Below are positions 1 through 64,000 of a stretch of DNA of 64,000 bases, in pieces. Every line of letters begins with the position of its first letter. The first letter of the stretch is position 1. Position numbers and translations under genes: made by a program. The stretch is from Octopus vulgaris. Its lineage: Eukaryota. The DNA lies in assembly GCA_951406725.2 (NCBI GenBank), contig OX597831.1, positions 64,108,001-64,172,000 on the forward strand, read 5' to 3'. A model generated the notes under the pieces. The model made no database searches. It was not told where the DNA came from and worked only from the letters and a program-made list of their open reading frames with translations.

Positions 1-671
1 AGAGAAGAAGTGGGAGGGAGAGTGAGTGCAAGAGGAGGGAGAGTGTGAGTAAGAGATGGAGGAAGGGAGAGCACGAAAAGGAGAATAAAGTTGTAATTGC
101 TATAATTATGATACCAAGGTGACGACTGATCTAGACTCCAATCTAAACTTAACAATGTCGATGCATATTAATAATGATGATCTGATTCGTTATATAAAAT
201 ATACAAGATATTACGACATAATTAGCGTGACTATCTACAACAGAGGAGATGTTGTAAAATTAACTCATAACATAAGTCTCTGCACAACAACCCTACGTTT
301 GGTTGGGCAGTTTTAGTCTATTTATAATGCTAAGGATTGGGAAAACTCAAGGACATAGTTTTCTTCTTGATTGAATTAGTTCTGACGACAGTCATTTCCT
401 AGAAAAGGTTTTCAAGACCAGTTCGGCAGAATTCCTCCCAGCTAGTAAAAGAAATTCTTCTTCGAAGAACGTAAGGTACTGGCGGAAGGAAAATATGAAT
501 GCCAGCAAAGCTATTCTTTTGAATAATGTATCCATAGTCTAATAAAACAAAAATTATATAATATTTCAACACGAACTTAACAGATAAGGTTTAAAAACTG
601 AGTCAAAACCTCCGAAATCTATCTGCTAACATCGCCGACAACAACAACACAACAGCAACAATAAAAAAAAT

Positions 672-882
672 TCTTTCTAATATATGTACAAGGGTTGACA
701 CTTGAGGGAATGGACTAGTCGATTACATTGACACAAGTGCTTAACTGATACTTATTTTATCGACCCCGAAAAGAGGAATAGCAAAGTCGACCTTGGCGGA
801 ATTTGAGCTCAGAACGCAAAGACGGACGAAATGACGCTAAGCATTTTGCGTGGCGTGCTAATGATTCTGCCAGCTCGCCGCC
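672..882 (-). mobile_element. tRNA-derived SINE, family A (head GGCGGCGAGCTGGCAGAATC)
   Basis: Minus strand reads GGCGGCGAGCTGGCAGAATCATTAGCAC...GAGCTCAAATTCC (Pol III A/B boxes), then GTCGACTTTGC...TTTCGGGGTCGATAAAATAAGTA; the same sequence recurs at 16871, 38530, 47581, 50645. Confidence 0.9.
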
Positions 883-884
883 TT

Positions 885-941
885 GATAATAATAACCATA
901 AAAACGATAATGATAATGATAATAAGAATAGTAGGTAGTAA

Positions 942-1019
<78 letters not shown>

Positions 1020-1020
1020 C
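885..1020. repeat. (TAA)n/(TAG)n microsatellite
   Basis: Direct tandem TAG run; source of the poly-T/poly-Y ORFs. Confidence 0.95.
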
Positions 1021-1099
1021 TGGATACTCCCTCAAACTCATCCAAACAGGACCTGTAGTTAAATAATATAAAAAAAAGAGAAAAAAAGAGAAAAGTCTG

Positions 1100-1345
1100 T
1101 CGATTCTTAATGAAATTAGTAGACAATCAACACTACAAAGTAGCAAGAAGAAAACAAAAACACTGTACAAATACAACATTACTGAAAAAGATTTACCTGA
1201 GGTAAAAGAAAAGCTAAAGCAAGATATCCTTGCCAAAGCACAAAGGATCCGCCGGTATGAGAAACGTCGAATGTTTCTTTAAACAAAACAAACAGTTCAA
1301 TTCCAACCCCAAAAGAATTCTACCAAGAACTTGGGAAAAATAAAA
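1100..1345 (+). mobile_element. R4/Dong-clade non-LTR retrotransposon fragment (pre-RT region)
   Basis: Translation EVKEKLKQDILAKAQRIRRYEKR, then after frameshifts KQNKQFNSNPK/FYQELG; resembles the R4-clade KQ..AK..R.RRY...QN..F....FY motif. Confidence 0.7.
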
Positions 1346-1554
1346 TGGACATCACTGCAGCAATTTTTTTCTAAGCTTGTCAAATTCTATTGCCAAAATA
1401 TTACGGTCACGGGGGATACTCATATCGATCAATTAATAGACCTTATTATTTTGGTCTTTTACAACAATATCCAGTTTATCAATTTTGACTATTCAGTCTC
1501 AATGTACCGAATTCCCAAAGGATCGTTACATTTTCTCCCTCAGTTACAATCTCA

Positions 1555-2230
1555 GGGTGGTGCTTATACTATTTATCAGCAGTTTTGATTTTATAATGCC
1601 GACATATTAACCAGTGTATATATTGACCAACTTTGTCATGTCTTAATTTATACTCTACTTGAGCTAAAATTACATCTAGAGATTAAGTGGTCCACTGTTT
1701 CGATCTCATCACTGCAGAATCAGCACTTTAGATCTACTCCATTTTTCATCACATTGGCTTGATAGTTCCGAGTCAATAAGCTTTGATCTTGAACAGTTAC
1801 AATGAAACCTTCGATACCTGCTTTTACCTCTGAGCTTCTTGGCCACTGATGCACGTGCTTTTGGTCAACATCAGCTTGTTTGCCACATATTTGCCATGCA
1901 GAGGTTTCTGTTCCCACCGACCAGCCAATTGTTCATACGCTTTTATCTTGCCATTAATTATACTTCTTTTGCAGCAGCAGTTGCCACACTCCCTCGGGCA
2001 GTTTAGTCTGGGTATCATCCACAAAATCAGTAGCAAATCTTTTGCTCCCGTTCAGGATAGAATAAATCTTCTTACGCCTCTCATGATTTTCAACTAGTTT
2101 TAGCACCCCGCCGTTAGTTGATTCAAGATATTTGGCCAGTCCAGTTGTGGTGGTTTTGTAAGAATGTTCAAACTGAATCAAACCACGACCTCCTTGGGCT
2201 CTGGAAAGGGAAATTAGCATTCAAGGAAAT
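1555..2230 (-). mobile_element. R4/Dong-clade LINE fragment: post-RT region with CCHC zinc knuckle leading into restriction-like endonuclease
   Basis: GGRGL, W..KPLHGKY, EGFIVTVQDQSLLTRNY, C..C...ETVDHLISRC, RHDKVGQYIHW motifs, broken by frameshifts and stops. Confidence 0.85.
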
Positions 2231-2267
2231 AACTAAGGCTACAAATAAGCCAAAAAACAAAACACTT

Positions 2268-2291
2268 TATTATTATTATTATTATTTTTAT

Positions 2292-2341
<50 letters not shown>

Positions 2342-2502
2342 ATACTACTACTAATACTACTACTAATAATAATAATACTACTACTAATACTACTACAACT
2401 ACTACTACTACTAATACTAATACTAATACTACTACTACTACTAATACTAATACTAATACTACTACTACTACTAATACTACTACTATCATTATTATTATTA
2501 TT
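2268..2502. repeat. (TAT)/(TAC)/(TAA) compound microsatellite
   Basis: Direct tandem repeats. Confidence 0.95.
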
Positions 2503-5092
2503 GGAATGAAAGAGATTTGTACGATAAAAATGAATGTTACTGGCTTGAAACCAATGGAGATAAAAGTAACGTCACCAACATCGCTTTGAATGGCCAAAGA
2601 ATTAGAGAAGTTGCAAGAGAAACTTCAACAGTGAGAGATCTTACGATTAGTGAGAGAGTTATAAAATGATGATCCAAATTTCAGTAGCATTTAAATAGTT
2701 ACTTTCATGCAATAAGCTCTACTTGAAAACCAGTACACTTTGCAATGGACGTCATGTCAAGTTGGACAGCATTATGTCTGTTTGTCTGTCCCTGTCGTCA
2801 ATCAAAAATTATAAACGATAGAACTACAGACTAATCTAGAAAATATATTTACGTGGACGCTGAGGGGTCATGGGGGTTGGAATTACATTTTTGATAGAAG
2901 TGTTTTAGATCGTACTGGATAGTGCTTGGTACAGTGGACCCTTAAAAAAACGACATGTTTTAAGTAATCTTGAGGATTTTTTCCAAATGAAAGTTCTGGT
3001 TGAAGTGGAATATGATGAAAGTAGTTTCACTTACTGGAACGATTCATAGAATTAAATCAAGAACGGAACCACATCTCTACTGCAGGTTGAATGAAAGTTT
3101 TATAAGAATCTTCAGAAAGATCTGCTCACTTGAGAAGCAATTAGTAAAAGATTGCTTAAAGCAGCTAAAAGGGAGCAGACGTCTTTAAACATTAAGATTA
3201 AAAACAAAAATGCAATATAAGACTTTATATATCATAAGAAAATTTAGAATTTGTATTCCATAGAAAAGAGATAGAGCGAGAGAGAGAATATTGATTAGTT
3301 GAAAGAAAAATAGTTATATTGATTACCATATGAGAAGAATTTAAATTTAGTAATGAAGAAATCGACATGATTAGGAGAAAGAGTTAACGATACATGAATA
3401 AAAATGGAAAGGAATTTGACAAAAAGCTGCAAAAAAAAACGTATTGAAATCAAAGCAGATATGGGTTGTTATGCTGTAAGTAAAAATGTAGGAAAACTTA
3501 TTCTGTTATAAGCATTTAGAAGCAAATGAGAGAAGCAAGAGCGAAGAAAAAAATGAAGTGGAATAAAAATGATATAAAATGATATCACACTTATTCAAAG
3601 AAAAGAAAGAAACAATTCAGTAATTTTCTGTCTAAATGCAAAATATATACTGCAAATTATCATGTTTACAGGATTTGGCAAAGTAATCAATGATCCTACC
3701 TGTACTTTCGGCAAATAAGAAAGATGATTGAAAACCATGCCGTGTGATGTAAAACCAAATTGGATAGAGGAATCATACTAGCGACCAAAAGATATGTTAT
3801 TGCAAATTTTGATATTATATGCGTCAAACTTTGTTGTAGCGAATAATAAACGAAATGGGACATGAATATTGATATGACTTGTCCCAATAATAGTAATGCC
3901 CAAGAAAACTAGCAAAACTAAACAAGCACAAACTTTGGTCTATCTCCTGCTCTAATATCTTCATACGTATGAATAGGTACACTTATACACATCATGTAAT
4001 TTTGCTCTCGTGCAGAGCAACCATTTTGATGCGAACACATATCCTTTAAAAAACCTGGAATTTGGTACTTACTCTGTCAATTAAGGTCACACACTGCACA
4101 ACCTTTTAGCCAGTCGTCACATCTCCTTTTTGTGCAGTTTGAGTACCCTTTATTAATATTAAGTGGTGTTTTTTTTTTTTTTTTAATTCAGAACCTAGAG
4201 TTGTACGAAAGAATTATTGTCGGACAGCTTACCAGTTCTCACTTTCTCTCTAGTTTTATATTCTTCCCATTTCACATGAAATTGTTATCCCAAACTGACA
4301 TTAACTATTGCTATTGAACAACATTTGTTTGCTGTTTATAATTACCGAAGACATTTGCCCTGAATATGCTCTGTGGATTTCAAGGAAGATTTCTCTTTCA
4401 AATATTGTACACGCAAAGGATACTTCCATTTTGGTAAATAGTTGTGCATATTCCTTCTAAGCGTAATTATAGGGGAGAATGTCCTTTTACTATTTCTTTA
4501 TATTATTCGACAATATTCTTCAATGCTGTTTGATTTTTTAAAAAAACATTGCTACATTACAGTGAATCCAAAATAATCATTAAATATTCTTGGATTCAAT
4601 GTAATCCAATAACTTTTATTAGCATAATTAAATGGTTTTCATAAGAAAAATATTTCATATCTTTTCTCTGTCTTCAGTAATTTAAACTTGACCCTCGGTT
4701 CTTTTCACACTAAAGTTACAAGGCGAGGAAATTATTCAAGTCGAAAGACAAGTGGACTAATCAAATAAGAGACAAAACGGAGTAGAGTAGAAACCATATA
4801 ACCACTTACTGGAGCCTGTTTCGTTCGGTGGACTTTCTGATAAAACATAAACAGATACAGCTCTACATACAGATATGAAATACTATGCTATTCTTTACTG
4901 GAAACACTTTTAAAGATTTAAATTAGCAGACATGCTAGAGATCCTTAATTATATAAAAATTTATAAATTTACTTCGTCATTATATTCACAGTGGTATTTT
5001 GACATTATAGCACGGATAGTTTAGACGGGCAAATAAACTGGTCGTGTATACGTACGTATATGCAAATATTCGTATGTTGTATATATATATAT

Positions 5093-5123
<31 letters not shown>

Positions 5124-5894
5124 AATATATAAATAAATATATATATCCATATATATATATATGTTTGTGTGTATGTGTGTGTGTAATTATGTACTATCTG
5201 TGTATGGCCCACTGATGAGCATTTTTATACAGAGCCAGAAATCTGGATGTGGGATTATCAATAATTTTTTTGCTAGTTTATTTGTCTATTAGTCTTTTCA
5301 CCTTGTGCTGTATGATTACATGAAGTGGTTCTAGATTCAAGTTTTGACTACTATCCCTAGCATGGTGGTATCTCTTAGATACCCTTAATTATAATTTTAA
5401 TATATATACATAATAAAGTTATTGTTTCTTATCAGGAACAAAATGTTTAATAGGACTGCTATAGAAGTGCTCAATTAAATGAGACAAATATATTAAACTA
5501 TGGTTGCAGAAAAAAACAAATATAAGGTCATCTACGTAACATTTCATATCTCGAACATTTAATCACATAATGTATTTATTATTCTAGATGTTGTAATGTT
5601 AAAAAATATATTTTTTTTTTAGTCGCTAAAGTATTTATCATTAACTTTTAACCGCGATGGACTGTATTCACACATTTTTCTTATATTTTTCTTATATGCT
5701 TGTATTGATGGGTTGTGTTTCATCTTCCGTGATTTTATGCATGTATATTCTATATGAAAGAAAAAGCGACTAAAACAAAAATATATTTTTTAACATTTAT
5801 GTGATTAAATGTTCGAGATATGAAATGTTACGTGGATGACCTCATATTTGCTTGTTCTGCAACCATATGTATATATATATATATATATTATATG

Positions 5895-5993
5895 TGTACT
5901 TGGAAGAGGATGCGTGGCGTTCAGTCATATAATAATATAAATAATATATATATGCATATATACATACGTATATGTACGTACTATCATCTATAC

Positions 5994-6029
<36 letters not shown>

Positions 6030-6517
6030 GTATAGATGTAAGTATGTACATATACTCACATACACGTACATATTCTTCGGAAGGTCAAAATTGGTAACAC
6101 AAACAGAACAGTGAAAGCAAACAGGAAGGGCTGCTAAGCATAAACGAGGTTGTGGTGGCGAACGTGTAAATCAAGCTTGGATAGGAGACAGACAAGAACA
6201 CGTCTTCCTTGTTCCAGCTACAACTGAGAGAATGAATGACGGCCGATGGCCATATGGGAGCCACGTGAGCAAGTGAGGAGGAGTGAGGGAGAGAGAGTGA
6301 CAGAGTAATAGGATAGAATAGTTGGAGAAGAGGAGGTAAAAGAATAAGAGGGAGAAAGAGAGAAAAACGAAAGAGTAAAAAGATCTATGTAGGGCGCATC
6401 AAAATTAAGATAAAACTTACTTGCAAGAGGATGCGTGGCGTTCAATTATATAATAATATAAATAATATATATATATATATATATGCATATATACATACGT
6501 ATATGTACAGACTTACA

Positions 6518-6609
<92 letters not shown>

Positions 6610-6970
6610 CATATGTGCGCACAGGATGTCATGAAACGGGTAGAACAAAATTACGAAGTACAAGTACATGGAATATGAACTATTTTTTCGAACAACGAAT
6701 GACTGAAATGGAAAACAACACAAACAACATAAAGAACGACCCTTCATCAGTTGTTGGCTGTTTTTCTACTCTCAAATTTCGAGCATTTAACAACAATATA
6801 CGCTTTCGATTAAACAGTTGCTCTCGCAAAGCAAATTAAATAGAATTTGGGATTTTGCGCAGGGCCAAAATTGGTAACACAAACAGGACAGTGAAAACAA
6901 ACAGGAAGGACTGCTAAGCCTAAACAAGGCTGTGGTGGCGAACGCGTAAATCAAGCCTGGACATCGTTAA
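5895..6970. mobile_element. Penelope-like terminal-repeat relic in two partial tandem copies, embedded in (TA)n
   Basis: AAGAGGATGCGTGGCGTTCA at ~5903 and ~6425; AAAATTGGTAACACAAACAG...GTGGTGGCGAAC at ~6087 and ~6867; same family inverted at 33477-33775; contains CTGATGAAGGG on the minus strand. Confidence 0.55.
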
Positions 6971-7112
6971 CTCCACAGTAATGACTTCATACATACATAC
7001 ATACATACATGTCTTTTATTTTGTGTCTTTTGTTTTTATATATATTTTTCATTTTTTCCTTTTGCCTTCTTAATTGTTTGTGTATGTGTATGAGAATATG
7101 GTTATATTTTTT

Positions 7113-7442
7113 TTTTTACTTGTTTCAGTCATTTGACTGCGGCCATGCTGGAGCACCGCCTTTAGTCGAGCAGATCGACCCCGGGACTTATTCTTTGTAA
7201 GCCCAGTACTTATTCTATCGGTCTCTTTTGCCGAACCGCTAAGTGACGGGGACATAAACACACCAGCATCGGTTGTCAAGCAATGCTAGGGGGACAAACA
7301 CAGACACACAAACACGCACATACACACACATATATATGCATATATACGACGGACTTCTTTCAGTTTCCGTCTACCAAATCCACTCACAAGGCATTGGTCG
7401 GCCCGGGGCTATAGCAGAAGACATTTGCCCAAGATGCCACGC
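7113..7442 (-). mobile_element. CORE-type tRNA SINE, family B (5'-truncated)
   Basis: Minus strand TCTTGGGCAAATGTCTTC (CORE-like), internal (CA/TA)n, tail GCGGTGCTCCAGCATGGCCGCAGTC; full copy at 49874-50310. Confidence 0.85.
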
Positions 7443-7689
7443 ATATGTGTATTTTTTATCTTTTATCTTTTTTTCTTTTTTTCTACCTATTAGAGTAACT
7501 TCCCTTTTATTCAACGGTTTTTCGTATCGTCTGTTGTCATTAATAGCAGACGAGAATGCATCACAGCTCTTCGCTCCGACATTCGAAACTCCGAGTACTA
7601 TAATGACAACTTTTTTACTGTTTTACTGTTTTAAATATATAAATATATATAAATATTTCCCTGTCTAATATCGAGGTTTCTTTCTTTTG

Positions 7690-7714
7690 TTGTTACTTCT
7701 TCTTCTTCTTCTTC

Positions 7715-7751
<37 letters not shown>

Positions 7752-7752
7752 A

Positions 7753-7796
<44 letters not shown>

Positions 7797-7797
7797 A

Positions 7798-7832
<35 letters not shown>

Positions 7833-7880
7833 ATACATACACACACACACATATATATATACACACACACACACACACAT
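7690..7880. repeat. (CTT)/(ATT)/(CA) microsatellite
   Basis: Direct tandem repeats. Confidence 0.95.
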
Positions 7881-8606
7881 ATTGTCCCTTTCTTGTATTT
7901 TACACTGTAACAAAGAGACACTGGCTTTGTTTTGAAATTTTTTTTCTAATAATTTCTTTCTTGCGAACTGTGTTAAGTCTAAAAATTCTGTTTGTGTCAC
8001 GACATAGGTAAAACTAACTTTTTTAACGCTATTACCATATGAATGATTTAACATGTTTGTCTCTATACGAGTGTTGTTCTTGTTGTTATCGCTTACTTTA
8101 AGATTATTTGTTAAACAGTTAGAACAAATAACATTTTTTTTTCTCTCTTATTAAATTTTCATAAAAATATACAATATTTTCTTCTTTTCGTTCATTCTGA
8201 GTGCAATCTGTCTTTTTCGTCTTGTTTTTAATGTTTTGCTTCATAGAGTGTGCAAATGTGTCTGGTGGATATTTTGAATGTAAAATGTGGTCAAAACGTG
8301 TAAGCAAATAAACACAGTAAAAAAAAATCAACCAGTTTTGTCTTCCCCCGGGTATCGAAGTGAAAAGTATAGAGTTAAAGAAGCTAGTTTTGCCTCTGTC
8401 GTGATACAAACATAATTTTTAGATGTAACACTGTTTTTTAAAAAGAAAAAGATTATTGGAAAAAATTTTGTGAAAACCAGACGGTGTTTCTTTGCGGCAA
8501 GATGACATCCAGAAGAAAGGAAAAGAAAAAATAATATATCTGAATTGCAGTAGTTTCCAGTTACCATCGAAACAACAGTTAGAAAAGGCACTACATGATA
8601 TTTCGT

Positions 8607-8917
8607 GGAGGCACATGGCCTAGTGGTTAGAGCAGCGGACAAGCGGTCGAGGGATCGTGGGTTCGAATCTCAGACCGGGCGATGTGTGTGTTTATGAGCG
8701 AAACACCTAAGCTCCACGCGGCTCCAGCAGAAGGTAATGGCGAAACTTCTGCTGACTCTTTCGCCAAAACTTTCTCTCACTCTTTCCTCCTGCATTTTGC
8801 AGCTCACCTGCGAAGGAACGGCGTCCCATCCAGGTGAGGAACCTATACGCCAAGAAACCGGGAAACCGGCCCTTATGAGCCAGGCATGGCTCGAGAAGGA
8901 ACAAACAACAACAACAA
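8607..8917 (+). mobile_element. tRNA(Arg)-like SINE, family C, tail type 1
   Basis: TGGCCTAGTGG A box, GGTTCGAATCT B box, (CAA)n end; imperfect TSD ACTACATGrTrTTTC. Confidence 0.9.
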
Positions 8918-8949
8918 CTACATGGTGTTTCAATATAAATTCTCTCAAT

Positions 8950-9400
8950 CGAAACTAGGAAATGTTGTGGTACCATCTGCAGCACTTTCACGAACGAAGG
9001 CTGAGCGAAAACAATAGCTAAAATACTTAGATATACTAGCGTCCCCACCATGGCTGTCTTGCCATATGGGAGAATTGTTACGATAAGAGACATTGAAAAT
9101 TATGTAGATCCTTAGCTAGTTTCCATTTTTGTATTGTAATACAGGCGAGTATTCAAAGCAGGGTTGAGGGGATGTGACATGTGATCAAGGGGCGTCAAAA
9201 TAGATTTGCGAGTCATAAAGACTCCCGAATACCACGACGCCACACCGAACCTATGACAAGCTGAAAACATCCAAATCAAATGAGACTGATGATGCAGGGC
9301 GAAAAGCCTAATTGCTGTGTATGTAGTAAGAACCACTTCAAGGCATTTTGGCCCAGAAAAACTGGAATGACTGGGAAAGAAAACGAGAAAGGAATGCGGT
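8950..9400 (+). mobile_element. Degenerate LINE ORF1 (zinc-knuckle) relic
   Basis: MQGEKPNCCVCSKNHFKAFWP resembles a decayed G.P.C..C...GH....CP knuckle; many stops upstream. Confidence 0.35.
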
Positions 9401-10322
9401 GGATAGCAGCCGATCAAGCAAGAAGCGCAGTCACACTCAAAGAATATTGGTTTCAAAATTTGGTACAAAGCCAGCAATTTAGGGAGAGGGGTTAAGTCGA
9501 TTACATCGTCCCCTTTTTAGTTTATTCTTTCTTTTTTTCTGTTTTCTTTTTCAGAGAAAGAATCTTGGATAATTGTATCCACTATACTCTTCTTTAGGGT
9601 GTAAACTGAGGGAGACAAGATAGATATCCCTAGCAATTTGGGTGACCACGTGTAGACTCTCCTGTCAGTTCATGACGAGAAAAGTTAAATACTTTTCTGA
9701 GAAAAGAAAAATTAAACGCATTAGTAGCGTGATTAAAAAAGTTGGACCAAGTAAAATATAGAGCAGCCAAACACTAGAAAGGGTTGGAGAAACTATAATC
9801 GGTTTACAACTGTTGACTGAAGCAGAATTAATCAGTAAAAAGAAAAAAAATTAAGAAGCTAATCGACCGAAAGAAAACTAATGAAGTTACTTATGGAGTG
9901 TCAAAAAGTGAATGAAATAAAAACAATTAACTGATTGATTTTAATTTTATTGATAATTAGTGAATTATTTCATTGCAAATTAAATCTTATTAATAGTAAG
10001 GAAGTTGCCGGAAAAGAGGAAGCTGAAACTGTAACAAGGATATAGCAATAAAAATAGCTCGCCTCGGTGTTTTGAACGAGTACTTACACAAGTAGTTTTT
10101 CTTTTTGCTTTATTTTGCGTATCATTGTCTGGGCATAAAAATAAAAACACTAAAATGAACTCTCGAGGTCATATGTAAGAAGGACTGATTCTATTGTCCA
10201 TACGAACTTCCTTCTTGGTAGATGTTGCTATTTACAGAACAATGAATTTAGAATGCTCAGCCCATTAAACATTTTAAAGCTGAAATTCTCCGAGAATTTT
10301 AAACAATTACTGCATTGGTTAT

Positions 10323-10718
10323 CGCATCCCCAAAGCCCATCCCCTCCTCACCGTGGCGGGGACGCTGGCAACGGGTAGTGTCAGAGAGCTATACCGTCGG
10401 GAACTTCGGTTCTTGCTAGGGCCACCCAAAGCGGATTGGTCTGACACCGAGTGGTATTAGGGCCACAACCCGCCAAAAAGGGGCTCTGGTGAGAATCCTC
10501 GAAGTGTCTGTTTCGACAACCGGCGGCTCCTCGGTCGTTCTGTCCCTGCGTCTGCGGACAATCTGCGGCAAACAGGATGTCTCTGCATGCGGGATTGTTG
10601 GGGACCGCTTGTGAAATCCACATATTCCCACGAAACTTCTTCGATGCCGCAAGGGTGGCAGAAGAAGCCGACTCAACCCGCCCAGGGTGCATGTCGCCAC
10701 AAGTACAAGTAAGTAAGT
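10323..10718 (+). mobile_element. Non-autonomous bipartite RTE derivative (5'UTR joined to 3' end)
   Basis: GAGCTATACCG...AGGGCCACCCAAAGCGGA resembles RTE/BovB 5'UTR motifs; the end encodes EADSTRPG followed by CAAGTACAAGTAAGTAAGTA, an RTE-like terminus; GC-rich island with approximate TSD ATTkGTTAT. Confidence 0.7.
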
Positions 10719-11052
10719 ATTTGTTATTACGTTAAATAACTCCTTACGTAACGACTGATAATTAATTAATTTCTCGATCTGCCGATGAAAGTGAGAAGAT
10801 CCGTTAAATGGTTGGGTTAATTACGAACAAGGTTATTATATCCTGGTATATGTGTATATGCATATTTCAAAAGACTAACTATTCAACAATATTTCAGCTA
10901 ACTTTATTTCAAAATGTGTGCTGGTGTATTGAGGGAGCCGATTAACTAAAGTTTCATATTCTTACCACAGTCATATTTCACCTCATATCCACTTTAAGAC
11001 ACGGGGGAGAAAAAAGAAAGCGAGAAAAGTGACTAACATTATTAAATACTTT

Positions 11053-11500
11053 GGATCTCTTCGGTTTGAACGGTAGTTTTTTCTAGCGATGTCATATGAA
11101 ATTGTCACCCATAATCATGACCCTAGTATCGATCTATTGCATTTCAATCTGTTTTAGGGTTAGGGTTAGAGTCAGTTAGGGTTAGTTAGGGTTAGGGTTA
11201 GGGGTTAGGAGAAGGGTATCTTTTTTTCTTCACAAATGTAAATAAACCCAATCTGTTTCTTAAACGAGGGACATATTCATACGGCACAGAATGTTTTCAC
11301 CTCAATAGACGTCATTGATTGGTTGAAATTGCAGAAATTGAAGAAAAATAACAACAAATATCTTACAAACTATAGAATTTTCTCAATAAAGCCAAGAGAA
11401 AAAGATGTTTTATAAACACATTCTACCAGTATACGAGGTTTAAAAGTGTTTAGTTACCTAGAAATTATGTTAAAAACTGCCGGTCAAACCGAAAAGATCC
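11053..11500 (+). mobile_element. MITE with ~29-bp TIRs, 8-bp TSD and internal (TTAGGG)n (Merlin-like)
   Basis: TIR GGATCTCTTCGGTTTGAACGGTAGTTTTT / AAAAACTGCCGGTCAAACCGAAAAGATCC; flanks AATACTTT / AATAATTT. Confidence 0.85.
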
Positions 11501-12972
11501 AATAATTTTACGGAACTCTTCAATTTTTTTATATTATTTGGTTCGCTTTTGTTTTTTGTTTTTTTTTTGTTTGTGTTTTTTTTATAGCATTTCCAGTTGA
11601 TAAAATTCAGCTGACTTCAAAAAAATATTTCTAAAATTTATATCTCGTATGGGACGTAATGAAGTGCCTACGATGGATCATGAAGAAAGATGTAAAAGCT
11701 TGGTAGCAAGTACATGCTAGATATAGTTGTTTGCTTGACGTGGTGCTAAAAAGGAGAAGAAACTATTTATTAAAGAAACACAAGTGAAGCATTAACTGAA
11801 ATAGTGTTCTTAATTGTTAGCCACGGGTCAAGATAGGGTCATATTCTGCTTTTCAGATGCCGCTATTTTATAGTGAATGATACCATCAAGAAATCTGCAA
11901 GCTGTTTGTTTCGATTTTAAGTATATTCATGCAGGTTGACGGTCCAGCATCCCTAATTTCAGGTAAGAAATATCAACGTTTTAATCTCATAACAGATTCA
12001 ATATATAAGTAGCTCCTTGATCCAAATCAGCTGCTTTTCTCTATACTGTCGGCAACAACCTTTAGAATCTCTACATAAATACACTTATCAATAGTTCTTA
12101 CAAAACTATTCCATTTTTTACTGCTCTTAAGCTGCTAGCCTATTAAATAACACAGTGCGTTCATTTCTTGGAGCGACAAAGCAAGCCATGTGGCAGTGTG
12201 CTCTGATAGTTTATTGATCTTCTTCGATCGAGCAACAATACATTTATCACACAGCTTTAGACAATATATGATTCTTTTTTTTTTTCCTTTTAAGACCTAG
12301 GCTGAAACAGGAATCCCATCAATAAAATGGCCACACTATTGACAAAAAATGGTTATTTTGCAAAATGTAGCATATAAAATATATAGCTTCTACTTACTTA
12401 CAAAAGCCTAACTATTCCCGAAGATACTTTTTTTTTTCTAATCAGATAGAAAAGATACGTTGCTTTATTTTCCGGATAACATTATTTTCTGGGATAATAT
12501 ATCGATGTAGAAGGAACTGGAACTGTACGACATAGGCACACTCACACATATGAACACACGTGTATACATAGCTTTGTGTATGTCAACTTATCTTCATAAA
12601 CCCAACCAAAGAAAAGGAAGGATGGATGAAAGTTGACAACATTGATGTAGTGTTTGAAGAAGTGAAGGACGGTAATTAATGGGAACATATAACCAGATAA
12701 TGAGGTATTGAGAGATGCAGATCTAAAGAGAGAGAGAGATACACACACAGCGAGAGAGGGAGGGAGAAAAATCAGCTTTTATAGTTTAGTGGATCTACAG
12801 ACGGTGGTTGAATGAGTGAGTGTGATAGGTAGTTGTCGAAAGAGAGATTCTAGTGGAAAGCAGATGGCAATTTCAGAAGAGAAAGAAGAAATGATAGCAG
12901 CACAATATTTCAGTTCGATACATTACGTTATATCTAAATATAACACACATATGCGTGTATATAGATGTGCGT

Positions 12973-13355
12973 GGAGGCGCAATGGCCCAGTGGTTAGGGC
13001 AGCGGACTCGCGGTCGTAGGATCGCGGTTTCGATTCCCAGACCGGGCGTTGTGAGTGTTTATTGAGCGAAAACCCCTAAAAGTTCCACGAGGCTCCAGCA
13101 GGGGATGGTGGTGATCCCTGCTGTACTCTTTCACCACAACTTTCTCTCACTCTTACTTCCTATTTCTGTTGTACCTGTATTTCAAAGGGCCGGCCTTGTC
13201 ACTCTCTGTGTCACGCTGAATATCCCCGAGAACTACGTTAAGGGTACACGTGTCTGTGGAGTGCTCAGCCACTTACACGTTAATTTCACGAGCAGGCTGT
13301 TCCGTTGATTCGGATCAACCGGAACCCTCGTCGTCGTAACCGACGGAGGGCTTCC
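12973..13355 (+). mobile_element. tRNA(Arg)-like SINE, family C, tail type 2
   Basis: GGAGGCGCAATGGCCCAGTGGTTAGGGCAGCGGACTCGCGG head; tail ends CTCGTCGTCGTAACCGACGGAG; TSD ATATAGATGTG. Confidence 0.9.
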
Positions 13356-13374
13356 ATATAGATGTGTGTGTGTG

Positions 13375-13630
13375 AGGGCGCATGGCCTAGTGGTTACGAT
13401 GCCGCTCTCACAATCGCGAGGTCGTTGTTTCAACACCTAGACCAGGTGGTGCGTTGTGTTCTTGAGCAACACACTTCATTTCTCGTTGCTCTGCAATCAC
13501 TTCGACCCTTGATACGTGGCACAAGGAAAGAGTGAGCTAATCTACAGCACATGCATTTAATCCCTATAAACAAATCATTTCTACAGACCGTTTAACAAAA
13601 AGCTGAACATTCACACGTCGAGAGTCCACC
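13375..13630 (+). mobile_element. Older related tRNA SINE
   Basis: GCGCATGGCCTAGTGGTTA A box, degenerate B box, CORE-like TGTGTTCTTGAGCAACACACTT. Confidence 0.6.
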
Positions 13631-13672
<42 letters not shown>

Positions 13673-13724
13673 TGTATATATATATAATATATTATGTATT
13701 AATAATTATATATATATATGTATA

Positions 13725-13774
<50 letters not shown>

Positions 13775-13775
<1 letters not shown>

Positions 13776-14063
13776 ATTTATAAGTAAGGGCAAAAGAAAA
13801 AAATTATAATGCCAAAATATGCCGAAAATAGACATAACGTCAATAACCATGTAATTTATCACTACAAGCACGCGTTTCAAAGAAAGCCGACAGAAATTTC
13901 TAAATAATCCCGTTATTACCATATCGGACCCGATTTCAGAGTTAGAATTTTTTTCTTTTGCCCTTACTTATAATTTTTTTATAAATTTAACCTTTAAAAG
14001 TATTTTTTGATATGCTGTCCATTGATAGAATTTTTTTCGAAAAATGTTATCCTACATTAGATG

Positions 14064-14140
<77 letters not shown>

Positions 14141-14455
14141 ATAATAAAGGGTGAAATTAATTAATTTAGAAATAATCGTTAATTTCACCAAGTAGAGTTC
14201 GGCATGTAAAAGCCCCATTCAAGGAAGGTTTAAGTAATACTAATTAATTAAGGGTTCAGCAACGATTTGCCTCACCACACACCGAATTTAGAAATAGCAG
14301 TCAAAAAGTTTTGGCTATTCTTTCTACTTAAAAGGGAGATCTCAGTAAAACCAAAGCACTTAAAAAGCAAACGACGCAGGCAAAAGAGAAAGAAATGACG
14401 AAAATCATTCTATATTAAGTTACATACGGACGTACGTTTCGGAATCAAGTCATTG
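13775..14455. mobile_element. PLE terminal-repeat relics with a short inverted junction and half-HHR motifs
   Basis: TATAAGTAAGGGCAAAAGAAAAAAATT (~13778) inverted at ~13946-13972; minus-strand GAAACGCGTG (~13870) and GAAACGTACGTC (~14430); (TA)n flanks. Confidence 0.5.
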
Positions 14456-14461
14456 CAGAGC

Positions 14462-14878
14462 ATAAAAATTAACTTCTCTGCAATCTCTCGCACAGTTATA
14501 TGACAAGATTCAATAATGGCTTTGATTTGGTCATCATCAACTTCAGTAGATCGACCAGAATGGAGTCTTTTAAACCATTTCTGACATGTGCGTTCTGTTA
14601 AGCAATCAGCACCATAAACTTCACATATTTCTTTGTGAGCCTCAGCAGCTTTCTTGCCTTTACGGAAAAAAGATACGGTGAAAATATTCGTTTTTGCACT
14701 CCATGTTGAAGTTGACACTAACTAACGAACGGCGGTGAACAAAATTAAATACAATTTGCTTCTAAAGTAAGCTAAAAGTAACAACTATCTAATGTCAAAT
14801 ATCATAACATTGACAAAAGTCATTAAAAAAATCGTAACTTTATTTGCGAAAAACCAAATTACTTTCTTGCCAACCCAA
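14462..14878 (-). mobile_element. mariner transposon 5' fragment (TIR plus N-terminal transposase)
   Basis: TA + TTGGGTTGGCAAGAAAGTAATTTGGTTTT TIR resembling the Hsmar1 type; MECKNEYF..RKGKKAAEAHKEICEVYG..TERTCQKWFKR..ITVREIAEKL HTH; frameshifted and truncated. Confidence 0.9.
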
Positions 14879-14890
14879 TATATATATATA

Positions 14891-15800
14891 GTAGCAGAGA
14901 AACCAGGCGTTGCTCGGGATTGAAATGGCATAGCTTGTATATAATATATTACAGTTATGTTGAAACAGGTGATATGGGAAGGTGCAGCATTGACAACAAA
15001 ACATTTGTGGAGTAAATGATGGGCTAATTCGACTAAGCAACATGCTATGCGTCCGTTTGGAGTATTTCAGGCCCTAACATGTGGGGGCAATATAAATTTT
15101 GAACGCAATGAGAAGCTGTCAGTGGATATACTCTCTTTTGTAGCAGTCGGGGCTGTATCTAACACGACCCATCATCTGAAATGTTGACACCTTCATCGGG
15201 TTTGTTGTCCTACATCACTCATAAAGTAAATTTGGAGGAACTGTGGTTGTTTATTTGCGGGTAACAGGGAACCAATGAAGTGATAGACTTGCCCTTGGAC
15301 TTTGATGTCGGCGTAAATTCATGTTTATCTATCTTCTTAGATGCACCAAACGATGTCAGTTGTAGAGTTGTATTGTCTGATATTGTTCAGAAAATCCACT
15401 GACTGGATGGAAATGCCTTCTAGAAGATCCATAAGAGGTTGAGGAGCTAGTAGTGCTGGCAATATTATCTGAGCGCCTGAGCAGCACATAACATTTGTTT
15501 CATTTATAGGTCTACAGAAAAGACAATTTGTGTTTAGCACACCAATTTGGACAGAGTTATTATTTTTATAAGAATGGGATGGATCGTATCTGAAAACAGC
15601 TTCAGGAGTTGTGAAGAACGAATTTGTACGTAATCTGTTTCTGAGAGCTATACTATTGGACCTCTGTCTAATCATTACAACATTGATTTAATGATCCAGC
15701 ATTAAGTGCTGCAATGTGCATTTGCTGATGTTGAGAAAATCTCATCTAGCTTCTCTCATCAGACTCTCGTCTTCGGTTTTCTACAATCCTCCTTGCTTTA
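14891..15800 (-). mobile_element. Internally deleted Helitron: RepHel N-terminal fragment plus 3' hairpin end
   Basis: FRYDP...IG....C.FC....E...MCC.G...LP.L..P..L..LL.G....S..FL.NIRQYNS, then FTPT.KVQGQVYHFIGSLLP..PQFLQIYF; 3' end CCCGAGCAACGCCTGG...CTAC. Confidence 0.85.
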
Positions 15801-16689
15801 TACTTGTTTCTGGAGAGATTACGTCCTTTCTTTGGTGGCATATTTTTCCCAATATTGTAAACAAAAAATTATGAATATAGAAAAAAATTATACATTAATC
15901 CCTATTTTTGTAAGCAGCTGTAACCATAAAAATTTTATTTGAAGAAAGCAGAAATTGAAAGAAGAGAAAGCGAAAATAACAGAGAAAGAAAGTGAAAGAT
16001 GTATGTACGTCTATATGAAACGGACGTGTGCGTGTGTATGTTTGTGTGCTTGCGTGCGTGCACGTGTATATGTGAGAGAAAGAGGGTAAGAAAGAGAGAT
16101 AGAATGAGTAAGTGAGTGAGTGAGTGAGTGAAGGTGTGTGTCGTGATGATTGATGTCTTTTAAGGTACACAGACATATAAAAAATATGACGGCATCGTAT
16201 AAAATCTTTATGATAGTTGATTTATGGAAAAAGATTATTTGAAATGCAAATATGTGAATGGAAATTAACTTTAATTTGTTGCCAAAATAGTACTCAATCT
16301 TTTGATACCCCATACGTCAAAATCGGTAACTCGGTTTTGGAAAGCATAATGTATGTATTATAGGAGAGTATGTCACATAACAATGGAGACGTAAGACCTG
16401 GTAGAAATAGCAACCAAATTTCCCTCAAAATACCCTACTGTCTTAATCCGACAATTCTACCTATTATGTAGTTTGAATGAGAAACTGTAACTAAAGATAA
16501 AGATTATTAACCCCACAGAGAGAGGAAAGAAGAGAGACAGCATAGCGACTGTTTTGGCTGACTGTCATCCTGTACTCCTCTTGTTGCTAGCAAAATGGTA
16601 TATGCCGGCTGTCTAAACAACTGGTTGTTTTAATGGGGGAACAAACAGGACATTATAGATTACAAAAATAGCGATTCTCACTTTGAAAC

Positions 16690-16850
16690 TAACGATTTTG
16701 AAAATCCTTTTAGATTACGGAACGCCCCGCTATCTCATGTATACATGTTTAAAATTTAAGCGCGATCGGATGAACAATACTCCAGTTATAAGCGCACAAA
16801 CACACAGACAGACAGACAAAAGAACTGGGATTGTCTCATATATATATATA
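16690..16850 (-). mobile_element. Helitron-like non-autonomous 5' fragment
   Basis: Minus strand TATATATAT...(GTCT)n...CCGATCGCGCTTAAATTT layout, as in Helitron/HINE-type 5' ends. Confidence 0.4.
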
Positions 16851-16870
16851 ACATTCTTGAAGCAAATATA

Positions 16871-17300
16871 TTCTTTTTTACTCTAGGCACAAGGGCCGAA
16901 ATTTTGGTGGGGCGGCCAGTCAATTAGATCGACCCCAGTACGCAACTGTTACTTAATTTATCGACCCCGAAAGGATAAAAGGCAAAGTCGACCTATACGT
17001 AATTTGAACTCAGAACGTAAAGACAGACGAAATACTGCTAAGCATTTCGCCCGGCGTGCTAACGTTTCTTATTTCTTTATTGCCCTAAAGGGGCTAAACA
17101 TAGAAGGGACAAACAAGAACAGACAAAGGGATTAAGTCGATTACATCAATCCCAGTGCGTAACTGGTACTTAATTTATCGACCCCGAAAGGATGAAAGGC
17201 AAAGTCGACCTCGGCGGAATTTGAACTCAGAACGTAACAACAGACGAAATGACGCTAAGAATTTCGCCCGGCGTGCTAACGATTCTGCCAGCTCACCGCC
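16871..17300 (-). mobile_element. SINE family A, dimeric body
   Basis: Two tandem body units each with TTTCGGGGTCGATAAATTAAGTA; TSD TTGAAGCAAATATA on both sides. Confidence 0.9.
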
Positions 17301-18046
17301 TTTGTTGAAGCAAATATATTGATGAAATTGCCATATTCCTTTCGAGAAAGCATCTCATATAGATGTATTGTCTATCTGCACTTAGTATGATATAACAAAT
17401 TGCTATTTTGAAATTAAACTGCTTCCGCTGCTAAAACCGAATTTATATTCAACTTGTCTACCATATGTGAACTCGATAACTTTTCAATCACTGTTTAATT
17501 GTATTAGTAGCGGCTGGCTTTAGTTTAGCATGCAGTGCCAGGAGATAATGGCTCCTGACGAAGCTCAAAGAATCAAAACTGTATTTAGTAAATCATAGAC
17601 TGATTTGAAACTGAATATTGTAAAGCTGTAAACGCGGTTGAGTTATTTCTGAATATCTCTTTGTTTCCAATGTTTGGGAGTAATTTGATGCTTAGCAATC
17701 CAAGCAATTTCTTCTCGAGATCTGACATAAATGAATTAGCGTAACGTGATTAAATTATGTCATTTCGTGTTAAGTAAAACATAATCATATACTAACAAAC
17801 GGGACCCGTGGAAATTCACATTGTAAGTCAGCATATATTGAACATATTATATTGATGTATGAAACACAAGCAAGGAATTTCAAAAAATCTCGTTTATCAT
17901 CCTGCCATTTAATCAAAACTGTACTTTCAAATATAAACGAAATGAACTTAGAAGGCATTGCTTATTTTTCTTCTTTCAATATGTTTAACAGATATGATGT
18001 GCTTTATAGTTTAAGGAAATAAAAGATTAAATAAAATGCTAAAACT

Positions 18047-18288
18047 TATGACACAGAGTGTGACAGGGCTGGACCTCTGAAATACAGATACAACAGAAAC
18101 AGGAAGAAAGAGTGAGAGAAAATTGCAGTGAAAGAGTACAGTAGGGTTCGCCACCACCCCCTGCCGGAGCGTCGGGGAGCTTTAGGTGCTTTCGCTCAAT
18201 AAACACTTACAAGGCTCGGTTTGGGAATTGAAACTGCTATCCTATGACCGCGAGTCCGCTGCCCTAACCACTGGGCCATTGCGCCTCC
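18047..18288 (-). mobile_element. SINE family C, 3'-truncated
   Basis: Reverse complement of the GGAGGCGCAATGGCCCAGTGG head and body. Confidence 0.85.
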
Positions 18289-18701
18289 ACACATACATAC
18301 ATACATACATACATACATACATTCACACATACATACATACATACATACATACATACATACATACATACATACGTACGTACGTACATACATACATACATAC
18401 ATACATACATACATACATACATACATACATACATACATACATACATACATGCATACATACATACATACATACATACATTCACACATACATACATACATAC
18501 ATACATTCACACATACATACATACATACATACATACATACATTCACACATACATACATACATACATACATACATACATACATACATGCATGCATGCATAC
18601 ATACATACATACATACATACATACATACATACATACATACATACATACATTCATACATACATACATACATACATACATACATACATACATACATACATAC
18701 A

Positions 18702-18732
<31 letters not shown>

Positions 18733-18810
18733 GTACGGACGTACATACATACATACGTACGTACATATATACATACATACATACATGCATGCATGCATGC
18801 ATACATACAT
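18289..18810. repeat. ~520-bp (ACAT)n microsatellite
   Basis: Direct tandem repeat; explains the HTYI/MYVC ORFs. Confidence 0.97.
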
Positions 18811-19049
18811 AAGACAGATAGATAGATTAAAGTGGCATGCTTGAGAAAGACCACTTGGATATGAAAGAACGACATAAGCATAATCTTCGCTACTTTTTAA
18901 CGAACACAGGTCGAGATATTCAGAATAGAGACAGAGTAAATTATCAGCTTCAAACGTATCAATAAATTCTAGTGAGTGTATTGAGTGCTCTTTGTTCTCT
19001 TTGTACAACCAAATAAAGTAATAGGTGCGTGTATCATCGTTGCTGACGA

Positions 19050-19465
19050 TTGCAACATGGCCTAATAGTTGAGAAATTAGTTCCATAATCACGAAACCCC
19101 AGGTTCGATTCACTTCGTGGTATCTTAGGCAATCGTCTTTAACCAGAGTCCTGAATCCACCTACACCTTCTGTGAGAAATTGGATAGAAGAAAATTGGGT
19201 GGAAAATCGTCAGATGGATAGCACTTGTAATTCAACGGTTCGGCCCAGTCACTTTGCATGACACTGATTTTACTTTAACATTATGATAAGGGTACACTTG
19301 TCTTTGGAATACTCAGCCACTTGCACGTTAATTCAATGAGCAGGTAGTTGATAGAAATCTACGCGGTCATAGGATCACAGTTTCGATTCCCAAACCGGGC
19401 GTTGTAAGTGTTTATTGAGCGAAAACTACTAAATCTCCAAGACGCTCCGGCAGCGGGGGGGGGGG
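19050..19465 (+). mobile_element. Degenerate SINE fragments (families B and C)
   Basis: GGTTCGATTC B box, TCTTAGGCAA CORE-like motif, type-2 tail piece and a family-C head piece. Confidence 0.55.
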
Positions 19466-19883
19466 TATTTTCTTTTCTTTTTATATTGTTGTTGAGATAA
19501 TTCAAATCTATTTAAGCATTGTATAATTTAAATATCTTATATTTGTCGCTTGCTATTGCTCTGCAAATATTTCAGTTAGGCATTTTCAACTTCAGAAATC
19601 AAGTTTAGTGTGATAGAAAATTATAAATAATTTTAGGATATTTTATTGTAAATTCTTAGTAAAAGTAACGTAGAGATTTTCGGATATCCGTCTATGGAAG
19701 AAGTGCAGTGTGTTTCATTAGTAATAAGCCTTATATAAGCAAGCACAGAGTTTTCCCCTCGAATTTTTTTATATACATAAAATGACAATTTTTGTATTTC
19801 TTAAATATTAGTATTCGTGTATTTTTGATTGACCCGTTTAAAATTCCCACACTACTTCATCATTTTTGGTTATTTCTTAATTG

Positions 19884-20307
19884 GGATCTTTTCGGTTTGA
19901 ACGGTAGTTTTTAACATAATTTCTAGGTAACTAAAAAATTTTAAACTTCGTATACTGGTAGAATGTGTCTATAAAACATCTTTTTCTCTTGGCTTTATTG
20001 AGAAAATTCTATAGTTTATAAGATATTTGTTGTTTTTTTTCTTCAATTTCTGCAATTTCAACCAATCAATGACCGTCTATTGAGGTGAAAACATTCTGTG
20101 CCGTATGAATATGTCCCTCGTTTAAGAAACAGATTGGGTTTATTTACATTTGTGAAGGAAAAAAGATACCCTTCCCCCCGCCCCTAACCTTAACCCTAAC
20201 CCTAAAACAGATTGAAATGCAATAGATCGATACTAGGGTCATAATTATGGGTGACAATTTCATATGACACCGCTAGAAAAAAACTGCCGTTCAAACCGAA
20301 AATATCC
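19884..20307 (-). mobile_element. TTAGGG-containing MITE, copy 2
   Basis: Same TIRs and interior as 11053-11500, inverted; flanks CTTAATTG / CTTAATTA. Confidence 0.85.
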
Positions 20308-20559
20308 CTTAATTATACTGTGTACTATGAAGAATCAAAACATTTCATCGCACTGCTGTTACCAAGATACTGCAAGTAACTATTTAAACAGTACGTGTTG
20401 TTATTGCAACAAGGCATCTCTGGTCAAATAGTCCTACTATTAAAAGGCGCTCCAGCCATGATCATCTCGTGTATGTCTATATTCTATATTAATATGTCTT
20501 ACCATTTTTAAGACATCGGAGTGATTTCCAGCAAGCTAATAGGTCACATTATAGGACCC

Positions 20560-21117
20560 ACGTTGGCTGAACAATTTATCTGCTTTACGAAAGAGCGTGA
20601 CGCAATGGTTATTGCCCAGTATAAGTCGGATACGTTTGAATGTCTGGGGCAAATGAAATAGTTAAAGAGAATTGGTAAGTTCTACAACGTCATTGCAAAC
20701 AATACATTATTAATCCTTTCCAACACTTAGGAACTTTCTACTTTAAGTTTATTATCCACTTGTATATAAATATCTTCATAACAAATAACTATTCCGTGTT
20801 GCGGAAATGTAATATTCTTTATTTGCGTGTTACTTTTATGTATATCCATCTCTGTTTTCTATAGCTAACCGATTTTATGGGTTCTTTCAGTTGTTTTATT
20901 GCAATATCAGTTAACTCATTTTAAAGTTTCAGTAGCTTTTCGTTGAAGAATATTATATTCTTGTCTTGTATTGTACAGCAACACCTATTGTTGGTCAAAG
21001 ATTGTTTAATCATACGAAACTCAATGTTAAGAGAATGTTCAGAGCCGGAAAACCCAAATGTTCGTTTTAGTAGCGTTAATATAACCTCAGTCTTATATTT
21101 GCCAGGACTCTCACTTT

Positions 21118-21120
<3 letters not shown>
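20560..21120 (-). mobile_element. Penelope-like RT C-terminus / GIY-YIG relic
   Basis: SESPGKYKTEVILTLLKRTF...EF..IKQSLTNN matches the PLE post-RT motif; downstream region degenerate. Confidence 0.6.
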
Positions 21121-21164
<44 letters not shown>

Positions 21165-21168
<4 letters not shown>

Positions 21169-21498
21169 CAGTGTGGAAGGTGTTTATAAGCCATTTAAGA
21201 AACACACGAAAACCGTTAGATTCACTTCAACATTTAAATTTAATTTGTCAAAATATTTTCGTCGCTTTGAGACCGCAACCTGTTCTCTGACAAAACTTCG
21301 TGCTGCATCTGAGCAGTGAACAGGTCGTGGTCTCAAAGCGACGAAAATATTTTGACAAATTAAATTTAAATGTTGAAGTGAATCTAACGGTTTTTGTGTG
21401 TTTCTTAAATGGCTTATAAACACCTTCCAAGCTGCAATTGTTTTCGTTACAGCACACGATTTCAGATCAAGTCACTCGCTATGCAAGTACATCTCCGT

Positions 21499-21500
<2 letters not shown>
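21165..21500. mobile_element. Palindromic PLE-type element with an HHR motif on each strand (copy 1)
   Basis: ~125-bp inverted arms around ~21300; same element in opposite orientation at 61758-62093. Confidence 0.8.
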
Positions 21501-21548
<48 letters not shown>

Positions 21549-21964
21549 CGAACAACTCATAAACCACAACAGCACTGGCTTTTGAGTTGTTTTAACTCTT
21601 ATTTTTAGCAAACGTCGTGCTAGTGAGTACCCGCTGTCATTTTTGTGACCTGTTAATTTTGCCTTTAGGTTCTAATAGCTAATAAGCCACCCATTTAATT
21701 TGCTATATATCTTTTATCTGTTATTTTTTTTCAGTCATTAGACTACGGCCATGCTAGGACAGCGCTTTTAAGGATTTCTTCCAGTCGAATGAATCAACCC
21801 ATTACTTTTTTTGTTTTTGTTTTTTGTTTTGTTTTGTTTTTGTTTTTTTTTTGTTTCTAAGCCTGGTACCTATTCCATCGATAGCTAAGTTAGCGGAACC
21901 GCAAAGTTAGAGGACGCAAACGTGCCAACACCGGTTGTCAGACGGTGGTGGGGGACAAACAAAG

Positions 21965-21997
<33 letters not shown>

Positions 21998-22115
21998 ATC
22001 ATACATATGTATATGTATATAAACGTGAGTGTATATATATATATATAAATACACACAATATACATACGTCTTAATATAAATACATACTCACACACACATA
22101 TGTATATATATATAT

Positions 22116-22207
22116 GCGGCTGAAGAGAGCTTTAAACCATCTGTAATGTCGATTATACATTGATGTAAGTATAAGTTGTTGTATAAAGTTTGAAACACGT
22201 GTACCGT
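22116..22207 (+). ncRNA. Type I hammerhead ribozyme motif in PLE repeat
   Basis: GCGG-CTGAAGA-GAGCTTT...AAAGTTT-GAAA-CACGTG-TA-CCGT (GUA site). Confidence 0.75.
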
Positions 22208-22480
22208 GACATCCTTTGTGCTCTATTTTTTTAATTTCATTTGATGCATATACCCTCTCACCTCTGCTACTAGCTGGCATATACAGGTGCTTACACTTAT
22301 CAAGTTTTCACCCTGAATTTATTATATATATATATATATAATAAATAAATTTATTATATATATATATAATAAATTCAGGGTGAATACTTGATAAGTGTAA
22401 GCACCTGTATATGCCAGCTAGTAGCAGAGGTGAGAGGGTATATGCATCAAATGAAATAAAAACGGAATACAAAGGATGTC

Positions 22481-22572
22481 GCAGTACACATGTTTCAAGC
22501 TTTATACAACAACCAATTCTTACATCAGTGTATAATCGACATAACAGATGGTTTAAAGCTCTCTTCAGCCGC
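22481..22572 (-). ncRNA. Type I hammerhead ribozyme motif (inverted copy)
   Basis: Minus strand GCGG-CTGAAGA-GAGCTTT...AAAGCTT-GAAA-CATGTG-TA-CTGC. Confidence 0.75.
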
Positions 22573-22787
22573 ATGCAATTGCTATACCAAAGACTTACAT
22601 CACATTATGAAATTATGAAATCCGAAAATGTACATTTGGTATTATCTATAATGGTGGGTATATTGAGTTTCACTAAGAAAGTATGTTTGTAAATCTCCAT
22701 AATCAAATAGGTATGTAGGGTATCATTGGACTTCAAAAATCCGTCCATACTCTATCATCAGTCAACATCTATCATCAGCAATTGCAT

Positions 22788-22879
22788 GCGGCTGAAGAGA
22801 GCTTAAAGCCATCTGTTATGTCGATTATACATTGATGTAAGAATAGATTGTTGTATAAAGCTTGAAGCACGTGTACCGC
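22788..22879 (+). ncRNA. Hammerhead motif, third copy (GAAA changed to GAAG, probably inactive)
   Basis: GCGG-CTGAAGA-GAGCTT...AAGCTT-GAAG-CACGTG-TA-CCGC. Confidence 0.6.
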
Positions 22880-22911
22880 GACATCCTTTGTGTTCTTTTT
22901 CTTATTTCATT

Positions 22912-22965
<54 letters not shown>

Positions 22966-23843
22966 CGAGTTTCTTTCAAATTCCGCCTTCCAAATGCACT
23001 CACGGGGGATTTGGTCGGCCCGAGGCTATAGTAGAAGAGGCTTGCCCAAGATACCAAGTAGTGCCATTGACTCAGTAAGCATGTGGTTGGGAAGCAAGAT
23101 CCTTACTACATATATATATATATACATATATAACTTTGTGCGGTTTGTGTCAAGAATATTGCTGTCACATGACACGACATCAATTTTCAAGAATAGTACA
23201 TTTCCTTTGTTTTATCTGAGTCTATAAACTTTTGGAAGTCTCAGATTGATTTAATAGTGTCTAGAAAACAAAACTATCCTTTTGTATTATAAAATCTCAG
23301 CAGTTCTTAAAGGGCCACATTTTCATAAATACCATACATCATATTAATTATTCTTAATTCATACAAGAACTTAATGTATATGACAAAGTAGATATAAAAA
23401 TGACCTTACTATACGAGTCAGGAGACACTTCATATAGCGACAATCCATTGCAGCTGCCACACAAACTACTATATTATTCAAAGAACAATTAAAATGAATT
23501 ATCGCTTATAATTACATGACTACAATTTATTAATGACGGTGTTTGCTGTATAGATAACATGCAAGTGGTTGATATTGTTCTTAAGACGAGGTAGAATAAC
23601 GCTTAAAATATCTTGGACTGGCTTGGCTGTATGGTTAAGCGGTTCGGTTTGCAACCATCTAGTTCTGGTGTGTTCTCGTTATATTGCATATGGGGCAAGT
23701 ATTTTTACGACAGCTGATCGACAAGGACTGATCGATACTTTGCGAAGGAAATTTGGTAGATGGGGGCTATGCGGCGGCTCCTTGAATATACAGTTTCTTT
23801 CACTTGTTTTTTGTCAATGCGCTGTGGCCATGAAAGAACACCA

Positions 23844-25077
23844 ATTCATACATATGTGCATATTTCTTTATATTCTTTTTGTTTTACTTGTTTCAGTCAT
23901 TTCCCTGCCGCCATGCTGGAGCACCGCTTTAGAGGGTTTATTCGAAGAACTTGACCTCAGGACTCATTCTTTGTAAGCGTAGTACTTATTCCATGGATCT
24001 ATTTTGCCAAACCGGTAAGTTACGTGGACATAAACGCACCAGCATCGGCTGTCAAGTGATGGTAGGAGTACAAATACAGACACAGACACACACACACACA
24101 CACACACACACAAGGGGCTTCTTTCAGTTTCCGTCCGATGGTCCAATACAAAGATATATACAGACATATATATATATATATATATATATAAAATAAAATA
24201 CAAAACTAGTTGTCCGGATGTTTTGCGTTCTTGTCCCATTTTGTATTTTATTTTATATATATATATATATATATACACACACATACACACACACTTGTGA
24301 GACTGCCACCTTAGCTTTGTGCGGGTGTAATTGCTATAGTTGATGAATGATGACAAGTGAAACAATAAATAGGTTAATAAGCAACTAAATCAAATGTATA
24401 TATATATATATATACGTGTGTGTGTGTGACTCTGTGTGCGCGCACGCATGCATATGTATATTATGCACGCATCTATATGCATGTATGTATGTATGTATGT
24501 ATGTATGCATGTGTATATGTGTGCATGCATGTATGAATTCCGAGAGATAACATAGAAGGTAAAATGAAAGTTTGAACGCCGGAAAACGTTCAAGTGTACC
24601 AATGTTTGTAACAAAAACTGCAGTAGTTTGACTAATTCTTGACAGAGAAACACAATATAGTCCCTGTACTGGGACTCATAGACTTCATTTTGAGATTTAT
24701 TGCTGCTTTTATTGCGAATACCGCTTGAACTGGAATCCGTAATAACGCAGGAACTAATGTTAGAATGATGGCCGAATTTTCCCCGATTCATACATATGTG
24801 CATATTTTTTTTCATTCTTTTTGTTTTACTTTTTTCAGTCATTTGACTGCGGTCATGCTGGAGCACCGCTTTAGAGGGTCTAGTCGAAGAACCTGACCAC
24901 AGAACTCATTCTTTGTAAGTGTAGTACTTATTCCATGGATCTATTTTGCCGAACCGCTAAATTACGTGGACATAAACGCACCAGCATCAGCTGTCAAGCG
25001 ATGGCAAGAGTACAAACACACACACACAAGGGTCTTCTTTCAGTTTCCGTCCAATGGTTCAATACAAAGATATATAC

Positions 25078-25129
<52 letters not shown>

Positions 25130-25312
25130 GAGTAAATTATATATATATATATATAGGGGAGTTATTTTTCTTCTTTTTTTGCCATATAATGAGTTACAAA
25201 TACTGTTGTCTGTGGAGACATATTTTTGTAGTAAAAGGAAATAGCAGTCCTCTGGCTGCTATTTCTAGTACTTTCGGTATGTGGTCTAGGAACTTGTGCA
25301 CCCTCTTTGATA

Positions 25313-25362
<50 letters not shown>

Positions 25363-25481
25363 GTGTACTTACAATATAAGAGAACAAAGTGTACGTACGC
25401 CGCTAAATATATATATATATTTAAAATAAAATACAAAACTAGTTGTCCGGATGTTTTGCGTTCTTGTCCCATTTTGTATTT

Positions 25482-25490
<9 letters not shown>
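23844..25490. repeat. Local tandem duplication containing SINE-B tails
   Basis: 23844-24256 is repeated at 24786-25490, including non-SINE flanks; the second copy carries an extra ~300 bp inside (TA)n. Confidence 0.8.
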
Positions 25491-25544
<54 letters not shown>

Positions 25545-25639
25545 GCCTTCAATCATGCGGTCATGTAAGTGGGTTATTTATATTTTTACTTCCATTGTTC
25601 ATTTACCTTATTTAAATTCTTGAAAAGCATCACCACGTG

Positions 25640-26620
25640 ATCATTTTTCGATGACAAAGGAAAGGCACTATACGAAGCCACAGCTCTTCAGTAAATCCGT
25701 TGAATAACTGTGCAGATTGTTTTGTGAGTATTTCTCCATTATGTAGAATCAACGAACTCAGTGAGTTTTATTCCTCATATTCCTTCAACGAAAGATGGGA
25801 GATGAACTTAGCTACAAAAACAACCATTTTGTTTATTACTTTGCATCTGTCCCATCAAACCTTGAAAACATTCTACTTTTAGTTCCTGCTGGTTCTTTCG
25901 AAGCCATTTTTTTATAATGGTGTTTTTGTTGTTTTTTATTTTGTTTTGCATTTGGGGTGGGGGCTGATTTTACATTTTTTTTTTAACTTATCGACGAGGG
26001 AATTATCTTCCTTCTCACCAAAACATTTCGAAATCAATGATTAGATGCAACATCGTGTATTTTTTTAGAATTCCCACTCTAGAGGTCATGTCTAAATTAA
26101 AACCTAGCAAATTAACAGCTGGAACAGCTCTATCATGCGCAGCTTTTACCTTGATGAAAACATGAAGCCTTTTTTTTTTTCGTCTTTAAATATAACATTT
26201 TTGAAGCATGCTCTCAACTCACCAACGTCTGTACTGGCATAGCAAGCCTGAAATCATCGGTGAGAAGCACTGCATCTTTACTCGTGATGTCTGGTAAGAT
26301 ACAATGGATAGCCTCAAATGCAAGTCTGTAACACATTAAGTATAACAAGCCAAGCAGAAAGTATGCTTTCAGCCTGGCTTGTTTCAGATCCTTTGCTTGA
26401 GCAGATACTTTGACAATCTAACACATAAGTGTGCCAGAGTGTGCAAAGTTGAGTAGCGGAAAGCAGTCCTGCCACCTGTAAACAATACTGCAGTAGTTTC
26501 AGATGAAACCATTGCAATAACGATCTGTTTGCGCGAACGAATGTTTGCCATATTTGGTTTCAACAAATAAGTTTTACCTACTCCATTAGAAGCATCAAAT
26601 GAAGCTTTTCTTCCAACGTT
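25640..26620 (-). mobile_element. Helitron PIF1-type helicase relic
   Basis: FDASNGVGKTYLL...IRSRKQIVIAMVSSETTAVLFTGGRTA resembles the Helitron DAPGGTGKT...AVASSGIAATLL.GGRTAH motif; degenerate downstream motifs. Confidence 0.8.
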
Positions 26621-27412
26621 TGATTATCATTTATCGTTTGAACCAATGATAAGGAAATAATTTTATTCTCAAACGCAAGATAATGCTAATAATATAGCAT
26701 GAACAGGATAAACTACCCAGAGAAAAATGTGTTGGCGGCCAGCCTCCATCGTAATTTGAATTCAACGAACTAATGATAATTTTTCTTTTAAAATTGGAAC
26801 GAAAATTGATTAATTTTTGGAGATAGGCTGCCCCAGCTGTTGAAAACTCTGTGGTTGCCTAGAGAATCTTTCGACCGAAAGTTGCAGCCGCAGTTCTTAC
26901 TAGAGCTGGCAGTTCGCTCTGTTCAAGATACTTGCCTGCCTTAGACTGTAAAGCAGAAGAAAACTTTAGGTGTGGGTCCTTTGACGAATATTGTACTTCG
27001 TAGAATATATTTTCTGTTAAGCTGTTTTAATGATTTTACTTAAGTTGCTGAGGATCAGATAGTAAATAGATACAGAAAATAATAGCAAAGAAGTCTTTCA
27101 TCTTGCTAGGAGAATACGAGGTAGCAGTCCCTTCTAAAATACTGTTCTAAGAAACATCTTCTCGGACAACCTTCTCGGTATGTTTGCACAAATATATTAA
27201 GCAACTGTCTTTAGGTCCTAGAATAAAGTTGGGTCCTAAATACTGTAAATATTCTTCATTTAAAAACGTTAATTTTTCTTTAATAGGAATTTAGTATAGG
27301 TTTTCTGGTAGAAAATTGTTTCCAGATATATATATTAAAGAATATATATATATTTTAAAAGATTTTTTACGTATATTTATTAATTAATTATATTATTATT
27401 CTAGTTTATTTT

Positions 27413-27517
27413 TAACCTGATGAGTGGCTATATTTATATCGAAGTGACTTTGCTACTACTATTAATTTCTTTTACTATAATCATTTCTTAAATATAGCCA
27501 AGAAACACGTGTCGTTA
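27413..27517 (+). ncRNA. Type I hammerhead ribozyme motif with long stem II
   Basis: TAAC-CTGATGA-G-TGGCTATATTT...AAATATAGCCA-A-GAAA-CACGTG-TC-GTTA (GUC site). Confidence 0.75.
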
Positions 27518-27796
27518 TTCTACCAAATATATACGTTTTTATTATTATTTTGCAATTTACTTGATCTTTGGTATATTATTGTTATTTTATTTTTAATATT
27601 TCTATTATATGTAATTTTCTAGATGGTGTAATTTAATTGTTCATTTTGAATTGATCAAAGGTGGTTCTTTCTAATTTTTATATATATATTATATTTTGTG
27701 AAATTTGATTTAGTATTTCCAAATTGAATTTTCCCTGTAAGTTAGGAATAATATTCCTTCAAATAATTATTATATATATATATTTATATATATATA

Positions 27797-27922
<126 letters not shown>

Positions 27923-27936
27923 CATATATACATATA

Positions 27937-28331
27937 CTAGCAGTATCGCCCGGCGTTGCTCGGGTTTGTAAGGGAAATAACTATATAAGCATTTTTAGAG
28001 AGTTATAGCCAAAAAATAGCAAAAAAATGCATTAAAAATTGAAAAAAAATTAAGGTAAATTTTTTTTTAAATCGTTGACACATCGTAGATATTTTAGAGA
28101 GTTACTTCCCTTATATAAAAGCGAAAAAAATGCATTAAAATGGAAAAATATGATTGTAAATTTTTTTTTAATCGTAGACTCATCGTAGACGCGCGCTAAT
28201 ACCCAGAAGGGCTCGATATGAATCACGACTATAAGATACCCGCTTTTGGTTAAACTGCATCGCAAAATGTGGGAGTAGTTACGAATCTAAATCGAAGGGG
28301 ACAGACACACAACTTCACTCTTATATAAAGA
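27937..28331 (-). mobile_element. Non-autonomous Helitron
   Basis: 5' A|TCTTTATATAA; 3' hairpin CCCGAGCAACGCCGGG then CTAG|T. Confidence 0.85.
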
Positions 28332-29110
28332 TGCTTTTTTTTTTCAGTCATAGAGTTAGATTTATGATGGTCTTCAGTAGAAAATCCTTCGAATTCTGAC
28401 TCGCTGCTTGATATAATGAAATTCGTATCCATTTTTTGTCAGAATTACAAATTTTGAAAACACAATAGGAACAAATTTCGGAAAAAAATCTCCCATAATT
28501 CACGGAATTAAAATTACACTTCGATTTTTGTACAAAACTGTATTTGAAGTGTTTACGAAGTATAATACGTGTTTTCACGAATGTACTAAAGAGATTTACT
28601 CTGATATTCTCATTTAAATATGAATAGGTAAATTCGGGCGGTTTGGTAACGAAAGGGTTTATATAAGTGTCGTCTGTTTATACATAAACACTGTTTCATA
28701 CTTTCAGTTTAGTCTTCCTCAAATCACTCTGTCGCTAATTTACTCTCTTCCAAGAACATTTTCACTCACTCTTATCTGTTAGCTTCCCATACATTTTACT
28801 CATGTATCTATCAGCGTGATAGACAGAAACAAACATTACATCTAGTTTCACTTTATTCATTGCACACTGTGTGTGTGCGTTTGCGTGTGGTGTAAACCAG
28901 ACTAAGAAAAGCATTTGACACACACACCAGAATGTGAGTTTTCTGTAAATTTTGCTTAATTGGAGTTTAAATTTTAAAAACTGGACCTGGCATGACGCGA
29001 TGCATTGTACTCTTAAAAATGCTAGGTAAATTGTAATTGAAGAAATCCTATATTGTAGATTTCTATAACTCCCAAAGGGAGGCAGATAAAATCTGCCTTT
29101 TATAATAAGA
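28332..29110 (-). mobile_element. Helitron segment with an alternative 5' TC end
   Basis: Begins TCTTATTATAAAAGG directly after the CTAG of the neighbouring copy and runs into the 27937-28331 unit. Confidence 0.55.
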
Positions 29111-29748
29111 CTAGCAGTATCGCCCGGCGTTGCTCGGGTTTGTAAGGGAAATAACTATATAAGCATTTTTAGAGAGTTATAGCCAAAAAATAGCGAAAAA
29201 TGCATTAAAAATGGAAAAAATATGATGGTAAATTTTTTTTTAAATCGTTGACTCATCGTAGACATTTTTAGAGAGTTACTTCCCTTATATAATAGCGAAA
29301 AAATGCATTAAAATGGAAAAAAAAACGATGGTAAATTTTTTTTTAAATCGTAGACTCATGTAGACGCTTTCTTAGCCATTTCTGTTTTGGTGTCTTCAAG
29401 CCATGAAGTCGTTGTTCTAAAAGAACACTGGTCTCCTTGACAACGCATTACGACGTTGATTTCCTTACACTCCCTTCCCCACAGGTGCAGGTGTGAGCAT
29501 GGACGCCAACTCCGCCGCCATCGACACACGAAAAATTATGCATTAAAATGGAATAAAAAATGATGTTAAATTATTTTTAAAATCGTAGACTCATCGTAGA
29601 CGCGCGCTAATATTCAGACGGGCTTGATATGAATCACGACTATAAGCTACCCGAATTTGGTTAAACTGTACCGCAAAATGTGGGAGTAGTTAGGAATCTA
29701 AATCGAAGGGGACAGACACTCACACAACTACAGTTTTATATATATAGA
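29111..29748 (-). mobile_element. Non-autonomous Helitron (same family, with internal repeats)
   Basis: 5' A|TCTATATATATAAAA; identical 3' hairpin and CTAG; repeated ATGCATTAAAATGGAA...GACTCATCGTAGAC units. Confidence 0.85.
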
Positions 29749-29765
29749 TATACATAGCGCAGTAG

Positions 29766-30113
29766 TGGTGAGATATGACAGCAAAGAAAAGCATACATTC
29801 ACTCTCTGCATGCAATTAGACTCGGAAAGTTCGTGAGGAACCCATTGACCCAATTTGCTGACTTTTCCGATAGCACACAGGTGTCAATGAATGGTTGAAT
29901 GACCAAATCCAAGCTTCTCTGCTAGTTCCTCAACAGTTACGATGATATTTTGTTCCACCAGGGTTTTCAGGATGTCCTTGTCGAGTTCTACAGATCTTTC
30001 AGGATGAGGCTCGTCTTCTAGGCTGTAGTTTATGGCTCGGGATTTCTGGAACCACCATTGACACTGCCTTACGCTTATTGTCCAATCCCCATATACTGCA
30101 TTAATATTTCTTG
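29766..30113 (-). mobile_element. mariner transposase fragment
   Basis: NINAVYG..ISVRQCQWWFQK...LEDEP...TVEELAEKLG..HSTI..L..IGK...LGQWVPHELS (WVPHEL motif). Confidence 0.9.
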
Positions 30114-31080
30114 TACTACATATACATCAGGAAAAACCTTCGACCCTGTTTTCAGGTTACTGTATTGTATAGGATTACCTTGATTATTTATATTACCTTG
30201 ATTATTTATAAATGATCCAAAATAGGGTGTTATATTTTATTTTATATGTCTTTCGTATATATTTTTATTAATGCACCCATTCTTTTAAAAAAAGCAATGT
30301 TTTTTTCAAAAAAAGCAATGTTGTCAAAATTAAAATGTTGATGTAAGTATGTGTATAGCCGAGGATATGTATTTGTAAGCATGCGTATCTGTGTATGTGT
30401 AAGTGAGAGTATGTTTGTGCTTAAGCACACATATACACGACTGTATGTATGTATCCATACGAACTTGTTTGTATACTTGTCTCCATATATGCCAATAACG
30501 CCGTTACACAGATTGTATACATAATTTTTTCTTATATCGTTTTTCCCCACCCCTCCTTCGTTCCTTTTTCTCTCTCTTCCTTTCTTTCGTCCCCCCCCCT
30601 TACTCAGTATATGAGAATCGCTACATACATGATTTTTAACTTGCGTGCGAGATGGTTTTGCGTGAATATATGTACACATGCATTTATGTGTATATTTAGA
30701 TTTATATTCATACGTCTGTATATGTATGGCGTTGGCGCGCATCCTTTTTGTGTATGTTGATATATATATATGCACATTTTAATAAAAATATGTATTGCAG
30801 TGTAATATTTATAACAGGTTTAATTCCTATGAATTAATTTATACTTTCTTCATTAATGTCAATATGTATTTTATTCAATGTAAGGTTTTTTCCTCGGATT
30901 TTATAATTTTTATAAGCTTTTTTATATATATATACATATATTTTTGACCTTTTTGTTTATCGCTCGAAGATTGACCGTTTTTTTCTAAAGGGCCAATCAA
31001 ACAAGTCCATTTCTTTTTAAAGGTGTAGCGTTTGTAAGAGTCTAGATTGAGTTGATATATCGGTTCCATTCTAGCAAAAA

Positions 31081-31118
31081 CTGTCTGATGAACGGCAACG
31101 AGAAACTCAGAGTAACAG
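31081..31118 (+). ncRNA. Minimal hammerhead ribozyme motif
   Basis: CTGT-CTGATGA-ACGGCAACGA-GAAA-CTCAGAG-TA-ACAG; within an AT-rich PLE-like relic ending in (TA)n. Confidence 0.7.
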
Positions 31119-31150
31119 ATTTTGTTGAATTTTCTGCTGCTTAAATTAAA

Positions 31151-31204
<54 letters not shown>

Positions 31205-32387
31205 ACATACATACATGCAGAGAAAGGAGAGATATTAGATTATACGTTACGTAGACAGAAAGAAATTTCAGTAGTTCGTCGTGTGTGTGTGTGAATAAAT
31301 GTTAACATAGGCATGTCATTGTATAGTATGGAAGCGCGCACTTATCAAATATTGATTTCTTGAGTAAAGAATGTGTCCCATCAAAGAATTTATTGATCGA
31401 AATATAATCTTTATTATCTCTGGAGTTTTGAAGGAAAGTTTGAAACTAACAAAAGTTTAACTCTTGGTAAGAATCTCTCGTCATGTGAGGTCACGTTATG
31501 GTTTGACAGAGAGAAAGAGAGAGAGACGAGTATCATGTGCAAATATTTCTTCATATAATTGTACAGCTAACCTCTTGGGGGAATGTCAAAAGTTTAATAC
31601 ACTGTCAAAGATTTCCTCCGCTCGTTTTGCTTCCGTCAGTAAAGTTCACCTGTCTTGAGAACCAGAGAAGTATTGAACGGAAACTAAGTTCTCTGCGAAT
31701 ACAATGAGCTGTTTGTATCTATGTGTGTTGAACGTATCCAACTACGTTTGTGAATGACTTTTGAGAAACCAATCGCTTCACTGTCTTTGTAAACTCATCA
31801 TATATTTTACATCCCCACAATAAATGGAAAATGATATCCTTATAAGGTCCCATGATGGTAATACCTCGAGAAATAGAAAAGAATTATTCAAGCTCAATAG
31901 CAGTTATTATACCTGTTAATATACTCCGAAATAGTCGCCATTACGACAGTTAGCGAAGGGAAATCTCAAATATTAATAAAACATGAATATGTTTTCTGTA
32001 ACATACGAAACTTAGTACATTATCTATTGGAAAACAAAGACAATCTTTATAGACACAGTTGTGCTTGTAAGACGTTTATATGTTGAAAACTTTTCGATTA
32101 CTGTCACTCGTGTGGATTTATATACTTACGTTATAGCTTCTTTATGGATTGACAAAATCGAAAAATCGAATCATAAAGAAAGTTGGAGCGGATATTTGAA
32201 AAGAAAGTGATTAAAAAACCCACAACAAGAAGTAAGAAACACGTGAAGGAAATGTCGGAACCGAATGAGAAAAAGAAAAAGGGAAGCAAAATGAATAAGG
32301 GAGAATTATGAAAGAAATAAAAAAAATACTGAGAAACTACTATCTCTATCTCTCCAATTCTAAATGAAAAAATAAAAAATTACATAA

Positions 32388-32537
32388 ACACACACACACA
32401 CAACCAGACAGACAGGCAGACAGGCAGGCAGACAGACAGACAGACAGACAGGCAGACAGATAGATAGATAGACAGACAGACATACAGACAGACAGATAGA
32501 CAGACAGACACACAGACAGACAGACAGACAGACAGGC

Positions 32538-32611
<74 letters not shown>

Positions 32612-32672
32612 TTAGATATATATATGTATTTATATGCTTGTCTATAGATGTGTGTGTGTGTGTGTGTGTGTG
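32388..32672. repeat. (AGAC)/(AGAT)/(GT) microsatellite
   Basis: Direct tandem repeats. Confidence 0.95.
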
Positions 32673-33476
32673 TCTTTTGGCGTAAACAGTGCCTTTGGAA
32701 AGCAATATCTCTGTGGCCACATAAAGCAAATTAAGTTATGATGGATTCTGGAAGAAATATTAGGCTCAAAGATGGCAGTATATAATGCACTGACATAAAA
32801 GATGGAGCTGTGGCTGTATCTACTGTATCCTAATTAGAGGGAATTCATTAGATCGGAGAAGACAAGCAGAGCAGTAATTTTCAAATTGCAGAGGAAAACA
32901 GAAAACTCTTCATCATAGATAGCTATAAAAAAAAAGACTGGGTTATTTGTCACCGAGAAGGCAAAAATCGAGTCGGAACACCATGTAGGTAAAGGTTCAC
33001 ACAAGTCTATTTTAGAAATTTTTAGATAAAACATTACAGCCATTGCACCTTGTGTATATGTTGTAACTGTTATACGCATCAGTATATTAATCTACTGCCG
33101 TTTCATGTGCATAGACAGCGAATCACTTCCCTCCAGCGCTTGGCAAAACCAGAAGACCGTGGTTTTGGGGTCTTTACCCGTCAACTGTATTAGATACCTG
33201 CCTACTAGAGATGGCAGTCAAACGTCTCTCTTCACATATATAAACAGAGAAGCGGCAGACAGCTGCTGATCTCGAAACGAGCAAAATAACTAGTAGTAAC
33301 AATACTAGACAGTAACATTTTTGGACACTATAACACGGCTGTTCTACATAGAACTGTGTTACTACATTTGAACGACACGTGAGTAACCAGCTGGAAAAAG
33401 ACGTTTTCCTGGAGGTTAAGATGTAGTAACACAGTTTTATATAGAACAGTCATGTTATAGTGGCCAAAAATGTTAC

Positions 33477-33775
33477 CGCCACCACAACCTCGTTTAGGCT
33501 TAGCAACCCTTCTTGTTTGTATTACCAATTTTGACCCTCCGTAAAATCCCAAATTTAATTTAATTTGCTTTGCGGGAGCAACTGTTTTATTGAAAGCGTA
33601 TATTGTTGTTAAATGCTCGAAATACGAGACTAGAAAAACAGCCAACAGCTGATGAAGGGTCGTTTTTTATGTTGTTTGTCTTGTTTTCCATTTCTGCCTT
33701 TCGGTGTTTCAGAAAATAGTTCATATTCCATGTACACGTACTTTGTATTTTTTTGTTGTACCCATTTTGTGCCCA
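33477..33775. mobile_element. PLE-type terminal-repeat relic (family of 5895-6970)
   Basis: Reverse complement of the ~6640-6940 segment. Confidence 0.7.
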
Positions 33776-33854
33776 CATATGCATATATATATATATATAC
33801 GTATAGATGTAAATATGTACATATACGTATCCATATATGCATATAGAGATATGC

Positions 33855-33907
<53 letters not shown>

Positions 33908-34282
33908 CAGATATATATGCATATATATGCGCGTGTGTGTATATATACGTATATATATATATGTGTGTATATATGTATGTATGTGTGTATGTATGTATGT
34001 GTGTGAGTATGTATGTATGTATGTATGTATGTATGTATGTATGTATGTATGTATGTATGTATGTATGTATGTATGTATGCATGTATGTATGTATGAAGTT
34101 ATTACTGTACAGTTAACGATGTTTTTGAGTGTTGCGTGTTATTTTATTTAATATGGTAAAAATTGTTGGAAAAAGCTTTTCATTTAATATTAGTTAAGGG
34201 AGTTCTTTTGTATGTGATAAGAACTGGCATGTTCCAAGTCTGAGACAAGAATTTTCGTCTTTTTTTATGAACTCATACTTAC

Positions 34283-34373
34283 ATCCACTTTATAGAAAAG
34301 TCTTCAGTATCGAGAGGAATAGCAGCCGAATAGACATAATAATCAACCACATTACAAATAGCAAGTAATTTTT
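34283..34373 (-). other. Candidate 91-nt exon
   Basis: Acceptor CTTTGTCATTTATATTTAG, donor GAT|GTAAGT; one open frame KLLAICNVVDYYVYSAAIPLDTEDFSIKW; no recognised homology. Confidence 0.3.
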
Positions 34374-35425
34374 CTAAATATAAATGACAAAGTACGAGGT
34401 AACTGATGGAGGTTTGTATGAGAATGAATTTATATTTGAAATTCATCACCTTGGAATCGTTCATGTCCTGTGGGGAGTAAAGGAATCTAACGTATTTCAA
34501 CTGATTTCTTTTTTCTTTTTGTCTTCTGAGACAAAGTGTGAGTCGCGAAGCGTCAAATTCATCTTCTTCTCGACATAGGAACTTATCCAAACTCATGAAT
34601 CTTTAGAAATATATTTCTTATAAAAATATTTTTCAGGGAGTATATCTCTCTACTTCAGAGATGGATTAGATCTTGTAGAAGTTCTCAAACAACATCATCA
34701 ATAACTTTATTTCTACAATTACAAACTAGACGATTTGTATTACAGATATGATTAGTTCAGTTCATGAAATATGGATTCTTGGAATAGAATACATCCGATG
34801 ATTTAAGTCGGATGAATTTCAACTTTGATCTTGGCACTATCTTTTCTGTCTAGAGTGGATTATACGTTTGAAATACAGTTATGATCAATAATTTTCTTTG
34901 GAAACAAATATGATTTCATGCATATGAAACAGTTGCTGCTCTCTGAACGACCTCGATAGCGATTTTTCAAACTAACTGTTTTAATATACTTTTAAACTTC
35001 AATCGTTATTAAAATTTAAATATAACCACAGTATCTTTAAAATGATTCAAAGTGCAATGGTAAACTCTTTGAAAGTTTTTGATAGAAAATAGTTATTGAA
35101 CAAATGAAAACACAGGTTCAGGAACAGCATTATCCAATAGAAAATCAAGCCCCCTAGCATAGAAGAGATTTTAGTAGAACAAAATTTCCGCTGGCTTGGG
35201 ATATGGCCAAAGAATAGAGGGAAAATGGTTGCCAAGACAAATATTCTACTCACAGTGGTAAGAGAAATCAAAGTAAAACCTGACGGAGATATAAGGGATT
35301 GCTAAGTGTAATTACCTTTACCCGCAGCGGTAGAAAGTAGCCGACGGATGAAATTGATTGACCACTGATATTATTTAATAACATTTCATATCGACTTTAA
35401 TCAACGATAAACGATGGACTTTCTC

Positions 35426-35486
<61 letters not shown>

Positions 35487-35780
35487 GTGCATAAGAGAGA
35501 GAATATGGGTGTGCCAGGTAGTCAGTTGATAATTGACAATAATTTTAGACGCACTCAAAAGACAAAGTACATCCCAACCAAATCCTTTAAACCGAATACA
35601 AACACGCATACACACACACTAAAGTTAATCTAGCAGTACTTTCGACTCTACTCATGTACAGAGCTATCGTTGGTTCATATTAATTCAATAACGTGTATAA
35701 TACATGTAACTTACAACAGTTACTATTCTAATGATTTCTAATAAAACCTGTTCATTTCATCTTCTCATATTAAAACTCTT

Positions 35781-35840
<60 letters not shown>

Positions 35841-35866
35841 GTATATATATATGTATATATATATAA

Positions 35867-35945
<79 letters not shown>

Positions 35946-36166
35946 TATAGGGATGGTATTATTAAAATACCATCACAAGTGGTAAGCGAATTATCAGACG
36001 TACAGGCAAATTAATAAAATATATACATACAATATTAGATATATACATATATACACAAGGATACTACATGATAGAAGTCAAAAAATACTTCTGTACCACC
36101 GAATAGTCACAAATCTATTACAGACAAGATAGGAAAAAATATCAGTGAACAATAATAATGTCTTAC

Positions 36167-36289
36167 CTCAAATGGGTCAGAACAAGTAAATGCCGGTCAA
36201 CCTGGTACCGGTTATATATACATGATTTTTTCTTCGGCTTTTTTTTCCATGGGCGCATGTATCTTATTTATATCCTTTCGTATTTTCTA
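36167..36289 (-). other. Candidate exon (non-coding or 5'UTR) with tandem CAGTAG acceptor
   Basis: Acceptor TTTTTCCTTTTCAG, donor GAG|GTAAGA; all through-frames contain stops. Confidence 0.3.
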
Positions 36290-36602
36290 CTGAAAAGGAA
36301 AAAAAATCTATTATGAGATTAATTCCGAAATTGATTCAGTATAGAAATAACGAACTTTTTTTTAAAAAATTCTATCGGCCGGCTTTCCTCGATTTCAGCT
36401 CTTCGTGTTTTTCTGTAGCGAGTAAATAATATGTGGAAATAACGATTTAAAAGTTTGTTATCAGCATATTGGCATAGAAATAATTTTCTTTAGTCCTTAT
36501 TTATAAGTCGTTTATAATTTTGACCTTAAAGGTATTTTAATATGCTGCCACATTTTTTGATGGAATTTTTTTCTGTAAATAAAACTTCATCCTATATTAG
36601 TA

Positions 36603-36665
<63 letters not shown>

Positions 36666-36677
36666 TACATACATATA

Positions 36678-36735
<58 letters not shown>

Positions 36736-37881
36736 GAGAAAGAGAGAGAGAGGTGGGGAGAATATACAGGTATATCAAATTCTTGATTTATTAAAACTGT
36801 CTCAGTCGCTAGAGCATGCGCAACAATTGTAAATGCCAACTGAGAGCATCTCCATATGGGAAGGGGAGACAATCCCTCAATCATTAATTCTCCAGTACTG
36901 ACTTGCCATTAATGAAAAGAACAAACTTATTGCCTGGAGATAAGAGGAGAGTCGTTGATATGTGTTTCTGCCTCAGTAGGAAATTGCCATCAGCATAACA
37001 ATTGCCCTTCTCTGTCTCCATCCAGCAGCCCTAGGAGATGGACACGATGGGAGAGGGAGATGTAAAATTGGAAATACATTTCAGAAACTATCTCAGTGTG
37101 ACAGCTACTAGAATACATAATGAAACAAAATCTCTAAGAAAAAAAAAAAACAACGTTGTTCTGATAGACCAAATTTGAACTTTCTGATTCTAATGCTCTT
37201 TCGAAATGTACTTTCTACAATAAAAAGAAGCAATGAAACAAAAGTATAAAACTAAATGTGGAACACTGACTCGCAAGTTGAAGAAAAACGTTAGCTTCAC
37301 CTATCAATTCACTATCAGTTTCATTATTTTTCTCTTCTCACTTTCCGTGGTATCGAATTTCATTTACGAAGCTGCCATAGCCAGAAATAAATGGAAAAAT
37401 ACTGAATATAAATATAAATGCGCAAGTTGTGAATTGTGATGTAGGCCCAGGTCATTAACAAGAAAACTATACACTGGGGTCAACTGACACATGGACTTCT
37501 TCAATAAAACATATTTACGACTCTGAATATATTAAAGCTTGGTATAAGAAAAGAGTTACATGAGATAAAATATATTATACGGAAAACTATTGCATTACAT
37601 TCTAATACATAATAGACCAATATAGAATTAAATTATGTTGACCGAATGCAAATGCAATGTAGAAAATGTAATCTAAGTGCGACATATCTGCAATATGTCA
37701 TATTCCTAGCATTTTATGAAAGGTTTGTGTGAGATGCAAAGAAAGAGAGAGAAAAGCGGAAGAATGCTTTTGTACATTTTTATAAGCATGCTTGTGTGTG
37801 TATTTGTAGATATACAAACATATATATATTTATATACGTATATATGTGTGTGTGTGTGTGTGTGCGTGCGTGTATGTATGC

Positions 37882-37945
<64 letters not shown>

Positions 37946-37965
37946 GAATGAATACACATATACTG

Positions 37966-38002
<37 letters not shown>

Positions 38003-38529
38003 GTATATTTCAATATTTAAATTTATGTGCCACTAGAAAGCTTTCTTCTCTGAAATCACTGAAACAGCAATCGACTACTGAGGCATGAGGCGTACAAAAG
38101 CCACTCGCAAATCAAATAATTTGATTGAACTATTCCAATCCTGTATTTCAGACATGTTTCCAGATATACATTTCGCTATGTACTCTAGTATCTTCCCAAA
38201 TAAACATGGTTCTGATATTAAGAAATTTTACTAAACGTCTCTTCTATAAGAACAACTACACAACTATACACAACTCCTTAATGAGTGAATTACTCAAAAT
38301 ATTAAGACTAGAGAACAAACTTATAAAATAAGCACTTAGTGAAAAATATAGCTAATAAAATTAATCTAGATAATAGGCTAAACATCCCTCTAAAAGGTAA
38401 TCATGTCGCATAAAGACTATAAAGAGAACTTTGTCTTCAGTTCAAATTTAAATTAAATTACTCCCGGATAAAAAAAAAAAAAACAGAGAACCGATTATTA
38501 AGAAAAGTTTCAATAAAATTTACTGAAAT

Positions 38530-38638
38530 TTTGGTTTCAAATGTTGACACAAGGCCAGGATTTCGTGGACATAAATACGTGCGAAATGCCACTAAGCATT
38601 TTACCTGGTGCGCTAACGATTCTGTCAGCTCGCTACCA
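38530..38638 (-). mobile_element. SINE family A, internally deleted
   Basis: Degenerate head GGTAGCGAGCTGACAGAATCGTTAGC joined to the 3' end. Confidence 0.7.
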
Positions 38639-38703
38639 TAATAAATTAAACTATTAAGAAGCAAACTACACCACAACAACCGCCATTAGCTGATTTAACA
38701 ATA

Positions 38704-39012
38704 TCTCTCTATATATAAACGGCAAAATGTCTGTGTGTGTGTCCTTTATACAAATCCACAATGTTTCAGTTAGAGGGCTCGCACTTTCTATAGTCATTCA
38801 AAACTGCCCAAGGGTGGTCGTCCACATCTTTACATTTCCTCAGTCACCCCGCAAAGCCATTAAAAAATCAATAGAAGTGACACTTTTGTGAATTTTCTAT
38901 CCAAAACCCAATCAAAATGCCCGAAACTTGATACGCCAATTGAATGCCAGCTAGCTGTATGTGATTGGTCGGAGATTTGGACAGTACTCGCGTTGCCGGG
39001 TCATAGTGCTAG
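38704..39012 (+). mobile_element. Non-autonomous Helitron
   Basis: A|TCTCTCTATATATAAA 5' end, (GT)n, 3' GCGTTGCCGGGTCATAGTGCTAG|T. Confidence 0.75.
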
Positions 39013-39139
39013 TTTATAATAAATGCCTTCAAGAAAACTTAGTTCTGTGTGTTATCTTTCTGTCTCTAACCTGTCTTATTTAGTACCCTGTATTTTGCTA
39101 GCGTGTACGATACAAATAGATGACAATAGTGTAGATATC

Positions 39140-40150
39140 ATTATTGCTTGCAAGAAAGATTCTGCTCTTTGATAAAAACTCTACCAGAGTCAAAACGCTC
39201 AAACCACAGATTTTTCGATGTCAGAATAAAGTTGGTTGGTCGTCCAAAGATATTCACTATTTTTAGCCTAATTATTCCAGATGTACTAAAAAAATTAGCA
39301 AAATAATGTTTGATAGTATCCCAACATTGAAATGGATATATATTTAATACATTTAGTAATAATCTTCTTAATGTCTTTAAAACTCTCGTCTTAAACATCA
39401 ATGATATTATTATCGTAAATTTGAAAGATGTTGCCCGCAATTTTATAACAAATACAAACTTTGAAGCAAAGAAATTAAAAATTTGCATACATAATATGAG
39501 TAGAATCATTTTCACCTTGTCAGCGATCTTCATTGAGCAACTCTTTATTATAATAGCGCATTAGAAGCTAGAAGTATCAAAAGATAGATTATATATATAT
39601 ATATCTTACTTTCTGTTATTCAATATAAAGAAGAGACACTGCAACATCATATAATTCACACCTTCTTAAGTCTAATATTCTTAAAAAGTTCTATCACTGA
39701 TAGATAAACATTTCCCAAACAATAACCGCTACAGAAACCTAGCTAATGGAAACACTAAAAGATGAGTTAGAGCTGTACGCACAACATGAAAAATTGTGTA
39801 GCAATTAAACTAAGTTAACTGAAATGAGGAAACATGAAGCATCTTCTTCAATTTTGTAATGCCGAAGCGATTAAATATAAAAACGTGAAGTCACGTTCAC
39901 CAAACCGAACCTCAATGTAGAGTGGAAAGTAAAGTTGAACAACTTTGCTTCAATCGATACTTCTTCCTTCAGACATACAGAAAAGAAGAATATAACATTA
40001 TCCAACTACAACAGGATTTTGAAAGAACATAACACGTATTTTGATATAAAGGGAAAGCTACTTGAAAGACGTTGATCACATAGAACAAAACGATGCGATT
40101 ATTATACAGCCTCATACTAGATAAATAGTATTACACATGGTTTAATTAGA
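39140..40150 (+). mobile_element. Penelope-like (Neptune-type) RT to GIY-YIG relic
   Basis: LLFDK..FFDV, FLSLIDKHFPNNNRY..S*SCTHNMK and SSFRHTEKKNITLSNY motifs, heavily disrupted. Confidence 0.7.
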
Positions 40151-40393
40151 GGATGGTAGATATTTACTTAAATATTGACACTTTGAAAGAACCTTTGAAG
40201 CCTACAATACCACTGGATTAAAAATAGATTAGCACTAACGTTAAACCATGCAATTCTAGTTCTACATATCAATTAACCTTCTCAAATGTAGTATGGGTCT
40301 TATAGCCCTTTTCTATTCCTCATAAATTTCAATATTGCTTTTTTCTAAACCAACCTCAACGTTTAATTATCATTCACTTTTTGTTCATTCGAG

Positions 40394-40468
<75 letters not shown>

Positions 40469-40549
40469 ACACACGCACGCTGGCGATTCTAAATTTTTTT
40501 TCAAATTGAGCTGGAACTTGGAAACCTCTTTGAAAATATATTCCATATA

Positions 40550-40589
40550 TATATAATATAAATCCCGTTCTCTGTGTGTGTGGGTGGGT

Positions 40590-40625
<36 letters not shown>

Positions 40626-41560
40626 GATTATCACGGCCATAATTTTCAACTGATTTTTTCCAAACTGGGAACATACATTACTTATGTTCCAGGGGTGGTT
40701 TTAGACTCTTAAAATTTTTCAATTAATGAGTAACGGGCCCCTGGGGAAGAAGGCATATGGTCCTGGATTACGTATAAAAAGGAGGTAACTCTTTGTGAAG
40801 TAACTTTTAGAAATTGGTTGTCTCCCTTACATCCATTGGTCAAAAATTGTCACAATCTCATCTAATATGTCAAATACATATATGTGCTTTTCACGCTAAA
40901 GCGGCTTCACCAATTGTTTCCATACTTGTGATGTGTGAATTATTTGACCTCGGACACATGTTAGACTCGTCATTTGATTTTTTTTTTTTATTAAAAATAA
41001 AAAACATTGCTTTTTGAAAGTTTTTAAAATATTTACTTCCGCTTTTCTAGCGTCAGTGACGTCTATAACTATCTATATCTCCCTATCCATCTCTCTCTAT
41101 CTATCTCTACCTATCTATATGTCTCTATATCTCTCTGTCAATATCTCTCTATCCATCTCTATCACTATATCTATCTATCTATCTGCATCTATCTGTCTAT
41201 ATCTTATCTATCTATCTATCTATCTATATCTATCTTATTTGTCTAACTAACTAGCTCATTCTATCTCTGTCTCCCTCTCTATATATCTCACTCACATTCG
41301 ATTGTTTTCACTTTCATTTCTCAAACTCAATTGTTTTCACTTTAAGTTCAATTGCTATTGTTTTCACAGTAAGTTTTCAATCGCTATTTACAAACAACGA
41401 CGACAAATTACTGACAGAAAGAAGTTCACAATTAATGATAAAAGTAATTTCATACATAATTTACTGACAGAAGTAACTTCATAAATTTCACTTTAATCCG
41501 TTAAATTTGCCTACAAATTTCATATATACTTTTGCAATGTTTTGTGTGTTTTTTTTGTTG
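40550..41560 (+). mobile_element. Helitron/HINE-like relic
   Basis: TATATAATATAAA start, (GT)n, TTTTCAACTGATTTTTTCCAAACT; ~120-bp unit at 41440-41560 repeated at 42305-42430. Confidence 0.4.
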
Positions 41561-41569
41561 ACGGAATTC

Positions 41570-41850
41570 ATCATCGTCATCATCATCATCATCATCCTCA
41601 TCATCATCATCGTCATCCTTTAACGTCCGCTTTCCACGCTGACATGGGTTGGACGATTTGACTGAGGACTGGTGAACTGGATGGCTGCACCAGGCTCCAA
41701 TCTGATCTGGCAGAGTTTCTACAGCTGGATGTTCTTCCTAACGCCAACCACTCCGAGAGTGTAATGGGTGTTTTTACGTGCCACCGGTACGAGGGTCAGT
41801 CAGGCGGTACTGCAACGGCCACGCTCAAATGGTGTTTTTTACGTGCCACC
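41570..41850 (-). mobile_element. SINE/RTE-derived repeat with (GAT)n tail
   Basis: Minus strand GGTTGGCGTTAGGAAGAACATCCAGCTGTAGAAAC (RTE 5'UTR-like body) and tail GCGGACGTTAAAGGATGACGATG. Confidence 0.7.
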
Positions 41851-42195
41851 TCAGCATAGAGGAGCTCCCAGGGGCATCCTGTCATGAATTCCTCTGTTAT
41901 TGCCTAGAGGACTATGATAAATAGGAGAGGGCTAGGACTGAATCTTGGTGGACCCCCTACCTCTACCCGGAATTCTTCACTGTACTTGTTGCCAACCCTC
42001 ACTTTCCTGATAGCGTCCCGTACATGGCTTGCACAGCTCTCACTAACCATTCATCTATCCCTAGTTTCCTCATTGACCACCAGATAAGGGATCGGGGGAC
42101 CCTGTCAAAGGCTTTCTCTATGTCAACGAAAGCCAAGTACAGAGGTTTATCTTTGGCCAAGTATTTCTCCTGCAGCTGTCTTACCAGAAATATAG
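41851..42195 (-). mobile_element. RTE-clade reverse transcriptase fragment
   Basis: RQLQEKYLAKDKPLYLAFVDIEKAFDRVPRSLIWWSMRKLGIDEWLVRAVQAMY...FRVEVGVHQ. Confidence 0.9.
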
Positions 42196-42531
42196 CAGTG
42201 ATTCCTGATAGGCGGGGGCTTTCCTTGTCTTCATATTCTTAATTGCTTTATCTACCAAAGTACTGTTAATTTGGACAACTGGTCCCTCTGTTGAGTCGAC
42301 TACTAATAAAAATAAGTTCATAATTTACTGACAGAAGTAACTTCAAAAATTTCACTTAAATCCGTACACTTAGTTAATTTCCCTACAAATTTCTTATTTA
42401 CTTTTGCAACGGTTCTGTGTTTTTATTTTAACAGCTTTTTTCTGGGTCCTTCGATACATGGCTGCAGTCAAATGACTTAAACTAGTAAAATAATTAAAGA
42501 AAGACTATATATTATTATGTATGTGTGTATG

Positions 42532-42565
<34 letters not shown>

Positions 42566-42875
42566 AAGAAAGAGAGATGGAGAAAGATGGATGGTAGGTG
42601 AGAGAGAGAGAGAGATTCACTATTTTCAATATCGGAAGTGATTTATCTCGTCTGATTATGTGGCTGGCTCCGATTACCCGTCAACAGGGACGAAATTCAC
42701 ACGGCATTCTCAATAGTCAACCCTGAGATTATTTTTCGTCACATTCCGATATATATATTGTATATATAAAACACTGGGCCAAAAGTTGATGTAACTTGTC
42801 TGTCATTAGTCTGTATACATTATGTATGATGTAGAGATGGCTATTTTGATTCAGTTTCCTTTACCGAATTATTAC

Positions 42876-42908
<33 letters not shown>

Positions 42909-43105
42909 TCACTATGGACTTCGTGTGGGCAGTCATCTAAAAGTTTTTGTTCGTCATGATGCTGACATAAGTTCTTTGTCTTTCCTGGTGAGAAGACGGC
43001 ATAATGCACCCTTTATTCCTCCGGAATTAAGAATATGCAGTCTTCGAAACATATGACGAGAATAAAGGAATTTTGTTAAATCGTCGTTCGACTCCATTCT
43101 TTCAT

Positions 43106-43238
<133 letters not shown>

Positions 43239-43269
43239 TGTATGTATGCCTATATATATGTTTGTGTGT

Positions 43270-43637
43270 GGAGGCACAAAGGCAGCGGACTCGCGGTCGT
43301 AGGAGCGCGGTTTCGATTCCCACACTGGGTGTTTTGAGTGTTTATTGAGCGAAAACACTTAAATCTCTACGAGGTTCCGGCAGGAGATGGTGGCAAACTC
43401 TGGTGTACTCTTTCACCACAATCTGCTCTCCCTCTGTCTTCCTGTTTCTGTTGTACCTGTATTTCAAAGGGTCAGCCTTGTCACACCCTTTGTCACACTG
43501 AATCTCCCTAAGAATTACTTTAAGGGTACAAGTGCCTATGGAGTGCTCAGCTATTTGCACGTTAACTTCACGAGCGGGCTGTTCCGGTGATTGGATCAAC
43601 TGGAACCCTCGTCGTCGTAACCGACGGAGTGCCACAA
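43270..43637 (+). mobile_element. SINE family C, tail type 2 (A box deleted)
   Basis: Matches 12973-13355. Confidence 0.85.
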
Positions 43638-43648
43638 GCAGTTATACG

Positions 43649-43714
<66 letters not shown>

Positions 43715-44899
43715 TATATATGTGTGCGTGTATACATGCATTCATACATAAATTTATAAGGTTGTGCCTATGTATGTACATATAGACATTATGTATTGTA
43801 TGTAGGAACGTGCTTAATATATATGTGTGTATATATATGCATATGTGTGCGTATGTGTTTGTATGTGTGTGCCCTTTTATGAATTTATATGTATTGTGTA
43901 TTTAACAGTCAAGTCTCTTTCTGTCTAGGTTTTTGTAATAAAATTCTTTTTATCACCATGGCAGCTTGGAAGTTCGAGCTTGAGAATCTATTTAATCAAT
44001 AGAAATATATACTTTTAATTCATGTTACTCATTATATAATATAAACTTGCTTTTGTTTCGAAATTCGATAATTCACTTGTGCAATTTTTTTTTATATTCA
44101 GTTTTATTTTTTCTGATTTTTGTCCAAATGTATTGAAATTTAATGTGATATAGAATTTGTTTCCTCATACGTGTGTGTGTTTGTAATGTATGTTTGCATG
44201 TGTGTGAGTGTATGTGTGTGATGTGTGTTTATACGTGTGTGTGTGTGTGTGTGTATGTGTGTGTGTCCGTGTGTGTATTATCATGATGAAAGCCAAAACA
44301 ACTCAAATCACCGCCAACAATAACAACGAGGACAACTCTACAACAGTAATTGTAGAGACGTGTAGCAATATAAATCAGAACTGAAGTGAGTCTAAAAACT
44401 ACTGTTAGAAACGACAACCGGATATCTTGTTGTTTACACGTATGGTGGTCGTTTTCACTTTCTGCTATCTGCTCATATATAAGCGTACTAAGATTATGGT
44501 GTAGAAATGCCTGAAAGGAAGGTTAATAGAATGGGACCAGTCAGCAAAAAGAGTTTCTATGTTGCGTACATAGGTGTCGATATTTACGCCTTGTTCAAGC
44601 GTACTATATCAAGTTTTGTAGTAGCAGTGTTACTACGAAACAAATTCTAGATTTCAAATTTAGGAAGACTTTTCTCGACTCTTCTCCGAGACGTGAACAG
44701 CAGTGAAGGCAGCGCCTTCAGACTGGTCTCCAAATATGTTCTGGCTTGCGTGGAGCAGCCAAATTTCATGGTACATTTAGAAGCATTCTCATTAACAAAT
44801 CGCTTATTAGTGTTAGCGGATGACAGGAATATCTTCCTAGACGCACATTTTGCGTTAGTGTGAGGAACCGATAACAGTGTGGAGTGAAAAAGCCTCAAA

Positions 44900-44917
44900 T
44901 TATTATTATTATTATTA

Positions 44918-44981
<64 letters not shown>

Positions 44982-44991
44982 CATTATTATA

Positions 44992-45038
<47 letters not shown>

Positions 45039-45046
45039 TATTATTA

Positions 45047-45088
<42 letters not shown>

Positions 45089-45445
45089 GTTTTATAACGT
45101 GCTTTCACTTCACTACCGAGCGCAGCTCTATGTGCCTTGAGTATGTGCTGTGGTTTGCTGTGATGCTCTGATGGTTACTGTACTGAAAGCGTTTTGCGTA
45201 GGATGTGTGCTGTGCCCAGTAGTGTAATTTTCTGTATATTATATATATTTGTAAGTCCTGGTGTTTTTGTTATATATTTGTCTGAATATTTTTTATCATA
45301 CCTAATGCACCCACTATGATAGGAATTGTTTCTGTTTTTACACTCCACATTCGAGTTACCTCTATTTCCAGGTCTTTGTATTTTGAAGGCTTCTCCATTT
45401 CTTTTAGAGAAACGTTATCTGCTGGTAGTGATACATCAATTAGTA
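44900..45445 (-). mobile_element. R4/Dong LINE 3' end with (TAA)n tail
   Basis: LIDVSLP..N...KE.EK.SKYKDL..E...MW......PIIVGALG...IQKITLLGTAHILRK (REL endonuclease C-terminus) followed by long (TAA)n. Confidence 0.9.
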
Positions 45446-45514
45446 AGCATTTGGGTGTGGGTGGGGGAGAGAGCAGCGCATGCAATTAAAGTGACACTGG
45501 GGTACATATATATG

Positions 45515-46082
45515 TGACACATATGTGCGTGACACGGTGATTTAATAGCAAGATAAACAGCACATGACCTAGCAGGTTGGGCCCAGGCAAAATTTTCTTT
45601 AGGTGGAGTAGCCCATCTCACTCAAAATGTCTCTGAATAGGGTATGTTTAAAGATGTTGAACGAAACACTCATGTTCCCAAATATGAATTATCCAAACCC
45701 CAAAGAATTCCTCTCAACACATGGCTATGATGCTCCCCTACTACTTCTGCTCGTGATCAGAGATGCACGTATCGTCAGTCACTAAGGGTCATGCTCTAAG
45801 GGTCATGCTCGACAATTGACAAGCAAATCTGTGGTATTAAGCAGAATATTTGCTGTAGCCCATCTTTTATACCAAGACAAAACAATGTACATGATAACAC
45901 TTCCAATCAGTTAAGATCAGAAACCACAAGAGCCACTGTCTTGTACTGCATCAGGGCACTGAGCAGAATATTTGCTGTAGCCCATCTTTTATACCAAGAC
46001 AAAACATATACATAACACTTCCAATCAGTTAAGATCAGAAGCCAAGAGAGCCACTTCCTGTTGCTGCAAAAGAGCATTTAGC

Positions 46083-46175
<93 letters not shown>
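45515..46175 (+). mobile_element. Interspersed SINE-like repeat with duplicated 3' ~120 bp and (TTA)n tail
   Basis: GCAGAATATTTGCTGTAGCCCATC...GAGCCACT unit at ~45841 and ~45963; (TTA)n follows. Confidence 0.55.
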
Positions 46176-46626
46176 TGCTTATTTATTTTTTATTTATTTT
46201 AATTCTTATTAGTAGTAGAAGCAGCAGTATTATTCGTGCTCTTATAGTGACTATTAATACATAGTTTCAAGAGGAAACTCCATGCGCGGAACTGAAAGCA
46301 GTAAAACTGTACTATTTAATAAACTGGCTATCAATCGCCTTATCGTCTGCTAGTTTCAAAAGAGCTCTGGAAAGGAGAGAGAAAGAAAGGCAAGATAAAA
46401 GGAAGAATGAACAAAAAAAAAACAGGAAAATAAGGAAAATAAAAAAATAAAATATAAAGGCAGAAAGAAAAAAAAAGACGTATTTTAATGTCAAAATACG
46501 TTAGAAACGTCTTGTTTAGCTTGGAGCTTTGATTCTCTGGTGATTAAACATTTCCAACATAATGTTGACACAAATGCAGAAATATGGTTATCGTTTTATT
46601 TTGTTTCGTCGGCAAATAATGATGGC

Positions 46627-46725
<99 letters not shown>

Positions 46726-46744
46726 GGTGGTGGTGGTGGTGGTG

Positions 46745-46815
<71 letters not shown>

Positions 46816-46866
46816 GGTGGTGGTGGTGGTGGTGGTATGGTGGTGGTGGTGGTGGTGGTGATGGTG

Positions 46867-46897
<31 letters not shown>

Positions 46898-46937
46898 CAG
46901 TAGTAGCAGTAGTAGTAGTAGTAGTAGTAATAGCAGC

Positions 46938-46996
<59 letters not shown>

Positions 46997-47020
46997 CAGC
47001 AGCAGCAGTAGTAGTTGTTG
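46627..47020. repeat. (TAG)/(TGG)/(CAG) microsatellite
   Basis: Direct tandem repeats. Confidence 0.95.
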
Positions 47021-47147
47021 TGTAAAGCATGTTACGAAGTGGTTACCGAACGTAACGGGAGGTCAGCTTAAACACGAACGCACCAACACATACATCCAGG
47101 CATGAAGCATATGTGCGTATGTGCGCGCGTATATGTGCGTGTGTGTG

Positions 47148-47203
<56 letters not shown>

Positions 47204-47209
47204 AGTGTG

Positions 47210-47242
<33 letters not shown>

Positions 47243-47529
47243 AAACGGGAAATGACGCAAAATACGTATTACAGTATATGAAAACTTTTTAAAAAATTGA
47301 CACAGTTATTTAACAGAAGCAGCACACATAATGAACGCGCGTAAATAACCGAATATGTGTATGTATGTTCATGTGTTTGCATGTGTGTGCGGAATCATGG
47401 TGCGTGGTGTGTATGTGTCACCCACTTAGCATGAGAGTCTAACATCTAGGTCGAATCACAGAAGCAAACAACCCCAATCGTATTCCACGCATTAATACGC
47501 ACATACGAACATTTATATATAGACATACT

Positions 47530-47564
<35 letters not shown>

Positions 47565-47580
47565 GTATACATATCCATCT

Positions 47581-47793
47581 CTACTCTAGGCACAAGGCCC
47601 GAAATTTTGGGGGAGCAGCCGATTAGATCGACCCCAGTACAAAACTGGTACTTGATCTATCGACCACGAAAGGAGCAGACGAAATACCTATTTCTTTACT
47701 GCCAACAAGGGGCTAAACACAGAGGGGACAAAGACAGACAAACGGATTAATTCTTTTCGCCCGGCGTGCTAACGGTTCTACCAGCTCGCCGCC
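47581..47793 (-). mobile_element. SINE family A, internally deleted
   Basis: Head GGCGGCGAGCTGGTAGAACCGTTAGCACGCCGGGCG and family-A 3' end. Confidence 0.8.
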
Positions 47794-47798
47794 TGTAC

Positions 47799-47909
<111 letters not shown>

Positions 47910-48005
47910 TAATCCAAACAAGAAAGCACAAAAAAACACAACAACGCGAGGACGTGGAACAAATAAAGTATTATTGGACGCTCAGGAAAGAAGGGAAGAA
48001 GGAGT

Positions 48006-48040
48006 GTTTAACGTTTCGAGCGGAGCTCTTCGTCGGAAAC
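48006..48040 (-). ncRNA. Minimal hammerhead-like motif (CCGACGA core variant) in a PLE repeat
   Basis: Minus strand GTTT-CCGACGA-A-GAGC-TCC-GCTC-GAAA-CG-TT-AAAC; self-complementary AACGTT stem III. Confidence 0.6.
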
Positions 48041-48122
48041 ATAGAAGAAGGGAAGACAGAGGAAAAAAATCTCCAACGGTACACACGAGGTCACATTTTG
48101 AATGACCGGAAGGAAAATCATA

Positions 48123-48545
<423 letters not shown>

Positions 48546-49440
48546 TGTATGTATGTATGTATGTATGTATGTATGTATGTATGTATGTATGTATGTATGT
48601 ATGTATGTATGTATGTATGTATATATGTATGTATGTATTATATATGCATGTACGTGTCTTAGTTTATTCCTGCTCATGTGTAACAAGTAGTAAACTAATT
48701 CGTTTCAGGTTATTTAGTATAAAATTCAGTGTGAGCGATAGTGTGTTGTGTTAGTAAGAGTCAATACAAGAGATAAAGCAAGGGGAAATAAACAGAATAT
48801 GTACACTGGTACAACAGACAAATTATGTAAAATACTAGGTTTTAGGCAGATCCTTTTAAATTATTCTCATTCCATAATATTTACAAATCTAATTCAGATT
48901 AAAAAAAATAACTCTTGAAGTTAAAAATAATCATACAAATGATAGTGTAATCTTTCTTTTTACTTTGTATATCCAATTATTTATTTTTTCTTTTTATTAT
49001 TATTCAAACCAGTTTGTGTTGAAATTATTCCCGCGCCGAGTTAAAAGATAACATTGTTCTTCAAAAGAAGCGTGACTTGTAAATGTTTCAATCTAACTGG
49101 TTGAAAATATAAGGAATATCGGAGTACAAAAATAAGAATTTAAAAAATGCGTTGTTAAAATGGATATTTTAGTAAATATACGAATCCTGTTGGTTAAAAA
49201 TACAACGTATATTGAGTTAAATAAATAAGAATAAAAGAAAGGAGTTGTCGAAATTTACATTTTGATTCTATATTTTGCACAAATCAAATCGTGTTTGACG
49301 TAGAGAGTATCGAACTCCTTCAAATAAATGCTTGAAGTTCTGAAAACAATATAGATTCCGTAGAAAAACAATATCCGTGAATTCCGAACGAAAGAAACGA
49401 TAATGGATGCAATAGCAATATACACAAAATGCTACACTGC

Positions 49441-49485
<45 letters not shown>

Positions 49486-49873
49486 TGTGTGTGAGTGCGT
49501 GTGTGTTTGTGTGTGTTTGCACTATTGGAGAGTTGCACTGTATATGTATGCGCATATATTTGTGTATGTGTGTGTGCGTGCATTTATATATGTGTGCGTG
49601 AGTATGCGTGTCAAACAAATTAACAAATGTGTGAACATATTACAATTAAATATACATTAAGAATGGTGTGTTAACTCGGACGAAAAAGAAAAACCTTATT
49701 TAACATTACAAGGAAGAAGATCAAAGGTAACGCGTAGTAATTCAACAAACAAGTTGAAACAACATGTCATTTAATTTATGAGAATGTTGAATAAGAAAAT
49801 AGACAGAAGTTCAGATAGTTTAAAATAGAAGAGGAGTAGGTTCGCAGTAAAAGCATAACTTATTTCACACAAA

Positions 49874-50044
49874 GGCGCGGGAGTGGCTGTGTGGTAAGTA
49901 GCTTACTTACTAATCACATGGTTCCGAGTTCATTCCCACTGCGTGGTACCTTGGGCAAGTGTCTTCTACTATAGCCTTGGGTCGACCAAAGCCTTGTGAG
50001 TGGATTTGGTAGACGGAAACTGAAAGAGGCCCGTCGTATATATG

Positions 50045-50101
<57 letters not shown>

Positions 50102-50310
50102 TTGTGTGTCTGTGTTTGTCCCCATCTCCCCCAACATCGCTTGACAACCGATGGTGGTGTGTTTACGTCCCCGTAACTTAGCGGTTCGGCAAAAGAGACC
50201 GACAGAATAAGTACTAGGCTTACAAATAATATGTCCTGGGGTCGATTTGCTCGACTAAAGGCGGTGCTCCAGCATGGCCGCAGTTAAATGACTGAAACAA
50301 GTAAAAGAGC
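49874..50310 (+). mobile_element. CORE-type tRNA SINE, family B, full length
   Basis: GGCGCGGGAGTGGCTGTGTGGTAAG head, GAGTTCATTCCC B box, ACCTTGGGCAAGTG CORE, internal microsatellite, tail. Confidence 0.9.
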
Positions 50311-50644
50311 AAAGAGCAAAGAGCATAACATAAAAAGGGTCTACAGAAAGTTTTCGGGATGACTTGACAAGGTTTTCCTGAAATAATGTAATTTTTAATA
50401 TTTTTTTTTGTCCTTTACTTTTATATCTGAAGAGCATTTATATTATCTTGAAGCAAGTTTCACTATTTTCTTCATGCTTGCATCTCAGTAGGTATGAGAG
50501 ATTAAACGAGTTAATTTTAGAAGAAACAACTAGACATGCCGTGATTATCTGTTGTATTGACTCTTACTAAAACAACACACAATCACTCACACTGAATTTT
50601 ATACTAAATAACCTGAAACGAATTAGTTTACCATTTGTTACACA

Positions 50645-50815
50645 TGAGCGAAATGCTTAGCGGTATTCCGTCTGTCTTTATGTTCTGAGTTCAAATTCCA
50701 CCGAGGTCGACTTTGCCTTTCATCCTTTCGTGCTCGATAAATCAAGTACCAGTTGTGTACTGCGGTTGATCTAATCGGCTGCTCCCCCAAAATTTCGGGC
50801 CTTGTGCCTAGAGTA
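50645..50815 (+). mobile_element. SINE family A (5'-truncated)
   Basis: GCGAAATGCTTAGCGG...GAGTTCAAATTCC...GTCGACTTTGCCTTTCATCC. Confidence 0.85.
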
Positions 50816-50832
50816 GAGATGGATATGTATAC

Positions 50833-50865
<33 letters not shown>

Positions 50866-51550
50866 AGAGTATGTCTATATATAAATGTTCGTATGTGCGT
50901 ATTAATGCGTGGAATACGATTGGGGTTGTTTGCTTCTGTGATTCGACCTAGATGTTAGACTCTCATGCTAAGTGGGTGACACATACACACCACGCACCAT
51001 GATTCCGCACACACATGCAAACACATAAACATACATACACATATTCGGTTATTTACGCGCGTTCATTATGTGTGCTGCTTCTGTTAAATAACTGTGTCAA
51101 TTTTTTTAAAAGTTTTCATATACTGTAATACGTATTTTGCGTCATTTCCCGTTTACACACTCACACACACTCACACATACACACACACACGCACACACAC
51201 ACACACGCACACATACGCGCGCACATATGCTTCATGCCTGGATGTATGTGTTGGTGCGCTCGTGTTTAAGCTGACCTCCCGTTACGTTCTGTAACCACTT
51301 CGTAACTTAGCAGTTCAGCAAAAAGAAGATAGATAGAATAAGGATTAGGCTTTAAAAAAACAAAGCACTGATGTCGATTTGTTCGATTAAATCCTTCAAG
51401 GTGATGCCTCATTGGCCGCACTCCAAAACAAATAAGTAAACATTGAGTAAAACAAATAAAAGATAAATGATGATATATAAAAATATATATATATATGTAA
51501 CATGTATGTGTGTGTGTGTGTGTGTAACATATATATACATATATATATAC

Positions 51551-51621
<71 letters not shown>

Positions 51622-51626
51622 GTATG

Positions 51627-51717
<91 letters not shown>

Positions 51718-52079
51718 ATATATGGTTCCAGCTAAGAACAGCTGTGTCAGGAGTTTCTGAACTGCACCCACTTTAGAGTTTCAAATTATCGTTAATGAAC
51801 ACAAGAACAAATTTGGAGAGCATATATGAAGGACCACATTGCAAAGAAAATATCATCGTAAGATGCAAAGACAACTCTACCAAAGCTATAAATGTAACAC
51901 AAATCCTACGATGCCCTCTTCGTTATGTCAATGGGGAAGATGAACATCACCTTGGAATACCATATACAGGATCAAATGCTTCAAAATCGATCTCCTTCGA
52001 AATAATTCATTCAATCCTCAACATCTTGCAAGTCAGCTTTTTTTGCAATTAATATTTGCTTAGATGCAATTTGAGAGAT

Positions 52080-54400
52080 TGTGCTAAATTTGAATAAAAA
52101 AGAGATAAGGACAGACTTTTATATGCATTTGGTTCTTCAATTTTATTGATAGCTCTCGGTAGATCCTTGAATGATTACGGAGTGACAGGACATAGGTTCG
52201 GCAGTTTGACCGACCAGAGCTCTTTTGACATTCACATGCAACTCCAAATAAAAATAAATTAAAGAATTGCTCCTTCTGGGGCAAACATATATACACAAGC
52301 AAAATCTCGCATCCAGTATTTTCCACTTAAAAACTGAAATTATGGATTTAGTTAGAAAGTGTCAATTACTTGGATCGATCAGGTATCACATGTATGCAAT
52401 GGAATGGCAAATATGAAGTCCCGCCAGATGATCTTGATAACCATCATGTTAACCATCTTGATCTGGTTAACAAATAAGTTTCACTCCAATAAAACTGACT
52501 ATATCGTATCAAGAGAGCTATCGGGGACCAAATGCAGTTCAATATTGTTAAAATCCAAATGGCTTTTGGCTCCTATGTTGCCTTCAGCATGAATTGACCT
52601 TGTAATGAAGAGAAAAAATGCACCAAACGGTTTTCAAAGCCATATGTCAAGGAAGCTTAAACCGGTGACTCCCTCTTAAGGAAGATCATCAGAGGATGAG
52701 CTTCCAAGTATTATTTAAAGAGCATGAAATTGACAGTAGAAGGATACTTTCCAACTGGCTGCTCTGGGCCAAGACAGTCAACGCACATATACATGTTGAG
52801 TTTTGCAAACCAATAAAGTCCAGTAAATATGTTTGAAAATATATCAGGGTCTCTGGCGCTACAAGCTTTGCTCTAACAGAGAAAAGCAACTCTGGTGTAG
52901 TTACTGTATTCTGACAGTGACGACACATCAGCAGCAGTGGAGGCGCAATGGCCCAGTGGTTAGGGCAGCGGACTCGCGGTCGGAGGATCGCGGTTTCGAT
53001 TCCCAGACCGGGCGTTGTGTGTGTTTATTGAGCGAAAACACTTAAAGCTCCACGATGCTCCGGCAGGGGGTGGTGACGACCCCTGTTGTACTCTTTCGCC
53101 CCAACTTTCTCTCACTCTTCCTGTTTCTTGTCCCCGACTTCCTACGCAACCGCTGAACCTGAACACGCATTCATCCATCTGTCGATGCTCTCGGTGTCGG
53201 GGGTTGACCTGCTTTCTCTTCTGCGGGTCTTACGAATAGCAAAGGACCACGTTTCGGACTTCTTCCACTGGGACGAAGACCGCTTCGCTCAGCAAACAAA
53301 CAAACAAACATCAGCAGCAATGAGGCTTTCTGACGCTTTTACGTTTCTTAATCATGACAGATGCATTAGCATTTAACAACCTACTGTTAACTTCTAAACT
53401 GACGAACGAGTTTACTTCACTTCGGAGACTCCTACAGAGCAAACACAACATCCGAGATATACAACGCTCGCAGCCTTTTTTAAGTTATGTCAGCATAATC
53501 TCTTTGCAAAAACTGTTGAAGGCTATCTCCTGATATAAAATTTGACAGTGCCATTGTAACAGTGTATACTGCATACGCCAGTCAACATGAATGCTTCTTG
53601 TTGCGACTTCTAAAGGAAGTGCGAGGTTTAAACTTCATTTCAAGATCTTCGAACAAAAAATTGCGACGTCTGCACTACCTCCATGCTCTAAACTTGGATT
53701 ACTAGAGAATGATGACCAGTAGGATAAAACCTTTTCAGAAGCATCTGTGTCTTATACAGCTTAGAGTATTAGGATTCTTTTCACTATAACATTAAGATGC
53801 TGTGATCAATCCAGTCCACTTCAGCTTTGTCTCAAGAATCGCAAAAACCTCGCTGAAGATTTCAAGGTTCAATCTCAACAAGTATACCCCGGCATAGAAA
53901 TAGGATTCACGGATGAAATCCGTTATGCAGTCCTTAATGAGATTGAGAAGAAGGTCAGGGGCATATTTGGAGAAGAACTTCAAACATATAGCTTCACCCT
54001 GTCTTATCATAATGTAGTCAAAATCCCGTCAGTATAAATTTTGAGAAGACATCGTATAACAGCATATACCAATGACAACCAACACAATGTTAAGCAAAGG
54101 GTAGTCTATTCTGCTTATTTTGACATGGTCCAGGGACATAAAGGTGGGATTTGCTTTCTTGATGCTACTGGAGATATTAGAAAGATAATCCTGCTCAATC
54201 CCTTTGTTGCTTAAGACTGTCAAAATAAAAGCAGAACTATTACTGTTGCCTCCTCAGATATTGTTTCCAAACTCCCAATGGTGAGGGTGGGACATACAGC
54301 TCTATCTGGACTTGAGCACAATTAATGCATCTGTTTTTTAACATTGCCAACTCGACAACTCTTTAAGAACTGCCATCTGATTCCGGGATGAAGGCACAAC
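52080..54400 (-). mobile_element. Degenerate Tx1/L1-like LINE ORF2 relic, interrupted by a SINE
   Basis: FMSLDHVKISRIDY.LL..VL...G (LDQEKAFDRV-like) and IRQGEAI (RQGCP-like) at ~53950-54150; many stops. Confidence 0.5.
52939..53307 (+). mobile_element. SINE family C, tail type 3
   Basis: Intact head, distinct tail ending (CAAA)n; TSD ACATCAGCAGCA. Confidence 0.9.
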
Positions 54401-54586
54401 GACTCACAAGAGTGCTCGGGGGGGGGGGGGTGCCTTCGACAAGGCACTCCGCGACTTGCGTGGAATTACAGCTGAAATTGACAAAGAAGTAACGGCATTG
54501 TCAGAGGCTTCCGTCACAGATCCTGTCAGTGACTTCAAAAGGAACACAAGGGAATAAAAACCGTTCTCCACCATCATTTTGGAGCA

Positions 54587-54647
<61 letters not shown>

Positions 54648-55254
54648 TTTTAAAGCAGTTTTCACTTTTATTTAACCCTGTATTTATATTTATTGCGCAT
54701 GGATTAGGCAGATGTCATTTACAGAATTAGATTACGAAATATACTTTTCCTATTCTTTACACACTGGACTCCGATAAACGTAGAAGAGAACCATATATTT
54801 TCTAACATGGAAATGGATTTTTGCGAGAAACCAAACAATGCTTTATTAAACCGGATATACCTTTATTAAGAACAACTTTGGGTTACTTATGTTTACTTTT
54901 CGTTCTGGGCAACGCCTTGTATTCTGTGTGTGTGTGACATTTTTGCATGTGTTAGTGTATGAGTGCCTGCATGTGTGTATGTGTGTATGTGTACGAATAT
55001 AGAGTGCGTATTACCAAATGAATTGATAATGAAAATACATATATACATGAACTGATAATGAAGACACACACACACACATACACACACACATACACACACG
55101 CACATACACACACACGCACATACACAAACAGAATACTTGGCGTTCCCCAAAATGAAAAGAAAACATGAATTACTCAATGTTGATCTTAATGTATGTTTGT
55201 GTTTGTGCATATGTATGTCCACCTTTATTATCATACGAATCGATAATGTAAATC

Positions 55255-55810
55255 GTGACATTATTGGAAGTTCACGCGATTTGCTATTTGTTGAATTTTG
55301 GCCGTCCTTTACAAAACACTCCCTATTATCCCCTAGAGTATGGCATTATTCATACCTTTAACAGGGAAGCTGATATGAAAGCCATAATGCAGGCCTTAAA
55401 GTTTCTGTATTTGTTTGATAATATCCCCTGGGTAAAAGAGAAAGGTGAACCGTTGTTTGATGTCTTGAGTGGTAGTTTCACGAAGCTAAGTTAATAGGCT
55501 CGTACATTCTATACATACTTCAAACAAATGTAACTCTTTGGATATAGGTTTATACTTCATAATATGAACGGCAACTGTCTAGACAGATTTTAAAAGATTG
55601 AGAGAAACTTTCAAAGCATTTCATTGAAAGATAACTATCAGAATTGACATAACTGTAGTAAACTTTTTACTTATAAACTTTAGACTCCAAGATTGGCAAA
55701 TACTACATACAAGAAAATTTAATGAAAAATTGAATTAATATGCATTCTAACAACGACACAAAAGTCATAAAGCTTCACTCAGAAAGATTAACAGACGTCT
55801 CACAAAGACG
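55255..55810 (+). mobile_element. Penelope-like (Neptune-type) RT relic
   Basis: VEFWPSFT, IMQA...YLFDNIPWVKEKGEPLFDVLSGSF, IGSYIL motifs. Confidence 0.75.
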
Positions 55811-55929
55811 CCTTCAGGCGAGTTATCATTTAATAGTGTTACAGACTACTAGTTCAGGAGTCCTTCGCCTAACATCATTATGTTATGACCTTCACTGTTG
55901 AAATACACGTAATGCAACCCTTTCTTATT

Positions 55930-56250
55930 CTGTTACTAGGTAGGTTGCCTAAGTGAGACATTAAAGGCCAGAGTGTGATCTTATGCTTCTACCTTTATTC
56001 CTCCGCTTAAAATAGGTCAAATCAATGTCATTTGTAAATATAGAAGCTATCCTTTGTTGTTTGTACCTACTAGTCTTGATGTCCAAGTTATAGATTTCTT
56101 CTAGAGTCCAGTCTAATGTGCCAAATGTTAGTACTAGCACTGTCACTACGAAAGCGTTGCGGAATATGGTTTTATGGAGTGCAGGTGGTTCTGCCTTTCA
56201 TACCTTCCAAATTCTGCTAAAATAGTATTTTGTTATTAGCTTTACTCGCA
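55930..56250 (-). mobile_element. R4/Dong LINE fragment
   Basis: YFSRIWKV...NAFVVTVL..TFG.LDWT.EEI..LD.KT...Y.KR..KGR. Confidence 0.65.
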
Positions 56251-57995
56251 GCACCAACTTACGCAATTTTCTCATTGATTCTGAGATATTTGTAATATTG
56301 GTTTCAAATTTTGGCATAAATTCGAGAGAAGGGGTAAGTCGATTAGATCGACCCCAGTGTTCAACTGGTACTTTGTATCGGCCTCGAAAGGATGTCAAAG
56401 TCTAAGTGGGCTGCAGTTAGAAGAAAACAGATTCTCTCATAGACAACTCTCAGTTGGAAGTTTAAAGAGGTTTTTTTTTCCAACACAGTAGATGCGGAAA
56501 AACTGTTTCCCCCCATGAAACTCAATGGTTGGTATGAGTTTTGCCACAAGTCGATATTGTGAAAATATAAATATTTTATGAATAATATAATGTTCAATAA
56601 TTAAATGGTATTTTAAACAAATTTTCATATTTGTGAGGGGGAGGCAGCCATTTTTATTTCCTATGCTTATGCTTATTATAATAAGTGTTTATAGCTCAAC
56701 AGTTATACAACTTTTACCGTATGACCGAAAACATTTTTAGTTCAGTTTTCTTCAAAGGGTCGAATGATACAAGCTTATAAAATCACTGAAACAGAAGATC
56801 ATTTGAAAAGGCTGGTAATGAATCGCAAAAGAAATGCTACAGTAGGGAAATGTGAAACCAAATTCCAAAGACAAGTCTTCTCGAATGGATGAAGCTAAGT
56901 AATCAAACAAGAGAAAAATGAAAAGGAGAAAGGGTGCATTATCTTCAAGAAGCCATCACCCAAAATCAAACATTTAAAAATGGAAATGGCCAGTTAAAGG
57001 AGAACAGCACTTAATTATAAAGCACAGGTTATTAATATGATTCAGTTGTTTCTATTTGCTTTGTGGAGTGAAAAAGTAGAAAGAAGTTTTATATATAAGC
57101 TGTCAAACTGGGAGGGTTAAATGACAACCCATATCAATAACCCCAAAGCCACAAACCCGCTGTTTATAGAAAGTACAACAGAATCAAGTGACTTCCTTTC
57201 TAAGGCAAAAGATACGATATTTGTTGCTAAATGACTTCTTTTGAAGTAACAGGATGTGATAAAGGAAAATGGGTGGATACATTCAAAACACAAACGCAAT
57301 TTTATCCATACGCAGCATCAATTTATCCTTCCACTTCCAAATCGTGATTTAAACACAAACGGGGATGAATCAATGCTAATGATAACATTCCAGATGATTT
57401 TGAGGAACTTGTCTTTGACATTCAGATAATGATGCAATACAATGATTATGGGAAGAAATTTAAAACTACTCTTGAAAATAAGGATAAAACGGATATGAGC
57501 GTTATCATATATATATACAAAATGCCCTCTTGAGAACATGAACGTCGTTTTAATGCTCCCATTTGCCATGTGGCTATCATTTTAATTGTTAGAGAAGAGT
57601 TTCAAGAAGAGACGTAATTCTTCAGAAATGTGACCACTCTTTCATCGGAATATCAGAAGCACACTGCTCATGTGATCGATGGGAATACCTTCTCATGTTT
57701 TCTTTGAATGTATTAGGGTTAAGTGGTTGAGGGTCTTTGATAAACAGTATCAGAACTATTGATGTAGCAGAGAAGGCTCATGTAACTGAGAAAAGAGCCA
57801 AGAAGATTTGTGGAAAGCTTCTTGAAAGCTAGAGAAATATACAATTCTGGGGTTCAGATCAACTTCTTTAAACGCCTCTTAAAAAACAGTGTCACCCCTA
57901 AGAGGATCATAAACCTTCACTAATCCAAATAGATTAGCGCTCCTGGATTTCAAAATGCCCTGACTTTCATACACAATATATGCATAAAAAACTCC

Positions 57996-58367
57996 GGATC
58001 TTTTCGGTTTGAACGGCAGTTTTTTCTAGCAGTGTCATATGAAATTGTCACCCATAATTATGACCCTAGAATCGATCTATTGCATTTCAATCTCTTTTAG
58101 GGTTAGGGTTAGGGTTAGGGGTGGGGGAAGGGTATCTTTTTTTCTTCACAAATATAAATAAACCCAATCTGTTTCTTAAACGAGGCACTTAATGTTTTCA
58201 CCTCAATAGACGTCATTGATTGGTTAAAATTGCAACTATAGAATTTTCTCAATAAAGCCAAGAGAAAAAGATGTTTTATAAACACATTCTACCAGAATAC
58301 GAAGTTTTAAAGTGTTTAGTTACGTGGAAATTATTTTTAAAAACTGCCGGTCAAACCGAAAAGATCC
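57996..58367 (+). mobile_element. TTAGGG-containing MITE, copy 3
   Basis: Same TIRs; flanks AAAACTCC / GAAACTCC; small internal deletions. Confidence 0.85.
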
Positions 58368-58874
58368 GAAACTCCTGTGGCATCTTTATAGATTATTCAC
58401 CAATATATCAGATTACTTCCAGAATGGATATCATAAAAGCCGACATCCAGACAGGATAACCTCTCTCGTAATAGGGTATTTACTTGCATTTCCACTCTCA
58501 CTCCATAATGTTAATTTTCTCTTACCAGAAGAATTAAATCCAAAGAGTTGTCTCTCATTATCAAATGTTCCAGACTAGTGAATGTTTTAGTACATCACCT
58601 GACCGATGTCAGCCAATGAAAATAGATTCTATCCATTGTTTCTTAAAAACCCACACCAAGTTTCTCTCGTTCGTCTTTTTGTTGCCTGGTTTATATCAAA
58701 TTGCAAGAAACTATCGGTAGACACGAAGAGGATTATAAGCTTCTTCCTGAATAAATGAACTCTGACATATATTTTGAGAACTCTGTCATTCGCTTGGACC
58801 TCCAAGCATCGGTGTACGTGCGTACCTGTGCAAATGTGCTTATATATCTGTATATATTATGTAAGTGTATACAG

Positions 58875-58875
58875 G

Positions 58876-58964
<89 letters not shown>

Positions 58965-59099
58965 ATATATATATATATATATAATATATATGTATGTGTA
59001 TATATATATATATACATATATATTTATATATACATACACACACACGCATATACATATATATTTATATATATAAATATATATTCCCGTTTGGATTAAAAT

Positions 59100-59140
<41 letters not shown>

Positions 59141-59300
59141 ATGTATGCCTGTATATATATATATATATACATACATACATACATACATACATACGTATGT
59201 GTATACATATATGCATATATATATATATATATATATGTACATATATGTACATGTATATGTAAATATATATATATACATATGCTTATATAGATATGATGTA

Positions 59301-59334
<34 letters not shown>

Positions 59335-59405
59335 TACATATTTGCATATCTATATAAGCATATGTATATATATATATGCGCGCATGCGTACACACGCGCA
59401 CACAC
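58875..59405. repeat. (TA)/(CA)/(ACAT) low-complexity tract
   Basis: Direct tandem repeats. Confidence 0.95.
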
Positions 59406-59766
59406 AGAATGATAAATGCCACAATGGCCGATACGTGTCGCCAGCCTAAATCAATTAACTAATGCTTAAACTAATATTAGTAGATTGTTGTTTGCCAGAC
59501 AAATTCCTCTGTGTAGATCCGAGATACACGGCCAATCAAGTAAACCGTCTCTCTTATAACTTGCCGCAGAAATCGATAAACGCTATTGAGATCGGTCCCT
59601 TAGAAAGAAGCTGACACTAAATCTAGAAAGCGGACAATTTATTCATAATATACTTTGGATGTTTGGGTAGGTAGGCAAGTCAGGACAGACGATAAGAAAA
59701 TTGAATATCTAATTACTGATCTTACTAATGCAAACTGCAGGCCAGTATCTACTATCATATGTGCTC

Positions 59767-59788
59767 TTGTTGTTGCTGCTGCTGTGGC

Positions 59789-59837
<49 letters not shown>

Positions 59838-59839
59838 GC

Positions 59840-59905
<66 letters not shown>

Positions 59906-60024
59906 GGCGGCTGTTGTTACTATTTGCAGTGAACGGACATATCTAACATTGTTCTGGAGAAAAATTAAATTTCACCATGTTTTTTACTTGGAGTGGGGAA
60001 ATAGAAATTTGTCCTTGAAAAAGA

Positions 60025-60115
<91 letters not shown>

Positions 60116-60256
60116 GGTGGTGGTGGTGGTGGTGGTGGTTGTAGTGGTGGTGGCGGTGGTAGTGGTGGTAGTAGTAGTAGTAGTTGTATAAGCAGCAGCA
60201 GCAACAGTAATAGTAGTAGTAGCAGCAGCAGTAGTAGTAGTAGTAGTAGTAGTAGT

Positions 60257-60297
<41 letters not shown>

Positions 60298-60304
60298 TAG
60301 TAGT

Positions 60305-60384
<80 letters not shown>

Positions 60385-60420
60385 AAGAAGAAGAAGAAGC
60401 AGCAGTTTATGTTGTTGTTG
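59767..60420. repeat. (GTT/GCT) and (TAG/TGG/CAG) microsatellites
   Basis: Direct tandem repeats. Confidence 0.95.
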
Positions 60421-61757
60421 TTATAGTAGCATATCTCTCTAAGTTGACCTCGGCTGAGTACAACTTAAGCTGAGTATTGACTGAGTTTTAACTTCATATC
60501 AGGAATAAAATCTCGTATATAATTACAAAGTTAAAGCTATATTAAATAAATTCAGCTTTTGAAATTCAGGTAAATTTTAAATAAGCTGTCATTTTCTGAC
60601 AAATTTACCGACATAAACTACACGGAAGCTCTTAAAAATCTGATGGATAAGCAAAAGCTAAAAATGTAATTGGTAATCGGCTTAACCGCAGTAATTGTCA
60701 GCGGTCGCCATTTTTGTGATTACGTATACTCTCCTGTGTGTATTTGCATGTACGTCTATGTGCCTTTGATATACGTATGTATATGTGTATGTTTTCGATA
60801 TATGTTTGTACGTGTGCTGTATTACTGTAATATGAAAGTGTGTTTGATATCTACATTACATATATTTGTATCCATTTCTATGTTATATCCACGTGTTATT
60901 GTATATACATTTATATATGTATGTCATCTGCATATGTTTGTGTGTATGGTTGTGTTTCGCCTGTACACTTGTTTATGCGTTGACTTCGATTCGCTACGCA
61001 CCACTGTTATCCTCGATCAATTTTAACAAGTTTATATCTAATTTCATTTTGATTTATCTCGAACCTAGAACGGTAAGGTTTATTGCTTACTGAACTAGCA
61101 GTATGGCACTGCTGTAATCTAATCGGATTTTATGAATTCTATAAGAATTTGCTTAGACTTGCTTCTGATATGTGACAGCAACAGGGTGTTCCTTTAATTT
61201 GTCAACTTATATTAATTATTCTCGGCAATGTTTAATAGCAAATCAGTATTTCAGAGCAACTTCAAAATAAAACTTTGATAATAAAACCTATTCAGATTAA
61301 AAACCACATTTTATCTTGTCACTCGTATTTATTGAACAAGAAATTAGATATCTTGGTGTGGCATTTAATTATATAACTACCATTGTAGCAGCATATATTT
61401 CTGGTTTGTGTTACATGTAAGCTGAGAGATATTTGTGTGCTTAAGCAATTAGTAATATATTTGTCATTGAAAGCAGCTGATACTATAGCAGTTTACGTTA
61501 TAAATGTTAAGATCGATTTTTATAGATCCAGGATGTAATTTATTAGTTCTGATATCGAAACCAACAATGGCTCTCTCCTTGCTAATAAGTGTGAACACAA
61601 CTTTGGGGGACGGACAACAGATTTTTTTAAGATTTTGCATAGTTTTTTCTATAGATTTGTACCGCTGGAAAGGTAACTTGGCTTCATATAGAGACTAGCA
61701 CGAAGAATAGTTTCGAGAGTCCATTCAATGCATTTAAACTTTAAAATCATTACAACT

Positions 61758-62093
61758 TGCATAGCGAGTGACTTGATCTGAGATCGTGTGCTGGAACGAA
61801 GACAATTGCAGCGTGGAAGGTGTTTATAAGCCATTTAAGAAACACACAAAAACCGTTAGATTCACATCAACATTTAAATTTAATTTGTCAAAATGCTTTC
61901 CTCTCTTTGAGACCGCGACCTGTTCACTGACAAAGCTTCGAAGTTTTTTCAGCACGAAGTTTTGTCAGTGAACAGATCACAGTCTCAAAGCAACGAAAAT
62001 ACTTTGACTAATTAAATTTAAATGTTGAAGTGAATCTAACGGTTTTGTGTATTTCTTAAATGGCTTATAAACACCTTCCACGCTGCAATTGTT
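61758..62093. mobile_element. Palindromic PLE-type element with an HHR motif on each strand (copy 2)
   Basis: Inverted arms; perfect 12-bp TSD ATCATTACAACT at 61746-61757 and 62094-62105. Confidence 0.85.
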
Positions 62094-62560
62094 ATCATTA
62101 CAACTATTTTATAGATGATACAAATAATACAAGTACTTTCCTTTGAGCACAAACTTTGGGAGTTTCATAGGCAAACCTTAAGATCTTCGGAAAACTAGGA
62201 AACCGGAATAATGTATTGAATCACAACCGATTCAACATTTGCATATTCTGAGGAATAGTGGGAGCACTTGAAGTTATACATGTTACATTCGATGAAGGGC
62301 AGAACGACGTCGGAGGGAGAGAACTTTCCTTTCTCCCTAATGAAGAAAGCGTCTTCCCATGAATGATGAGGATTTTTATAAATGCTACCAATATCTACAT
62401 TTCATTGATGCTAAATACTTACTGACCATTCAACGTAAATGTACATACTCACTCACACACACACACACACATACACACACGCATATATATATATATATAT
62501 ATATACATATATATACACATATATATATACATATATATATACATACATGTGCATACATAC

Positions 62561-62595
<35 letters not shown>

Positions 62596-62605
62596 CATAC
62601 ATGTG

Positions 62606-62665
<60 letters not shown>

Positions 62666-63176
62666 TATATTAATAGTTATCGCCATACTAATATGGCAGT
62701 CTAAATATAAGACTAAAGCTGTTGCTGATTAGCTCCAAGAGGCCACCGCCTCTAGCTAGCTATGACACACGAACCTGCGTCCATTACAACCTTCGAACAG
62801 GGGAGGTCAGCCGCTTCACCTTGCTAGTCAGACATCTGCAGACATGTTTCAGGGTTGTTGTCCTTTATCAATGGCGATAACTATTAATATCCAGTAACGC
62901 TGCCGTAATCTCCTTTAGAGAGACTTAGTAATTTTAATATTTCTATTATTGAAAACAAGTGGATGTATTCCACTGTAACTAGGTAAATAAAATCTTCGAA
63001 CAGACGATCAGTAGGGACACCTGCTGGTTCTGACTACGCTGCATTGATGTCTACACCACCTGTCTTCGTCTTTTGTTTTTTTTGGGGGGGGGCTTGTGAA
63101 TTCTCCCTATATATACATATATATATACATATATATATACATATATATATATATACATACATACATACAAACATAC

Positions 63177-63207
<31 letters not shown>

Positions 63208-63495
63208 CATACATACATACATACAAACATGTATATCAAATAACTGTCTAACCGTACTCCTTGTTGATTCTATCATATATACATACGTATATATATATAT
63301 TTTTAAGGTGTATTTCGTTAGGAACGTAGCAGAGTACAAAATAGAGCTCGTTCACCCTTAGAATTACTAAATAGCCGATAGTATTACGGTATATTTCCAG
63401 GTCTAGGTTTAGGCATTTCTTTTTTTTTGTGTGTGAAAATAAAATTCATATGATAGAGTCAACAAGAAGGAGTACGGTTAGACAGATTTTTGATA

Positions 63496-63600
63496 ATCAC
63501 CACACATGTTTCGATACAACATAGATATTCCTATATACAGGCTTTAAATTAAGCAACGGTTTATCTGCATAATGGTATCCAGTTGTATTCTTCAGGTCAT
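63496..63600 (-). ncRNA. Degenerate hammerhead motif in PLE relic
   Basis: ATGAC-CTGAAGA-ATACAAC...GTTGTATC-GAAA-CATGTG-TG-GTGAT; cleavage triplet mutated to GUG. Confidence 0.5.
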
Positions 63601-63859
63601 ATACAATTGCTATCCCTTTTAGTTACAAAACCTTCGACTTCGATGATGCTAACACATCCATCTGCCTCGTTTAAATTTAGTAGAACGCTGACAGTTTCAA
63701 TCCGCTCGCTGTCAACGTGCGTCTGCACGCCCACCAAGAGCGGTATTGGACACACTAGCTGTCCACTTTGTTCCACATGTTATGCTGTACATACGAGATT
63801 CATTACTCGACCTTCAGTATTCGTTGGCCCCGATGCTCACAGCGTCTCCCATATATATA

Positions 63860-63895
<36 letters not shown>

Positions 63896-63975
63896 TGTAT
63901 GTATGTATGTATGTATGTATGTATGTATGCATGTATGCATGCTTGTATGCATGTATGTATGTAGGTATGTATATA

Positions 63976-64000
63976 CTAGCAGTATAACCCGGCTTTGCCC
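63976..64000 (-). mobile_element. Helitron 3' end (continues beyond window)
   Basis: Minus strand GGGCAAAGCCGGGTTATACTGCTAG|T. Confidence 0.7.

Follow-up and report, generated by a model that had tools for sequence, protein, structure and literature searches.

Two inverted insertions in the window

The window analysed here, a 64,000-nucleotide stretch of the Octopus vulgaris genome, carries two palindromic insertions, copy 1 at 21165-21498 and copy 2 at 61758-62093; both had been picked out in a preliminary description made from the sequence alone and both are confirmed at those sites. The four arms can be aligned over approximately 130 nt, and every one of them holds a G at hammerhead position 3 and a C at position 8, as that description had it; the single U4 mutation which it also reported is found in the left arm of copy 1 (U4A). 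The whole of copy 1 is an inverted pair of Penelope element (PLE) 3'-end copies set in a (TA)n microsatellite, and it is 85-90% identical to the pLTR of the full-length element L379 described below. Copy 2 is likewise an inverted pair, with a different centre and with its tail on the minus-strand arm, and is bordered by a 12-bp target-site duplication, ATCATTACAACT, at 61746-61757 and 62094-62105 (both plus strand).

The left arm of copy 1 (21165-21313, sense on the minus strand) starts at the parental CTC|AGATG and has no tail; its hammerhead motif lies at 21244-21294, with G3 at 21287, C8 at 21282, intact stems and the U4A mutation. The right arm (21314-21498, plus strand) is 5'-truncated within stem I and extends through the 60-nt tail. 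Its motif (21314-21359) has G3 at 21316, C8 at 21321, an extra G at 21323, stem II at 21324-21328/21338-21342, GAAA at 21343-21346 and the palindrome AATATT at 21346-21351, and standard numbering would place the cut between 21352 and 21353. The 5' strand of stem I was lost at the junction in this arm, leaving two contiguous pairs. Further along the same strand are the first 30 codons of a retroelement ORF (MAYKHLP..., 21409-21498), a sequence which runs on into the ORF in L349/L379 and L370/L380, and the PLE tail itself (21440-21498). In copy 2 the motifs of the left arm (61884-61934, minus strand; G3 at 61927, C8 at 61922) and of the right arm (61961-62011, plus strand; G3 at 61968, C8 at 61973) both have a broken palindrome and a decayed stem II, with 3/5 and 2/5 pairs respectively. 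No intact hammerhead remains in any of the four arms, all of which depart from the minimal type I form, and the window copies are fossils.

At 22231-22460, 700 nt from copy 1, the window also holds an unrelated hairpin element, nearly perfect and ~230 nt long, whose centre is (TA)n and which is possibly another inverted insertion or a MITE. It contains in addition an inverted repeat of 503 nt (47172-47674 and 50723-51225), 96% complementary, with 3048 nt between its arms.

The family and its parent Penelope element

Across the genome (2.8 Gb in 227 contigs) the family has a common layout consisting of a 7-bp stem I (TTTGTCA/TGACAAA, where the 4-bp GTCA/TGAC had at first been proposed), the core GUGAACA, an extra G, stem II GUCGC/GCGAC, GAAA, the palindrome AAUAUU and U17. 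The exact 20-nt core has 6323 matches compared with 0 for a reversed control, so the motif occurs far beyond chance. G3 with a base other than C8 was found in 379 matches (43 T, 41 G and 16 A by hand count of the first 100) and C8 with a base other than G3 in 185 (10 of the first 100 being C), while both positions are changed in 18, none of which is C3:G8; G3 and C8 are therefore present together in 6323 of 6905 matches and C3:G8 in none. A sample of arms picked by their 3' part only gave G:C at 3:8 in 77/86. The literal core of a minimal type I hammerhead, C3 U G A N G8 A, is thus absent from the family, CUGAAGA is not its consensus, and the proposal of a ribozyme-variant family with G3:C8 as its main state stands at the scale of the genome. 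The remaining features, namely stems I and II, G10.1-C11.1, GAAA, U16.1, H17 and a palindromic stem III, are all found as the family state, and the Watson-Crick pair at 3:8 is present as G:C here and as C:G or U:A in relatives. The expectation that standard searches would pass over the motif also holds, as descriptors for CUGANGA and UUGANAA would overlook more than 6000 motifs in this genome; some PLE families reported to have no hammerhead may therefore merit a second look.

Among the 18 double changes, eight restore a 3:8 pair (seven A:U and one U:A); about three A:U would be expected from the single-change rates, a comparison which was set aside as the copies differ in age. When subfamily majorities are compared, 0/42 stem and core positions differ as against 10/70 loop and flank positions (p=0.007, or p=0.02 once the positions fixed by the search pattern are removed), and the motif in the parent elements has likely been kept by selection. 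The sequence stretch is present in sequencing runs labelled as six organisms, no RNA run being on record among them; of four runs compared, the three deep ones show the same two boundaries, and the contigs from the runs revealed neither ends nor splice joints. In 1.05 Mb of retrieved loci, a small and biased sample, no second G3:C8 family was found.

The element is a ~210-nt piece made up of a 5' UTR and the start of an ORF. Its upstream extension (423 genome matches with at most one mismatch) leads via a microsatellite-rich 3' UTR to a GIY-YIG region, and in 15/20 long stretches a pLTR match of at least 85 nt lies downstream of that region. With the N-terminus of a metagenome homologue as query, the long elements L349/L379 and L370/L380 were located, in which the tail runs on as the beginning of the ORF. 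L379 consists of an ORF between two pLTRs, each of which contains the G3:C8 motif, and the two motifs lie 4261 nt apart; the tail of the 5' pLTR leads into the ORF, that of the 3' pLTR into (TA)n. Over 1118 nt the two pLTRs share 98.4% identity, and the inverted 5' copy, with a length of 1309 nt, shows 99.9%, the latter value indicating a very recent insertion. The ORF is broken in both L379 and L380. It encodes the RT motifs QTKGGAIG and YVDD followed, in order, by an EN region with a CX2-5CxxC linker and CCHH (TCQNNCAVC, YQIKC..GAC..SYIG, EH..QH), and its product is 40-45% identical to six longer ENA proteins. In Pfam, GIY-YIG scores 18.6 bits (E=0.0023), below the cut-off, and RVT_1 has no match in the ORF, so that the assignment to the PLEs rests on motifs, layout and homologues. 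The layout is that of an EN+ PLE, with pLTRs from a partial tandem, an inverted 5'-truncated copy and a one-sided tail which is the start of the ORF, and we regard a PLE origin of the family as almost certain. The description of the parent as Neptune-like should be read more loosely, as it is based on the EN linker and CCHH in the sequence, which are common to Neptune and Nematis, and the accompanying tree was a quick version covering relatives only. The young lineage of L379 and L380 lies 0.11 substitutions per site from the rest of the family in the EN region and keeps both G3:C8 and the two stems.

Several further elements came to light alongside the parent. EN-bearing long copies are clustered (L217-L235, mostly on C16), 16 of the best 40 matches being on one chromosome, and they carry a mixture of G3:C8 and unpaired G3·G8 motifs. 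An abundant PLE family with intact 781-aa RT-GIY-YIG frames (L037-L049, L146-L148) has a U3:A8 minimal hammerhead with the palindrome ACAUGU; it was considered as the parent and rejected, none of 20 loci matching the pLTR and its motif being its own. L034 and L138 have C3:G8 motifs with ACUCGAGU, and L180 (C5:7249346-7250449) contains a 368-codon frame with a different GIY-YIG-like C-terminal region bearing a long Asn-rich insert, which belongs to another PLE type. No relatives were found among viral contigs.

The 3:8 pair in relatives and in known hammerheads

A sister family in the same genome, 50-55% identical in amino acids over RT-EN and with many intact ORFs of ~1311 aa, has a C3:G8 motif with the same extra G. 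Its stem II is GUCAC/GUGAC as opposed to GUCGC/GCGAC in the G3:C8 family, which constitutes a compensated change between the two. The covariation of stems that was to be looked for is therefore seen in stem II between families; within the G3:C8 family no compensatory stem change was found, decay there being CpG-led except that in one subfamily an A in stem I has changed to G, with the pairing retained as U·G (11/118). The sister family (L381:1636-1670 and 6224-6258; L351-L378, on many chromosomes) is young, one pair being 99% identical; it has C at position 9, as does the homologue L337, and a non-palindromic stem III (AGAACU).

From 14 metagenome homologues the descriptor flagged L344 (C3:G8, extra G, U17) and L335 (U3:A8), and another four were read by eye (L345 and L346 with C3:G8, L337 with U3:A8 and L338 with C3:G8 and G4); the remaining eight showed no motif or had little 3' sequence. 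Other PLE families in the octopus genome have U3:A8 or C3:G8. Besides the G3:C8 family, the 3:8 pair is Watson-Crick in all seven related families in which a motif was read, and the anticipated covariation at these positions (G:C versus C:G and U:A) is borne out between them. The motif is very probably a hammerhead homologue. The Rfam hammerhead gave no match on the element at E<=10, nor any among the 150 listed of 267 matches for the whole window; as it also missed the canonical motifs of L344 and L346, this miss says nothing about the G3:C8 variant.

The motif resembles the minimal type I hammerheads described for metazoan PLEs (Cervera and de la Pena 2014, PMC4209133) in its location in the pLTR, the extra base between positions 9 and 10.1, G10.1-C11.1, the palindromic stem III, a U17 that is common there, and its occurrence as single and opposite-strand paired copies, the pairs being reported in that paper at 100-700 bp apart. 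It differs in its G3, the rows examined of their Fig. S3 having C3 or U3 and no G3, in its extra base, which is G here and H in more than 80% of those hammerheads, and in having a longer, 7-bp stem I. According to the account of PAc, a Poseidon element of Anolis (Frangieh et al. 2024, PMC11167929), the hammerhead of that element likewise sits where pLTR and ORF meet, its tail is delimited by two RT start sites within the beginning of the ORF, its targets are AT-rich and, as would apply here, its template is uncut RNA. However, G3:C8 is the wild type here and an engineered rescue mutant (C3G/G8C) in PAc, the tail is ~60 nt compared with 30-40 nt, and the start codon, which in PAc falls within the motif, is located 56 nt past the cut. 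The Neptune and Nematis EN+ PLEs, as described by Craig et al. (2021, PMC8557442), share the C-terminal GIY-YIG, CCHH, the CX2-5CxxC linker, the (TA)n bias and tandem and inverted insertions with a one-sided tail, whereas their random truncation differs from the fixed 5' end of most copies here.

A natural exchange at 3:8 has been described previously in the U3:A8 core covariants (Perreault et al. 2011, PMC3088659), which retain the pyrimidine-purine order that G3:C8 reverses. Unlike U3:A8, G3:C8 also introduces a C at the site that supplies the proposed general acid, a 2'-OH. In the literature searched, coverage of which was partial, no natural G3:C8 hammerhead was found, the G3-C8 cases there being engineered; what is added here is the copy number, an identified recent parent and the covarying relatives of a G3:C8 motif.

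Insertion, cleavage and rival readings

Insertion patterns were taken from the first 100 matches of a 3' pattern, which gave 88 loci; four were dropped as second arms of the same site, leaving 84, two of which still overlap. Half of these loci (42/84) are inverted pairs and half are single copies, so the palindrome is not the family unit, and the centres of the palindromes, parsed in 29 of 30, differ in 29/29 cases. The inverted arm is made anew at each insertion, as is evident from the differing centres and from the half of the loci that lack it, and the palindrome is likely an insertion scar and not a switch. The 3' ends form two clusters ~60 nt apart (48/126 and 71/126 arms). Targets are mostly (TA)n, and other sites have duplications of 6-13 bp, that of window copy 2 being 12 bp. 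PLE insertions are reported to include an inverted 5'-truncated copy, a one-sided tail and a bias towards microsatellites (PMC8557442).

These patterns bear directly on the model drawn from the preliminary description, in which the palindrome is an element in its own right that carries a hammerhead on each strand and the long hairpin has evolved to switch cleavage off. The palindromes do fold as one hairpin of -193 to -205 kcal/mol, which would bury the motif in read-through RNA, and the inverted pairs at half of the loci agree with such an element. However, the two arms would occur together only in host read-through RNA; since they point outwards, RNA from the element's own 5' end would hold one arm only. 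The variable centres and the unpaired half of the loci contradict a dedicated unit, the parent is a PLE with an ORF, PLE insertions typically include inverted 5'-truncated copies (PMC8557442) and all four window arms are damaged, so that we consider an evolved switch very improbable. A MITE or foldback DNA transposon with a chance likeness to a hammerhead would account for the long inverted arms, the high copy number and the TA-rich targets, but not for a one-sided 60-nt tail, variable centres, 5' truncation, single copies, target duplications of variable length and direct continuity with an RT-EN ORF; it is refuted by L379/L380 and by the lack of a fixed internal sequence between symmetric terminal inverted repeats, and its probability is negligible. 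A non-LTR retrozyme was also rejected, as head-to-tail tandem non-coding units, each with a hammerhead, would be expected, while the 84 loci are singles or inverted pairs and the sequence includes the start of an ORF. Two apparent tandems were discarded: that of L179 is a 3455-nt tandem segmental duplication (C2:171.24 Mb) with one element copy per unit, and that at L220 is a separate insertion. It is quite probable that the window copies are inverted, decayed 3' ends of a Neptune-like Penelope retrotransposon, in which the motif is predicted to cut weakly, and that the palindrome is a scar.

The 5' end of the copies is fixed, with 47/126 arms starting in the interval 35-41 of the reference, around the A of CTC|AGATG, which precedes G3 by 22 nt, and 6/126 reaching further upstream. 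At -1 the parent has C, whereas 16/27 short arms have G (p=2e-6 for an 18% background of G); the samples were partly selected, the unselected one giving 5/15. Some of these Gs can also be read from the inverted arm, and in L078 a single additional G separates the target duplication from the element. Untemplated 5' G in L1 and SVA has been attributed to copying of the cap (PMC3287187), and the fixed 5' end with its additional -1 G suggests, by analogy, a capped transcription start. Upstream of the fixed end is a look-alike of a branch-point, pyrimidine tract and AG acceptor, CTAAC...TTTCTCAG (L379:2190-2225; window 21306-21313). An origin of the 5' end at a splice junction was rejected, as one candidate donor joined to it gave no matches and the templated AG is kept, and local searches found no shared exon.

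Transcription would accordingly begin with the A of CTC|AGATG and yield a capped RNA whose first nucleotide precedes G3 by 22 nt. RT would prime at either end of the tail and copy the uncut RNA as far as its start, giving copies of ~150 or ~210 nt, and in about half of the events the cDNA may fold back or switch template at short complementary patches close to its end to create the inverted arm. A cut after UUU would, under this scheme, be real yet dispensable for a round of transposition. The (G)AGATG of the 5' start (window 21306-21310) is complementary to CATCTC at the end of the tail (window 21491-21496), and in some copies, such as L099, the tail end is joined to the 5' start at this patch.

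What PLE hammerheads do is treated in the literature as an open question (PMC8557442). In PAc each single mutant of position 3 or 8 is reported to abolish cleavage and C3G/G8C to restore it in part (PMC11167929), which agrees, to that partial extent, with the earlier statement that swapping the two bases can rescue activity. Cleavage by the PAc hammerhead requires protein and is dispensable for insertion in vitro (PMC11167929). A G3-C8 variant is reported to be less active when position 17 is C, as would be expected if positions 3 and 17 mispair (PMC3884650); the U17 of the present family would avoid such a mispair. Folding at 37 C gave a probability of at least 0.72 for stems I and II in 7/8 natural arms, and 0.02 for stem I in one mutated copy; at 18 C stem I is out-competed and drops to 0.05-0.37 in 6/7 arms of at least 150 nt. 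Stem III is an all-A/U 6-bp palindrome. Judging from the sequence, there is perhaps an even chance that the G3:C8 motif cuts measurably, and for the parent elements the prediction is weak cutting, either as a dimer or in the presence of the element's protein.

The same retroelement could instead carry a hammerhead that no longer cuts, its fold serving as a protein-binding or promoter element, or G3:C8 being a frozen accident that arose by way of an inactive G3·G8 intermediate. G3·G8 copies number ~155 (41 of the first 100 non-C8 matches), approximately 8 times the G3-to-C count, and make up 8/21 EN-bearing copies, in one mid-aged clade mixed with C8 and on several loop backgrounds; as this is the single mutant that kills cleavage in PAc, copies with a broken pair have evidently been able to spread. 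Only 3/126 arms start at the predicted cut, each explained by fold-back at stem I or by deletion, so cleavage products as templates were rejected for want of any peak of copy ends there. The C9 of the sister family and L337 indicates that this clade tolerates core damage, PAc inserts without cleavage (PMC11167929), and the motif lies 15-65 nt after the proposed start, where promoter elements could also constrain the sequence. Nevertheless, these points would also fit, by analogy, the PAc result that uncut RNA is the template. Moreover, descriptions of the 3:8 pair are confined to the active, tertiary-stabilised conformation (PMC3884650), it is Watson-Crick throughout the related families, and a lineage 0.11 substitutions per site away retains it together with both stems. 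A motif that no longer cuts is a substantial possibility, although short of even. The reading of a natural active G3:C8 hammerhead, in which a recently mobile Penelope lineage reversed the core pair, kept by selection and helped by U17, comes close to an even call but falls slightly below it.

A high-copy natural G3:C8 family would widen the core rule of the hammerhead, and the G:C, C:G, U:A and unpaired G·G versions present among related elements allow cleavage and transposition to be compared directly; the C3:G8 and U3:A8 relatives and the G3·G8 sub-lineage, all in one genome, would then amount to a natural experiment on the role of PLE hammerheads. If the capped start is real, self-starting units of 210 nt may re-amplify in the manner of SINEs. 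The inverted insertions would also leave several thousand hairpins of ~140 bp as potential double-stranded RNA in host transcripts.
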